From Candidatus Latescibacterota bacterium (lineage in GTDB: Bacteria > Krumholzibacteriota > Krumholzibacteriia > WVZY01 > JAKEHA01): a stretch of DNA of 64,000 nucleotides. How positions within the stretch are numbered: the first letter of the stretch is position 1; each line of letters opens with the position of its first letter. The DNA is taken from contig OY970173.1 of the NCBI GenBank assembly GCA_963707635.1, positions 2,272,001-2,336,000 of the forward strand, read 5' to 3'. A model generated the notes under the pieces. The model saw only the letters and a program-made list of their open reading frames with translations, had not been told where the DNA came from and ran no database searches. Position numbers and translations under genes: made by a program. This document shows positions 1 to 64,000 of this stretch, in pieces.

Positions 1-254
1 AGCATTTTCTTGCACACGGCGACGGCGTTGTTGTGGAGTCCGACCCGCGTGTACTCGTCGACCGCGCGCACGAAGCTGTCGTACGCGTCCGGCTTCTGAT
101 TGGTCTTGAGGTAGAGATCCGCGAGCTCGTTGTGAACGTTCGGGTTGTTCTGGTCCAGCTCGACGAGGCGCTTGTACTCCTTGATCGCGTTCGGCCAGTC
201 CTGGTCTCGAACGAGATCGAGCGCGCGCTTGCGGATGATCGTTGCCTTGCTCAC
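1..254 (-). CDS. TPR-repeat protein, 5' part (runs off the window start)
   Basis: Manual translation from GTG at 254: MSKATIIRKRALDLVRDQDWPNAIKEYKRLVELDQNNPNVHNELADLYLKT...; TPR-like helical pattern; purine-rich SD (GCGGGGAA) upstream; not in the ORF track. Confidence 0.7.
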   Translation of the reverse strand, partial: MSKATIIRKRALDLVRDQDWPNAIKEYKRLVELDQNNPNVHNELADLYLKTNQKPDAYDSFVRAVDEYTRVGLHNNAVAVCKKM

Positions 255-270
255 GTCGTTCCCCGCTTCG

Positions 271-1560
271 TCATGCCGCACGACCGGCGGGCTTCCATTC
301 GCGCCCGCCGACGAACACCCGGTCCACGGGATTGACACCGAAGTGGTTCGCCACTTCGCGATAGTCTTCGCAGCGCAGCACCAGAAAATCGGCGCGCTTG
401 CCCGGCTCCAGGCTGCCCACTTCGTGCTCACGACCGAGCACGAACGCCGGGTTCGAGGTCGCCATGGCGAACGCTTCCGCCGGCGAGAGCCGCATGTGCG
501 AGCAGGCGATCGCGATCATCATGGGCATCGACTCCGAGGTCGAGCTGCCCGGGTTGAAATCGGTGGCGACGGCGAGACGCATGCCGCGCTCGATCATCCT
601 TCGCGCCGGCGCGAACTCGAGCGACGGCAGTCCGAAGCTCGTCCCCGGCAGGAGGACGCCGAATACGCCGGCGGTCGCCATACGATCGATTCCCGTGTCA
701 CTGATCTTTTTCAGGTGGTCGGCCGAAACCGCGCCGATTTCCGCGGCCAGTGCAGCCGCCCCCGTGTCCGTCAACTCGTCGGCGTGGATCCGGGCCTTCA
801 GCCCAGCCCGAGCCCCGGACCGCAAGATTCGTTCCGTTTCTTCCCTTGAGAACGCTCCGACTTCGCAGAATACGTCGTTGAACTCGGCGAGGCCCTGTTG
901 TGCCACCGCCGGAATCATCTCCCGGATCAACCGCTCGACGTAGTCCTGCCGCGAAGATTGGTACTCCGGGGGGACCGCGTGTGCGCCGAGGAAGGTGGCG
1001 ACGATGGTCACCGGATAGACCGAAGCGAGCCGGCGGATCACGCGAAGCTGCTTCATCTCATGCTCGAGGTCAAGGCCGTAACCACTTTTGATTTCAATTG
1101 TTGTAGTCCCGTACCGAATCGCATTCTCCAGCCGGCTGGCGCTGGCGGCGAACAGCGCGTCCTCGGAAGTTTCGCGCAGATGCTCGACGCTTTTTGCGAT
1201 CCCCCCGCCGCGGGCGGCAATCTCCGCATAGGGCGTTCCAGCTACCCGCCATTCGTACTCGTCGAGGCGATAACGAGCAAAAACCAGGTGGGTGTGGCAG
1301 TCGACGAACCCGGGGGTCACCACCGCCCCGCCCGCATCGATGACGGTACACCCCGGCGCCGGGGTGACCGCGCGCAGGACGGCTTCTCGGGGCCCCGCAG
1401 CCAGCACGCGGCCGCCGGCCGCGGCGAGCGCGCCGTCGGCGACGATCGCGAGCTCCCGCAAGCCGGTGCCGGTCCGGGGCTTGCCGTCGGGGGTCGCCAG
1501 GGTTAACAGCTGGCCGCAGCCGGTGACGATCAGGTCGGCCGGTGGAGTCGTGGGAGTCAT
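271..1560 (-). CDS. hutI: Imidazolonepropionase
   Basis: PGFVDCHTHLVF, GTTTIEIKSGYGL, HADEL and ATDFNPGSS motifs; likely start ATG 1560 (MTPTT); next to hutU and hutH. Confidence 0.95.
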   Translation of the reverse strand: MTPTTPPADLIVTGCGQLLTLATPDGKPRTGTGLRELAIVADGALAAAGGRVLAAGPREAVLRAVTPAPGCTVIDAGGAVVTPGFVDCHTHLVFARYRLDEYEWRVAGTPYAEIAARGGGIAKSVEHLRETSEDALFAASASRLENAIRYGTTTIEIKSGYGLDLEHEMKQLRVIRRLASVYPVTIVATFLGAHAVPPEYQSSRQDYVERLIREMIPAVAQQGLAEFNDVFCEVGAFSREETERILRSGARAGLKARIHADELTDTGAAALAAEIGAVSADHLKKISDTGIDRMATAGVFGVLLPGTSFGLPSLEFAPARRMIERGMRLAVATDFNPGSSTSESMPMMIAIACSHMRLSPAEAFAMATSNPAFVLGREHEVGSLEPGKRADFLVLRCEDYREVANHFGVNPVDRVFVGGREWKPAGRAA

Positions 1561-1579
1561 GGCGGGTCGACCGTGGGAG

Positions 1580-3242
1580 TCAGCGCGGCCGCATCGGAAT
1601 GCGCACGCCGTCGCGGCGCGCGGCCTCGATGGCGAGTGGATAGCCGGCATCCGCGTGCCGGGCGATGCCCATCCCGGGGTCGCCGGTCAGACAACGGACC
1701 GCTTTCCGGCCCGCCTCGTCCGTCCCGTCGACCACCACCGCGAGTCCGGCGTGGATCGACAGCCCCATGCCCACGCCACCACCGTGGTGCACGGACACCC
1801 ACGCGGCTCCGTTGACGGCGTTCAAGAGCGCGTTCAAGATCGGCCAGTCGGCGACGGCATCGCTCCCGTCGCGCATCGCTTCCGTCTCGCGATACGGACT
1901 CGCGACGGATCCGCTGTCGAGATGGTCGCGGCCGATGACGACCGGCGCACCCACGCGTCCTTTCGCCACCAGGTCGTTGAGGCGCTCGCCGAAACGGGCA
2001 CGCTCGCCGTACTTGAGCCAGCAGATGCGCGCGGGCAGACCCTGGAACTGCACGCGCTCGCGCGCCAGCGCGATCCAGCGCGCCAGCGACGGGTTGGCGG
2101 GAAACAACTCGAGCACGAGATCGTCCGTGGCCGCGATGTCCTTCGCGTCGCCCGAGAGTGCCACCCAGCGGAACGGGCCGTATCCCTCGCAGAACAGCGG
2201 GCGGATGTACGCGGGTACGAATCCGGGGAACGCGAACGCGTCCGGATATCCCGCCTTCGCGGCCTGCCCGCGGATGTTGTTGCCGTAGTCGAACACCGCC
2301 GCCCCCGCGCGCTTGAACCCGACCATCGCCTCGACGTGCGCCACCATCGACTCGTACGCGCGCTCGACGTAGCGCTTCGGGTCGGTGCGGCGCAGCTCGG
2401 TCGCCGCCGCCACGTCCAGCCCGCGCGGCACGTACCCGTTGAGCGGGTCGTGCGCGGAGGTCTGGTCGGTGACCACGTCGACGTCGACGCCGCGCGCGAG
2501 CAACTCCGGAAACACATCAGCCGCGTTCCCGCACAGTCCGATGGAGAGCGGCCGGCCCGCCCGCTTGGCCGCCGTCGCCTGGCGCACCGCTTCGTCGACG
2601 TCGTCGACCATCACGTCCAGATAGCGCGTCTCGAGGCGCTTGCGGATGCGCGCCGGATCCACCTCGACCGCGATCACCACCCCTTCGTTCATCGTCACCG
2701 ACAGGGGCTGCGCGCCACCCATTCCTCCCAACCCCCCGGTCAGGACCAGGCGGCCGCGCAGCGAGCCCTGGAATTCCTGCCGCGCGCAGGCCGCGAAGGT
2801 CTCGAACGTGCCCTGCAGGATGCCCTGCGTGCCGATGTACATCCAGCTCCCGGCCGTCATCTGGCCGTACATCATCAGCCCCTTGGACTCGAGCTCCCAG
2901 AAGTGCTCCCACGTCGCCCACGCGGGAACCAGGAGCGAATTCGCGATCAGCACGCGCGGGGCGCCGGGGTGGGTGGGAAACACGGCGACCGGTTTTCCCG
3001 ACTGGACCAGCAGGGTCTCGTCGTCGCGAAGCTCGCGCAGGGTATCCACGATGGCGTGGAACGACTCCCAGTCGCGCGCCGCCTTCCCGCGCCCGCCGTA
3101 CACCACCAGGTTGGCGGGGTCTTCGCCGACGTCGTTGTCGAGGTTGTTGCACAGCATCCGCAGCGCCGCCTCCTGCGCCCATCCCTTGCACTGGAGGTCG
3201 CGCCCGCGCGGCGCTCGAATGTCACCCGGTAGTGAATCGCAT
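1580..3242 (-). CDS. hutU: Urocanate hydratase (apparent +1 indel near 3225-3227 just after the start codon)
   Basis: [46 protein letters not shown] and HHGGGVGMG motifs. The ATG at 3242 has a GGAG SD but is out of frame by one base. Confidence 0.93.
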
Positions 3243-3257
3243 GGTTCTCCCCGCCGT

Positions 3258-4799
3258 CTACGCGTCGCGCGGCAGGAGTGCCCCGACTTCCCTCTCCACC
3301 GCGGCGAGCACGTCGCCGTCGCGGACGCGGGTCTCGACCACGGCCAGATGTCCGGACAGTACCGCATCCTTCTCCATGAACGGCACCAGTGCCCGCACCG
3401 CCGTGTGCGCTGCCGCGACCCCGCGGCCGGGGCGCAGCGGGCGGTGGAAATCCAGCGCCTGCGCGCCGCACACCAGCTCGACCGCCACCACCCGCGCCAC
3501 GTTGTCCAGCACGCGCCCCACCTTCAGCGCCGAGATGCTGCCCATGCTCACGTGGTCTTCGAAACCCATCGAGGTCGGGATCGTGTCCACCGACGCAGGA
3601 TGCGCGTGCACTTTGTTCTCGCTCACCAGCGCCGCCGCCAGATACTGCGTGATCATGAAGCCCGAGTTGAGCCCCGGGTTTGGGATCAGGCAGCGCGGTA
3701 CCTTCTCCCCGTCGCCCTCCATCAATCTGTCCACGCGCCGTTCCGCGATCGCGGCGATCTCGCTCGCCGCGATGGCCAGCGCGTCGAGTGCGATCGCCAT
3801 GTGCTCACCGTGAAAATTTCCGCCGGAGATCACGTCGCCGTCGTCGGGAAACACCAGCGGATTGTCGGTGGCGGCGTTGATCTCGCGCACGATCCATGTC
3901 TCGATCCAGGCGAGCGTGTCGGCAACGGCGCCGAGCACCTGCGGGATGCAGCGGAACGAATACGGGTCCTGCACACGGTCGCAGTCCCGGTGCGCGCGGA
4001 TGATTTCGCTGCCCTCGTGCAGGCGGCGAAACGCCGCCGCGACCCGGCCCTGTCCGGGGTGGGGTTTGAGCGCGTGGATGCGGGGGTCGAAGACGCGGTC
4101 GGTGGCCTGGTAGGCTTCCAGCGCCATCGCGGCACCGGCGAATGAGGTTGCCAGCAGAGAGCGCGCGCGGCGCGTCTCGCGCACCGCGAAGGCGCTCATG
4201 AGCTGGGTGCCGTTGATGAGCGCGAGTCCTTCCTTCGGGCGCAGCGCGAGCGGCGAGAGCCCCTCCATCGCCAGCGCTTCCCGCGCAGCGACCACGCGCC
4301 CGCGATACCGGACCTCGCCCTCGCCGATCAACGCGAGCGACATGTGCGCCAGCGGGGCCAGATCGCCGCTGGCGCCCACCGACCCGTACGAGGGGACGCA
4401 CGGCGTCACCCCCCGGTTGACGAGCTCGAGCAGGCGCAGGACCAGCGCCTCCGACGCCCCCGAGTTCCCCACCAGCAGGGAATTCGCGCGCAGCACCATC
4501 ATCAGGCGCACGACCTCGTCGTCGAGCAGGGGCCCGAGCGCCGCCGCGTGGCTCCGAATCAGGTTGTGCTGGAGGTCAGCGGCCTCGTCCGGGCGGATGC
4601 GCGTGCGCGCCAGCTTACCGAAGCCGGTGTTGATTCCATAGTGGGGTGAGTCGCTCTGGGCGAGGTGCTCGCAGTACGCGGCGCAACGCCGCACGCGTTC
4701 CATCGCGACCGGCGCGGCCTCGACGCGCACGCCGCCGGCGACGAAGGCGTCGAGGTCGGGCAGGCGCAGGCTGGATCCGTCTAGCGAAAGTGTGCGCAT
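3258..4799 (-). CDS. hutH: Histidine ammonia-lyase
   Basis: [20 protein letters not shown] (MIO-forming ASG), [18 protein letters not shown] and NAATDNP motifs. Confidence 0.96.
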
Positions 4800-4874
4800 G
4801 GGAGGGTCCCCGCTATCCTACCACCGGGACGCGGCGCGTTCCTAGTGCGCATTGCGCCGCCGCTGCGACGAGCA

Positions 4875-6590
4875 CTAGAAGTTCTGTTCCAGCAGGACGT
4901 GGATCTTGGTCTGTTGCAGGGAAACCCCGTCCGAGACCGCGAAGCTCAAATCGATGCGGCCCACGCGGGACACGCTGCGCACTCCAAATCCCCACCCGGC
5001 GAGTCCGAGGCGCTCGAGGGTGACGCCGCCGTCCGTCGTCGGCTGCTCCTGCTGAACGCTCCCGCCGTCGAAAAACACATACAGCCCTTCGCGCGGCGTG
5101 CGCCCGAGGCGCAGTTCGTTGCGCGCATAGGCGACGTGACGGCCGTGGAACTGATTCTCGCGGTAGCCGCGCACGGTGCGGGCGCCGCCGACGTAGAACT
5201 GCTCCGGCAGCGGCACCGACGCCTCGTCCGTCTGCAGCCAGTCCACCCGGGCGTCGAGCGCGTAGTTCAGCGACCGCCACACGGGAACGACGGCGACCAG
5301 CGCGCCGTCGTAGATGGTCTGGCGTACGTCGGCGGGGCCGCTGAACTCGGTGCGGTAAGTGTTGCTCTTGGTCGCGAAAGTGACGGCCGCTTCGAGGTTC
5401 CCGTAACCGCCGCGCCGTTCGCTGCCGCGCAGCGCGCTCGCCCCCAGGCGCGCGCGCCAGCGCGTCGAGCGCACGAGCTCCCCGCTGCTGTATACATTTC
5501 TATCGCCGAACGCGCCCACCCGGGCGCCGAGCAATGTCCCCATGGCGCGCCCCACGTTACGCGACAGGTCCACGCCCGCGGATTGCCACGTGTAGAGCGT
5601 GTCCTGTCCGACCTGCTCCAGGCGCAGGCCGGCTTCGAGACGCCGCCCGAAAAACAGCCGGTCGCGATAGCGGATGTGGGTTTCGTTTCTTCCCGCCCCG
5701 TCGTTCATCCACAACACGCCCAGGTCTTTGAGCGTCCCGCCGATGTTGTTCAAGTCGAGCTGCACCAGTCCGCTGAGCGTGCGGTTCCCGCCCGCCTCCG
5801 CCGACGCATACCCGAGCGCGCCCGCAAAGGTGTGTGCCCGCTCGGGCTCGTCGACGTGGAGGACGGCGTCGACGCCCTGCCCGTCCGCGGACACGCGTAC
5901 GGTGGGGTAGTCGACCTCGGTGAATACGCCGCTGGCCGTGAGGCGCAGAAACGCGTCTTCGAGCACCTGTGCGCGATAGGCGGTGCCCGCTTCGATCCCC
6001 GAGATCTTGACGGCGAGCGGCTTCTTGGTCTTCCGGAGCCCCTCGACCACCACCGACGACACCGTGCGCGGCGTTCCCTCCACGATCGTGAGCGCCAGGT
6101 CGACCGCCGCGCTGTCCGCGTCGATGCCCACGCTGTCGACCCAGACCTGCGCGAACGGAAGGCCCGCGCCGTCGTAATCGGCCAGCAGTTCCGCAATGCG
6201 GCCGGAGAGCTCCCGCGGAGCGAAGGGAACCCCGGCCTCGAGGCGCAGGTCGCGGCGAATCTCGGCCTCGGGCCGCGTCGACATGCCCGCCACGCGCACG
6301 CGCCGCACGCGCGCCACCTCGCCTTCCTCGATCAGAACCGTGTGCGACGAATCCGGCTCGACGCGGACCGAGACGGTCGCGAACAGGCGTCCGCTTTCGA
6401 AGTACGAGTCTTGCAGCGCCCGGATCGCGCGCGGGTCGGGGAATCCGTTGGCGCGCAACACGGCCGCCGCGTGCTCCGCTGTCATGGAGCGCGCGCCGAT
6501 CACGCGCAGGCCCGCTCCCCACGCGGGGCCGGGCCCGGCCGCGACGGCGGCCAGCCCGGCGAAAGCGACGATGCGAGAGAGCGTGCGCAT
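4875..6590 (-). CDS. Omp85 (BamA/TamA) family outer-membrane protein with POTRA domains
   Basis: Signal peptide from ATG 6590 (MRTLSRIV...AWG), POTRA-like repeats (Y...G.PFAQV, VVVEGL), GGARTVRGY lid motif, terminal Phe. Confidence 0.85.
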   Translation of the reverse strand: MRTLSRIVAFAGLAAVAAGPGPAWGAGLRVIGARSMTAEHAAAVLRANGFPDPRAIRALQDSYFESGRLFATVSVRVEPDSSHTVLIEEGEVARVRRVRVAGMSTRPEAEIRRDLRLEAGVPFAPRELSGRIAELLADYDGAGLPFAQVWVDSVGIDADSAAVDLALTIVEGTPRTVSSVVVEGLRKTKKPLAVKISGIEAGTAYRAQVLEDAFLRLTASGVFTEVDYPTVRVSADGQGVDAVLHVDEPERAHTFAGALGYASAEAGGNRTLSGLVQLDLNNIGGTLKDLGVLWMNDGAGRNETHIRYRDRLFFGRRLEAGLRLEQVGQDTLYTWQSAGVDLSRNVGRAMGTLLGARVGAFGDRNVYSSGELVRSTRWRARLGASALRGSERRGGYGNLEAAVTFATKSNTYRTEFSGPADVRQTIYDGALVAVVPVWRSLNYALDARVDWLQTDEASVPLPEQFYVGGARTVRGYRENQFHGRHVAYARNELRLGRTPREGLYVFFDGGSVQQEQPTTDGGVTLERLGLAGWGFGVRSVSRVGRIDLSFAVSDGVSLQQTKIHVLLEQNF

Positions 6591-9500
6591 CAAAAGTAGG
6601 CCCGGGTCTCCAGCCGGAATTCGTGTTCGGTGACGCGCCGGCCGGAGAATACCGTCTCGTTGCGGCCGGAGTACGTGCCGTAGACCGAGATGATCTTCGA
6701 AATCCGGAGATTCGCGGTCGCACTCCACGTGTGCGAGGTCCCGGGTCGCGAAAACACGATCGGCTGCACCGGGACCTCGTTGAGCGCGGTCACCCGCGCA
6801 AGCTCATAGGTCGCGAACACGTTGATCTGCTCGGCGAGCCGCCACACCAGCCGTGGCTGCAGGCGCAGCGAGCGTTGCTCGGCGCCCGACTCGTCGTCCT
6901 GGCTCGTGGAACCCTTGAGGTCCAGGTCCAGGGTCGCGCCGGGATAGAGCACGACCCCGAGCCCTCCGAGCCCCGTCCATTCGTCGACGTCGTAGCTGCT
7001 GCCCGTCCCGGCGGGGATCCCTTCCCCGCCCCGCACCTCCCGCCGGTTGCCCGCTTCGGCGGTGGCGGTGAGCCGCGCCGAGAGCGAGCGCGAGAATCGC
7101 AGCACGCGCTCGCCAAAATACACGTTCTCGCGGATGCCTTCGAAGCGGTTGTCTTCGCGGTCCTCGCGCAGGTAGCGAAACGTGAGCGACACGTTCTTGT
7201 ATCCGTCCAGAAACGACCAGTCCTGGCGCAGCGTCGTGCTCCCGTAGACGGTCGCGTCGTCGCGCTGCAGCGCCGACGGCAGCAGCAGGTAGATTTCCCA
7301 CGCCGGTTCGTAGGTGGACTCCTCCTTGACCCCCATCGTCAGGTCGAGGGAGACGTTGCGCGCGATCCAGTTCCCCGCGCTCGTCCGGTGTGAGGGCTTC
7401 CAGATCGCGCGCAGGTTGAAACCAACCGCGTGCACGGGCGTGGTCTCCGGCGTCGGCAGGTAGATGACCGTGAACGCACCCTTGTTCTTGCCGACCGGCT
7501 CGCCGAATTCGTTGTAGTCCCCTTTCCCCTCGCCGACGAACACGACCGACTTCTGCTGCTCCACGGCGTCGTTCTGGCTGATCTCGTAGTCCGCGTCGGC
7601 GCGCAGCCCGATGGGCTCCCACGCGCTTCCCGCCTTCAGACGGGCCAGGTCGGTGTTGTGCGCCCCGCCGGATGCGAGATCCTCCTCGCGCCGGTGGGTG
7701 AGCTGCAGCTCCGCCTGGGTAGCGCCGCGCGACCGGTACGCGAGCCCGCCCCCGACGGTGTCATCGCGGCGACTGCCGACCCACGCCTCGGTCACCGGGT
7801 CTACCACATCGGTCTCGCGCCGCTCCGCGTCCACATGCCAGCTCAGGCGTTCTGCGCGGCGGCTGGAGAGACGCGCCCCCACGAGCGCGTACGCCTGTCC
7901 GCTGTCCGCGCTCGCCTCGTAGGTGTTGCGGTACTCCTCGGTGCCGAACGACAGCGCGGGGACCACGGCCCAAACTCCGTAGGCGGCATCGGCGGTCAGG
8001 CTGCGGCGTGTGCGCACATTGCCGGTCGCCTCGGTGTCGCTCACCAGACCGCGCGCCGACATCCCCCGGTCCGACAGACTCCCGCTGGTGAGCGTCGCTT
8101 CGTTCTTGATCCCCGTGAAGGTGCTGCGCTCGAGGCGACCGAGTGTGTAGCGCGCCCCGATGCGCGACGCGCGCGCGGCGCTGACACTCATCTCCTGCGT
8201 GGTCTCCCGCCCCACCAGCGCCACGTCCTCGAGGTTCCAGTCCTTGTAGTAGAACCACGGTCGCGCGCGGTCGAAACTCTGGAAGCGATCCTCGAGCAGG
8301 CTGGCCGCACCCGCGATTCCCAGCCGCCAGTCGCCCGCGCGGGTGTACCCGGCGCGCACCTGTCCGGCCTGGCCGACGTTGTCGTCGTCGTCCAGGGGCG
8401 AGAACAGGTTTCGGTCGTGGTCGCTCACGTTCCACTCGGCGTCGAAGGTGAGCGCGCCGTTTTCACGGGCCACGCGCGCGGTCACCAGGTCGACCCGCTC
8501 CGGCAGCGGGAGTTGCTGCCCCACCTGATAATCGCCGGCGTCCGCACCGACGAACTGGTAGTAGGTGATGCCGCGCGGCGAGACCCCCGCCCGCCGGTAG
8601 TCACCGCCGGAACCGACTTCGACGAACGACACCAGCAGGTCACCGTTGAGCTCGTCGAACAGGTAGTAGGCGGGAGCGCCCGATACCGTGTCGGCCGGGA
8701 CGAGGACGTAGTTGCCCTGACCCGAGTCGGCCGGGGTGACGCCGCCGGTGAGCGCCGCGCTGGCGTCGTCGCCCGCAGCCGCCAGCACGCTGCGGTCGGC
8801 GTCCGAGAGCACGACGGTCTTGGGCCGTCCGTCGTCGTCGCTCTCGCGCGCAAACATCAGCCCCAGCCCCACTCCCTTTCCGAGCGCCACTTTTTCCGCG
8901 GCGGCGAGCACGGTGGCGCGGTCGTATTTCTCCGCGGTCACTTCGAAGTCGACCGCGATCTCGGTGTCGGTGGTGATGAGCCGGCGGGGCGTGAACGAGA
9001 CCACCCCTGCGTCGTAGTCGATCACGTAGTCGCGATTGGGGCCGCGTTCGGCGCGCTGCCCGTCGATGTAGACACGCTCGGTCCCGGCGATGATGACTTC
9101 CGGCGTGTTGCGGGCGAGCGAGAGGAGCGCGTACGGTCCCTGCAGGCCGGTGGTGCCGCGAAACTGGATGGTGCGAAACTCGCCCTTGGTCTCCGCCGCC
9201 GCCGCCGTCACCCGCCCGCGCGCGTTCCACAACGCCCCGGAGAACCCGCGCAGCTGGCGCGTGATCGCGGAAAACGAGGACGTGCGGTTGTCGACCGACA
9301 GATCCCCCACCGCGGCGCGCGCGTTGGGACCCTCCACCTCGACGAACACCCGGTCGAAATACTCGAGCTCCTCGGTATTGCCCTGCGGCTGGATCGGGAG
9401 GTTGTTGTCGGAGAGGAGTGCGCGCACCTTGATGGTCGGCGTCAGCCGTCCCTCGACCGTCGCTTCGAGCGACTGGTCGAGCGTCGAGCCGCGGTTGGTG

Positions 9501-9982
9501 CCGGTCGAAAACGAGACCGACTTGGTGCCGCCGAACATCAGGTCGGGGGCGGTGCCGGATTCGTCGCGCGGGCGCGCCGCCACGACGCTCCCGGCGACCG
9601 GCTCGGCGGCCTCGGGCCGCGACACCTCGGCGGGCCGGAGCGTGTACACCGGCGCCATCAGCAGCGGGCGGCGCCGGTAGTGAACGACCACCACCGCGCC
9701 GGGAGGAATGTCGCCGAGGAGGCGGATCGTCCCCAGCAGCAGGTTGACCTGGTACAACTCCGGCGGCACGTCGGCGCCGTTGATGACCACCCGCACGCTC
9801 CCCGGAACCAGGAATGGGGATCGCAGCGCGGTGCGCACGCCGGGCTGGGCCGAGTGCAACGTGTCGGCCGCCTCGCCCCAGGTACGGTCGTCGTACACGC
9901 GTTCGCCCTGTGCGCGCGCGGACGGCGCCGTCGCGACGACGACCGCGGCGGCTAGACCGGCGAGCAGGGGTCGAAGCTGCAC
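6590..9982 (-). CDS. Large (1130 aa) exported protein, predicted outer-membrane beta-barrel, function unknown
   Basis: Signal peptide (..SARA-Q), many amphipathic beta-strands, C-terminal ETRAYF; stop overlaps the Omp85 start (TGATG). Confidence 0.75.
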   Translation of the reverse strand: MQLRPLLAGLAAAVVVATAPSARAQGERVYDDRTWGEAADTLHSAQPGVRTALRSPFLVPGSVRVVINGADVPPELYQVNLLLGTIRLLGDIPPGAVVVVHYRRRPLLMAPVYTLRPAEVSRPEAAEPVAGSVVAARPRDESGTAPDLMFGGTKSVSFSTGTNRGSTLDQSLEATVEGRLTPTIKVRALLSDNNLPIQPQGNTEELEYFDRVFVEVEGPNARAAVGDLSVDNRTSSFSAITRQLRGFSGALWNARGRVTAAAAETKGEFRTIQFRGTTGLQGPYALLSLARNTPEVIIAGTERVYIDGQRAERGPNRDYVIDYDAGVVSFTPRRLITTDTEIAVDFEVTAEKYDRATVLAAAEKVALGKGVGLGLMFARESDDDGRPKTVVLSDADRSVLAAAGDDASAALTGGVTPADSGQGNYVLVPADTVSGAPAYYLFDELNGDLLVSFVEVGSGGDYRRAGVSPRGITYYQFVGADAGDYQVGQQLPLPERVDLVTARVARENGALTFDAEWNVSDHDRNLFSPLDDDDNVGQAGQVRAGYTRAGDWRLGIAGAASLLEDRFQSFDRARPWFYYKDWNLEDVALVGRETTQEMSVSAARASRIGARYTLGRLERSTFTGIKNEATLTSGSLSDRGMSARGLVSDTEATGNVRTRRSLTADAAYGVWAVVPALSFGTEEYRNTYEASADSGQAYALVGARLSSRRAERLSWHVDAERRETDVVDPVTEAWVGSRRDDTVGGGLAYRSRGATQAELQLTHRREEDLASGGAHNTDLARLKAGSAWEPIGLRADADYEISQNDAVEQQKSVVFVGEGKGDYNEFGEPVGKNKGAFTVIYLPTPETTPVHAVGFNLRAIWKPSHRTSAGNWIARNVSLDLTMGVKEESTYEPAWEIYLLLPSALQRDDATVYGSTTLRQDWSFLDGYKNVSLTFRYLREDREDNRFEGIRENVYFGERVLRFSRSLSARLTATAEAGNRREVRGGEGIPAGTGSSYDVDEWTGLGGLGVVLYPGATLDLDLKGSTSQDDESGAEQRSLRLQPRLVWRLAEQINVFATYELARVTALNEVPVQPIVFSRPGTSHTWSATANLRISKIISVYGTYSGRNETVFSGRRVTEHEFRLETRAYF

Positions 9983-9998
9983 GCTGCCGTCGCGGATG

Positions 9999-10925
9999 CT
10001 ACATCACCTTGAGCGCGTGGACCACCTTGCGCGCGGTATCCGTCACGTAGAGAATGCCGTCGCGGCCGAGCGCGACGTCGGTCGGTTCGAAGGGCCCCGC
10101 GCCCCCGGGAACGAGCGCGCGCGCGAACGCGCCGTCGGAGCCGAATTCGAACACCCGGCGCGCGAGCGGGTCGGCCACGAACACGCGCCCGTCCTCGCCC
10201 ATCACCGCGCGCCGCGGGTGCCGCATCGGGTTCGGCGACCCGGGAGCGGGAATGACGCGCCGCGCCTGTCCCGCGTCGGAAAACACCTGCAGGCGGGCGT
10301 TGCCGGTGTCCGCGACCAGGAGCTCGCCGCGCGGGGTGAAGGAGACTCCCTGCGGCGTGTCGAGCTGTCCCGGGTACGAACCGTAGTTGCCGAAGGCAAC
10401 GTCGACATCCAGATAGCTGTCGAGGACGATGATCTGGTGGTTTTCGACGTCACTGACGGCGAGCCGGCCCGACGCGTCGACGTCCAGCCCGCACGGAGAG
10501 ACGCGTCGTCGCTCCGCGAGCTCTTCGAAGCTCAGGAGCACGTCGCGGTAGGAACCGCTGGAATCCCAGCGCAGCAGCATCCGGTTGGTCTCGTCCACCG
10601 CGTAGACGAAGAAACCGCGCACCGACACGTCGCTCGGCTGGAACGCCGGCCGCGCGGCCGGGGACTGGAACTCGGTGCACGCCTGCGCGCCGACGTCGTA
10701 GGCAACCAGCCGCGGCGGCGACGCGTCCGCCACGATGACGGTGCCGCCGAAGTCCAGGCACACCGCCACCGGCGAGCCCAGCACCACGCGATCGCACCGG
10801 AACTCGAGCGCGGCCGCAAGCGTGTCGGCGGGCGTGGAGGGCGTGGGGGCGGGATGGGTCGCGTCGCTCGCCGGCGCGCACGCCGCGGCGAGCCAGAAGC
10901 CGGTCCATGCCAGACGAAAACGCAT
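9999..10925 (-). CDS. NHL-repeat beta-propeller protein, possible lipoprotein
   Basis: PGQLDTPQGV..LLVADTGNARLQVF-type repeats; N-terminal LAAAC lipobox-like motif. Confidence 0.85.
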   Translation of the reverse strand: MRFRLAWTGFWLAAACAPASDATHPAPTPSTPADTLAAALEFRCDRVVLGSPVAVCLDFGGTVIVADASPPRLVAYDVGAQACTEFQSPAARPAFQPSDVSVRGFFVYAVDETNRMLLRWDSSGSYRDVLLSFEELAERRRVSPCGLDVDASGRLAVSDVENHQIIVLDSYLDVDVAFGNYGSYPGQLDTPQGVSFTPRGELLVADTGNARLQVFSDAGQARRVIPAPGSPNPMRHPRRAVMGEDGRVFVADPLARRVFEFGSDGAFARALVPGGAGPFEPTDVALGRDGILYVTDTARKVVHALKVM

Positions 10926-10959
10926 TGAATGGTCGCCGCCGCCCAAAGCGCTGCGCCGG

Positions 10960-11736
10960 CTAGAACGACCGGGTGAGGGTCAGCGCGACCGCGAGGCCCG
11001 CCGGCGACGGGGTCAGGTCGACGCGATAGCCGACCTCGTGGGACCGGTTCGCCGAGCGCGCCGCCGCATACGCGACCACCGCGCTCACGACACGGTTGGC
11101 CGCCGCCGCCGCGATCATGTAGTCGGCGCGGCGGTACGACGTCTTGCTCGACGAGCGCACTTCGGAATACTGCAAGCGGCGATCGGTCGACTCCCACAGC
11201 CACGGCTGGTAGTCCGACACGCGGTTCTCGGTGAAATACCGGTCGAGCGCGTCGGGGTCGATGGCGGCGGGATCCCCGATCGCGAAGCGCCCGTCGGTTT
11301 TCACGTCCGCCTCGTATTCGTCCGACGCGTCGTAGTCGCGCAGCGTCGCGTAGAACTCGTCGGAAAGTCCGGTGCGCGAGACCCCGGCGAAGAGTACCGC
11401 GAGCGACTGGTACTCGTCCTCGCGCTGCTGGCCCTGCACCTCGAACACCGCGTACGAGATCCAGATGACGCCCTCGGTGATGAAGAATGCGCTCGCGCGC
11501 CCCTTGTTACCCAGCGCGTAGTCGCCGAGTCCGGGAAGCAGGAGGGAATACAGCACGGCCCGCGTCGGCGAGATCACCGTCGAGGCGGGCTCGGTCGCGT
11601 CGTCCCCGGGGGCCCAGCCGGCGCCCGGTGCGGCGGCGAGGCCGGCGAGCGCGCCGTCGCGCAGCGAGGTCGCGCCGGCGGCGGCGGGCAGGAATCCCGC
11701 GGCCAGGAACGCGGCGAACACGCACGCCCGTGTCAC
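10960..11736 (-). CDS. Exported/membrane hypothetical protein (DUF5683-like 'SLLLPGLG' motif), paralogue of the next gene
   Basis: GTG 11736 overlaps the upstream stop (GTGA); signal peptide; RAVLYSLLLPGLGDYALG; ends ALTLTRSF. Confidence 0.7.
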   Translation of the reverse strand: MTRACVFAAFLAAGFLPAAAGATSLRDGALAGLAAAPGAGWAPGDDATEPASTVISPTRAVLYSLLLPGLGDYALGNKGRASAFFITEGVIWISYAVFEVQGQQREDEYQSLAVLFAGVSRTGLSDEFYATLRDYDASDEYEADVKTDGRFAIGDPAAIDPDALDRYFTENRVSDYQPWLWESTDRRLQYSEVRSSSKTSYRRADYMIAAAAANRVVSAVVAYAAARSANRSHEVGYRVDLTPSPAGLAVALTLTRSF

Positions 11737-12608
11737 TTGAAGCGCACCTCGAGCGCCACCTCTGCGCCGTCGTACCCGCGCGGCCGCGTGCGCAGCGACA
11801 CCGGCGCCGGCTTCCCGCCCCCGCCGGCGTTCTCGCGTCGGCCGTGGATGATGATCGCCGTCTCCACGATCGAGAAGGTGCGCGCCGCCAGCGATATCCA
11901 CACGAAGGAGTTGGCGTCGTCGAGTGCGTCGTTGCTCTGCTGGCGCATGTCGCGGTATTCGGTGCGCAGATCGGTCTGGTGCGCGTAGGGGGTTTGCGCG
12001 GGATTCCAGTCCTCCCAGCCGGAAATGTACCAGTCGTATTTGCCGATGTTCTCGTAGTAGTGCTGCTTGTCCTCGTCCTTCGACACCCACGGAATGTAGC
12101 CCGGCCACGCGCCGCTCCCCGAGGTCGCCTTCCCGCAGTCTTCCACGTCGTCGAGGGTGGCACCCGTCGGCGGCACGGTCGGACACGGGTGGTCGTCGAT
12201 CCACTTGTCGTAGCTCCAGTACGCGTCGGCGAACGCCTCGTACTGGGTGCGCATGTTGATTCCGTCGTCGTGCTTGACGAAGTAACCGGTCCACGCCGCG
12301 ACCTCCACCGCCGCGAGCGCGATCCCGCGCCCCCAGTAGCCCATCGTCATTTCGCCGAGCCCGGGGATGATCGCCGAGTACAGCACCGGCAGGTAACTCT
12401 GCCCGGCGGGCGCCGCGGCGTCCTCGCTCCACGCGCGAAAGCGATCGTCGTCTATGGACGCGGGCGCGTCCAGGCCCGGGTGCGCCGCCAGCCGGCTGGA
12501 CGGGTACGACGCCCCGGCGAGCGGCAGGGCGTCCTGCCCGCCCGCGATCGCCGGGCGGGCGCCCGCGGCAGCGAGGACGAGCACCATCCAACCGAAGAGT
12601 ACACGCAT
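11733..12608 (-). CDS. Exported/membrane hypothetical protein (DUF5683-like), paralogue of the previous gene
   Basis: ATG 12608 with GGAGG SD; signal peptide; LYSAIIPGLGEMTMG; ends VALEVRFK. Confidence 0.7.
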   Translation of the reverse strand: MRVLFGWMVLVLAAAGARPAIAGGQDALPLAGASYPSSRLAAHPGLDAPASIDDDRFRAWSEDAAAPAGQSYLPVLYSAIIPGLGEMTMGYWGRGIALAAVEVAAWTGYFVKHDDGINMRTQYEAFADAYWSYDKWIDDHPCPTVPPTGATLDDVEDCGKATSGSGAWPGYIPWVSKDEDKQHYYENIGKYDWYISGWEDWNPAQTPYAHQTDLRTEYRDMRQQSNDALDDANSFVWISLAARTFSIVETAIIIHGRRENAGGGGKPAPVSLRTRPRGYDGAEVALEVRFK

Positions 12609-12682
12609 GCTTCGGGTGCCTCCGAGTGAGGCGCCGGCGCGCTCGAACGCTCCGACGCCGGTTTGCGCAGGGGGTGCAGGGG

Positions 12683-13675
12683 CTAAAACGTAAAGTACAA
12701 CGACCAGCGGTGCACGCGATCGAGCGACTGCGCCTGCGGGACGTTCGCGTAGTCGAGCGACAACTTGTCCTTGTAAATGAACCCGAGCCCGTACGTCGCG
12801 GCGTTGAAATCTCCGTCCTGGTCGTAGACGTATCCGACGCGTCCCGCGATCAGATTCACGTACCGATACTCGGCTCCGGCGTGCCAGATCTCGCTGCGCC
12901 GCGTGTCGATATTGTCGTCGATCAGCCATACCAGACTCTGTTCGACGTCGCCGGTCAGGAGCAAGTTGCTGACTTCGTCGGCCACCACGGTGTAGGCGGC
13001 GCCGAGGCGCGCGGTGAACGGCAGCGCGTCGCTCTGCTCGCGATCGATGAACGCGATGTCCGGACCCATGTTGGTCAGCGAGAATCCGAGGTTGAGGCGC
13101 GGGCCTTCGAACTTGTACAGCGCGCCGAGGTCGACGGCGAAGCTGGTCCCCGCGCCCTCCACGTTGTCCTGGGTAAATTCGGCCGGCGCGAGGTCGACGC
13201 GCACGAACTTCATGGAGATGCCCACACCCAGACTCTTGGCGAGCGCCATCGCGAAGGAAACGTTCAACGAACCTTCCCAGCTCGTGAACGTCCCCAGCGG
13301 TGTTCCCGCCGGATCGGTCGCCACGCTCTCGCCGTAGGTCAGATAGATGATGCTGGCCGACCAGGTGCCGATGTCGCCGGCCGGGCTCGAATAGCCGAGG
13401 TACTCGTAATACACGTCCGTGGCCAGATCGGGGACGAGTTGGCTGTGCATGAACGCCAGGCTGCGGGTCTTGGCGAACGCCAGCCCGCCGGCGTTCCACC
13501 ACCCCGCGGTGGCGTCGTCCGCGACGGCGACAAACGCTTCTCCCATCCCGTTGGGGCGCGCCCCGGGGGGAATGGTGAGGGAAGGAACCGCGGATTCCGC
13601 GACGGCAAACGCATTCGAATGGGCCGCCAGCACCGCGATGACCGCCGCGCCGACTAATAGTCTCCGATGATTCAT
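12683..13675 (-). CDS. porV: PorV/PorQ-family T9SS outer-membrane shuttle
   Basis: SLTIPPGARPNGMGEAFVAVADDATAGWWNAGGLA signature, FAVDLG, LTNMGPDI, terminal Phe; AGGAGG SD; directly downstream of porU as in Bacteroidota. Confidence 0.85.
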   Translation of the reverse strand: MNHRRLLVGAAVIAVLAAHSNAFAVAESAVPSLTIPPGARPNGMGEAFVAVADDATAGWWNAGGLAFAKTRSLAFMHSQLVPDLATDVYYEYLGYSSPAGDIGTWSASIIYLTYGESVATDPAGTPLGTFTSWEGSLNVSFAMALAKSLGVGISMKFVRVDLAPAEFTQDNVEGAGTSFAVDLGALYKFEGPRLNLGFSLTNMGPDIAFIDREQSDALPFTARLGAAYTVVADEVSNLLLTGDVEQSLVWLIDDNIDTRRSEIWHAGAEYRYVNLIAGRVGYVYDQDGDFNAATYGLGFIYKDKLSLDYANVPQAQSLDRVHRWSLYFTF

Positions 13676-13698
13676 GTAAGCCTCCTAAGTGCCTATCA

Positions 13699-13727
13699 AT
13701 ACTACGGTGTTAAGGGTGCACGGTCAA
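13699..13727 (-). promoter_or_regulatory. Putative sigma70 promoter of porV (TTGACC-N17-TAGTAT)
   Basis: Consensus-like hexamers with 17-bp spacer in an AT-richer gap between porU and porV. Confidence 0.6.
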
Positions 13728-13734
13728 CAGGGGG

Positions 13735-16700
13735 CTAACGGATCTTCGACACGCCGCCTCGCAACACGACCGGGGCGCGGTCCAGGCCATCGAACGTCAC
13801 CGTGGCCACATACAGGTACGTTCCGTTGGCGAGGTCCCCGCCGGCGCCGTCCCGGCCGTCCCACTCGATCCAGGCTTCCCCGGCGTCGCGCACCTGTTCG
13901 AGTCTGCGCACGCGCTTGCCGGACACGGTGAAGAGGTCCAGCTTTATCGACGCCCGGTTCGAGAGGCGCAACAGGAATTGCGTCGAGGTTTTGAACGGAT
14001 TCGGATAATTCAGCACCGCCTCGGCGTAATAGTTCGCCGCGTCGGTGACGTCGAAGAACAGCGTGTCCACGGTGGTCGCGCCGAAGGCGTCGCTCACCTT
14101 GTAGACCAGGCGGTGGCGTCCCACCGGGAGCTCCGGCAGCGGATACAGCAGCACGCCCGAGGTGTCCACGCCGCCGTGGTCGAAGGTGAAGAAATCGTTC
14201 ACGTCGATCGGTATCGGCAGGTTGTCGATCAGGATCGCCTGCTTGCCCGAGTTGGTCGTCTCCAGGATATTGATGCCGTCCTGATCACGCACCACGCCGC
14301 GCACGGTGTCTCCGAGCTTGACTACCGTGAGGCCGCTCTTGAACCCCAGGTCGACGCGCGGGGCGCCGTCGACCGGCCGCAGCGCCAGCGAGTCCGCGAG
14401 GGTCGGCGGCACGACCACGAGCACGCTGTCGATGGTCACCGCCGCGTCGCGGTTTCCGTCGTGGGCGTACGCGGTCGCCAGCGCGAGCGTGCCGGTCGCC
14501 GCGTCGCGCGGCACCCGGAAGCTGACCTCGAATTCCCCGTGGGCCGCATCGGTCGTGCCCTGGTAGATTGCGCCGCCCGCGATCAGGTAACGAATCTCCG
14601 CCCCGCAGGGGGCCTGGTAGATGCGGTGCACCGTCGGCTCGCGCACCACCACTTCGACCGGCCCGTCGAAGGTGGCGTCCACCCCTCCGTCCGCGTACAC
14701 CGCGCCGCGGAGTGTGCGTCGGGTTCCTGCGACCATCGTGTCCTCCGCCGCGGTGTCGAATCGAGCCTCGAGCTGCGCCACGCCGACGGTCAGGGCCGGA
14801 TCCGCCAGCAGGTTGTACTTCCACGAGTTTTCCTCCTGGAACGCGCTGAAGCCGGTCTGCGCCTGGGCCGTCAGCTTCGAGTGGGCCAGCGCGACTCCCA
14901 CCGGGGTCCACGTCGCCCCCAGCCGGCGCGGCAGGAGGCGCTCGAAGAGCGCGAAGTTGAGCACCTCGTTCGGATTCGGATACGACTCGATCGAGGCCGT
15001 GACGGTTCCAATCGCGCCGCCCTCTTCGCGCAGCAGCAGTTTCTCCGAGAGGCTCTTCCCCGCCGGGTTGGCGAAGTCGCCGATGGTACAGCTGAACGCC
15101 ATCAGGATCGGGAGGCTCAGCCCGTTGTTGAGCTGACTGACGTCCGTTCCGAGAAACACCTGCTCGTCCGCCATTTGTTGCGAGCTGCCGTGACCGATAT
15201 AGTTGATCAGGAGCGCCCCCCGATTCCACGCCTCGAGAAAGGCCGCCCGCGACTGCGGCTTCACACCCGCGTTGCTCGGGTATTCGGTCAGGTAGATCTT
15301 CTCGGTTTCCGGAAAATTGGGCGCCTTCTGCGCCGCGATGAGTTCCGACTCGAAGGTCCATTGCGTTTCGCAGGCGCCTTCGAACGACGAGTTCTCGTCG
15401 TCGGCGACCAGGATGTAGCGGTTGCGCCACGACGTCCGGGGCGCGTCGCTCTCGTAGGCGATGGTCTTGTCGACCAGGACCGCCGCCTCCTCCGCCGACG
15501 CCGCGGGCAGCCGGCCCAGCGCGAGGTCGGGCACGGCCTCACCGGCCAGGAGGTCACCCGCGTCCAGGTGGCCGAACCACTCATCGGTGGAGAAGGTGAA
15601 AATCGTGAAGCGCGTAAAATAGAGATTGGACGGCACGAAATCGGGCTGGGGGCTCACGTGGTTGTTGAAGTCCTCGTTGGCATCGCCCAGTAGCAGCACG
15701 TAGCCCAGACTCGGGTTGCCGGCGGCGTCCGCATAGTTGTCGTAGAGGAACTTGAAGTAGTTGCGCAGCGCCATCGGGTCGGGCATGCCGCCCGAGAAGT
15801 TGTCAAAAATGTCGTCGGTGGTGACGACTTTGACCGCGGGGCTCGCGTACAAGGGCAGGTGGGCGGCGCGGTACGCGCGCAGACGGTCGGCCGCGGCGCG
15901 AAAATCACGGTGGCAGACGATGAGCATGTTCGGCCCCGATGTCTCGGCGCGCAGGTCGACGGGATTCATGCGCACCATGGCCGGCCGCTTCAACCCCGGT
16001 GTCGTCGCCACCCAGAAATGCCGGCGCGACCCGGCGATCGGAGACGAGATGCGTACGCGCCGGAGCGAGCCGACGGGCGTTATCTCGGCGCCGGTCAGCG
16101 CCTGCGGGTTCCACACATCGGTCACGTCGAAGGTCCACACCGTGCCCGACGCACCGAATCCGTCGACGCGAAAATTGACAGTCGCGGTGGTATCGCTCGA
16201 CGTGAACCCGATGGCGTCGTCGACGGCGATCAGCCGCCGGTGATACGCCACCGCAAACCATGCGAAGCGCATCTTATCCTTCGCGTTCAGGTCGCCCGGC
16301 ACCCGCAGGCGAAACTGGTTCACGCCGTTGAGGAGGAATCCTCCCGTCACGCGCACCGGCACGCCGTCCTCGTAGTAGCGCTGGCCGATGGTCGCATCCC
16401 ACACCTTGTCCCCGACCACGACCTGCTGCCCGCCGCGATAATCCAGGTACACCGCGTGGTGTCCCTCGTTTTGCGCCGTAGGGTCGTTGATCGAGGCGTA
16501 CGGGGCCAGCGCGACCGTCCAGAACTCCTGGGGTCGCGATGTGACGAGATTGCGCACGTCGACGGGCGCGAGCCCGGTGAGGTTGTTGTTGGGAGCCTTG
16601 ATGTCGAGCCAGAGCCACCCGTCGCCGCCGTAGTCGAAGTCGGCAGCGAGGTCGCGCTCGCGATAGTCGCGGTGCCGGTATGTGGTGACCTCGGCGGCGG

Positions 16701-17625
16701 CGACCGGCGTCGCGTCGACACCGGACATTCGCGCCGGCGCCCCCGGCAACCCCGCGCCCCACGAGAGGTAGTAGTAGTTCGTCGCCGTGTGGGTGTGCTC
16801 GTGGAACACCGTGTCGGCCACACTCGGGTCGTAGAAGTCGCCCCAGTCACGCGCGCCGACCCCGTAGAACACGATGCGGTCGCCGGGATCGAAAGTGCCG
16901 TCGCTTCCCGCCTCGACCCGGATGGGGATCTCTCGCATCGCCTGCCCGGGGCGCCAGGATGCGTTCGGGTCCACGAACGCACGCGCCTCGTTGAGCCCGC
17001 CCCGCGTGTACAGCCGAATCGTCGCCGGGTCGATGGCGGAGAGGTTGGCGCCGATCGTCGTAAGGTCGGCGCCGGTGATGCCATACACGCCGCGCTCGGT
17101 TATCGACAGCTTCACCCAGGTGCCCGCGAGCGAGAACCACGGATCCGGCGACCCGCTGCGCGGCTCCAGCGGAAATACCTGCGTGTTCATGACCAGGCGC
17201 TTGAGCAGAGGATCCGCCGTGGTCGCGTCGTTGAACGTCGTCGCCGGCTGGTAGTCGACAACGACATGCGCCGTGGGCGTCGCCACCGGGACCAGGACCC
17301 GGATCCACAACACGCGCGCGCCGCGGTATGAAATCGGGGCGGAGACGGTCAGCGTGTCGGAGAGAATCGATTGCGGGGCCAACGCGGTCGTGGACGCCGA
17401 CGCGGGCCCCCCTACGAACGTGATGGAGTACGAGCCGGTCGGGGCGACGGCGACGAAGAACGTGGTCTCCGCGGGATACAACGGGGTCTGCGAGTTGTCG
17501 ATCTCGACCACGACCCGGCCGTTGTTGTCCGACGCGGTACGCAGGGAAACGCCCGCCCATGACGGCGTCGTCACCAGGGCGCACGCATACGCCAGTAACG
17601 CCGCTTTCATCTCGACTGCACGCAT
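13735..17625 (-). CDS. porU: PorU-like T9SS sortase (peptidase C25/gingipain family) with C-terminal sorting domain
   Basis: Signal peptide; IFDNFSGG.PDP.ALRN, YVLLLGD, DLALGRLP; His-Cys dyad (YIGHG / FSCTIG); CTD NYPNPF...IFTVSG-like...WDGRD..G..LANGTYLY. Confidence 0.85.
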   Translation of the reverse strand: MRAVEMKAALLAYACALVTTPSWAGVSLRTASDNNGRVVVEIDNSQTPLYPAETTFFVAVAPTGSYSITFVGGPASASTTALAPQSILSDTLTVSAPISYRGARVLWIRVLVPVATPTAHVVVDYQPATTFNDATTADPLLKRLVMNTQVFPLEPRSGSPDPWFSLAGTWVKLSITERGVYGITGADLTTIGANLSAIDPATIRLYTRGGLNEARAFVDPNASWRPGQAMREIPIRVEAGSDGTFDPGDRIVFYGVGARDWGDFYDPSVADTVFHEHTHTATNYYYLSWGAGLPGAPARMSGVDATPVAAAEVTTYRHRDYRERDLAADFDYGGDGWLWLDIKAPNNNLTGLAPVDVRNLVTSRPQEFWTVALAPYASINDPTAQNEGHHAVYLDYRGGQQVVVGDKVWDATIGQRYYEDGVPVRVTGGFLLNGVNQFRLRVPGDLNAKDKMRFAWFAVAYHRRLIAVDDAIGFTSSDTTATVNFRVDGFGASGTVWTFDVTDVWNPQALTGAEITPVGSLRRVRISSPIAGSRRHFWVATTPGLKRPAMVRMNPVDLRAETSGPNMLIVCHRDFRAAADRLRAYRAAHLPLYASPAVKVVTTDDIFDNFSGGMPDPMALRNYFKFLYDNYADAAGNPSLGYVLLLGDANEDFNNHVSPQPDFVPSNLYFTRFTIFTFSTDEWFGHLDAGDLLAGEAVPDLALGRLPAASAEEAAVLVDKTIAYESDAPRTSWRNRYILVADDENSSFEGACETQWTFESELIAAQKAPNFPETEKIYLTEYPSNAGVKPQSRAAFLEAWNRGALLINYIGHGSSQQMADEQVFLGTDVSQLNNGLSLPILMAFSCTIGDFANPAGKSLSEKLLLREEGGAIGTVTASIESYPNPNEVLNFALFERLLPRRLGATWTPVGVALAHSKLTAQAQTGFSAFQEENSWKYNLLADPALTVGVAQLEARFDTAAEDTMVAGTRRTLRGAVYADGGVDATFDGPVEVVVREPTVHRIYQAPCGAEIRYLIAGGAIYQGTTDAAHGEFEVSFRVPRDAATGTLALATAYAHDGNRDAAVTIDSVLVVVPPTLADSLALRPVDGAPRVDLGFKSGLTVVKLGDTVRGVVRDQDGINILETTNSGKQAILIDNLPIPIDVNDFFTFDHGGVDTSGVLLYPLPELPVGRHRLVYKVSDAFGATTVDTLFFDVTDAANYYAEAVLNYPNPFKTSTQFLLRLSNRASIKLDLFTVSGKRVRRLEQVRDAGEAWIEWDGRDGAGGDLANGTYLYVATVTFDGLDRAPVVLRGGVSKIR

Positions 17626-17706
17626 GTTTGCCTAAACCGTTCTCGAATCTGCCGTGTGGGCGGCCACAGGGCCGCCGGGTCGATCGAGCGGGTTCGGGGG
17701 GGCCCC

Positions 17707-17880
17707 CTACGCGTCCAGGGACTCCGCCCGGTCGATCAGCATGATGGGAATCCCGTGCTCGTTGATCGGATACTTGATCCGGCAGCGCGTGCACACGAGA
17801 TGGCGCCCTCGCTCGTCGAGGACGACCTTCTCCTTGCACTTCGGACAGGCCAGGATCTCGAGCAACTCCGGACGGATCAC
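17707..17880 (-). CDS. Trm112-like (YcaR/DUF343) small protein, 57 aa
   Basis: Manual translation MIRPELLEILACPKCKEKVVLDERGRHLVCTRCRIKYPINEHGIPIMLIDRAESLDA; GAGGT SD; absent from the ORF track. Confidence 0.9.
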   Translation of the reverse strand: MIRPELLEILACPKCKEKVVLDERGRHLVCTRCRIKYPINEHGIPIMLIDRAESLDA

Positions 17881-17930
17881 GGGATACCTCGAAGGACAAA
17901 CAGGGGCAGGATAACTACAGCTTGTTCAAG

Positions 17931-17960
17931 ATCTTACATTTTGAGCGGCGGTTCCGTCAA
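17931..17960 (-). promoter_or_regulatory. Putative sigma70 promoter (TTGACG-N18-TAAGAT) for the Trm112-like gene and possibly porU
   Basis: Hexamers close to consensus in an AT-rich gap after accA. Confidence 0.5.
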
Positions 17961-18934
17961 GGCGATTCTTGCTCGAAATAGCCCATGTTCATGTACTTCT
18001 TGAGCCTGCGCTCGCGCAGCGTCGACGGATTCACGTGGGCCAGATAGTTTATTTCTTCGAACACCGCCCGGCCCAGCGTGTCGGCCATGGTCGCCGGATC
18101 CCGGTGCGCGCCCCCGGGCGGTTCCGGAATCACGCGGTCGATGACGCCCAGCGCGAGCAGATGCTTCGCGGTCAACTTGAGCGCCTCCGCCGCTTCTTTC
18201 ACCTTCGCCTGGTCCTTCCACAGGATGGCGGCGCACCCCTCCGGTGAAATGACGGAATAGATCGCGTACTGCAGCATGAGGATGCGGTCGGAAACGCCAA
18301 GGGCGAGCGCGCCGCCGCTTCCCCCTTCGCCGATCACCACCGACACGATCGGAACCCGCAGCGACGCCATCAACTTCAGGTTCTCCGCGATCGCCAGCGC
18401 CTGCCCCCGCTCTTCCGCACCGAGTCCCGGGTACGCGCCCGGCGTATCGATGAGCGTCACGATCGGGAGGTTGAACTTGTCCGCCAGGCGCATCAACCGG
18501 TTCGCCTTGCGGTACCCCTCGGGGTTCGGCATGCCGAAGTTGCGCCGGATGTTCTCCTTGGTGTCCCGGCCTTTCTGGTGCCCGATGACCAGCACGCGGC
18601 GATCGTAGAGGGTCATGAAGCCGGCGACGATGGCCTCGTCGTCCGCGAAACAGCGGTCGCCGTGCAACTCGATGAACTCGGTGGCAAAACTCCCGATGTA
18701 GTCGAGGCAGTACGGGCGCTGGGGATGGCGGGCGAGCTGCACCTGCTCCCAGGCGGTGAGCTTGGCAAAGATCTCGCCGCGGAGCCGGTCCGCCTTCTCG
18801 GCGAGCCGGTGCACCTCATCGTCGACGGGGACGTTCTGCACGATCGCCAGCTGCTTGAGCTCCGCGATCTTGTCCTCGAGCTCGACGATCGGTTGCTCGA
18901 AATCCAGAACGTAACGTTTCGGAGCGCGCTGCAT
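17957..18934 (-). CDS. accA: Acetyl-CoA carboxylase carboxyltransferase alpha subunit
   Basis: LDFEQPI, ARHPQRP, ELHGDR, NFGMPNPEGYRKA, DTPGAYPG, GEGGSGGALA. Confidence 0.97.
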   Translation of the reverse strand: MQRAPKRYVLDFEQPIVELEDKIAELKQLAIVQNVPVDDEVHRLAEKADRLRGEIFAKLTAWEQVQLARHPQRPYCLDYIGSFATEFIELHGDRCFADDEAIVAGFMTLYDRRVLVIGHQKGRDTKENIRRNFGMPNPEGYRKANRLMRLADKFNLPIVTLIDTPGAYPGLGAEERGQALAIAENLKLMASLRVPIVSVVIGEGGSGGALALGVSDRILMLQYAIYSVISPEGCAAILWKDQAKVKEAAEALKLTAKHLLALGVIDRVIPEPPGGAHRDPATMADTLGRAVFEEINYLAHVNPSTLRERRLKKYMNMGYFEQESP

Positions 18935-18949
18935 GTCACCCGCCTTCGT

Positions 18950-19711
18950 TCAGAACCAGTCGGTGAAAGCGATCTCCAGCTCCCGGGCCGGATGCTCTTC
19001 CCCGGCCAGGTTGCCGGTCAGGTCGCTGAATACTAGCATCAGCGAGAGGCGGTTTCCAAGCGCCACCCGTAACCCCACATCCACGTAGGCGCCCCCCTCG
19101 CCGTAGCGGCCGTCGCGCTGGTCGTCGTTCCAGGCCGCGTCGACGTCGCACAAGAGCGACACGTGACCGGCGATCGTCCAGTCCACACTCGCGAACGCGT
19201 CGGGCGCCTCGTCGCCGTCGCCGGTCTCCAGGCTGTAGTTCAGCCCCCCGTGCAGCGAGAGGTCACCGAGAAACGACCGCCAGTTCTTGCTCGCCACCGC
19301 GTAGAAGCCGGGTGACTTGCGCTGGTACCGCTCGAGGTCGCCGTCGTACTCGCCCCAGCCCTGCGATGCGAACCCGATAACCACCGCGGGTCGCGACGAT
19401 TCCGCGAGGACGCGCACACGGAGCTCGAAGCCCGCGTGCGGGTTGAGCTCCACGTCGTCGCTGTCGATGAGGTGTTCGGCGCCGTAGAACACACCCGCCT
19501 GCGCCCGGTCCTTGAAACCCACCCGCGCGCCGAGCAGAAGACTGCTCTCCGGAGCGACGCGGGCCTGGAACCGGTACTCGCGATGCTCGAGCAGGCCGGC
19601 AGTCGGGTAGCGCGTTCCGTCGACGGGCTGATCGAACCCGGCGCGGGCCGGGCCGGCGAACACCAGGACGACGAGCCAAACGATGCGGCACGTGCGCGGG
19701 TCTCCGCTCAT
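18950..19711 (-). CDS. Exported beta-barrel protein, YjbH-like
   Basis: 3' part of ORF 18950..21271 from ATG 19711; signal peptide, PTAGLL, YAVASKN, HGGLNYS, terminal Phe. Confidence 0.6.
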   Translation of the reverse strand: MSGDPRTCRIVWLVVLVFAGPARAGFDQPVDGTRYPTAGLLEHREYRFQARVAPESSLLLGARVGFKDRAQAGVFYGAEHLIDSDDVELNPHAGFELRVRVLAESSRPAVVIGFASQGWGEYDGDLERYQRKSPGFYAVASKNWRSFLGDLSLHGGLNYSLETGDGDEAPDAFASVDWTIAGHVSLLCDVDAAWNDDQRDGRYGEGGAYVDVGLRVALGNRLSLMLVFSDLTGNLAGEEHPARELEIAFTDWF

Positions 19712-19815
19712 GCCGCTCGCGCGCCAGCGTTGAAAGCGCGCCTCGCGAAAATCGCGTCGACCCGTGCACGCGCCTCTGCAAGCGCCCCGGTTGTCACCTC
19801 GCCCGGCACCGGTCG

Positions 19816-22800
19816 CTAGCCCCCGAGCCCGACCGGCACCAGCCGCACGTTGCTCGCCCCGATCGAGGCGGACAGCCCCGACACCAGGGCGGAGTCGACG
19901 CGCACCCCCGCGCTGCGAGCGCGAATCAGGTAGGCGCGGCGGCCGCCCTCGCGCACGTGGAAGAACACGCGCGCGTCGCCGCTGTGCTCCGAAAGGACGC
20001 GCTTCAAGTCGAGCACCTTTTCCTCCGCGAGCGCGTCCAGGTCGAGCGTCACGTGCACTTCCCGGTACGGGGTCTGCGCCCCGTTCGTCCCGGTTTCGAC
20101 CGGGATGACGACGTTGACCAGCACCTTGCCGTCGCCGCCGTTGCGGCGCGAGACCCTCCCTTCCACCACCACCACCGCGTTCTCGGCGATCGAGCGCCGC
20201 GATTTCTCCAGCACGTCGCTGAACATCACCACTTCCGCCTGTCCCTCCGGGTCCTCCAGGGTCACGAAGGCCATTTGCCGCTGGTTGCGGTCGGTCGCGA
20301 ACTTGACCGCCGTCACCATCCCTCCGACCACCGCCCGCTCGCCGGCCGCCATCTCGCGCAGATCCCTCGAACAGGTGGTGCGAATCATGGTGATCAGATC
20401 CCGGTAGCGGTCGAGCGGGTGGCCGGTGAGGAAGAACCCGAGCGCCTCCTTCTCCTTCTGCAGCTGCTCCTGCGCCGGCCACGGCTCCACGTCGGGCAGC
20501 GGCGCCTCGTCCGGCTGCTCGCCGCCTTCTCCAAACAGGCCGAACTGGCCGCGTTCCGCGTCGCGCAGCCGGCGCGCCGCGCGCTCCATGACGGCGTCGA
20601 GCGCGGCCATCTTCTGGGCGCGGTGGCCGGGCATGGTATCCAGGGTGCCGGCCGCGATCAGGCTTTCGTACACGCGCCGCGTCACCAGGCGGCTGTTGAG
20701 GCGCGAACAGAGGTGCTCGAGCGACCGGAACGCACCGCCCGTGTCGCGTTCCTCGACGATCCTCTCGACCGCCGCCATGCCCACGTTCTTGACCGCGCCG
20801 AGGCCGTAGAAGATACGCCCCGCGCGCGCCTGGAACTCGGGGGCGCACGTGTTCAGATTCGGGGCTACCACCTCGATGCCGAGCTCGCGGCAGTCGTCCA
20901 TCAGCACCATGATGCGGTCGGTGTCGTCGACTTCGCTGGAAAGCGTCGCCGCCATGAACTCTGCCGCGTAGTGGGCCTTGAGAAACGCGGTGCGAATCGA
21001 CAGCACGGCGTACGCCGCGCTGTGCGACTTGTTGAACCCGTATTCGGCGAACTTCTCCATCTGGGAGAAGATCCGTTCCGCGGCGGCCTTCTGAATGCCG
21101 CGCGCCTTCGCGCCGTCGAGGAACTTGCGCCGCTGCTCCGCCATCACGTCCTTCTGCTTCTTCCCCATCGCCTTGCGCAGCAGGTCGGCCTCGCCCAGCG
21201 AAAAGCCTCCCATTTCGCTGGCGATGCGCATCACCTGCTCCTGGTAGAGAATGACGCCGTAGGTGTCGCACAGGATCGGCTTGAGCATCTCGTGCTCGTA
21301 CTCGATGGCGCGCCGGCCGTGCTTGCAGTCCACGAAATGGGTGACCATGTCGCTACCGAGCGGGCCGGGGCGGTAGAGCGCGTTGACGGCCACGACGTCG
21401 TGGAACCCGGTCGGCTTGAGATTCTTCAGGAGCTCGCGCATGCCCGCGCTCTCGAGCTGGAAGACGCCCACCGTGCGCCCCGCGCGCAGCAACTCGTACG
21501 TCGCCTCGTCCTCCAGCGGGATGTCGTCGGTCCGCAGCGTGCGCCCGTGGTTATCGGTCACCATGCGCAGCGTTTTGTCGATCACGGTGAGCGTGCGCAA
21601 CCCCAGGACGTCGATCTTGAGCAGCCCGATCGCATCCACGCTCTTCATGTCGTACTGGGTGGTGATTTCGTCGCGGTTCGACTTGTACAGCGGAACGTGG
21701 TTCACGAGCGGCGTCGGCGTGATGATGATGCCCGCCGCGTGCGTTGACGCGTGGCGCGAGAGGCCTTCCAGCGTCAGCGAGAGCTTGACGAGCCGCCGGT
21801 AGTCGCCGCTGCTCTCCACCAGCGTCTTCAACTCCGGGATGGATTCGATCGAGTCCTTGAGCGACGTCCCCGGGGTGCCGGGAACGAGCTTCGCGATGCG
21901 GTCGACCTCGTCGTAGGGAACCTTGAGCACCCGGCCGACGTCGCGCAGCACCGCTCGCGCCGCCATGGTCCCGAAGGTGATGATCTGGCAGACGTTGTCT
22001 TTGCCGTAGCGCTCGATCACGTAGCGGATCACTTCGTCGCGCCGCTCGAAGCAGAAATCGATATCGATGTCCGGCATGCTGATGCGTTCCGGATTGAGCA
22101 TGCGCTCGAAGAGCAGGCCGTGCGCGAGCGGATCCACGTCGGTGATGCCGACCGCGTAAGTCACCAGACTCCCTGCCGCGCTGCCGCGCCCCGGCCCAAC
22201 CGGAATATCCCGGCTGCGGGCGTAGTCGACGATGTCGCGCACGATCAGGAAGTATCCGTCGAACCCCATCTTTGCGATCACCGACAGCTCGAAGTCGAGG
22301 CGCTGCGTGATTTCGGCCGTGACGGAGCCGTAGCGCCGCGCCGCGCCCTGGTACGCGAGGTGGCGCAGGTAGTCGGAATTGCTTGCGAACCCCTCCGGGA
22401 GCGGAAAGCGCGGCAGGTGGAGCGCTCCCTCGGTCAGCTTGACGTCGCATGCTTCCGCGATGGCGAGGGTGTTCTCGAGCGCGCGGGCGTCGTCGGGAAA
22501 GAGCGCCGCCATCTCCGCCGGCGTCTTGAAAAAAAGTTCGGTGGTGGTGAAGCGAAAGCGCTTGGGGTCGTCGATGTCGCTGCCGGTCTGCAGGCACAGG
22601 AGCACCTCGTGCGCCTCGGCGTCGTCCTTGCCGAGGTAGTGCACGTCGTTGGACACCGTTAGCGGGATGCCGGTGTCGCGCGACAGGCGGCGGTAGATCT
22701 CGTTGAGCTGCTTCTGCGGCTCGAGGCCGTGGTCCTGCATCTCGATGTAGAAGCGCCCCTCGCCGAGCACGTCGCGGTAGCGAAACGCGCAATCCCGGGC

Positions 22801-23271
22801 GGCCTCGATCCCCTCGCTCAGCGCAAGCTGCGCGACCGTGCCGCGCAGGCACGCGGTGGTTCCGATCAGCCCGGCGGAGTGCGCCGCGAGCGTTTCGAAA
22901 TCGATCCGCGGCTTGTAGTAGAAACCCTCGAGGTACGCAATCGACGAGAGCCGCACCAGGTTGTGGTACCCCTCGAGGGTGCGGGCGAGCAGGATCAGGT
23001 GGTCGGTCTGCGACGGCTCGCCCTTCTTGCGCCCGCGATCGTGGCGGCTGCCGCGCGTGATGTACGCCTCCATGCCGAGGATGGGCTTCACCCCGGCGCG
23101 TCTCGCCGCGTGGTAGAAATGGATCGCGCCGAAGAGATTGCCGTGGTCCGTCAGCGCGACCGCGGGCATGTCGAGCTCCTTCGCGCGGCGGACGAGGTCG
23201 CCGACCTTGATCGACCCGTCGAGCAGGCTGTACTCGGAATGCGCGTGCAGATGAACGAATGGTGCGGGCAT
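19816..23271 (-). CDS. dnaE: DNA polymerase III alpha subunit
   Basis: FVHLHAHSEYSLLDG (PHP domain), GPGRGSAAGSLV, PDIDIDF, FAEYGFNKSHSAAY; no intein-size insertion. Confidence 0.98.
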   Translation of the reverse strand: MPAPFVHLHAHSEYSLLDGSIKVGDLVRRAKELDMPAVALTDHGNLFGAIHFYHAARRAGVKPILGMEAYITRGSRHDRGRKKGEPSQTDHLILLARTLEGYHNLVRLSSIAYLEGFYYKPRIDFETLAAHSAGLIGTTACLRGTVAQLALSEGIEAARDCAFRYRDVLGEGRFYIEMQDHGLEPQKQLNEIYRRLSRDTGIPLTVSNDVHYLGKDDAEAHEVLLCLQTGSDIDDPKRFRFTTTELFFKTPAEMAALFPDDARALENTLAIAEACDVKLTEGALHLPRFPLPEGFASNSDYLRHLAYQGAARRYGSVTAEITQRLDFELSVIAKMGFDGYFLIVRDIVDYARSRDIPVGPGRGSAAGSLVTYAVGITDVDPLAHGLLFERMLNPERISMPDIDIDFCFERRDEVIRYVIERYGKDNVCQIITFGTMAARAVLRDVGRVLKVPYDEVDRIAKLVPGTPGTSLKDSIESIPELKTLVESSGDYRRLVKLSLTLEGLSRHASTHAAGIIITPTPLVNHVPLYKSNRDEITTQYDMKSVDAIGLLKIDVLGLRTLTVIDKTLRMVTDNHGRTLRTDDIPLEDEATYELLRAGRTVGVFQLESAGMRELLKNLKPTGFHDVVAVNALYRPGPLGSDMVTHFVDCKHGRRAIEYEHEMLKPILCDTYGVILYQEQVMRIASEMGGFSLGEADLLRKAMGKKQKDVMAEQRRKFLDGAKARGIQKAAAERIFSQMEKFAEYGFNKSHSAAYAVLSIRTAFLKAHYAAEFMAATLSSEVDDTDRIMVLMDDCRELGIEVVAPNLNTCAPEFQARAGRIFYGLGAVKNVGMAAVERIVEERDTGGAFRSLEHLCSRLNSRLVTRRVYESLIAAGTLDTMPGHRAQKMAALDAVMERAARRLRDAERGQFGLFGEGGEQPDEAPLPDVEPWPAQEQLQKEKEALGFFLTGHPLDRYRDLITMIRTTCSRDLREMAAGERAVVGGMVTAVKFATDRNQRQMAFVTLEDPEGQAEVVMFSDVLEKSRRSIAENAVVVVEGRVSRRNGGDGKVLVNVVIPVETGTNGAQTPYREVHVTLDLDALAEEKVLDLKRVLSEHSGDARVFFHVREGGRRAYLIRARSAGVRVDSALVSGLSASIGASNVRLVPVGLGG

Positions 23272-23296
23272 AGGCGCGTGGCTACCGGTTGGCGCG

Positions 23297-25225
23297 CTAA
23301 CGCGCGTCGAGCTCGATGGTCGTGTCGAGAACCGACGAGTTGCCGATTCGGTCGAACGCGACGACACGGACGGACTGCGATCCGATTATAGGTTCGCCGT
23401 CGAGCGAGACAACGACTTTCTTGCCGAGAAAGTCCCAGCGCACCACGCGGCGCCGGCCCCCGACCCAGACGCGCAGGCGCGCCTCGTCGAATCCGGACCC
23501 GGCGTCGTCTACCGGAATATCCAGCTCCTGGACGACCGCCCCGGTCGCGTACGACACGACCGCGCGCGGGCGCGGACTGCCGAGCTTCGGGGCGGTCTCG
23601 TCGCGGAACACCGCGAAGACGCCCGGGCGGGCGGTCGCCGCCGCCAGGACACCACTCGAATCCCGCCGCGACGCCAGAAAACTCCACCCGTTCGAGCTGT
23701 CGAGGCGGTAGATCGCGTCCTTCTCCGTCGCCACCCCGGCCTCGACGCGCACCGTCGCGTCGTGCCGGAGCACGAGGCCCACCGGGCCCACCCGCACGGC
23801 CCGCGTGCGGCGGACGAGCTCGCGTCCGGCCCGCTCGGGGGCGTCCACGCCGCGTAGATAGACGACCGCATCCCCGTAGAGCGCCCCGGCCGGGACGTCG
23901 AACGCGAGTCCCAGGGCGGGAACGACCACCGGTTCCCGCCGGGCGGCGTTCACGCCGGCCACGTACACCACCGCCGTGTCCCGGTCTGCATACGCCGCCA
24001 ACGGCCGGGCCCGACCAGCTACGTCGGTCGCCCGGATCACCACCACGGGACCCTCCCCATGGTCGCCACGGTGCCGGGGGCGCGTGGGCCCCAGCGGGAT
24101 CACGGCAAAGTCGCCGCCGAAGTACGCCCCGTCGAGGTCGAGAGCGAGCACGTCGGCGCGGAACCGCTTGGAGGAGCGGGACGCGCCCCCGTCGTCCAGC
24201 TTATAAATGAACAAGAGTTCGCACCGATTCCCGGCCACGTCGGCGACCACCACCCGCGCGGAGTCGGCCCGGCCCGGTATCGCCACCAGCGCACCGTCGC
24301 GCGTGAACTCGCCGAACGCCGCCGGAGCGCCTTGCGGCGCGAAGAGCTGGTAGAGCACCATGCCCCGCGCGCGCATCGCGCCCGCGTGGTAGAGCAGGTC
24401 GACATCATCCGCGCGGTCGAAGGTGAAGCGCTCCAGCCTGATTCGCGCCATCAGCGAATCGAACCGCTCGACGCGGAAATCATAGGGAGCGAGGCTTCCC
24501 GATTCCGCGTTGGCGCGATCGACCGCCGTCACTGCCACCCCCACCGCGCCGCGGATCCGCAGGGTGTCGTCGAGCTCGTAGCGCCCGTCCCCCCGGCGGC
24601 GGGGCCTCGTCTCCAGCGGCATCGGACTCCCGTTGACACTGGCTCCCGCCTCGAGCGGCACGAACACCACCCGGGTCAACCCGGGACGCAGGTGATCGCC
24701 AACCGGGAGTCCATGGACAAACGGATTGACCGGCGCGTCGTCCGGGTCACGGATCTCCAGATGGAGATGAGGAGCGGTCGCCCCCGTCGCGCCGGAGTAG
24801 GCGATCACCTCCCCCGCCCGCACCCGAAAACGATTCGGCGGCAGCCGGACATCGACCGCGTAGGTGGTATCGCGCGCCTGTTGGCTGCGAAGGGTGTCCT
24901 CGAGCGCGGGCGCGAACTCGGTCAGATGTGCGTACACCACCTGCATCCCCGAATCCAGCGTCAGGTGGAGCGCCCGGCCGTAGCCGCGGGACGACGCGCG
25001 CATGCGCGAGACCCAGCCGTCCGCCACGGCGAGGCACGGGACCCCCTCGCGGCCGAAGGTTCGCACGTCCAGGCCGGCGTGGAAGCGGCCGTCCCGGTAC
25101 TCGCAGAAGTTCGACGACACCGCGGGGTCCAGCGGGACCGGCCAGCGCCACGCGCCGTCGTCCGCCGCGGCGCCGACGACGGCGGCGGAGAGCGCGCGCA
25201 TTAGAATGAGAAAAGATCGAGTCAT
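23297..25225 (-). CDS. M23-family metallopeptidase with long C-terminal region
   Basis: HAGLD (HxxxD), YAHL and PHLHLEIR (HxH) motifs; signal peptide. Confidence 0.85.
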   Translation of the reverse strand: MTRSFLILMRALSAAVVGAAADDGAWRWPVPLDPAVSSNFCEYRDGRFHAGLDVRTFGREGVPCLAVADGWVSRMRASSRGYGRALHLTLDSGMQVVYAHLTEFAPALEDTLRSQQARDTTYAVDVRLPPNRFRVRAGEVIAYSGATGATAPHLHLEIRDPDDAPVNPFVHGLPVGDHLRPGLTRVVFVPLEAGASVNGSPMPLETRPRRRGDGRYELDDTLRIRGAVGVAVTAVDRANAESGSLAPYDFRVERFDSLMARIRLERFTFDRADDVDLLYHAGAMRARGMVLYQLFAPQGAPAAFGEFTRDGALVAIPGRADSARVVVADVAGNRCELLFIYKLDDGGASRSSKRFRADVLALDLDGAYFGGDFAVIPLGPTRPRHRGDHGEGPVVVIRATDVAGRARPLAAYADRDTAVVYVAGVNAARREPVVVPALGLAFDVPAGALYGDAVVYLRGVDAPERAGRELVRRTRAVRVGPVGLVLRHDATVRVEAGVATEKDAIYRLDSSNGWSFLASRRDSSGVLAAATARPGVFAVFRDETAPKLGSPRPRAVVSYATGAVVQELDIPVDDAGSGFDEARLRVWVGGRRRVVRWDFLGKKVVVSLDGEPIIGSQSVRVVAFDRIGNSSVLDTTIELDAR

Positions 25226-25349
25226 GATGTGGTTTGCGCGCGCGCCGGGGCGTCGGGCACGCGGAGCGCGGGGACGCTAGCACCCGGCCGTCGCTCGTGT
25301 CAAAGACAAGCACACCCGCCCCCGCGCGCTCCTGCACCGGATTGCGCGC

Positions 25350-25379
25350 TTGTCACTCAAACCGACCCTGTGGTACATT
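25350..25379 (+). promoter_or_regulatory. Putative sigma70 promoter (TTGTCA-N18-TACATT, extended -10)
   Basis: Upstream of the SurA/PpiD-like gene in a divergent intergenic region. Confidence 0.45.
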
Positions 25380-25464
25380 GCCCACTTGGCATGTGGCAAC
25401 GATTCAAGCGGTTGGCGCCGTCGCCGGACCGCGGACCGCGCAGGAGTGGAGTGGTGATGTCGGT

Positions 25465-27249
25465 ATGATGAAGCAGATGCGGGAGGGCACCAAGGTCATC
25501 CTGTGGGTGGTGGTGATCGCGTTCGTGATCACGATCTTCGCGGTGTGGGGTCTCGACCTCCAGTCCGGAAGCACGGGTCAGAAACAGAACGAAGTCGGCC
25601 GCGTCAACGGAGTTCCCGTCTCCGCGCAGACCTACCAGCAGATCTACTCGCAGCTGGCACAGCAGTTCCGCGCCCAGGGTTCCGGCGAGCTCTCCGCCGC
25701 CCAGCAGGAGCTCGTCCGCGAGCAGGCCTGGGACAACATCGTTTCGAACATCATCACCGGCGAAGAGATCAAGAAACTCGGTATCGGCGTGACCGACGAC
25801 GAGGTCCTCACCTACCTGCGCCAGTCGCCGCCCCCGGAGGTCCAGCAGTACTTCAAGCGCGACGACGGGTCGTTCGACTACGCCGCCTATCAGGCCGCGC
25901 TGAACAACCCGGAGGCGGATTGGACGGCGGTGGAGGAACTCGCGCGGCAACGAATTCCGGTGCTGAAACTGAACACCTACCTGATGGCGCAGGTACACGT
26001 GTCCGCGACGGAAGTCAGGCGCGCGTATGACGAAGAGAACGTCAAGCTCATCGCCGAGTACGTTGAATTTCCCATCGAAGCGGAGGACGTCGGGAACTGG
26101 GCGCCGTCGGACGCCGACGTGCAGGCCTTCTACGACGCCCACCCGGATCGATTCCAGGACGTGGAAAAGGCGACGTTGGAGTACGTTCGCGTTCCCATCG
26201 CGCCCTCGCCACGCGACCGCGCCGACCTCCTCTTTTCCGCCGCGCAGATTCGCAGCGACGCGATCGCAGGGGACTTCGCCGACGTCGCGAAAACCTATTC
26301 CGAGGCGCAGACCGCCAGCGTGGGCGGCGAGACCGGTTTCCTCGACCGTTCGCAGCGCGACGAGGCCGTCATGAAGGCGGTCGATTCGCTCAAGCCGGGC
26401 GGAACCAGCGAGCCGGTCACCACACCAGACGGCGTGTACGTGGTACAGCTGGTCGAGACGAAGAAGGAGAAGGGTGTCACCAAGTGCAACCTGCGCGAGA
26501 TCTTCCTCAAGCTCTCCGCCGGCTCCGAGACCGTCGATTCATTGACCGCGATCGCGCAGGATATCCATCAGCGCGCCGCCGACGGCGGCGACCTCGCGGC
26601 GGCCGCGCAGGCTCACGGACTCGAGGTCCAGGCCACGGGCACCTTCGGCCGGGGTGTCATCCCGGGGCTCGGCTATGTTCCGTCGGTCACTCGCTTCGCG
26701 TTCACGAGCGAGGCCGGCCAGATCAGCGGAGTCCTCTCCGACGACCACAACCTGTTCGTGTGTCGCGCGGGCGGACGCACGCCCGCGACCGCGCGGCCGC
26801 TGACCGAGGTCGCGGACGTGATTCGTCAGGACCTGGTTCGCCAGCACAAGGTCGACCTCGCGCTGCGCAAGGCGGAGGGGTTCCGCAAGACCGCAACCCT
26901 GCCGGACATGCCCTTTGCACGGGCCGCCGCCCAGTACGGGTTTCGCGTCGCCAAGACCGATTCGTTCACCGTCTACCAGCCGCCCGCAGGGATGGCGCCG
27001 CAAAGCGAGTTCGCGCGCGGCGCGCTGGCCAGCGAGCCGGGAATGGTGGGAGGCGCCGTCGAGAGTGGGAATTCGGTGTACGTGATCCGTCTGATCGGGC
27101 GCGTCAGCCCCGCCACCGAGGTGTTCAAGTCTCGGGCGCCGGCGCTGCTGCAGCAGCTTCGCGATCAGAAGATCCAGGCCTACGTGATGTACTGGTACAA
27201 CGACCTCAAGGAAAAGAGCAAAGTCGAAGACTTGCGGCAGGCGCTCTAG
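25465..27249 (+). CDS. PpiD/SurA-like membrane-anchored periplasmic chaperone (parvulin PPIase)
   Basis: MMKQMRE..ILWVVVIAFV anchor, VGRVNG, FADVAKTYSE..GGETGF, SEPVTTPDGVYVVQ; ends VEDLR. Confidence 0.88.
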   Translation: MMKQMREGTKVILWVVVIAFVITIFAVWGLDLQSGSTGQKQNEVGRVNGVPVSAQTYQQIYSQLAQQFRAQGSGELSAAQQELVREQAWDNIVSNIITGEEIKKLGIGVTDDEVLTYLRQSPPPEVQQYFKRDDGSFDYAAYQAALNNPEADWTAVEELARQRIPVLKLNTYLMAQVHVSATEVRRAYDEENVKLIAEYVEFPIEAEDVGNWAPSDADVQAFYDAHPDRFQDVEKATLEYVRVPIAPSPRDRADLLFSAAQIRSDAIAGDFADVAKTYSEAQTASVGGETGFLDRSQRDEAVMKAVDSLKPGGTSEPVTTPDGVYVVQLVETKKEKGVTKCNLREIFLKLSAGSETVDSLTAIAQDIHQRAADGGDLAAAAQAHGLEVQATGTFGRGVIPGLGYVPSVTRFAFTSEAGQISGVLSDDHNLFVCRAGGRTPATARPLTEVADVIRQDLVRQHKVDLALRKAEGFRKTATLPDMPFARAAAQYGFRVAKTDSFTVYQPPAGMAPQSEFARGALASEPGMVGGAVESGNSVYVIRLIGRVSPATEVFKSRAPALLQQLRDQKIQAYVMYWYNDLKEKSKVEDLRQAL

Positions 27250-27267
27250 CTCCCGAGCGCAGCCCCC

Positions 27268-27416
27268 GCGCGCCAACTACTTCACGGAGTTCACGGCGCG
27301 CGGAGGGAGGGCTCCCGCTCGCGGGACACCCGACGCGCGCTCACTGCCTCACGGGGTCACGGCGCGCGGAGGGAGGGCTCCCGCTCGCGGGACACCCGAC
27401 GCGCGCCCACTACCTC
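27268..27416. repeat. Intergenic tandem repeat, 66-bp period, about 2.3 copies, with internal palindromes (REP/BIME-like)
   Basis: TCACGGCGCGCGGAGGGAGGGCTCCCGCTCGCGGGACACCCGACGCGCGC starts at 27291 and again at 27357; a degenerate partial copy precedes it. Confidence 0.9.
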
Positions 27417-27625
27417 TACTCAGGCTTCTTGTCGACGGGCTTCTCGCTGGTCGCGGACGTGATTTCGTCCTGCGCCTCGCGCGTCGCCGATTTGAACTTC
27501 CGGATGGACTTGCCGAGCGCGTCCGCGAATTCGGGCAGACGCTTGGGGCCGAAGATGACGAGGACGATGATCAGGATGATGACCAGCTCGTTCCAGCCGA
27601 TCGGTCCGATGAATGCGAACAACAT
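27416..27625 (-). CDS. tatA: Twin-arginine translocase TatA/E subunit
   Basis: IGWNELVIILIIVLVIFGPKRLPE..GKSIRKFK; GGAGG SD. Confidence 0.95.
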   Translation of the reverse strand: MLFAFIGPIGWNELVIILIIVLVIFGPKRLPEFADALGKSIRKFKSATREAQDEITSATSEKPVDKKPE

Positions 27626-27640
27626 GACTCCTCCAGCGCG

Positions 27641-27913
27641 CTACCAGGCGTAGCGCAAGAACACGAGCACCACGAAGATCCCGATCACGCTCATCAGGTT
27701 CACGCGCAGCGAAAATCCGAGCGTGAAGCTGAACACCACGAGATCGACGTGGACCGGACCGACGTGCAGATCGGTCGCGTTCACGAATACGTCGCGGATC
27801 AGTTTTCCTTCCGGGAGCACGAGGCCCACAGCCTCGCCGAGGACGGTTCCCACGACGATTCCGAGAAACAGGGTCAGCGCGACGAGCGCGAGCGGCCGCC
27901 TTCGCGACGACAA
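27641..27913 (-). CDS. DUF4321-like small membrane protein
   Basis: Two hydrophobic segments, DLVVFSFTLGFSLRVNLMSVIG; TTG start with AGGAGG SD. Confidence 0.75.
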   Translation of the reverse strand: MSSRRRPLALVALTLFLGIVVGTVLGEAVGLVLPEGKLIRDVFVNATDLHVGPVHVDLVVFSFTLGFSLRVNLMSVIGIFVVLVFLRYAW

Positions 27914-27974
27914 CGGGACCTCCTACACCGGTTTCACAACCTTGGTTCCAGAGCCGAGCATACGGGAGTGCGTG

Positions 27975-28445
27975 CTACTCCGCCAAGTCCTTTTCCCGCT
28001 TCCAACCCAGCTCGAGCGCCCGGTAATCCGCGCCGAGAATGAGCGACGCGTCTTCGAAGGCGCCCCGGTCGAGCTGCCGCACGACGTGCCCGCACCCGAT
28101 CGCTTCCGCCAGTAACTCCACCTCGCCGCCGCGTTTCCGCGCCACCAGGATGGACTCCCGGTAGTCGAAGCGCTCGGCGTTGCCCACCTCCACCACCTCG
28201 ACTCCGAGCCGGGCCAGCCCCGCCTGGGCGTCGGCAGCGATCCCGGGGATTCCGGTCCCGTTCAGGAGTGCGACGCGCAGCGGGCGCGACTTGCCGTCGT
28301 CACCAATCTGCCGGACGAACAGCCCGAACGTGATCGACGCCGCGCACAGCACGAGCACGAGCGTCGAAAGCCCGACCGCGATTCGCTGGCCGAGCCCGCC
28401 GCGTACGGCGCGGCGATTGCGTTTCCTGCGTGATCGGTTCGCCAT
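27975..28445 (-). CDS. LytR C-terminal-domain membrane protein
   Basis: TM anchor; VALLNGTGIPGIA, VGNAE, LILGADY. Confidence 0.85.
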   Translation of the reverse strand: MANRSRRKRNRRAVRGGLGQRIAVGLSTLVLVLCAASITFGLFVRQIGDDGKSRPLRVALLNGTGIPGIAADAQAGLARLGVEVVEVGNAERFDYRESILVARKRGGEVELLAEAIGCGHVVRQLDRGAFEDASLILGADYRALELGWKREKDLAE

Positions 28446-28465
28446 CTCACCTCCGAGCGCGGGCG

Positions 28466-28951
28466 CTACGCGCTCGCCAACGCTTTCAGCAACCGTTGGT
28501 ACGTGTCGTCCGGACTCTCGGAGACCACGCGTGTCTCGCCGATCGCGGACATGAAATTCGTGTCACCCTGCCAGCGCGGAACCACGTGCATGTGGAAGTG
28601 CCCCACGATCCCGGCGCCCGCGCTGCGTCCGAGATTCGCGCCGACGTTCACGCCGTCGGGCTGGTAGGCGGCGGCCAGCGCGCGCTCGCACTTCGCCAGC
28701 AGGTGGACCAGCTCCGCGCCTTCGGCGGCGTCGAAATCGCTCATACGCTCGACGTGGCGGTTACACACCACCATCGTGTGCCCGGTGGTGTACGGGTATC
28801 GATTGATCACGACGAACCAGTGGCGGCCGCGCTCCAGGATGAGGTTGGCGCGATCGTCCGGAGAGGAAACCAGGGCACAGAACAGACAGCCGCGTTCGGG
28901 TTCGCCCATCAGGTATGCCGATCTCCACGGCGCATACAGCCTTCCCATCAT
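28466..28951 (-). CDS. HIT-family hydrolase (Ap4A phosphorylase-like)
   Basis: LYAPWR, CLFC, NRYPYTTGH, HFHMHVVPRWQGD. Confidence 0.92.
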   Translation of the reverse strand: MMGRLYAPWRSAYLMGEPERGCLFCALVSSPDDRANLILERGRHWFVVINRYPYTTGHTMVVCNRHVERMSDFDAAEGAELVHLLAKCERALAAAYQPDGVNVGANLGRSAGAGIVGHFHMHVVPRWQGDTNFMSAIGETRVVSESPDDTYQRLLKALASA

Positions 28952-29694
28952 GGCGCATCGCCGACGACGAACCGCCGCACGGCCTCGAGCTCCTCGGGGT
29001 TGTTCACCCCCGCCACCTCGCGGGGGTCGTCGACGCGAAAGGCACCCACGGGGCGCCCCTCGGTTCGCAACAGCCCGATCACATCGGTGAGGTAGTACTC
29101 GTTCTGCGAATTGCGCCGTCCCACCCGCTTCAGCGCCGGGAACAGCGCGTCGGCCTCGAAACAAAACAGCCCCGAGTTGACTTCGCGCAGCGCGAGCTCC
29201 TCCGGGGACGCGTCCTTGTGTTCCACGATGCGCAGCAATTGCCCCTGCGCGTCGCGCACGATGCGGCCGTAGCCGGCCGGGTCCTCCAGCTCCGCGGTCA
29301 GCACCGTCGCCACCGAGCCGGCGCGATGGTGCGCGCCCACGAAGCGACGGATGGTCTCGGCCCGAAGCCCCGGCACATCGCCGTTGAGTACCACCACCGT
29401 GCCGTCGAACGCCGCGAGCGCGGGGGCCGCCTGTACCACCGCGTGGCCGGTTCCCAGTTGCTCTCGCTGGCGCACGAATTCCACCCCGGTGCCCGCGCAC
29501 GCGCTCTCCACGCGCTCCGCCTGGTAGCCGGTCACCACCACCACCCGTTCCGGCGCGAGCTGGCGCACGGTGTCGATCACGTGAAGGATCATCGGCCGGC
29601 CGCCGATGGGGTGGAGCACCTTGGGAAGGTCGGAGTTCATCCGCTTTCCCATCCCGGCGCCCAGGATCACCACCGCTAGTTTCGATCGCTCCAT
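28948..29694 (-). CDS. GlmU-like uridylyltransferase, N-terminal domain only
   Basis: ILGAGMGKRMNSDLPKVLH, QLGTGHAV, GYGRIVR, EYYLTD, GVNN; ends before any hexapeptide acetyltransferase domain. Confidence 0.88.
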   Translation of the reverse strand: MERSKLAVVILGAGMGKRMNSDLPKVLHPIGGRPMILHVIDTVRQLAPERVVVVTGYQAERVESACAGTGVEFVRQREQLGTGHAVVQAAPALAAFDGTVVVLNGDVPGLRAETIRRFVGAHHRAGSVATVLTAELEDPAGYGRIVRDAQGQLLRIVEHKDASPEELALREVNSGLFCFEADALFPALKRVGRRNSQNEYYLTDVIGLLRTEGRPVGAFRVDDPREVAGVNNPEELEAVRRFVVGDAP

Positions 29695-29728
29695 CGGCGG
29701 GCCGCTCCCCGCGCGCCTCGCGCGGTCG

Positions 29729-30610
29729 TCAGAAAAGCGCGACGTCGGCGGCCACACCGGTCGCGCTCACGTCGAACACCATGTTGTCGATGAGCCGCGT
29801 GCGGCCCACCCACGCGGCGGCCGCGAGTATAACCCGCCCCTCGACGCGCTCCAAAGTGCAAAGATCGCCCGCGCGGCGCAGCTCAGCATAGTCGATACGG
29901 TCGAACCCGTCCGCGCGCAGCGACGCGAGCGTCGCCCGCTCCACCGCCGCGGGGTCGCGCTCCCCCGCCTCCAGCGCGGCTCGCGCCCGCCCCAGCGCCC
30001 GGTACATCCCGGCCGCGCGCGTTCGTTCCCCGGGGGTGAGGTAACGGTTGCGCGAGCTCAGGGCGAGCCCGTCCGCCTCCCGGACCGTGCGGCAGAGGCG
30101 CAGCTCGATGCCCATGTTCAGTTGATCGACGAGGGTGCGAACGACGAGCGCCTGCTGCGCGTCCTTCTGACCGAACACGGCCACGTCCGGCGCCACGATG
30201 TGAAACAACTTGGTCACCACCGTGGCCACGGCGCGGAAATGGCCGGGGCGAAAGCGCCCGCACAGCGGCTCCGACACGCTGTCGACCGTGACCCACGCGC
30301 GCGGCGGCTCCGGGTACACGACCTCGCGCGCGGGGGCGAAGAGCGCGTCGCAGCGCCACGCGCGCAGTTGCTCCTCGTCGGCCGCGAGCGTGCGCGGATA
30401 AGCGTCGAAATCCTCGCCCGGACCGAACTGGGTTGGATTGACGAAGATCGAGCAGACGACCAGCGCGCCGGGAATCTCGCGGCCCAGTGCGACGCACGCG
30501 CGGTGGCCGGCGTGGAGCGCCCCCATCGTGGGCACGAATACCACCGGCCGGTCCCGCCCGCGAGCGGCCAGGAACCCCTGGAGCGGTTCGATCGCGCGAA
30601 ATACGTCCAT
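29729..30610 (-). CDS. panC: Pantoate--beta-alanine ligase
   Basis: FVPTMGALHAGH, SIFVNPTQF, RPGHF, FGQKDAQQ, GLALSSRN, RLIDN; start ATG 30610. Confidence 0.96.
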   Translation of the reverse strand: MDVFRAIEPLQGFLAARGRDRPVVFVPTMGALHAGHRACVALGREIPGALVVCSIFVNPTQFGPGEDFDAYPRTLAADEEQLRAWRCDALFAPAREVVYPEPPRAWVTVDSVSEPLCGRFRPGHFRAVATVVTKLFHIVAPDVAVFGQKDAQQALVVRTLVDQLNMGIELRLCRTVREADGLALSSRNRYLTPGERTRAAGMYRALGRARAALEAGERDPAAVERATLASLRADGFDRIDYAELRRAGDLCTLERVEGRVILAAAAWVGRTRLIDNMVFDVSATGVAADVALF

Positions 30611-30618
30611 AGGGGACG

Positions 30619-31434
30619 CTACTCCGACGAGTAGCTGTGGTCGAGGTCGGGAAAGCGGCCGTCTTTCACGTCGCGGATGTACGCGTCGAACGCGGCCGAC
30701 ATCTGCTTGCCCATCTCGGCGTAGCGTTTCACGAACCGCGGCGCGAACTCGTCGTTCATGCCCAGCAGGTCGTTGACCACGAGCACCTGGCCGTCGCAGC
30801 GGGGACCCGCTCCGATGCCGATGGTGGGGATGGACACCGCCGCCGTGATGCGCTCCGCCAGCTGCCACGGCATGCCCTCGACCACGATGGCGAAACACCC
30901 GCACGCCGCCAGGAACTGCGCCTCCTCGACCAGCAGCTCCGCGTCGCGCGGCTCCTTCCCCTGCACGCGGTAGCCGCCGAACTGGTGCAGGGACTGCGGC
31001 GTCAAACCGACGTGCCCCATCACCGGAATGGCGGCGTCGAGGATCGCGCGGATGACCGGCTCCATGCGCTTGCCTCCCTCGAGCTTCACGGCTTCCGCGC
31101 CTCCCTCCTTGACCAGTCGGCCCGCGTTGCGGACCGCATCCGGCACCCCCGCCTGATAGCTCATGAACGGCAGGTCGCCGACCAGCAGGGCGCGTGGGCG
31201 CGCGCGCGCCACCGCCTTCAAGTGATGCACGATCTCTTCCAGCGTCACCGGAATCGTGTTCTCGTACCCGAGCACCACCATCCCGAGGCTGTCTCCCACC
31301 AGCATGACGTCGACCCCGCTCTGGTCCTCCAGCACCGCCGTCGCGTAGTCGTACGCAGTGAGCATGACGATTTTCTCGCCGCGGCGCTTCATCTCGGCCA
31401 GGGTCTGGACCGTCACCTTCGCGCGCCGCGTCAT
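30619..31434 (-). CDS. panB: 3-methyl-2-oxobutanoate hydroxymethyltransferase
   Basis: MLTAYD, LVGDSLG, DLPFMSY, VKLEGG, MGHVGLTPQS, IGIGAG. Confidence 0.97.
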   Translation of the reverse strand: MTRRAKVTVQTLAEMKRRGEKIVMLTAYDYATAVLEDQSGVDVMLVGDSLGMVVLGYENTIPVTLEEIVHHLKAVARARPRALLVGDLPFMSYQAGVPDAVRNAGRLVKEGGAEAVKLEGGKRMEPVIRAILDAAIPVMGHVGLTPQSLHQFGGYRVQGKEPRDAELLVEEAQFLAACGCFAIVVEGMPWQLAERITAAVSIPTIGIGAGPRCDGQVLVVNDLLGMNDEFAPRFVKRYAEMGKQMSAAFDAYIRDVKDGRFPDLDHSYSSE

Positions 31435-32114
31435 CGCGCCTCCCACGTGGGCACATACAACTCCGTGTTGACCACCGGTTCCGCGAGGCGGCGCACCAGA
31501 TCGAAGAAATGCCGCTCGTCGTTCACGAAATCCATCGCGTCGGTATTGACCACCAGCAGCGGACCGGCCGCGTAGTTGAAGAAGTAGTGGTTGAACGCCT
31601 CGTTGAGCGCGTCGAGGTAGTCGCGCGAAAGCGAGCGCTCGTAGCCGCGGCCGCGCGACTGAATGCGGTCGAAGAGCACGGAGGCCGACGCCTGCAGGTA
31701 GATCACCAGGTCGGGTCGCACCACCCGCGCCTCGAGCTCCGACGCCACACGCTCGTAGAGGGCCAGCTCGTCGTCGCTCAGATTCACGTTGGCAAAGATG
31801 CGGTCGCGGGCGAACACGTAGTCGAATACCACGAGGTCGGCGAAGAGATCCTGCTGGTTCAGGGCGAGCTGCTGCTTGTAGCGGTTCATCAGGAAGACGA
31901 GCTGGGTCTGGAACCCGTAGGCCCCGGTGTCCTCGTAGAAGCGCTCGAGGAACGGGTTGTCGTCGACGCGATCCTCGACCAGACGCCCCCCCAGCCGCTT
32001 GACGATCAGGCGCGCGAGCGACGACTTGCCGACGCCGATGTTGCCCTCGACGGCGATGCGGGCATAGCCCCGGCCGAGGATGCCGCCACGAATATCCGGG
32101 TAGCTCACGTCCAC
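31431..32114 (-). CDS. Deoxynucleoside kinase
   Basis: IAVEGNIGVGKS P-loop, NPFLERFY, PDLVIYLQA; usual folK-dNK-panB context. Confidence 0.92.
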   Translation of the reverse strand: MDVSYPDIRGGILGRGYARIAVEGNIGVGKSSLARLIVKRLGGRLVEDRVDDNPFLERFYEDTGAYGFQTQLVFLMNRYKQQLALNQQDLFADLVVFDYVFARDRIFANVNLSDDELALYERVASELEARVVRPDLVIYLQASASVLFDRIQSRGRGYERSLSRDYLDALNEAFNHYFFNYAAGPLLVVNTDAMDFVNDERHFFDLVRRLAEPVVNTELYVPTWEAR

Positions 32115-32115
32115 G

Positions 32116-32637
32116 TCAGCCTCGCATCGCCAGGGAACGCCCGCTGACCCGCACGAGGTCGCCCGGCGCGGGCAGGGCCGCCGCGAGATCGCCGATTCCG
32201 CGACCCGTCCGCGGGCACACGAACCCGGGGGCCACTTCGCGCAACGGGATCAGCACGAACGCGCGCTCGTGGAATCGAGGGTGCGGAAGCTTCAGCCGCT
32301 CGCCGACGACGACCTCGTCTCCGGCCGCGATGAGATCGAGGTCGATCTCGCGCGACTGCCAGTGCCCGCCGGTGCGGCCGCCCTTCGCCTCGATGGCCTG
32401 CAATCGCTCTAGCAAATCGAGGGGTGGGAGTAAAGACGCAACTTGCGCGACGGCGTTGACGAACGGCGGGGCGCCCGGCATCCCGAGCGCGGGTGATTCA
32501 TAGAGGCTGCTCAGGCCCAGCAGGCGCACGGCCCCGCCACTGCCCAGCGCGCGGGCGGCGCCGAGAACCGATTGCTCGCGCTGGCCGAGATTGGATCCGA
32601 GCGCGACATAGGCGACTGAGATCACGGTGGACCGCAT
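32116..32637 (-). CDS. folK: HPPK (2-amino-4-hydroxy-6-hydroxymethyldihydropteridine diphosphokinase)
   Basis: ALGSNLG, SSLYES, FVNAV, REIDLDLI, LPHPR..ERAFVLIPL. Confidence 0.95.
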   Translation of the reverse strand: MRSTVISVAYVALGSNLGQREQSVLGAARALGSGGAVRLLGLSSLYESPALGMPGAPPFVNAVAQVASLLPPLDLLERLQAIEAKGGRTGGHWQSREIDLDLIAAGDEVVVGERLKLPHPRFHERAFVLIPLREVAPGFVCPRTGRGIGDLAAALPAPGDLVRVSGRSLAMRG

Positions 32638-32662
32638 GAGTAGGGGCGGCGAGCCGCGGTCG

Positions 32663-33034
32663 TCACATGACCGGGGCCTCGCGGACCAGATACACTTCCA
32701 CGTGCGAGAGATTGTTGGGAAACGGAAGGTTTAGCTTTCGCAGCCGGATCTCCACCTTCGAGACCGCGAAACTGGCAATGATGGCGGCGCAGATCTCGTC
32801 GCCGAGCGACTCGAGCAATCGGTAGCGCTTCTCGCCGCCGACTACCTCCATCACGCGGCTGTAGATGGACTCGTAGTTGATCGTGTCCTGCAGCGAATCC
32901 GTGCGGCACGCCCGCGCAAGGTCGGCGTGGATGTCGAGGTCGATCTGGATCTTCTGCCCGACCTCCCGCTCCGCGGGCGACACACCGTAAAAACCGAATA
33001 CGGTGATGTCCTTGAGCCGGATGACGTCTGTCAC
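32663..33034 (-). CDS. folB: Dihydroneopterin aldolase
   Basis: GV..AEREVGQ, DSLQDTINY, LLESL; adjacent to folK. Confidence 0.9.
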   Translation of the reverse strand: MTDVIRLKDITVFGFYGVSPAEREVGQKIQIDLDIHADLARACRTDSLQDTINYESIYSRVMEVVGGEKRYRLLESLGDEICAAIIASFAVSKVEIRLRKLNLPFPNNLSHVEVYLVREAPVM

Positions 33035-33043
33035 CGTCGCATC

Positions 33044-34678
33044 CTACTGGACCGCAGCGGAAATGTTGACGGTGACGATTCCGGGCTCCGCGCTCAACGG
33101 GGTGACGCCGAATACCGGCATCCAGAGCTGATTGCCCGTTCCCCACACGGGGCTCATCGACATGAACGTGCGGTACGAACTGACGTTGCCTGTCGGCCAG
33201 GTGCCGGTGATGGCGAGCGGAGCGGTCAGCTCACTCGCGTCGATGTCCAGCAGCTCGAACCACGACACGTTGGCGCGGGAGCGCCGGTAGACCATCCATT
33301 CTCCGTCCGGCGACCACGCCAGGTCGCGGAGCCCGTCTCCCGGCGGCACGGTGAGCAGCGGGGCCGCGTTGCTGCCCGTCATCAGGTAGATGGCGCCGCC
33401 GACGCCGGGTGCCACCGGAATCACGGCCAGGGCCGATCCATCCGGGGACCACGTCATCTCGAGCGGGGGTCCGGGCAGCCCGGTGACATCGACCGTGGTG
33501 CCGCCACTCGAATTGGTCTGAATCAGGTACAGCGTTCCATCCTTCGCCACCACCGCCAGCTCCGGAGCCACCGGATTCCATGTCTTCAGCGGCGGCTGGA
33601 GCTGAGGCAGCGATCCCGACGCGATCGACCCGCCCGTGCTGCTGAGCTGCACGAAATGCGTGTAGTCTGCGTCAACGACATCGCCGCTCATGGCGGCACC
33701 GTATATCTCCCACTTCGATTTTCCGGTCGGGTCGGCGACGAACGTGAGCCAGTTCTGGTCGGTGGAAAACGTGGGAAAAAAGCTCCGCTTAAACTTCTGC
33801 CCGCCCGTCACCCGCACCCGCGTGTTCTGCATCAGGTCGTACACGAATACTTCGAACGAATCGAACGCCGCGTTGAAGCGATCTGGAAGGTAGCCCTGGA
33901 ACGCCACCAGGTGGCCGTTTGCCGAAATCGCCGGCTGGGTGTACTGCTGTCGCAGCTCGGACGGCGGAATCGAGTTGTCCACGGTGAGGCGCTGGAAGGT
34001 ACCGGCCCCCAAATGCGCGACGTAGATATTCCGGGGACGGTTTGCCCCCGTGGCGGGGCCGGTATAGGTCGTGTCCGCCCAGTATGCCTCGAACGCCAAG
34101 TCGGGTGCGAACACGACGTCGAACTGGTTGGCCACCGACGGAGGCGCGGCGTCGAGCGAGGACGCGCCGTTGAAGCGGTACAGGTCGGTTCCCTGACTGA
34201 CGTTGGTGGTGCGCCGGTGGTAGAAGGTCGGCCCGCCCGTAATCAACGTCACCGCGCCGGCGTCGTCCATCACCACCGCGCTCTCTCCGGCCACCAGGAC
34301 GTCGGTGGAATGCGACGCGCTACCGACAGAGTTGGTCGCACGCGCCGTAACCACGTAGACTTCGGACGTCGCCGGAGCCACCCAGTGGACCGTGAGCTGG
34401 TCGTCCTCGACGAACGTGCCCCCGGTCGCTGTCCACGACAGCACGGGAATGTCACCCGCGTTGGCGGACGACGAGCGTACGTCCGCAGTCATGATCAGGG
34501 TATCGCCCGCCGCGGCCGTCTTCGGGCTGGCAATGATCTGCGCGACCGTCAGCGGCGTTGAGGTCCCGTCGCCCCCGTCGACGACCGGTTCGTCCTTCCC
34601 GCACGCACCCACTGCCAACCCCACCAGTCCGGCCAGCACGAATCGACCGAGTCGCGTTGCATTCTTCTTCAAGACCAC
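33044..34678 (-). CDS. Lipoprotein with Ig-like N-domain and TolB-like (PD40) beta-propeller
   Basis: Lipobox AVGAC; PAISANG, PTFSTD and WSPDG repeats. Confidence 0.75.
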   Translation of the reverse strand: MVLKKNATRLGRFVLAGLVGLAVGACGKDEPVVDGGDGTSTPLTVAQIIASPKTAAAGDTLIMTADVRSSSANAGDIPVLSWTATGGTFVEDDQLTVHWVAPATSEVYVVTARATNSVGSASHSTDVLVAGESAVVMDDAGAVTLITGGPTFYHRRTTNVSQGTDLYRFNGASSLDAAPPSVANQFDVVFAPDLAFEAYWADTTYTGPATGANRPRNIYVAHLGAGTFQRLTVDNSIPPSELRQQYTQPAISANGHLVAFQGYLPDRFNAAFDSFEVFVYDLMQNTRVRVTGGQKFKRSFFPTFSTDQNWLTFVADPTGKSKWEIYGAAMSGDVVDADYTHFVQLSSTGGSIASGSLPQLQPPLKTWNPVAPELAVVAKDGTLYLIQTNSSGGTTVDVTGLPGPPLEMTWSPDGSALAVIPVAPGVGGAIYLMTGSNAAPLLTVPPGDGLRDLAWSPDGEWMVYRRSRANVSWFELLDIDASELTAPLAITGTWPTGNVSSYRTFMSMSPVWGTGNQLWMPVFGVTPLSAEPGIVTVNISAAVQ

Positions 34679-34852
34679 AAACCTCCAACTAGACCGGCGT
34701 CCGGGAGCTCAGCCGAGGAACCCGCCCGACTCTGAGTAAGTAACGGAAGCGCACCAGGGTGGGGTTGTCGTAGGTACGATACGCGTCCATCGCGCTGTTT
34801 TTCAAGCGCTTTTTGCGGCCGACCGGCCCGCGGGGGCCGCCCCGGGGCCCGG

Positions 34853-34894
34853 AAACAAAAAGCGCGCCGACGGTTGGTCACCGCCGGCGCGCTT
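34853..34894 (-). terminator. Intrinsic terminator after groEL
   Basis: Minus strand AAGCGCGCCGGCGGT..ACCGTCGGCGCGC stem followed by TTTTTGTTT. Confidence 0.75.
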
Positions 34895-34918
34895 CGCCGC
34901 GCTCGCGCGCGTTTTCGA

Positions 34919-36545
<1,627 letters not shown>

Positions 36546-36593
36546 GTCGTGGCCTCCTGTGTGGTTCGAATTTGAATCGAATGATGTTCCTGG

Positions 36594-36878
36594 CTAGAGA
36601 ATCGCGAGGATCTCGTCTTCCTTCACGACGAGATACTTCGAGCTGTCGATCTCGATCTCGTTGCCCGCGTATTTCGCAAACAGCACGCGGTCGCCCTTCT
36701 TGACTTCGGGCTCGATGCGCTCGCCGCTGTTGGTGCGGCGGCCCTTGCCGACCGCGATGACTTCGCCCTCCTGCGGGCGCTCCTTCGCCGTGTCGGGGAT
36801 GATGATGCCGCCCTTCTTCTTCTCTTCCTTCTCGAGCAACCGGACGATCACGCGGTCACCCAGTGGGATCATCTTCAT
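36594..36878 (-). CDS. groES: Co-chaperonin GroES
   Basis: [34 protein letters not shown] 36878 with AAGGAGG SD. Confidence 0.97.
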
Positions 36879-36964
36879 GGGGTAGCCTCCTTCGAGCGGG
36901 TGGCGTGCCTCGCACGCCCCGTCTTGATTGACTTGGTATCGGTATAGTGATTCTGACAGGTCGC

Positions 36965-36991
36965 TTAGCAGTCGACGATGCCGACTGCCAA
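36965..36991. promoter_or_regulatory. CIRCE element (HrcA operator), variant
   Basis: TTAGCAGTC-N9-GACTGCCAA versus consensus TTAGCACTC-N9-GAGTGCTAA, directly upstream of groES. Confidence 0.85.
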
Positions 36992-36999
36992 TCGGGGTT

Positions 37000-37029
37000 A
37001 CTTTAGGACGTAACCCCCCGGTCGTGCAA
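37000..37029 (-). promoter_or_regulatory. Putative sigma70 promoter of groESL (TTGCAC-N18-TAAAGT)
   Basis: Immediately upstream of CIRCE in the expected orientation. Confidence 0.55.
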
Positions 37030-37059
37030 GTGAAACTTTTCGTAAGTGCGGGCGGGGGC

Positions 37060-37817
37060 CTACTCGAGATCGTCGATTCCCCGCCCGATCGCGGCCAGTC
37101 CGAGCAGGGTGAGGTCTGGGATGACCTGCCACTGCCGGGAAGCAGGGGCGAGAGTCGGGCCGCGTGCCCGCCGGTCATGATGATCGTAAGCCGTTTCCCG
37201 GACCTGGCTTCCAGCATCGCGGCCGCCGCGCGGATCCCGCCTGCCGCCCCCAGCACCGCGCCCCAGCGCATGGCGGACTCCGTGTCGTCGATGCGGCGGG
37301 GTGCCAGCGGCCCCCGGGCGAAATCAATCGGCGGCAGGCGGGCTGTGACCCGGTGGAGGGCGTCGAGCGAGGTGGTCGGCCCGGGCAGGATCACCCCACC
37401 GAGGAACCGCCGCTCGACGATCAGGTCGACGGTGATGGCGGTACCGGCATCGATGACGACGGCGGAACGCCGCCCCCCGCGTACCGCCCCGCACGCGGCG
37501 CACAGGCGATCGGTCCCCACCCGTTCCGGCCGGCGCACCCCGATCGATACCGGCATCCGGGTGCGATGGGTGACGACGATCGCGTCGAGGCCGGTGGCGT
37601 GTTCGATCGCCCGCACGACGCGCGCCGTGGACGCGGGCCGGACCGACGACACCAGCGCGCGCTCGATCGACCCCCCCGCGCGCGCGACGCGTGCGACCGC
37701 GCGGGCGATCTCGCGCGCCGGCGCGCCGCTGGACACGCGGGTCACCCGCACCACGCGCGTGCCGCGGACCGCGGCGATCTTCGTGCTCGTGTTCCCGATG
37801 TCGACGCAGAGCATCAT
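37060..37817 (-). CDS. coaX: Type III pantothenate kinase (apparent -1 frameshift near 37137-37139)
   Basis: [32 protein letters not shown]; the shifted frame gives the typical C-terminus [10 protein letters not shown] ending at TAG 37060. Confidence 0.9.
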
Positions 37818-38620
37818 TCCACCACCTCCACGGTCTCGCCGTAGAGCAACGCCTCGCTCCCGTCGCGGTCGAGACGCACCCGCAGCGCCCCGTCGGACCC
37901 GACGCCGAGCGCGAGCGCGCGCAGCCGCTCGCCGCCCGATTCGAAGGCCACCATCCGGCCCCGCTGCAACAGGCGCGATTCGTAGGCGGACGCCAGCGGC
38001 CCGAAGCCGTCGCGGCGGAAGCGATCGTAGTACGACTCGATCGTGCCGACGACGTCGGCGAGCACGAACGCCCGGTCCCACTCCGAACCGGTGAGTGTCA
38101 GGCAGGACACCGCGGGCATGCGCAGTTCGGAAGGAAACTCCTCCGCACGCGCGTTCACGTTGACCCCGATTCCCACCACCAGGTGCGAGAGCGCCCCGCC
38201 CGCGCTCGCGCTTTCGGCAAGTACGCCGGCGAGCTTCCCCCCGGCTGCAACCACATCGTTCGGCCACTTGACCCCGACTTCCACGTCGAGCAGCTTCGAG
38301 AGCGCGATCGATGTGGCCATCGCGACCAGGAGCGCGACGGGCAATGCGCCGCGCGCGTCTCCGCCCGGGCGCAGGATCACCGACGCCAGCACGTTGCGCC
38401 CCGCCGGGCTCGCCCATGTGTGGGTGCGGCGGCCCCGGCCGCGGCGCTGGAGGTTCGCCACCACCAGCGTGCCCTCCGGTTCGCCGGCTCGCGCCAGCGC
38501 CAGCGCGACGTCGTTGGTCGAATCGGTCTCCGGGTAGAAATAGATGCGGCGGCCGAGCCGCGCCGTCGCCAGGAAGCGGCGGACGTCGGCCGGCAGCGGA
38601 CCGGTGGCGCCCGCCATCAC
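37814..38620 (-). CDS. birA: Biotin--[acetyl-CoA carboxylase] ligase (no HTH)
   Basis: DSTND, QRRGRGR..W, KWPND, KLAGVL, VGIGVN. Confidence 0.93.
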
Positions 38621-39479
38621 AGCACCTCGAGGCTCATCGACGCGGCCGGAGCGGAATGGGTCAGCGCGCCGACCGAGATGAAATCGACCCCCGGCAGCGC
38701 AAGGGCGCGCACCGTCTCGAGCGTCACGCCGCCCGACACTTCCAGCTCGAGGCGCCTCTCCGGGTGCGCATGACGGAACTCCTCCACCAGCCGCACCGCG
38801 CTGGCCACGTCCCCGGGGGAAAAATTATCGAGCATCACGCGGTCGATGCGCCGTCCCAACACCGCGCGCAGGAACTCGATCGAGTCCACTTCCACCTCGA
38901 CGAACGGCGCTCGCGCGCCGCCGTCGAGCACTCGCAAGAGCGCGTCGCGCCCGCCCAGCGCGCGCACGTGGTTGTCCTTCACCAGCACCATCGCGCCGAG
39001 ATCGCGCCGGTGATTGTGCGCGCCGCCGCATCGCACCGCGTACTTCTCGAGCTCGCGCCACAGCGGCGTGGTCTTGCGCGTGTCGAGAATCTGGACGCCC
39101 GTGCCGGCCACCGCCGTCACGAACCGCGCCGCGTGGGTGGCGATGCCGCACATGCGCTGGAGGAAATTGAGCGCGGTTCGCTCGGCCGACACCACCGACC
39201 GGGCGGGTCCGCCGACCCGGCCGAGGACTCCGCCCGCCGCTACGAGCTCGCCGTCGGCGGCGACCGCGTCGAACCGGCAGCGAGCGTCGATCTGACGAAA
39301 CGTCTCGCGCGCCAGCTCGACCCCGCTCACCACCGTCTCCTGCGCCACGCGAATCTCCGCCGACACGGGCTGCTCACCCAGCGCGAGGTAGGCGACCGTC
39401 GCATCGTGGCGGGCCGCGTCTTCCTCGACGGCGGCGGCAACCCACGCGCTCACCCGCTGCGGGTCGAGGGGTGAGAGGT

Positions 39480-39483
<4 letters not shown>
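38617..39483 (-). CDS. nadC: Quinolinate phosphoribosyltransferase
   Basis: [41 protein letters not shown]. Confidence 0.96.
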
Positions 39484-41520
<2,037 letters not shown>

Positions 41521-41524
<4 letters not shown>

Positions 41525-41922
41525 CCGCGACGCTCGCACAGGAGCAGCAACGTCAGCACCAGGATGGCGACGACCATGAGGGGAACCACCAGGCTGCGAA
41601 CCACGCGCGGCGGCCCCAGCTTTTCTTCGCGCACGCTCTGCTCGATCTCCCACGACGGACCGGTCCCGCCCCCGGCGGAACTCGACCGGGCCCGGATCAT
41701 CGCCCACAGCTTGCCCCCGTCCAGGCCGAGGAAGTCGGCGTAGGTGCGGAGGAAACCCTTCAGGTAGGTCTCGCTCGGAAACCCCTCGAAGTCGTCCGCC
41801 TCGAGCGCGGTGATCGTCTGCGCGGAAATCTTCGTCTCGCGATTCACCTGCTCGACGGAAAGCCTCCGCTCCTCGCGCGCCGCGCGCAGGATCTCGCCGA
41901 TGGTCTTTCCTTCCGTGATCAC
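41521..41922 (-). CDS. RodZ-like HTH (Xre) membrane protein, short form
   Basis: [35 protein letters not shown]-terminal TM segment. Confidence 0.8.
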
Positions 41923-42013
41923 GCATCACCTCCCGGCCAACGCCCGCGCGCACCCGCCGTCGCCGTTGTGGACCAATCAGAACACGCGACGCGGGCGCCC
42001 GGCAACCGCAAAC

Positions 42014-44710
42014 CTACTCCCGGTCCGGCGCGAGCAGCGCGAGCGACTCGACGAGCTTCGTGCGCTCGACTTCCAGGCGCGCGTGGCGCTCGCGCTCGCG
42101 CTCCACCACCTCGGGCTTCGCCCTCGACACGAAGCTCTCGTTGGCCAGCCTCCCCCCAGTGTCCGCGAGCTCGCGCTCAACCCGCTGCCGCTCCTTCTCG
42201 AGACGGGCGCGCTCGGCGTCGAGGTCCACGATCCCTGCGAGCGGCACGACGACTTCGATCTCGCCGACCGGAGTGGCGGCGCTGCCCCGCTCCTTGCCGA
42301 CGGCGGGGCCGGCCTCGAGCGACGCCGCGCCCGCCAGGCGCAGGATCCCGTCGGACGCCGCGCGCAGCACGGCGGCGTTCGCCTCCGACGCGCGGACCCG
42401 TACCGGCACGCGTGCGCCCGGGCTCACCCGGTACGCGGCGCGGACGTTGCGCACCGAGACGACCACGTCGCGCAAGAGCCCCATGCGCTGTTCCGCTTCC
42501 GCGTCCACCCGGTCGGCGGCGCCGCGCGGATACGCGTTCTCGAGCACGAGCCCTCTCGCCATCGGGAGCACGCTCCAGATCTCTTCGGTCAGGTAGGGCA
42601 TCAGCGGGTGGATGAGCTTCACCGACTGCCCGAGCACGTAGAGCAGAACCGCCAGCACCGTGCGCCGGTCGCCTTCGCCGTACAGGCGCACCTTGGCCAG
42701 TTCGAGGTACCAGTCACAGAAGTCGTGCCAGAAGAAGTCGTAGAGGCGCAGCGCGCCGTCGTTGAGCCGCCACTCCTCGAAGCACCGGTTGGTATCGAGC
42801 TCGCAGCGGTTGAGCGCGGAAAGGATCCAGCGATCCTCCCACGCGAGCTCCGGCTCGAACGCGAGGTCGCTGCCGAACGTGTGCCGCCAGCTCGCCGCCA
42901 GCGGGTGGGCTCCCGCCCCGGCGTCGGCGAAGATCGGGCTGGTTTCCTTCTCGAACGCGCCCATCACCAGCCGGGACGCCTGCCACACCTTGTTGGTGAA
43001 GTTGCGCCCGAGCTCCAGCTTCTCTTCGTCGAAGAAGACGTCCTTGCCCGGGGGCGAGAGCATCGCGAGCGTGAAACGAAACGCGTCCGTTCCCCAGCGG
43101 TCGATCAAATCCAGCGGGTCGGGCGAATTCCCCAGCGACTTGCTCATCTTGCGGCCGATCCCGTCGCGCACGATGCCGGTCAGGAACACGTGACGGAACG
43201 GAACCTCGCCCAGGAACTCGAGCGAGGCCATGATCATGCGCGCCACCCAGAAGAAGATGATTTCGGGCGCGGTCACCAGCACCGACGTGGGGTGGTAGCG
43301 CTCGAGGTCCGGCGCGTGCTCGTCCGGCCAGCCCAGCGGAGAGAACGTCCACAGCCAGGAGGAGAACCAGGTGTCGAGCACGTCTTCGTCCTGGCGAAGG
43401 TCGGTGTCGCCGCAGGTCGCGCACGCGCTCGGGTCGGTGCGCGCCACCGTGATGTGGCCGTTCTTCGCGCAGTACCACACCGGGATCCGGTGACCCCACC
43501 ACAGCTGCCGCGAGATGCACCAGTCGCGGATGCCGTTCATCCACGCCATGTAGACGTTACGCCACCGCGCCGGATAAAACGTGATCTCGTCGTTTTCGAC
43601 CGCGCGGATCGCCGGCGCCGCGAGCGGCTGCATGCGCACGAACCACTGCGTCGACAGGAGTTGTTCGATCACCGTGCCGCAGCGGTCGTGGGTGCCGAGC
43701 GCGTGCCGGTACGGCTCGACCTTCACCAGCGCCCCGATTGCTTCGAGCATGGCGACCACGCGCGCGCGCGCCTCGAAGCGGTCGAGGCCCTCGAAATCCT
43801 TCCCCGCGTCCCGCGTCATGCGCCCGCTGCGGTCGATCACGACCACGGCCGGGAGGTGGTGGCGCTGGCCGATGCCGAAGTCGGTCGCGTCGTGCGCCGG
43901 CGTCACCTTGAGGAAGCCGGAGCCGAATTCCTTCTGGACCGCGGCGTCGGCCACGATGGGAAGCGCGCGCCCCACGATCGGGAGCGTGCATGTCGTTCCC
44001 ACCAGCGCGCGCTTCGACGCGTCGTCGGGGCTGACCGCCACCGCCGTGTCCCCCAGCATCGTCTCGGGCCGGGTGGTGGCCACGACGACGTCGCCGTGCG
44101 CCGACGGGTAACGAATCCAGTAGAGTTTGCCGTCGCGTTCCTCGTACTGGACTTCTTCGTCGGAGATCGCGGTCTGACACGACGGGCACCAGTTGACGAT
44201 GTAGTCGCCGCGATAGACGAGTCCCTTCTCGTACAGGCGCACGAAGGCCTCGCGCACCGCGCGCGAACGCGCCTCGTCGAGCGTGAACGCCTCGCGGCTC
44301 CAGTCGAACGCGCACCCGAGCTGCTTCATCTGCTCCACGATGCGATCGTGGTGGTGGTCCTTCCATTTCCACGCGTGGGAGAGAAACTCCTCGCGCGTCA
44401 TTTCGGCGCGTTTCTTCCCCTCCTTGAGCAGCGCGGCCTCCACCACTTTCTGGGTGGCGATGCCGGCGTGATCCGTCCCCGGGATCCACAGTGTCCGATA
44501 GCCGCGCATCTTCTTCCAACGAATCAGAAGGTCCTGGACGGTGTCGCCGAGCACATGGCCGACGTGCAGTACGCCGGTGACGTTGGGAGGGGGCAGTGTG
44601 ATCACGAACGGGGGCTGTGCCGACGCGTCGTCGGGGACGAAGAGGCGGCGCGCGTCCCATTCGCGGTTCCAGCGCGCGCGCGCGGCCGCGGGGTCGAAGT
44701 GTTTTTCCAT
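42014..44710 (-). CDS. valS: Valyl-tRNA synthetase
   Basis: PPPNVTGVLHVGH, GTDHAGIATQ, DWCISRQLWWGH, KMSKS; C-terminal coiled coil. Confidence 0.98.
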   Translation of the reverse strand: MEKHFDPAAARARWNREWDARRLFVPDDASAQPPFVITLPPPNVTGVLHVGHVLGDTVQDLLIRWKKMRGYRTLWIPGTDHAGIATQKVVEAALLKEGKKRAEMTREEFLSHAWKWKDHHHDRIVEQMKQLGCAFDWSREAFTLDEARSRAVREAFVRLYEKGLVYRGDYIVNWCPSCQTAISDEEVQYEERDGKLYWIRYPSAHGDVVVATTRPETMLGDTAVAVSPDDASKRALVGTTCTLPIVGRALPIVADAAVQKEFGSGFLKVTPAHDATDFGIGQRHHLPAVVVIDRSGRMTRDAGKDFEGLDRFEARARVVAMLEAIGALVKVEPYRHALGTHDRCGTVIEQLLSTQWFVRMQPLAAPAIRAVENDEITFYPARWRNVYMAWMNGIRDWCISRQLWWGHRIPVWYCAKNGHITVARTDPSACATCGDTDLRQDEDVLDTWFSSWLWTFSPLGWPDEHAPDLERYHPTSVLVTAPEIIFFWVARMIMASLEFLGEVPFRHVFLTGIVRDGIGRKMSKSLGNSPDPLDLIDRWGTDAFRFTLAMLSPPGKDVFFDEEKLELGRNFTNKVWQASRLVMGAFEKETSPIFADAGAGAHPLAASWRHTFGSDLAFEPELAWEDRWILSALNRCELDTNRCFEEWRLNDGALRLYDFFWHDFCDWYLELAKVRLYGEGDRRTVLAVLLYVLGQSVKLIHPLMPYLTEEIWSVLPMARGLVLENAYPRGAADRVDAEAEQRMGLLRDVVVSVRNVRAAYRVSPGARVPVRVRASEANAAVLRAASDGILRLAGAASLEAGPAVGKERGSAATPVGEIEVVVPLAGIVDLDAERARLEKERQRVERELADTGGRLANESFVSRAKPEVVERERERHARLEVERTKLVESLALLAPDRE

Positions 44711-44777
44711 GGTGGTGCGGTTCAAGGAGCGCTCCGGCGCCGGTACGAGTGGATCGTCAAACCCGTTGCGAGACGGG

Positions 44778-44806
44778 AAAATAGCACCGTAGGCCGGGGC
44801 GGTCAA
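44778..44806 (-). promoter_or_regulatory. Putative sigma70 promoter of valS (TTGACC-N17-TATTTT, extended -10)
   Basis: Correct spacing about 70 nt upstream of the valS start. Confidence 0.5.
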
Positions 44807-44842
44807 CCGGTGAGGACGGCCGCCAGCCCGCTCGCCACCGCG

Positions 44843-45739
44843 CTACCGGGCCGGGTCCACGGCCACGAGCGCGATCCACGGTCCGTCCGGGCTCACGGCG
44901 ATTCGCGTCACCGTCGTGATCCCGGCGCCGGCGAAGTCCGCGACTTCTCTCCAGCGCGGACTTTCGAAGGGGCGCGCGGCGAACAGCCTGGCGCCATCGG
45001 CCATCACCAGGGTGTCGCCGATCCACGCCGCGTCCTGGCCGCCGCCCACCGCGTCGATCAGCGGACGGGGCTCCCCGGCTGGCAGCGGAAGCGTGAGCAG
45101 CCGAAACGCATACGTGCCGTCGTCCTCGCGCGAGAGAAAACTCACACCCCGCCCGCCGGGCGCGACCAGGATCGAACGCCCAATGTCTCGCGCGACAGTC
45201 GTCTCTTCTTGCGTCACCACGTCCACCAGCCGGAGCGTGTGCGGGGAGCCGACCACGAACACCACCAGCGTGCGCTCGTCCCACCACGCGAAATAGCCGA
45301 CCGAGTCGACCTCGCTTGCGACGAGCCGCGGGTTCGACCCGTCCATGTCGAAGCGCCACAGGCGCTGCGTGCTGTCGGCTTCGACGCGCACGGTCACAAA
45401 CCCGTCTCCCGGAGCCGCCAGCGGGGTCGGCGAGTACTCGCTCTCGGGCGTGGAGGTGACCCGGCGCGCCTGGCCGCGTGTCACGTTGAGCCGAAACACA
45501 TCCGTCTGCCCGGAGGAGTCTGCCGCGACGAACAGTAGTTCACTGTCCCCGGGCAGGAAGCAGGGCTGGTTATCATATCCCGGTCGATGGGTGACATTGT
45601 GCGGGGTCCCGACATGCATCGAATCGCCGGTCACCCAGAACGGGGCCACCCAGATATCGGCCGAAGGCGGCTGGGCGGACGCGGTGGAGACGGTCAGGGC
45701 CAGGGCCAGAATCGACCCGACCAGGCGCATATATTGCAT
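44843..45739 (-). CDS. Exported TolB-like (PD40) beta-propeller protein
   Basis: Signal peptide; GYDNQPCF, TPESEYSP, VGYFAW, IAVSPDG. Confidence 0.75.
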   Translation of the reverse strand: MQYMRLVGSILALALTVSTASAQPPSADIWVAPFWVTGDSMHVGTPHNVTHRPGYDNQPCFLPGDSELLFVAADSSGQTDVFRLNVTRGQARRVTSTPESEYSPTPLAAPGDGFVTVRVEADSTQRLWRFDMDGSNPRLVASEVDSVGYFAWWDERTLVVFVVGSPHTLRLVDVVTQEETTVARDIGRSILVAPGGRGVSFLSREDDGTYAFRLLTLPLPAGEPRPLIDAVGGGQDAAWIGDTLVMADGARLFAARPFESPRWREVADFAGAGITTVTRIAVSPDGPWIALVAVDPAR

Positions 45740-45781
45740 AAGCTTACATCACCCACTTTAGAAGTAAGGGGAAGCGAAGAA

Positions 45782-45810
45782 TTGACGGCTGCGTCCCGGG
45801 AGCGTATAAT
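45782..45810 (+). promoter_or_regulatory. Sigma70 promoter (TTGACG-N17-TATAAT)
   Basis: Near-perfect consensus upstream of the sugar dehydrogenase gene. Confidence 0.75.
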
Positions 45811-45907
45811 GAAGGTCCCCGTAAATCCATTCAGACCTTTCGGGTGCGGGCGCGCCCCTGGTCCGGAGCCCCGAGCACGTGGGCGGCCCGGTGATCCCGA
45901 GCGCAGG

Positions 45908-47368
45908 ATGTCTATCAGGACGTTGTATCGAGTTTCTGGTTTGGGCGCCGTGGCCGGCGCGATGCTGCTCTCGACGGGGCCGGCGCGCGCCGATTACAGC
46001 CTGACGCAGGCATTCCCCAACTTCACGTTCTCGTTCGCGACCGATATCCAGGCCGCGAACGACGGATCCAACCGATTGTTCGTCGTGGAGAAACGCGGCG
46101 TCATCTGGGTATTCACGGCCGACGTCCAGTCGACGGTGAAGACCGAGTTCCTCAATATCTCGAGCCAGGTCCGTACCTCGGGCGAGGCCGGCCTCTTGGG
46201 GCTCGCCTTCCACCCGAACTACAAGACGAACGGGTGGTTCTACGTCTTCTACGTGTCCCAGTACCCGTACCGGACCATCGTCGCCCGCTACAAGGTCAGC
46301 TCGAACCCGAACGTCGCCGATCCGGCCAGCGAAAGCATCCTGATCGATAACGCCCAATCGACCGTGTACCACAACGGCGGCCAGCTTGCGTTCGGCCCCG
46401 ACGGGTATCTCTACATCGGCATGGGAGACAACTTCACCTCGGCGACCGCGCAGGACCTCACGGACCTGCCCGGCTCGATTCTGCGCATCGACGTGGACGT
46501 GACCCCGCCGCCGGGCGGAGCGGCCGCGCCGGCGTACGAGATTCCCCCGGACAACCCCTTCGCGAACAACCCGAACGGTTACCGGCAGGAGATCTATGCG
46601 TACGGGTTTCGCAACCCCTGGCGCTTCTGCATCGACAAGATGAGCGGAGAAATGTGGGCGTCCGACGTCGGACAGGACACCTACGAAGAAATCGACATCG
46701 TGGAGAAGGGGCGCAACTACGGCTGGCCGTTGATGGAGGGGCCGGACTGCTACGGCGCCCCGTGCGATCCGGTCGGTGACGATCTCGTGCTGCCGTTCTA
46801 CTCGTACACGCACGCCGAAGGGGTCGCGGTGATCGGCGGGTACCGGTACTGGGGGCGTCGCATCCCGGAGCTGGTCGGTTATTACGTCTTCGCAGATTAC
46901 ACCGGCGGTGAAGTGTGGGGGCTGCGCTTCGACGGCGCCGCGGGCCCGGAGCGTTTCGACCTGGTCGTGAACGCGCCCGACCTGCTCACCTTCGGCCTGG
47001 GTCCGACGGGCGATCTGCTCGCGGCATCCAGCGACGGGTATATCTACCATCTCGAACGCGTGGTGACATCGGCGCCGGTGGGCTCGCCCGCCGCATCGCA
47101 ACTGCTCGGCAACTACCCGAACCCGTTCAACCCGTCGACGACGATCCGCTACCACCTCGCGAGCGCCGCGAGCGTATCGATCGAGATCTTCGGCGTGGAT
47201 GGCAGCCGCGTGGCGCGTTACGACCTCGGGTCCCGGCCCGCCGGCGATCACCGCCTCGAATGGAACGGCCGCGCCGCCACCGGACCTGCCGCCAGCGGGG
47301 TTTATTTCTGCCGGCTGGTGGTCGATGGCGCGGGGGTCAATACGATTCACATGGTGCTGGTCCAGTAG
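45908..47368 (+). CDS. PQQ-dependent glucose/sorbosone dehydrogenase-family protein with T9SS-type C-terminal domain
   Basis: GEAGLLGLAFHP, HNGGQLAFGPDGYLY, GFRNPWR, GRNYGWP; CTD GNYPNPFNPSTTIRY..WNG..ASGVYFCRL. Confidence 0.88.
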   Translation: MSIRTLYRVSGLGAVAGAMLLSTGPARADYSLTQAFPNFTFSFATDIQAANDGSNRLFVVEKRGVIWVFTADVQSTVKTEFLNISSQVRTSGEAGLLGLAFHPNYKTNGWFYVFYVSQYPYRTIVARYKVSSNPNVADPASESILIDNAQSTVYHNGGQLAFGPDGYLYIGMGDNFTSATAQDLTDLPGSILRIDVDVTPPPGGAAAPAYEIPPDNPFANNPNGYRQEIYAYGFRNPWRFCIDKMSGEMWASDVGQDTYEEIDIVEKGRNYGWPLMEGPDCYGAPCDPVGDDLVLPFYSYTHAEGVAVIGGYRYWGRRIPELVGYYVFADYTGGEVWGLRFDGAAGPERFDLVVNAPDLLTFGLGPTGDLLAASSDGYIYHLERVVTSAPVGSPAASQLLGNYPNPFNPSTTIRYHLASAASVSIEIFGVDGSRVARYDLGSRPAGDHRLEWNGRAATGPAASGVYFCRLVVDGAGVNTIHMVLVQ

Positions 47369-47490
47369 CGCTCGTGAAAACGCCCGCGCCATTCGCGCGT
47401 TGACACGCCGCCCGGGGCCGCACACTATTCCCTGTGTTGCGATTGCCGCCCCCGGCGCGTCCACACCCCCTGGAGAGAGGCTGTATCGTC

Positions 47491-48126
47491 ATGACATCCG
47501 TGCGCGTCTTCACGACCATCGTGGTGGCCGGCGCCGTCGTCGCCGCCTGCGCCGGACCCGCCGGCGCGCTGGTCCGGCGGGTCGATGCCCCCCTGCTCTG
47601 GCACCGGACCGCGGTCTCGGGCTTCTACGGCAACGGACTTCCGGTCGGCGAGTTCGCCGATTCCCGCGAAGGCGACGGAAACCACGAGGACTGGGCCCCC
47701 GACTGGACGGTCGAGATCGAACACTTCGCGAGCCGGACGGTCTCGATCGGGTTCTCGATGGCGAACACCACCTACACCGACAAGACCTTTTCCGACCTCG
47801 AAACCAACCTGAGCAGCTACTCGGGGTTTCTGCGCGCGGTCGTCCCGACCGGATCCGCCGTGCGACCCTACGTGCGCGGCGGGGTCGGCAGCGTCCAGGT
47901 CGAGTTCCAGGATTCCACTTCGCGGGTGGACGCGGAATACGCGTGGTCGTTCCAGTTCGGGGGCGGGCTCTTGTGGCTGCCGGTACGATGGCTGGGAATC
48001 AACGCGCAGGCGCTCTACTATCTGGATTCCACGGAAGACTCGTACATCGCGGAAAACAACACCGTGGTCGGGTTCGACTGCAAGTACTGGGTGTTCGCCG
48101 GCGGCCTGAGTCTGTTCTTTCCTTGA
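47491..48126 (+). CDS. Small outer-membrane beta-barrel (OmpA/OmpW-like porin family)
   Basis: Signal peptide, RPYVRGGVG, FQFGGG, alternating aromatic strands. Confidence 0.7.
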   Translation: MTSVRVFTTIVVAGAVVAACAGPAGALVRRVDAPLLWHRTAVSGFYGNGLPVGEFADSREGDGNHEDWAPDWTVEIEHFASRTVSIGFSMANTTYTDKTFSDLETNLSSYSGFLRAVVPTGSAVRPYVRGGVGSVQVEFQDSTSRVDAEYAWSFQFGGGLLWLPVRWLGINAQALYYLDSTEDSYIAENNTVVGFDCKYWVFAGGLSLFFP

Positions 48127-48152
48127 TTCGGGCCCCGATTCCGGCCCCGGCC

Positions 48153-48988
48153 CTACGAGCCCAGCACGATCGCGGCGATACCGGCGAACATCGATAGCTT
48201 GAGCGCCCGGCTCACGCGCGCGAACGTCGCCTTGCGCGGCGAACGGACGATCGCGAGCGCGCCCAGGATGAGCGACGGTTCCACCAGCAGCGCCATTACG
48301 AGCAGATACAGGGGGCCGTAGACGCCGGCGACGGCGGGCGCGGGAATCCAAGCCGCCAACGCCAGCATCGACGCGGCGGCGATGCGCGCCGCACTATCGC
48401 GGCCGAGCGTCACCGCGACCGTGCGCACGCCGGCGGCTCTGTCCCCGTCGAGATCCTCCCCCCCTTCACCAGCTCCCGGCACATCACGAACGCGAACGCG
48501 ATGCCGGCGGGTATCACGGCGGCCCGCGGCCGACCGGCGGCGAGCGCACCCGCCGCGAAGGCGCTCGCGGAGACTCCGGCCACGAGCAGGTTGCCGGCGC
48601 CCAGCACACGCTTGAACCAGCGCGCATACGCGTACAGCGCAACCTGCCACGCGATGACCACGATGGCGAGGTCGCGCTCCAGCCACACGAGCGCGCCGAA
48701 CAGGGTCAGCACCGTCGCCCCCGCGTACGTCCAGCGCGCCGCCGTCCGCGACACCCGGCCGGAGGGGAGGGGGCGCGTGGGCTTGTTCACGCGGTCGATC
48801 GCCTCGTCGTAGCAGTCGTTGATCACGTTCCCCGCTCCCGTTGCCAGGCCGGCGAGCAACGCGAGCGCGACCACGCCGGCGGGGTCGCGTCCACCCGCCG
48901 CGTAGTAGCCCGCGCCCACGCCGAAGGACGCGGCGAGCATGTTGTGAGGCCGGAAAATCTGTGCGACGGAGAGAACGCGCGACGCCAT
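48153..48988 (-). CDS. UbiA-family prenyltransferase, DGGGP-synthase-like (apparent -1 frameshift in the C7 run 48458-48464)
   Basis: RPHN, GNVINDCYDEAIDRVNKPTRPLPSG, GNLLVA, RELVK..EDLDGDRAAGVRT after the shift. Confidence 0.8.
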
Positions 48989-48997
48989 CCCGCTACC

Positions 48998-50533
48998 TTA
49001 CGGGATGTCCCAGCGAATCTCCAGCCGGAAGGAATCGTCGTTGCCGTCGTCGCCGGCCACGCGCCCGCGGTTTTCCACGCGCGTGTGCGCGTACGACGCC
49101 GCGACCCACGAGTCGCCGTCGAACTCCCAGCGCGCGGCCAGCGCGACGCCCACCGTTCTTTCCACGACCCCCGAGGGGAACGGCGGGTCGGGGTCGTCCA
49201 CCGCGAGGTCGAACGCGCGCAGGTCGTTCCCCTCCCCCACGCGGCGCCCGGCTCCCGAGAGCGCCACGGCGAAATTGGCGCGGGGGTACACGTCGGCGCC
49301 GAGCTGCCATTCGTCCGCGTCCGGACCGGGCAGCCCGCCGAGCAGCGCGTCGCCTTCTGCGATCTCGCCGGCCCCGGTCACGTACACGGAGAGCGAATCC
49401 AGGTGCGAGTAGGTGTAGATGTCCACCCGCCGGTAGCGCGCCTGCAGCTCGAGGCCGAGCGGTCGCGCGGGGACCCAGCGGGCCCCGACGTCGTACGCGA
49501 GCTTGTCGGGATAGCCGTCGGACCGCTCGAACTGCACGTCGTCGACGAGCAGACTCCCGAAGACGGTGACGCCGGCGAGCGTCGTTTTCGCGTCCACCGA
49601 CCAGATCAGGTTGTCCTCGTTGGTCCGTTCGTTGAACTGATTCGCGTAGTACCAGGAAACCGGAAAGAGGTAGAGCCAGTCGAACGGACGGCCCCCGTAG
49701 ACGACAGTCTCGCTCAAACCGACCACCGTGCGCCCGAAGGCGCCCTCGAGCCGGTGGCCGACCAGGTACCGCTCGGGCGCGGTGTAGAGCTGGCCATAGA
49801 ACGCGTCGAGCCGCAGCGACCGGAACTTGAGCCGCCATGACAGCTGGTCGATGGTGGTGCGCGCCCCCGGCACGATGAGCCCGCCACCGGCACCCGGGCC
49901 CCAGTCGACCTGTTCACGCCCCGCGAGCACGTCGACCTGGTCCCACGACCCCACCACGTAGGAACGGTCGTAGAGCGAGGTCAGCCCTTTGAAGCTCTTC
50001 TCGCGCCGCGACGGCTTCTGATTGCGTGCGCGCTCGTCGTTCTCGGGGCCAAATAGAAGCTGGTAGCGCAGGTCGTAGGTAACGTGGTTGCCGGCGTGGA
50101 CCTTCATCGTCGGTGACGCGCCGAGGAACACCTCCACCTCGTCCGCGCCCGGCGCCTGCTCCACGTAGGGGCGGAGATCGAAATCACCCTCGAGCGCCAC
50201 GGCGCGGTCCTCGGCGTAGAGCGCGCGATCGTAGCGTCGCCTCGGGTCGTCGGTGGCCGTGAATTCGCGTTCGAGGCGGTCGAGCTCGTAGGCATCGCGC
50301 GCGGACAGGACCCGCGCGCCCGCGCGCGCGGCGATGCCGGAGACGATCGCGCGGATCTCGGCGCGACCCAGCGGCCGCGTCTCCGGGAGCGTGCACATGC
50401 CGAGGGTTTCGAAACGCTCGAGCGCGGGGTAGCACCAGTTGTCGACGGGGATGCGCTCGTTGCCGGCCGCGCGGGACGCCGCGGGCAGGCACACGACGAG
50501 CGCCAGGGCGGCGACGAATCGACGCGGAGTCAC
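48998..50533 (-). CDS. Capsule-assembly Wzi-family outer-membrane protein
   Basis: Signal peptide, GREQVDWGPG.GGLIV, GHRLE, GLSETVVYG, LGGLPGPD. Confidence 0.65.
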   Translation of the reverse strand: MTPRRFVAALALVVCLPAASRAAGNERIPVDNWCYPALERFETLGMCTLPETRPLGRAEIRAIVSGIAARAGARVLSARDAYELDRLEREFTATDDPRRRYDRALYAEDRAVALEGDFDLRPYVEQAPGADEVEVFLGASPTMKVHAGNHVTYDLRYQLLFGPENDERARNQKPSRREKSFKGLTSLYDRSYVVGSWDQVDVLAGREQVDWGPGAGGGLIVPGARTTIDQLSWRLKFRSLRLDAFYGQLYTAPERYLVGHRLEGAFGRTVVGLSETVVYGGRPFDWLYLFPVSWYYANQFNERTNEDNLIWSVDAKTTLAGVTVFGSLLVDDVQFERSDGYPDKLAYDVGARWVPARPLGLELQARYRRVDIYTYSHLDSLSVYVTGAGEIAEGDALLGGLPGPDADEWQLGADVYPRANFAVALSGAGRRVGEGNDLRAFDLAVDDPDPPFPSGVVERTVGVALAARWEFDGDSWVAASYAHTRVENRGRVAGDDGNDDSFRLEIRWDIP

Positions 50534-50546
50534 GCCCGCGTACCGG

Positions 50547-51668
50547 CTACGCCACCCGCTGGCGGATCGCGGCGAGTTTGGCGTCGGCCGCGCGGTAGCT
50601 GGCCCGCGCCTCCTCGCGCATGTCGGCACGGTCGTACACCATGCCGAGCGCGTAGAAGGCTCGGTGGTCGTCGGGTGTGAGCTCCGTCACCCGCTTCAGC
50701 GGCGGAATCGCCTTCGCGGCCTGGCCGAGGTGGTTGTAGCACATGCCGATGTGGTAGAGGATCGACGGATGGTCGGGATTCGACTTGAGAGCTCCCTGCA
50801 GGAGCTTCACCGCGCGCCCGTAGAGACCCTTTCGAAAATAGATCATCCCCACGAAGAACGGCGCATTCGCGTGGGCCGCGTCGAGACGGGTCACGCGGCG
50901 AAACGACTCCAACGCACCGTCGAGATCACCCTGCTCGTAGAGTGCGACCCCGAGATTGTAGTGCGCTTCCACGCTCCCCGGAGAGAGCCGGATCGCGTGC
51001 CGGAATTCGCGCACCGCTTCTTCGTGGCTTCCGTGTTCGCCGTAGAGCGCGCCGAGGTTGAAGTGCGCTTCCGCGCTCTGCGGGTTGACCTGCAGCGCGC
51101 GGCGAAAGAGCTGGATCGCCTGCGACCCGTCGCCGCGCAGATCCATCAGAAACCCGAGGTTGGTGTAGGCGCGCGCGTGACGGCGGTCGAGTGCGATGGC
51201 GCGCCGATAACTGGCCTCGGCGTCAGAGCGGCGCTCGTTGCAGGACAGGGTGACGCCGAGCCGGTAGTGGCACTCGGCGTTGTCGGGTTCGAGTTCGATC
51301 GCGCGCCGGTGAGCGGCCAGCGCTTCGTCGAGCCGCCCGAGCCGGTCGTAGACCCGGCCCAGGAAGTACACCGGGAGCGCTCGCACCGGTGCTTCCGCCG
51401 CGAGGCGCTCGAAACAATCCAGGGCAGCGTACAACTCGCCCGCTTCGAGCAGGAACCGTCCGATCACTTCGAGCAGGCCGTCCGGGAGCGCGTCCCGGCG
51501 GGCCAGCTGCCGAGCCAACGCCAGCGCGTCGCGCCGACGCCCCTCGTCCCATCCCATCCGCACCTGCTCGAACTCCGCCGCCGCATCGGCCACCGCCGCC
51601 GCCCGGCGGCGAAGCAGCGGGATGCGGGACGGCAACCCCTTTTCGTTACGACCTACCGATAGTCGCAC
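50547..51668 (-). CDS. TPR-repeat protein
   Basis: Many TPRs (AEAHFNLG, VEAHYNLGVAL); GTG 51668 with AGGAGG. Confidence 0.88.
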   Translation of the reverse strand: MRLSVGRNEKGLPSRIPLLRRRAAAVADAAAEFEQVRMGWDEGRRRDALALARQLARRDALPDGLLEVIGRFLLEAGELYAALDCFERLAAEAPVRALPVYFLGRVYDRLGRLDEALAAHRRAIELEPDNAECHYRLGVTLSCNERRSDAEASYRRAIALDRRHARAYTNLGFLMDLRGDGSQAIQLFRRALQVNPQSAEAHFNLGALYGEHGSHEEAVREFRHAIRLSPGSVEAHYNLGVALYEQGDLDGALESFRRVTRLDAAHANAPFFVGMIYFRKGLYGRAVKLLQGALKSNPDHPSILYHIGMCYNHLGQAAKAIPPLKRVTELTPDDHRAFYALGMVYDRADMREEARASYRAADAKLAAIRQRVA

Positions 51669-51744
51669 GACCCCTCCTGTACCGAACCGGGTCCCAGACG
51701 CCAGAACCAATTAAATTACAACGAGATAACTCGACTCGGGCGTG

Positions 51745-51774
51745 ACCGTAGTACAGGCGAGAAAATTCTGTCAA
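51745..51774 (-). promoter_or_regulatory. Putative sigma70 promoter (TTGACA-N18-TACGGT) of the TPR/wzi/ubiA-like genes
   Basis: Perfect -35 in an AT-rich intergenic tract. Confidence 0.5.
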
Positions 51775-51823
51775 GAAATTTCAGCGAAGACGGAACTGAT
51801 TTGCGGAAAGTCGGTTCTGGCGG

Positions 51824-51832
51824 TTATCCACA
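51824..51832 (+). promoter_or_regulatory. Perfect DnaA box TTATCCACA
   Basis: Exact consensus in an intergenic region; single copy. Confidence 0.45.
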
Positions 51833-51880
51833 GAAATCCTGCCGCCGCTGCGTGCGGGCGTGGCGACGCCCCGGCGGGCG

Positions 51881-53341
51881 CTAGTCCTCGGTGACGCGCA
51901 CGTCGAGGACCAGCTTGAAACCGCCCGCCCTGCGCAGCTGCGAGCGTCGAATCGCCACCGGGACCCGGATCGTCACCGACGACGGTTCCGGTTCGGCCAC
52001 GCTCGGCGCCGCCGGCTCGCGCGTCACCTCGGCGCGGGTGGTGATGTGCGTGTCCGCCAGCGACGGGCGTCGCATCGGATCGGTGACGAACTCGTCCGGT
52101 CCCTGGTCGCGCGCGGTTTCCGAGGCGAGCGCGGCCTCGTCCAGCGCCGGCAACCTCCCCAGCTCCAGGTCAAACGGACTCTCGGGAATGGCTTCGAACA
52201 ACCCGTCATCGGCGGCGGTGGATTCCGAACGCGGCTTCGCTGCGAGCGGCACGGCCGGGCTGGGCTGGCGCGCCGCCGGCGCCTTGGGAGCTTTGGACGT
52301 GCGGGTCGGCTCGAGTGGCGCTTCGAAACGCATCGGGGCTTCTTCCTCGGCCTCGGGAGCGGCTGCGGGCGCCTCGCGACCGCGCGCGCGCGCGTCGCTC
52401 CCCGACGCGTGCGGTGCTCCCCGCGCCGGCGCCGATGGGCGCGTGGGCACGGGCGCGTCGGCCGGCGCTGGCTCGGCGGGCACCGCTTTCGAGCGCGGTT
52501 TCGGCGCGGCCGGCGCGCGCGGCGCCGCGGGCGCGTCCTCGTCGACCTCGCGGAGCATCATGTCAACCGCGCTGTTAAACTCGTGCTCGTTCTCGTCGCG
52601 CGGCTCGTCCCTCGGTTCCTCCCGCGACACGCGCTGGGGGCGCGACGGCGCCCGTGGCGGCTGCGCCTTTCCGCCGCGCGGGGCGGCCGCGGCAGGCGCC
52701 TTTGGCGGGGTAACAACTTCGGGCGCCGGCAACTCGGCGGCAATATCGCCGCGCTCGAGCCGTTCCTTCAGCACGCGGTACACCATGGTCGCGATCCCGC
52801 GGAAGGTGTCGTAGACGCCGTCGCCTTTGGTCGCGATGGCTTCGAAGGTCGGCACCCGCATGGGGTTGACGCGCGAGTCCAGGTCGCGCACCGCCATCGC
52901 GTCGGGAATGTCGCGCTTGTTGTACTGGATCACCCACGGCAGCGTGTCGAGGCTCAGCCCGTGCTCGTTGAGGTTCTGCTCCAGATTTCGAAGACTCTCG
53001 AGATTCTCGTCGAGCTTTGCGCGCGACGAATCCGCGACGAAGACCAGCGCGTCGACTCCCTTCAAGACCAGTTTGCGAGTCGCGTTGTAGTACACCTGCC
53101 CGGGAACGGTGTAGAGCAGAAAGCGCGTGCGGTAGCCGTTGATCTCGCCCAGCTCGAGGGGCAGAAAATCGAAGAACAGCGTGCGATCGGTCTGGGTCTT
53201 CATCGAGACCATCTTGCCTTTCGCCCCCGCTGGCGTTTTCTCGTGAATGTACTCCAGGTTGGTGGTCTTGCCGCTCAAGCCGGGACCGTAGTAGACGATC
53301 TTGGCGTTGATTTCGCCGCCGGTGTAGTTGAGCACGACCAT
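51881..53341 (-). CDS. MglA-family small GTPase with long Pro/Ala-rich tail
   Basis: KIVYYGPGLSGKTTNL, DRTLFFDFLP, TVPGQVYYNATRKLVLKGVD, QYNKRD; about 290-aa C-terminal extension. Confidence 0.9.
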   Translation of the reverse strand: MVVLNYTGGEINAKIVYYGPGLSGKTTNLEYIHEKTPAGAKGKMVSMKTQTDRTLFFDFLPLELGEINGYRTRFLLYTVPGQVYYNATRKLVLKGVDALVFVADSSRAKLDENLESLRNLEQNLNEHGLSLDTLPWVIQYNKRDIPDAMAVRDLDSRVNPMRVPTFEAIATKGDGVYDTFRGIATMVYRVLKERLERGDIAAELPAPEVVTPPKAPAAAAPRGGKAQPPRAPSRPQRVSREEPRDEPRDENEHEFNSAVDMMLREVDEDAPAAPRAPAAPKPRSKAVPAEPAPADAPVPTRPSAPARGAPHASGSDARARGREAPAAAPEAEEEAPMRFEAPLEPTRTSKAPKAPAARQPSPAVPLAAKPRSESTAADDGLFEAIPESPFDLELGRLPALDEAALASETARDQGPDEFVTDPMRRPSLADTHITTRAEVTREPAAPSVAEPEPSSVTIRVPVAIRRSQLRRAGGFKLVLDVRVTED

Positions 53342-53532
53342 AGCCCGTCGCGTCCTTCCCGTGTCGCGCGTGTCGCGCGGTGATGAGTTACCGGGCACGT
53401 GGGCGCGCGCCGCCGCGCGCCTTCGAAAATATCTCTGCCGGAGCGGCCCTCAGATAATGCTCTTGCTGCATTAGGCCAGGGTGAGAAAGCACAAGCGCCA
53501 CTGATGGAACCGCCCCGGCGGGGGGCGAAAGG

Positions 53533-53548
53533 GCAAGTTACATGCCAA
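53533..53548 (-). promoter_or_regulatory. Putative sigma54 (-24/-12) promoter of the MglA-like gene
   Basis: TTGGCATGTAACTTGC versus consensus TGGCACG-N4-TTGC, with exact GG-N10-GC spacing. Confidence 0.65.
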
Positions 53549-53705
53549 CGGGCGGCGAGCGATTGCGGTTCAACTCGTTGCGTCGCAGTCGGTTTCGTCG
53601 CTCGGCCGAGCCCGCGCTCTCCCGGCGCCCCCGGGTCGGGTGCATAATGCTGCGGTGCTTGCAAAACCGAGACGCGCGCGCCTAGGATGGCGCTCGCGAC
53701 GCTCG

Positions 53706-54941
53706 ATGAATCGCCCCCGACCAGACTTGACCCTCCAGTTCTTCGGCGCCGTCCAGTTCGTCGGGCTGTGCGGAGACCGCCTGAAGCAGTTCTCGATGGT
53801 GGGGATGCTGGGGCTCCTGGCGCCGGGCTCCAGCGTCGAGATGCTCAAGCTCACGCTCTTCTCGCAGGTCCCGATTCTGCTGTTCACACCCATCGCCGGG
53901 TCGCTCATCGATCGCTGGAACAAACCCGCCACCATCCTCGGGGCGTGCCTCGCCCGGGCGTTGCTGCTGCTCGCGGTCCCGAACGCGTACGATCGCGCGG
54001 GCTCGATCTACGCGTTCTTCGCCGCCGCGTTCGTGCTCTCGATCTTCGACCTGATCTTCGCGCCGGCGCGCTCCGCGCTCCTGCCCGAGGTCGTGCCCGC
54101 CGAGCGCCTGCTCCCCACCAATGCGGTGTTCTGGACGCTGGGCATCGCCGGAACTTTGGTGGGATTCGTCGGAGGAGGCTGGGTCTTCGACTTCTTCTCG
54201 TGGCGCACGAGTTTCTACACGAACTCCATCGTCTATGTCGCCGCCGCGGCGCTGATGGTCCCGGTCCTGATCCGGCACCGCCCGCCCGCGCGTTCCGGAC
54301 CCATCCCGCGGGTTCCGCTGCGCACCGAGATCGCGTTCTTCTCGCGCTCGGTGCGGGACGCGGTGGAGCTGCTCAGGCAGAGCCGCGAGCTCCGCTCGAG
54401 TCTCACCGTCCAAGCCGGTGTGTTCGCGGTCGGCGGCGTCTTGAGCGTCATCGCGATCTCGCACGTGCAGGAGCTCTCCGCGCCGGACAGCGCGCTGTTC
54501 CTGAGCGAGATCGGCGCGGCGCTGATTCTCGGGCTGGTGGTGGGCGCGTTTCTCGCCGGCTGGTATCGCGGGCGCAACCTGCCCGAGCGCACCGTGTCGG
54601 TGGGCACACTCACGTGCGGCGTGGCGATCGCCGGCATGGGCCGCGCCGAGACGTTGGTGCCGATGTGCATCTGGGCGGGGCTCCTCGGCGCCTCACTCTC
54701 GCCGGTGTTCATCGTGACGGAGACGCTCATGCAGCACCAGAGCCCGCGCCAGTTCACCGGCCGCATCTTCGCCGCGCGCGAGGCGTTCATCAAGGCGGCG
54801 TATATCGTGGCCGCGGTGGCGGCTACGGGCGTCAACGCCTTCGTCTCCAAGTCCGCCCTCCTGGTCGGGTTGGGCCTGTTTCTTGCACTGCTGGGCGTCA
54901 TCCTCGAGCGGACCAGGTGGTTGAGAATGGAGAAACGATGA
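53706..54941 (+). CDS. MFS transporter (H+-antiporter/LplT-like)
   Basis: About 12 TM segments; PIAGSLIDRWNK motif A; FAPARSALLPEVV. Confidence 0.85.
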   Translation: MNRPRPDLTLQFFGAVQFVGLCGDRLKQFSMVGMLGLLAPGSSVEMLKLTLFSQVPILLFTPIAGSLIDRWNKPATILGACLARALLLLAVPNAYDRAGSIYAFFAAAFVLSIFDLIFAPARSALLPEVVPAERLLPTNAVFWTLGIAGTLVGFVGGGWVFDFFSWRTSFYTNSIVYVAAAALMVPVLIRHRPPARSGPIPRVPLRTEIAFFSRSVRDAVELLRQSRELRSSLTVQAGVFAVGGVLSVIAISHVQELSAPDSALFLSEIGAALILGLVVGAFLAGWYRGRNLPERTVSVGTLTCGVAIAGMGRAETLVPMCIWAGLLGASLSPVFIVTETLMQHQSPRQFTGRIFAAREAFIKAAYIVAAVAATGVNAFVSKSALLVGLGLFLALLGVILERTRWLRMEKR

Positions 54942-55396
54942 AGAACCGCAACACATCATCGGGCGTCGTCGAGAAGATGATGAAAGAGATGTTCGCCCGG
55001 CTCCTGAACATCGAAGTCAGCCAGGCCGTCATCGAAAAACTTGTGCCCGTGATCGAAGGCGTGACCGAAAAAGTCGACGGCCAGATCAACCTCGACACCG
55101 TCCAGGGGCAGAACACGTTCCGCGCGCTGATCTGCAGCATGGTCGCGCACGGCTGGGGGCTCGGTATGCACCCGGACAACAACCCGAACACGAATCTCGA
55201 CGGCAAGGTGCTCGAGGTGAAGGTGTGCAAGGACATCCTGGTCCCGATGGAAACCATGAAGTCGATTCGCTACGTCAAGAAGGACCAGTACGGTCGGGTG
55301 CGCAAGGCCCTGTTCGAGCCCGATCAGAACGCGCGAATCTGGGGTTCGATCGACGAAATGCTGGAGAAGCTGTCCAAGGAAAAGTGGCAGGAGTAG
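54938..55396 (+). CDS. Hypothetical soluble protein, 152 aa
   Basis: ATGA overlap with the MFS stop, GGAG SD, strong GC3 bias; no motif recognised. Confidence 0.75.
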   Translation: MKNRNTSSGVVEKMMKEMFARLLNIEVSQAVIEKLVPVIEGVTEKVDGQINLDTVQGQNTFRALICSMVAHGWGLGMHPDNNPNTNLDGKVLEVKVCKDILVPMETMKSIRYVKKDQYGRVRKALFEPDQNARIWGSIDEMLEKLSKEKWQE

Positions 55397-55397
55397 C

Positions 55398-56309
55398 TCA
55401 ACGGCCCGTGTTCGGGCCGCCGTTGCCGTCGGCGTTTTCGTTCTTCTTTTCCAATTCGATCACCCGCCCGTTCTCCTTGAACTCCACCGAATCCATTATG
55501 TTGCGCATCAGGTAGACGCCGCGCCCCGACGAGCGCAAGAGCGCGTCGCCCCGGGTGGGGTCCGCCACCTTCGCCAGGTCGAATCCCTCGCCCTCGTCCC
55601 GGACCCGCATGCGGAACCGGTTCGGACTCGCGTAGATCTGGATGCTCACCTTCTTGTCGGGCTGCGAACGGTTGCCGTGCACGATCGCGTTGGTGATCGC
55701 CTCGTCGCACGCGAGCGGAACGTTGACGCGCGTATCCTGGGGCGGGAACCCGAATTCCTTGAGCAGATTCGAAATGTGGTAGTTGATGCCGATGACATAG
55801 GTCAGGTCGCTGGGGATGACGAAATCCATCCGCACCGTGGATCGCCGCATCAGGTCCGGGTGGCGCTTGAAGTTGGGAACGTTGGGCAGCGCGGTGGCGA
55901 TCTCGCGCGAGAGATTGATGCGGCCAAACGGCGGGAGCAGAATGCCGTGCACGCCGATGGATTGCAGTCGCAGCGAACTCTGCTGGTCGCAGGTGTCGAG
56001 CACCGCCAGGACTACCAGCTGCGGAAAGTCGAGGCGCAGGCGGCGCAGCGCGGGCACGTCAATGGCGTCGCCGCGCGGCTCGACCAGAAACACGAAGGCC
56101 AGCGCGATCCGTTCGAGTTGCGCCAGCGCGCGCGCGAGGTCGGCGACACCGGCGAAGCGGGCGGCGCCCGGCGGCGCGTCCTCGCATTCACGATACACGC
56201 GCTCGAGAAACGACGGGTCGGAAGAAACCAGGTAAACGGCCCGTTCGCCGCGCGCCGGAAGGGCGGCGGGACGGTCGCCCGAGGTGGAATCAGAAGACTT
56301 TCTGGCCAT
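55398..56309 (-). CDS. RsbW/SpoIIAB-like anti-sigma Ser kinase (HATPase_c_2) with degenerate receiver-like N-domain
   Basis: EAITNAIVHGN, VRDEGEGFD, SGRGVYLM. Confidence 0.82.
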   Translation of the reverse strand: MARKSSDSTSGDRPAALPARGERAVYLVSSDPSFLERVYRECEDAPPGAARFAGVADLARALAQLERIALAFVFLVEPRGDAIDVPALRRLRLDFPQLVVLAVLDTCDQQSSLRLQSIGVHGILLPPFGRINLSREIATALPNVPNFKRHPDLMRRSTVRMDFVIPSDLTYVIGINYHISNLLKEFGFPPQDTRVNVPLACDEAITNAIVHGNRSQPDKKVSIQIYASPNRFRMRVRDEGEGFDLAKVADPTRGDALLRSSGRGVYLMRNIMDSVEFKENGRVIELEKKNENADGNGGPNTGR

Positions 56310-56793
56310 TGGCCAAGATCTCGTTCAACGCTTCCTTGAAGTAGTTCGTCGAGTGAGCGGTCTCCGGCCCGACCTTCTCCTTATAGAGCTCCCACGACTT
56401 CTTGATCTCTTCGCCAAGCGTCGTCATGAGGGTCCCGTCTTTGAGCGCCTGGTCGCGCTTCTCGCGGTTGTACCACAGAATGTCGGAAACGAGAACCCTC
56501 GCCAATCGTTTCGCGCGATCCTCGCCGGAGCGTCCCCCGCGGGCGGTAGCCTCCTCCGGCCCCGCGGCCGGAGCGGCCGCCGGCGATTCCGCTGCCTGCT
56601 CCAGCTCGACCGGGCGCGTCGGCGGCGCTTCGACGGCTCCCCCCACCGCGACCCCGACCGGAACCCGCGCCGGGCGCGGGGCCAGCATGAACACCGCCCG
56701 GCACTTCGGGCACCGGACCTTGAGCGGGTTCGCCGGGATCTTTTCCTCGGGCAGGAAGTATTTTGCAGCGCAACTCTGGCACTGAATGATCAT
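56290..56793 (-). CDS. MJ0042-type zinc-ribbon protein with conserved helical C-domain
   Basis: MIIQCQSC..KY...VRCPKC..F; C-domain AKRLARVLVSDILWYN. Confidence 0.85.
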   Translation of the reverse strand: MIIQCQSCAAKYFLPEEKIPANPLKVRCPKCRAVFMLAPRPARVPVGVAVGGAVEAPPTRPVELEQAAESPAAAPAAGPEEATARGGRSGEDRAKRLARVLVSDILWYNREKRDQALKDGTLMTTLGEEIKKSWELYKEKVGPETAHSTNYFKEALNEILANGQKVF

Positions 56794-56926
56794 CGCGCAT
56801 CACTCCGTCTAAGGCACCGAAACCGCAGATTTGCCCTGGCGACCCACCCGGCAACGAACGCCGGGCCGGTATTCGCGCTTGCCCGTCCGCGTTCGAACGG
56901 ATGTTTCCTCCCCTCCCAAGCAACTA

Positions 56927-57994
56927 TCACGCCAGCGTTTTTGCTCCCACGCCCGCCCCTTCGAGCTCGAGCAGCGCGACTTTGCGCCACCTCCCCCCTC
57001 CGTATCCGCCGGTCTCGCCGTTCTTGCGCACCACCCGGTGGCACGGGATCAGGATGGCGATCCGATTCATCCCATTGGCCGTCCCCACCGCGCGTACCGC
57101 TCCCGGGACCCCGATGGCGCGCGCAATGTCCTCGTAGGAACGCGTGTGTCCGTAGGGGATGTCGCGAAGCGCGGCCCACACCCGGGTCTGAAACGGCGTC
57201 CCGGGTGCATCGAGCCGAACCTCGAAGCGCGTGCGCGCCCCGGCGAAATACTCCTCGAGCTCCGCCCGCGCCTGGTCGATCATCGGGTTGGTCCCCGGCA
57301 CCATCGCGGTGCGGTAACGACGCTTCACCATTTCGACCTGCGCGTTGAGCTTCCGGCGCGCCGCAAACTCGGCCAGGCACACCGCCGCCGACGTCGCGGC
57401 GACGATCATGGGCCCCAGCGGTGTTTCCACCAGGCTCACCACGATGCAGTCCTTAGCGCGCGCGCGGCCCGGCGGGCTGCCGAAGGTGCGCGCGAACGCC
57501 TCCCGAAAGCCGCTGTGCGATTCGTACCCGTGCTCGAACACCACGTCGTCGATCTCGGCACCCCGCCGGATGCTGTCGAGGGCGCCCGCCATCCGCCTTC
57601 CGCGGGAGTAGGCGTGGAAGGTCATGCCGTGGCGCGCGAGAAAATAGCGCCGGACGCGCGCCGGGTCGACGCCCAGCGCGCGCAGGTCGCGGTCTCGCAG
57701 ACGCGTGCCGGGGTCGGTTTCCACCCGCTCCAAAAGCGGCGAGATCCATGGCGGCGGAGTTCCCCCCACATCCATCGGCCGGCACCGCTTGCACGGCCGA
57801 TACCCCGCAAAAACGGCATCCTCGGCCGAGGCAAAATAGTCGACGTTCTCCGGGCGGGGTTTTCGCGCCGGGCAAGAGGGCCGGCAGAACACGCCGGTCG
57901 TTCGCACTCCGAGATAGAACACTCCGTCGTAGGACACGTCGCGCCCCACCGAGGCGCGTTCCATTTCTCGAACCGTAGGTAGACTCTTCATCAT
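56927..57994 (-). CDS. ada: Bifunctional Ada regulator / O6-methylguanine-DNA methyltransferase
   Basis: TTGVFCRPSC..GYRPCKRC Zn domain, AraC HTH, GTPFQ, IPCHRV active site. Confidence 0.93.
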   Translation of the reverse strand: MMKSLPTVREMERASVGRDVSYDGVFYLGVRTTGVFCRPSCPARKPRPENVDYFASAEDAVFAGYRPCKRCRPMDVGGTPPPWISPLLERVETDPGTRLRDRDLRALGVDPARVRRYFLARHGMTFHAYSRGRRMAGALDSIRRGAEIDDVVFEHGYESHSGFREAFARTFGSPPGRARAKDCIVVSLVETPLGPMIVAATSAAVCLAEFAARRKLNAQVEMVKRRYRTAMVPGTNPMIDQARAELEEYFAGARTRFEVRLDAPGTPFQTRVWAALRDIPYGHTRSYEDIARAIGVPGAVRAVGTANGMNRIAILIPCHRVVRKNGETGGYGGGRWRKVALLELEGAGVGAKTLA

Positions 57995-58102
57995 CCTCTC
58001 CTTCGCGGGTCAGGGTCGCGAAGATCTTCGCCACTTCCCGATCGTTGCTCCACCGACAATTGAACGTGGAATTATTTTTCTTTCCAGGCGAGGGGCCCGC
58101 GC

Positions 58103-60220
58103 TCATGCGACCGTCATGACCCGGGATCCCTCGTCGTCGGACAGCACCGCCCGCAGATGCTCGCGGCATCGCCGGCCGTCGGCGCCGGAGAGCCCGGCGT
58201 CGCGGTCGAGGAGCGACTTCACCGCCCGGCTGGCGCGCTCCACCAGCCCGCGGTCGCGCAGCGGGTTCGCCACCCGGAAGCCGGGCACGCCGTGCTGGCG
58301 CGTGCCGAGGAATTCGCCTGGGCCGCGCAGCCGCAGGTCCTCCTCCGCGATCCTGAATCCGTCGTTCTCGCGCACGAGCGCGCCGAGTCGCTCCATGGCC
58401 TCCGGTGACGCGCCATCGCCCACCAGCAGGAAGCAGAATCCGTCGCGCCCGCCACGCCCGACGCGCCCCCGGAGCTGGTGCAGCTGCGACAGGCCGAATC
58501 GTTCGGCCTGATGGATCGCCATGATGGTCGCCTGGGGAACGTGGACGCCCACTTCCACCACCGTCGTGGTCACCAGCACCCGCACCACGCCGGCCCGGAA
58601 CGCCGCCATCACCTCGTCTTTTTCCGCCATCGACATGCGTCCGTGCAGGATCGCCATCGGGACCCCCTTCAGCGCCCCTTCGGAAAGCTCGGCGTGTGCG
58701 GCTTCGGCCGCCTCCATGTCCTGCTTTTCCGACTCCTCGATCACCGGGTAGAGCAGGTACGCCTGCTCGCCGGCGCCCTGCCGGTCGCGGATGTATTCGT
58801 ACATCGCCTCCCGCTTCTCCGGCGGGACCACCCGCGTCTTGACCGCCGCGCGCCCCGGCGGCAGCTCGTCGATGACCGAAAGGTCGAGGTCGGCGTAGGC
58901 GGTGAGTGCCAGCGTGCGCGGTATCGGGGTCGCCGTCATCACGAGCATGTGGGGATCGCCGGCCAGCAGCGCGGCCCGCTGGCGGACCCCGAAGCGGTGC
59001 TGCTCGTCGATCACCACCAGGGCGAGGCGCTTGAACGCCACCTCCGCCTGAATCAGCGCGTGCGTGCCGACCACCGCGTGAATCGTACCCGCGCGGAGTC
59101 CTTCGTGCACCCGCCGCTTCTCGGCGGGCTTGAGGGAACCGATCAGGAGCGTCATCGACAGCCCCAGCCGTTCCATGTGCGGCACCAGGGTGCGGAAGTG
59201 CTGCACCGCCAGGATCTCCGTCGGAACCATCATCGCCGCCTGGTGGCCGGCTTCGATCGCGGCCAGGAGTGCGGCGGCCGCCACCACCGTCTTGCCGGAA
59301 CCGACATCCCCCTGCAGCAGGCGATTCATGCCGGGGGCGGTTTCGAGGTCGGCGTGGATCTCGTCCACGACGCGCCGTTGCGCGGCGGTGAGCGGGAACG
59401 GCAGGGCGGCCAGAAACCGCTTCTCGAGCTCGAACGGCACGCGGAGGCGCGGACGGCTGGTGCGTTCCATCCGCCGCCGGCGCCGCAGCGAGAGAACGAG
59501 CTGCATGTAGAACAGTTCCTCGAGCTTCATCCGCTCCAGCGCCTGCTCAAACGCGCGTTCGTCGCTCGGAAAGTGCATGGACTGGAGCGCCTGGAAGCGC
59601 GACGGCGTCGCCGTGTCGAGTACGTCGTCGGGCAGCGTCTCGGGAACCGCGTCGTGGTAGGCGTCGAGCACACGGGCCACGAGGGCGCGCAGGTACCGCT
59701 GGCTGATGCCCGCCGTCAGGCGGTACACCGGCACGATACGCCCGCCCGTCTCGGTCTCGCGCGGATCTCCCTCCCCCTCCACGTACTCGAATTCCGGGTT
59801 GACCACCTGGCGCTGTCCGCGAAAGAACGCGAGCCGACCGCTCACGATCAGTTCGCGACCGGGCTTGAGGTGACGAACCAGGTAGGGCTGGTTGAACCAG
59901 ACCACCTGCACGATCCCGGTGTCGTCTCCGAGTGCCGCGATCACCATCGAGCGCCGGCGAAACGGCGAGCGCTGCGTGACCGAAAGGACGCGGCCCACGA
60001 ACGTCTCCTCGACGCCGGGGTGCAACGACGCGATGGGGGCCAGCCGGCGGCGGTCGTAATACGTGCGTGGGAAGTGGGTCAGGAGGTCGTTGACGTTCTC
60101 GATCCCGAGGCGCCGGAGCGCTTCGGCACGAGTAGGTCCCACGCCCTTCAGGAACTGGCAGCCGTCCTCCAGGGAGCGGGCATTGCCCGCGTCGTGCGGC
60201 CGCGCGGCATGTGCTGGCAT
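58103..60220 (-). CDS. recG: ATP-dependent DNA helicase RecG
   Basis: LKGVGP, LLQGDVGSGKT, DEQHRFGV, MTATPIPRTL, QLRGRVGRG, DLRLRGPGE; AAGGAG SD. Confidence 0.97.
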   Translation of the reverse strand: MPAHAARPHDAGNARSLEDGCQFLKGVGPTRAEALRRLGIENVNDLLTHFPRTYYDRRRLAPIASLHPGVEETFVGRVLSVTQRSPFRRRSMVIAALGDDTGIVQVVWFNQPYLVRHLKPGRELIVSGRLAFFRGQRQVVNPEFEYVEGEGDPRETETGGRIVPVYRLTAGISQRYLRALVARVLDAYHDAVPETLPDDVLDTATPSRFQALQSMHFPSDERAFEQALERMKLEELFYMQLVLSLRRRRRMERTSRPRLRVPFELEKRFLAALPFPLTAAQRRVVDEIHADLETAPGMNRLLQGDVGSGKTVVAAAALLAAIEAGHQAAMMVPTEILAVQHFRTLVPHMERLGLSMTLLIGSLKPAEKRRVHEGLRAGTIHAVVGTHALIQAEVAFKRLALVVIDEQHRFGVRQRAALLAGDPHMLVMTATPIPRTLALTAYADLDLSVIDELPPGRAAVKTRVVPPEKREAMYEYIRDRQGAGEQAYLLYPVIEESEKQDMEAAEAAHAELSEGALKGVPMAILHGRMSMAEKDEVMAAFRAGVVRVLVTTTVVEVGVHVPQATIMAIHQAERFGLSQLHQLRGRVGRGGRDGFCFLLVGDGASPEAMERLGALVRENDGFRIAEEDLRLRGPGEFLGTRQHGVPGFRVANPLRDRGLVERASRAVKSLLDRDAGLSGADGRRCREHLRAVLSDDEGSRVMTVA

Positions 60221-60230
60221 CGACAACTCC

Positions 60231-60259
60231 TTGCGCCGTAAGCGGCGTTCTGGTATGGT
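60231..60259 (+). promoter_or_regulatory. Putative rpmB promoter (TTGCGC-N17-TATGGT, extended -10)
   Basis: Correct spacing in the recG/rpmB divergent gap. Confidence 0.5.
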
Positions 60260-60301
60260 ACGGCAACCCCACCCCGGGGGTCTATAACGGAGGTTCATGG
60301 C

Positions 60302-60493
60302 ATGAGTCGTCGATGCGCGGTGTGCGGGAAGGGGCCCATGGTCGGTCACAAGGTGAGCCACGCTCACAACCTGACCAAGCGCCGCTGGCTTCCCAATCTT
60401 CAGAAGATCAAGATCGAGTCCGCCGGCAGGGTTCACGCCGCGTATGTCTGCACGGGCTGCATTCGCACCGGCAAGATCCGGAAGGTCGTTTAG
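60302..60493 (+). CDS. rpmB: 50S ribosomal protein L28 (Zn-binding CxxC type)
   Basis: [34 protein letters not shown]. Confidence 0.97.
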
Positions 60494-60527
60494 CGCGCGG
60501 TTTCGCACCGCTTCGCGCCGAGTCTTC

Positions 60528-60561
60528 AAAGCGCCCCGCACCCCGGTGCGGGGCGTTTTTG
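60528..60561 (+). terminator. Intrinsic terminator after rpmB
   Basis: CGCCCCGCAC..GTGCGGGGCG stem followed by TTTTT. Confidence 0.85.
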
Positions 60562-60677
60562 CTTGCCGGCGGGGCCGATGGCTGAGGCGATTCTGGAGCC
60601 CGGCGTACCAACGCCTTGCGGCTACGAACGCGACCCGGGGCGGGCCGATCTTTTTTGAGCGATCGACCGGCCGGGCG

Positions 60678-60706
60678 TTGACGCCGGCGGGTTACCGGAA
60701 TAGACT
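60678..60706 (+). promoter_or_regulatory. Sigma70 promoter (TTGACG-N17-TAGACT) of a candidate sRNA
   Basis: Consensus-like hexamers 7 nt upstream of the hairpin; no plus-strand gene follows. Confidence 0.7.
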
Positions 60707-60713
60707 TTCGTAC

Positions 60714-60830
60714 GGAAGGGATTCTCGAGACATCGTCAGCCCGTTAGTTCTGGGACAAAGTTTCCTCTTCCTGTATCCCCGTTCCAAGAAGTTTCGGCCG
60801 ACGTGTCAGCGGGAACCCTTTCTTTTTTTT
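60714..60830 (+). ncRNA. Candidate rod-shaped small RNA, family unrecognised
   Basis: 5' GGAAGGGATTCTCG-A-GACATCGTCAGCC pairs with 3' GGCCGACGTGTC-AG-CGGGAACCCTTTC, including G-U pairs and bulges; inner stem; T8 tail; own promoter. Confidence 0.7.
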
Positions 60831-60842
60831 GGGTGCGGGCGG

Positions 60843-62498
60843 CTACGTGTCGGGGAGCGGAATCTTGTCGACCGTGAGCAGTGTCCGCGCCATCACGTCC
60901 GCCGGGTGGCGCCCGATGAACTTGCGCAGTTCCCGGTCCGCGTCCCGTCCCCGCCCCTCACGCCGCAACGCCACCACCAGCCCGAAGACCGCGCCGGGAA
61001 AGTCCGGATTGATCGCCATCGCCTGCCCGTAGGCCGCCTTCGCCAACCCGGCGTCTTCCGTGCGCAGCAGCACGTCGCCGCGGATCTTGTGCAGGTCCGC
61101 GAAGTCGGGATGGGCGTCGATCGCGGCGTGAATCTCGCGCAGCGCGCCGGCGTGGTCCCCGCGGCGCGATAGCACCAGCGCGAGCTTCTTGCGCGCATCC
61201 ACGTAGCCGGCGTTGATCGCCAGCGTTTCCTGGAGGCAGCGCTCCGCTTCGTCCAGGCGTCCGAGCTCCATCAGCGCCGTCCCCAGCAGACAACGCGCGT
61301 CCGCGTGGCGCGGCACCCGGTCCAGCACCGCCTCGAACTCGGCAACCGCGACGGCCCAGTCGCCCACGCCGAGCGCGTGCAGGCCGCGTTCGAGGTGCGC
61401 CGCGAAGAGGTCCGGCTTGAGCTCGATGGCGGTGCGAAGCGCGACACCGGCGCGCTCGCTCTCGCCCAGCGCGTGGCAGGCGAGGCCGAGCAGGTAGTGC
61501 GCCTTCGCATACGACGGGGCGACGGCCAGCGCCCGCTCCAGCAACTCACGCGCCCGCTCGAATTCCCCGAGCGCGAGGCGGGTGAGCCCCGCCTGGCAGA
61601 GCACGTCGGCGAACTCGGGCTGCGACGCGAGCGCGCGGTCGAGCTCGTCGGCGCTCGCCGCGTACTCCGCGATCCGAAACCACGCCACCGCCAGGCAATA
61701 GCGGGCCTCGGTGTACCCCGGGTTGATCTCGAGCGCGCGCTGGAACGAGGCCACCGCGTCTTCCCCGCGCCCCGCCTCGAGCCGCGCCATCCCCAGGCGC
61801 GCGTGCAAATCCGCGTAGCCGGGGTGCTCGGCCACCGCCGCGGCAAACAGCGCGCAGGCGCGCTCGTAGTCGCCGGCGTTGAACGCGTTGGTCGCCTCGC
61901 GGACCGATTCGGCGTAGCCGCCGCTCTCGCTCACCAGCCCGCGCAGTTCCTGCAGGGCGGGAAGGTCGAAGGCGCGCGCGTCGAGCTTCTCGACCAGCAC
62001 GCGGGAGAGCGGGTGCGGGGTGCGCCGGACGATGTCGAGGGCGCGGCCCAGCATTTCCGAGGCACGGTCGAAGTAGCCCGCGTCGTAGCAGGCGATGCCG
62101 AGCAGGCAGATCGCCTCCGCGTACTCGGGGTTGATGTCGAGCGCGCGGGTCAGCGAGTCGATGGCGGCGGAGAGATTCCCGGCCTGGTGCTCGACGGCGC
62201 CGAGGTAGAAATAGAGGTCGGGGTAGCGGGGATTCTCTTCGAGGGCGACGGAGAAGTGGGCACGCGCCCGGTCGAGTTCACCGCGGTGGAAGTGGGCCAC
62301 GCCGAGTTTGGCGTGCGCCTCCGCCGCGTAGAAGGCGCCCAGTTTGGCGAAGGGGTTGGCGTGCCGGGCGCCGCCCGCGACCACTTCCTCGAGCACACGC
62401 GCGGCCTCGTCGTAGTTGCCTTCGTTGAAAAGACGAATGCCGCGATGGTAATGGTCGCCGGCGGTGCCCCTCAACAACCGAGTCCAGAACGACACCAA
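60843..62498 (-). CDS. TPR-repeat protein
   Basis: Many TPRs with recurrent P.(Y/F)AD motifs; GGAGG SD; downstream of ftsZ. Confidence 0.88.
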   Translation of the reverse strand: MVSFWTRLLRGTAGDHYHRGIRLFNEGNYDEAARVLEEVVAGGARHANPFAKLGAFYAAEAHAKLGVAHFHRGELDRARAHFSVALEENPRYPDLYFYLGAVEHQAGNLSAAIDSLTRALDINPEYAEAICLLGIACYDAGYFDRASEMLGRALDIVRRTPHPLSRVLVEKLDARAFDLPALQELRGLVSESGGYAESVREATNAFNAGDYERACALFAAAVAEHPGYADLHARLGMARLEAGRGEDAVASFQRALEINPGYTEARYCLAVAWFRIAEYAASADELDRALASQPEFADVLCQAGLTRLALGEFERARELLERALAVAPSYAKAHYLLGLACHALGESERAGVALRTAIELKPDLFAAHLERGLHALGVGDWAVAVAEFEAVLDRVPRHADARCLLGTALMELGRLDEAERCLQETLAINAGYVDARKKLALVLSRRGDHAGALREIHAAIDAHPDFADLHKIRGDVLLRTEDAGLAKAAYGQAMAINPDFPGAVFGLVVALRREGRGRDADRELRKFIGRHPADVMARTLLTVDKIPLPDT

Positions 62499-62513
62499 CC
62501 CTCCGTGCGGTGG

Positions 62514-63812
62514 TCAGTCCATCTGCTTGCGAACGAACGTCGGCACGCGGAACACCTCGGGGTTGAACGAACGAATCGATCCGTTGTCCATGATCACCGG
62601 GGTGTCTTCCTCTTCGCCGGGCTCGGCCGTGAACTCGATCACGGAGTCGCCGCGCGCGAGTATTTCCGGGAAGCTGATGACCGGCTCCCGCTTGTCGGCG
62701 GGTTCCACCAGCGGGACGCGGGCCGGGATCGGCGGCGTCTCGACGCGCCGCGGCGCGTCGACCGGGCGCGCATCCGTGGCCGGCGTTTCCGCCGGCCAGG
62801 GGGCGCTCGCGCGCGCCTCGCGCGCCGCCTTCACGGCCGAGGCACGCCCCGCGTGCCGGTCGAACCCGGTCGCGATCACGGTCACGTGCACTTCCCCCTC
62901 CGGCATCGCTTCGTCGATCACCGTGCCCAGAAACACGTGCGCACCCGCACCGGCCTCGGCGTTGATCACCGTCGCCGCGCGGCTGATCTGGCGGATGCCC
63001 AGCGAACGGGGGCCGGTGATGTTGACGAGGATCGCGGTGGCGCCCTCGATCGACACGTCGTCCAGAAGCGGGCTGTGAATGGCGCTGCGGGCGGCGTCCT
63101 CGGCGGCGTTCGGCCCCGAGGCGACCCCGGTCCCCATCAGCGCGTTGCCGCCGTTGCGCATGACGCTGCGCACGTCGGCGAAGTCCAGGTTCACGACTCC
63201 GGTCTCGGTGACCAGCGCCGAGATGCCGCGGGTCGCATTGCACAGCACCTCGTCGGCGCGCGCGAACGCGTCGAGCATCGAGGTGCTGTCGTCCGACGTC
63301 TCCAGCAGCTTGTCGTTGGGGATCACGATCAGGGTGTCGACCGCTTCCTTGAGCGCCTCGATGCCGGCCTCGGCCTGGCGCAGGCGCGGCGTCCCTTCGA
63401 AGAAGAAGGGGCGCGTCACGATTCCCACCGTGAGCGCGCCGCACTCGCGCGCCAGCTGCGCCACGATCGGCCCCGCGCCGGTCCCGGTGCCCCCGCCCAT
63501 GCCGGCGGTGATGAACACCATGTCGGCGCTGCCCACCACGTCGCGGATGGCGGCCACACTCTCCTCGGCAGACTCGCGCCCGATGCGCGGGTCGCCGCCC
63601 GAGCCCAGGCCGCGGGTCAGGTTCTCTCCGATCTGCACCTTGCCGACCGCCTGCGACTCGCGCAGCACCTGCAGGTCGGTGTTCACGGCCACGAAATCGA
63701 CGCCCTTGAATCCCGCCGCAACCATTCGATTGACGGCGTTGCCGCCGGCACCGCCGACGCCGATGACCCGCAGGATGGTGAGTTTTTTTTCTTCTTCGAG
63801 CTCGAAGCGCAT
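62514..63812 (-). CDS. ftsZ: Cell division protein FtsZ
   Basis: [36 protein letters not shown]-terminal [15 protein letters not shown]. Confidence 0.98.
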
Positions 63813-63828
63813 GACGACTCCTTCTTGG

Positions 63829-64000
63829 TCAGATAAAACTCGCGATGGCGCGCCTGACCTGGTGAAACCCGAGCGCAAAGCGACCCGACCGCTCCGGGGC
63901 GGAGTCGCCGAACACCACCGCGGGCGCCAGCGCCCGCAGCAACCCGGCCCCCGTGGCGAACCGCGGGTGTGCGACGACTTCCGACAAGCCGTCCAGCCCG
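63829..64000 (-). CDS. ftsA: Cell division protein FtsA, 3' end (partial)
   Basis: Manual translation [21 protein letters not shown]...[12 protein letters not shown]; FtsA-like motif plus amphipathic tail, directly upstream of ftsZ. Confidence 0.8.

Follow-up and report, generated by a model that had tools for sequence, protein, structure and literature searches.

A predicted rod-shaped small RNA of one Krumholzibacteriia order with a terminal loop likely to pair with two other non-coding RNAs

The window analysed here is a stretch of 64,000 nucleotides from a Candidatus Latescibacterota genome (GCA_963707635.1, contig OY970173.1), referred to as G000 in Table 1. Downstream of rpmB, which encodes L28 and has its own terminator, the window contains a small RNA gene that we named RNA1, followed by a convergent gene for a TPR protein. 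In another part of the window (55398-56793, minus strand), genes for a zinc-ribbon protein and for an anti-sigma-factor-like ATPase were observed downstream of recG and ada. The positions of RNA1, of its parts and of the two RNAs with which it is predicted to interact are given in Table 1.

Table 1. Positions of RNA1, its neighbours and its predicted partner RNAs. Positions are those of the window unless a contig or locus is named.
Feature	Position	Strand	Details
Sigma-70-type promoter	60678..60706	+	TTGACG 60678-60683, 17-nt spacer, TAGACT 60701-60706
RNA1, 109-nt irregular rod, 5' end paired with 3' end	60714..60822	+	folding, covariation, homologs
Apical stem closing the loop	60748..60790	+	60748-60756 paired with 60781-60790, one bulged A
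24-nt terminal loop, predicted pairing surface	60757..60780	+	unpaired probability, low opening cost
Invariant 10-nt loop core CCUCUUCCUG, complementary to RNAs A and B	60764..60773	+	identical in 30/30 homologs
6-nt loop extension, covaries with RNA A, not with RNA B	60774..60779	+	pairing counts across genomes
T8 tail, likely RNA1 3' end	60823..60830	+	sequence
rpmB (L28) with own terminator, context	60302..60560	+	gene 60302-60493; terminator 60532-60560
TPR-protein gene, convergent to RNA1, context	60843..62498	-	downstream of ftsZ
RNA A, predicted ~270-nt intergenic non-coding transcript	G000:C1 ~313346 to 313078; L173:1505-1776	-	between selB and NFACT gene
RNA A pairing site, 16-nt perfect complement of RNA1 loop	G000:C1 313282-313297	-	weak match in RNA1 copy search
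RNA B, predicted ~200-nt intergenic transcript	G000:C1 ~1218060-1218257; L203:1513-1723	-	divergent from LysR gene
RNA B pairing site	G000:C1 ~1218144-1218157	-	second match to RNA1 loop

The promoter of RNA1 is the only promoter-like site between positions 60000 and 61500, where shuffled sequences gave 0.1 ± 0.3 such sites, and the rod begins 7 nt past its −10 element. The minimum free energy of the rod is −42.8, with a z-score of −2.2 when the flanks are included. In this genome the loop core had an unpaired probability of 0.68-1.0, and opening the loop costs 0.4 kcal/mol. The sequence-only reading had described the promoter, the start of the hairpin 7 nt beyond it, the inner stem with its 24-nt loop, the T8 end and the convergent next gene, and all of them were confirmed in the sequence. 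It had also proposed a second fold in which the 5' GGAAG pairs with the loop; this fold is 17 kcal/mol costlier (−25.3 vs −42.6) and is not conserved, since GGAAG begins only 9 of 30 RNA1 homologs. A copy search found one full copy of RNA1 in this genome, and a repeat element or mobile palindrome, for which many copies would be expected, was discarded.

The same cassette was seen downstream of rpmB in relatives. The order to which this genome belongs comprises 36 genomes in two families, f1 (23 genomes, this one included) and f2 (13 genomes). With a search model (R1) built from 21 copies on the default RNAalifold fold, 151 genomes of the class were searched and RNA1 was detected in 30, counting this one; the others are 29 of the 35 remaining genomes of the order (16/22 in f1 and 13/13 in f2). 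None of the 115 class genomes outside the order gave a match; stricter filters, with which weak matches can be lost, applied to the whole search. A single match per genome was obtained in 28 of the 30; the other two showed a duplicate match at a contig start (G032) and a weak self match on the opposite strand (G005). Six f1 genomes carry RNA A (see below) without a detected RNA1: three of them have no rpmB match, two are fragmented, and in one the contig stops 155 nt past rpmB. A pattern search of five of these six genomes for RNA1 gave no match either. A pattern scan over 185,579 species returned 102 loci, and the RNA1-bearing records that name a lineage name Candidatus Krumholzibacteriia or Latescibacterota. 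When 91 loci (82 from the pattern scan, three viral and six rpmB loci of other families) were submitted to the model search, only L079, L052 and L055 scored high. Locus L079 is titled as a beta proteobacterium, but it is about 80% identical to, and colinear with, window positions 59288-62268, and thus probably belongs to the order under a wrong label. The three viral pattern matches failed the model search and were rejected.

RNA1 is independent of rpmB, because about 1 kb of other DNA lies between the two in G023 and 9 of the 30 RNA1 loci gave no rpmB. In six loci (L161, L167, L170, L172, L164 and L166, belonging to three genera of f1 and some genomes of f2) RNA1 was observed with recG and the TPR gene; rpmB gave no match in these loci at E 1e-6 and was matched only weakly elsewhere in their genomes, where L28 may be displaced or diverged.

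The promoter is shared by 29 of the 30 homologs, 5-9 nt ahead of the stem, and the thirtieth is truncated by the contig start. The rod is 100-112 nt long in the 30 homologs, in which no conserved open reading frame was found. The T-rich tail is less constant, however, since only 22 of the 30 have a tail with at least five T in 8 nt. The fold z-scores have a median of −3.6 and lie below −2 in 28/30, and the plus strand folds more stably than the minus strand in 25/30. For the covariation analysis we used the rod obtained from the 30-sequence alignment by RNAalifold with RIBOSUM scoring. In this structure 89% of the cells are paired and two-sided changes occur at 17 of 32 pairs, compared with 11.5 ± 1.6 two-sided pairs in shuffles and 39-59% paired cells in slid registers; these counts lean towards the rod, given that the structure was derived from the same alignment. 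Most of the covariation is carried by the outer helix (14 of 21 pairs), while the apical helix (helix 3) is 87.8% paired and shows two-sided change at only 2 of 8 pairs. Some positions of the rod are themselves invariant, among them one U-G pair in 30/30. A different inner fold was given by default RNAalifold, and in three genomes of f2 the minimum-energy fold is branched, with part of the core paired. The loop core CCUCUUCCUG is invariant in 30/30 and mostly unpaired. These results agree with the earlier proposal of structure at the RNA level and indicate that the RNA1 element is not a chance feature.

We then compared RNA1 with known RNA families. No relevant Rfam match was obtained for RNA1, or for the RNAs A and B described below, in this genome and six loci of relatives, so that the Rfam comparison suggested by the sequence-only reading did not assign RNA1 to a known family. 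The same reading had considered a compact 6S-like RNA polymerase decoy. As described in passages of PMC10578484, 6S RNA is about 200 nt long and has a large central bubble between two helices. RNA1 resembles 6S RNA (Rfam RF00013) in its rod shape, its paired ends and its own strong promoter, but at 109 nt it has about half the usual length of 6S, and it lacks the bubble: the longest stretch without pairs, terminal loop aside, measures 2 nt here and 2-7 nt across the 30 homologs. In addition, no 6S or 6S-Flavo match was detected between 60300 and 61200 at E up to 10, a canonical 6S RNA is encoded elsewhere in the genome (72.5 bits), and a decoy function would leave the covariation with RNA A unexplained. 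We therefore regard a 6S-like decoy as extremely unlikely. The absence of SRP features claimed before agrees with the lack of an RF00169 match in RNA1, and a canonical SRP RNA lies elsewhere in the genome (74.3 bits). A bacterial Y RNA is expected to have a Ro60/TROVE partner encoded in the same genome; no TROVE match was found in this 96% complete genome, and this candidate, which also lacks an Rfam match, was rejected. A literature search by lineage and by core motif found no published description of RNA1, RNA A or RNA B; supplements and subscription papers could list them. RNA1 thus represents a real RNA gene family without an earlier description, outside any Rfam family.

The RNA1 loop is complementary to a site in a second predicted non-coding transcript, RNA A, which is unlinked to RNA1 and present in 36/36 genomes of the order. 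In 34 of these 36 genomes RNA A is preceded by a sigma-54-type promoter pattern, and the transcript ends at a terminator. A 23-nt motif of RNA A occurs in 36/36 genomes of the order and in 0/172 other genomes of the phylum, the same range as that of RNA1. In the 3' domain a covarying closing helix of 12 bp presents this near-invariant motif as a hairpin, and the domain folds apart from the RNA1 binding site. Eight 5' domains were folded, and in four of them, all f2, a hairpin encloses the covarying part of the site; the opposite strand of this hairpin resembles the RNA1 loop, and an open purine run adjoins it. Since tmRNA, tRNA-Sec and RNase P RNA are present elsewhere in the genome, RNA A and RNA1 are not a split replacement for any of them. 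Between selB and the RNA A promoter, an 83-aa open reading frame with a hydrophobic N-terminus was observed in one locus (L002:1729-1980, minus strand), without a Pfam match.

Among 2291 seed-containing sites of this genome, the one in RNA A comes first once RNA1's own opposite strand is set aside, with an energy of −31.8 kcal/mol compared with −28.3 kcal/mol for the next site. In nearly all genomes the predicted duplex has 13-16 contiguous bp. Core positions 3-9 are paired with RNA A in 30/30 genomes, and extension positions 10-15 in 26-30/30, with A-U, G-C and U-A swaps; at position 11 the pairs are A-U in 17 genomes, G-C in 12 and U-A in one, and at position 13 they are C-G in 16, U-A in 12 and U-G in one. 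Over the 30 genomes, 379 of 390 cells are paired in register, whereas six slid registers gave 181-217. As a further control, RNA1 was combined with swapped RNA A partners: the energy is −34.7 for own and −31.1 for swapped partners (0/100000 permutations), and the difference persisted within the families (9/100000 in f2 and 666/100000 in f1), the genomes being kin and hence not independent in any of these tests. Parsimony on a five-marker tree placed six two-sided events in G026, in G017, in G024 plus G029, on two f2 branches and in G020, compared with 0-2 events when the register was slid. As the G020 event lies where the extension is broken and both f2 branches may share one event (node support 0.22), it is safer to count four to five independent lineages. 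The clearest case is G026, one of two genomes with an RNA1 change right past the core, in which RNA A is altered to match and the run reaches 18 bp.

Opening energies were calculated with the 5' domain of RNA A only, in 28 of the 30 genomes, and with a 150-nt part of RNA B. After opening, the net energy of the RNA1:A interaction has a median of −19.5 kcal/mol and is at or below −8 in 27/28 genomes. In G020, where the extension is broken, it is −2.4. Eight genomes have a C-U mismatch within the core, and in f2 the extension is also constrained by RNA A's own hairpin. The RNAs have separate promoters, and their conserved complementarity is one between independently transcribed non-coding RNAs, which is one feature of sponge pairs.

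Purine-rich 10-mers are common (67 k-mer matches of 10 nt in this genome) and only four to six independent events underlie the covariation, so we considered that the complementarity could be due to chance or be the relic of an old inverted duplication, and that RNA1 acts otherwise, for instance by binding a protein. A relic, however, would decay instead of swapping pairs on both sides in separate lineages, and the 11 additional exact sites examined in relatives lie within open reading frames or on the opposite strand, while the sites in A and B are conserved in position. For this reason we consider such an origin very unlikely.

A second match to the loop lies in RNA B, which was found in 21/23 f1 genomes and in none of the 13 f2 genomes; there is one further match in another family and a second one in G002. 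The site in RNA B is invariant and is predicted to pair with RNA1 in 16/16 genomes at 11 positions, forming in f1 a duplex of 11-12 contiguous bp that is shifted to the 5' side of the loop. The extension of RNA1 is paired with RNA B in only 0-7 of 16 genomes per position. The RNA B site does not covary, and what supports it is therefore its invariance and its position. RNA B also contains two other invariant C-rich motifs. Behind a purine run, an invariant 16-nt stretch with an ATG start was observed in RNA B, with frame lengths that vary among genomes. Given that both RNAs have highly conserved motifs of their own outside the RNA1 site, A and B are not bare decoys. Taken together, the comparative evidence is strong for RNA1:A pairing and good for RNA B, and we consider it very probable that RNA1 pairs with RNA A and RNA B. 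This supports the earlier suggestion of a stand-alone structured RNA gene whose exposed pyrimidine loop would base-pair in trans, and it is likely that RNA1 and RNA A pair up and neutralise each other.

To look for expression we used assembled contigs of RNA runs, which do not reveal ends, strand or level and in which a part without coverage proves nothing. A discrete RNA1 transcript, anticipated by the sequence-only reading, did not appear: in the 4 runs considered of 24 there is no discrete or deep RNA1 contig, an RNA of about 110 nt being one that may be lost in library preparation, and RNA1 was covered only by contigs of depth 2.3-3.7 running into its flanks. The small word shares of the RNA1 region in the RNA runs came mostly from rpmB and the flanks. 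RNA A, by comparison, was covered in three of four runs by contigs with depths of 2979 (156 nt, with one difference, spanning the pairing site), 2337 and 154-166, whereas its flanking genes had depths of 2-5; the fourth run had no contig on RNA A. In one of the runs, two contigs terminate in adapter letters, about 10-15 nt inward of where RNA A is predicted to begin. These observations hint that RNA A is an abundant RNA. In one contig (X5, with a depth of 166) the sequence skips back by 110 nt (L173:1574-1683), joining the ends of the RNA A 3' domain; this joint may stem from a circular form, from processing or from a template switch.

The pyrimidine-rich loop had been interpreted as the anti-SD surface of a base-pairing sRNA. 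The part of this proposal that concerns pairing in trans is borne out by the partners described above, which are two non-coding RNAs, but the mRNA SD targets did not emerge: among 2682 gene starts, which are our own rough calls here and in the searches below, none stands out (best −23.5, mean −10.0, sd 3.5), and candidates such as rpoA and an epimerase resemble ordinary strong SD sites. No standout mRNA target was found at these rough starts for the RNA A or RNA B motifs either; three gene starts matching an RNA B motif were explained by an upstream stop codon and discarded. An order-wide search for the pattern followed by ATG gave 252 matches vs 150 in the control, a difference confounded by coding sequence. 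Since the core is fixed in f2, where neither RNA B nor another exact non-coding 13-nt site was detected, and the extension covaries freely, the core presumably has further partners.

We propose the following model. RNA1, with its own sigma-70-type promoter, covarying rod and invariant unpaired core, would be made steadily, and its loop would form 13-16 bp with RNA A and, in f1, 11-12 bp with RNA B. The core may nucleate on the open purine run of RNA A, from where pairing would spread through the six covarying bases and open the RNA A hairpin. The length of the duplex would make a chaperone unnecessary, and clearance could be carried out by RNase III or RNase E/G. RNase III, RNase E/G and sigma-54 are encoded in the genome; Hfq, ProQ and CsrA were not found with Pfam models in this 96% complete genome. 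RNA A, from its sigma-54-type promoter, and RNA B, divergent from the LysR gene, are presumably induced by signals; they would then titrate RNA1 and release its mRNA targets. The direction in which RNA1 is the regulator is favoured by the fixed core in f2, by the polarity of the RoxS-RosA and SisA-CrfA pairs and by the apparent excess of RNA A. For the whole chain, in which RNA1 is an anti-SD regulatory sRNA sponged by inducible A and B, direction included, we estimate a probability of about 0.5.

The same pairing can be read in the opposite direction, with RNA1 as a steadily made threshold sponge without mRNA targets that absorbs and destroys low levels of inducible A and B, the latter being the real regulators and acting through their own C-rich motifs. 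A constitutive sponge that absorbs noise is known in 3'ETS-leuZ. The loop is the sole conserved single-stranded element of RNA1 and its best site is the one in RNA A, no mRNA target of RNA1 stands out, and the near-invariant 23-nt hairpin of RNA A and the two invariant C-rich motifs of RNA B could be effector elements. One RNA that binds two unrelated RNAs, moreover, is the topology of RosA, CrfA and QrrX, and it fits RNA1 as the sponge equally well. On the other hand, RNA1 would bind A and B outside their presumed seeds, these seeds have no standout mRNA target, the invariance of the core in f2 is unexplained by RNA A alone and, as a weak argument, RNA A contigs are deep where RNA1 is not seen. 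We regard RNA1 as a threshold sponge as a possible but rather doubtful explanation.

RNA1 could also be a trigger or structural partner instead of a sponge: toehold strand displacement in the 5' domain of RNA A would activate or release the 3' domain, or both RNAs would form a stable two-RNA particle with a protein. This is suggested by the covarying RNA A site placed in a hairpin beside an open purine run (4/8 folds, all f2), by the 12-bp covarying helix that closes the 3' domain, by the contig joining the ends of this 110-nt domain and by the invariant positions of the RNA1 rod, the U-G pair among them. However, the 3' domain folds apart from the binding site, so no coupling is predicted; the joint comes from one contig of one run and is possibly a template switch; and RNA B has a different architecture with the same site. 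A role as trigger or structural partner thus appears unlikely. It is likewise improbable, to a similar degree, that the three RNAs form a chaperone-free, RNA-only logic circuit in which the constitutive rod RNA reads two unrelated signal-induced RNAs via one loop and, by toehold strand displacement, either switches or sets free the 110-nt effector domain of the abundant RNA A; if true, unlinked genes would be connected by a switch in which one RNA triggers another, and not by a sponge.

RNA1 supplies a candidate partner for the order-wide sigma-54 RNA A. The natural compensatory alleles, such as those of G000 and G026, allow a direct in vitro test of the pairing, and covariation between genes is suggested as a general route to the RNA networks of uncultured bacteria.

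By analogy, RNA1 would work like the known sRNA-sponge pairs. In Bacillus subtilis, according to the consulted passages of PMC8216469, RosA is a transcriptionally regulated sponge of RoxS and FsrA that shortens the half-life of its partner, and the RNAs involved are, as here, stand-alone sRNAs whose C-rich regions pair with G-rich regions. A relation in sequence is not expected, and the count is reversed in our case, with one C/U-rich RNA facing two RNAs with purine sites; in addition, a rod would form the 13-16 bp duplex through its terminal loop, and both A and B have extra conserved motifs. In Caulobacter crescentus, CrfA is described in part of PMC12559287 as an Hfq-dependent sponge of SisA-D in which each RNA lowers the other and, as predicted for RNA1, a conserved 10-nt pyrimidine core pairs with the G/A-rich loop of an induced RNA. 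In both pairs, as far as these passages describe them, the regulator carries the C/U-rich seed, and the induced sponge provides the purine decoy (PMC8216469; PMC12559287). SisA-D, as presented there, are four paralogs with a weak hairpin, whereas RNA1 is single-copy and a full rod, and Hfq was not found here.

The Qrr RNAs are under sigma-54 control. In Vibrio cholerae, QrrX is a sponge of Qrr1-4 that is driven by a LysR-type regulator and depends on Hfq, and the duplex is cleared by RNase E (cited passages of PMC9732341); RNA B resembles it in adjoining a LysR gene. There the Qrr RNAs and the LysR-driven RNA pair together, while here the sigma-54-type RNA A and the LysR-adjacent RNA B both carry one site matching a third RNA. 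The sRNA-sponge pairs compared above came, in the parts of the sources cited, from cross-linking or ligation in cultured model bacteria, whereas the pair described here was derived from genomes alone, through compensatory changes between unlinked RNA genes of an uncultured lineage.
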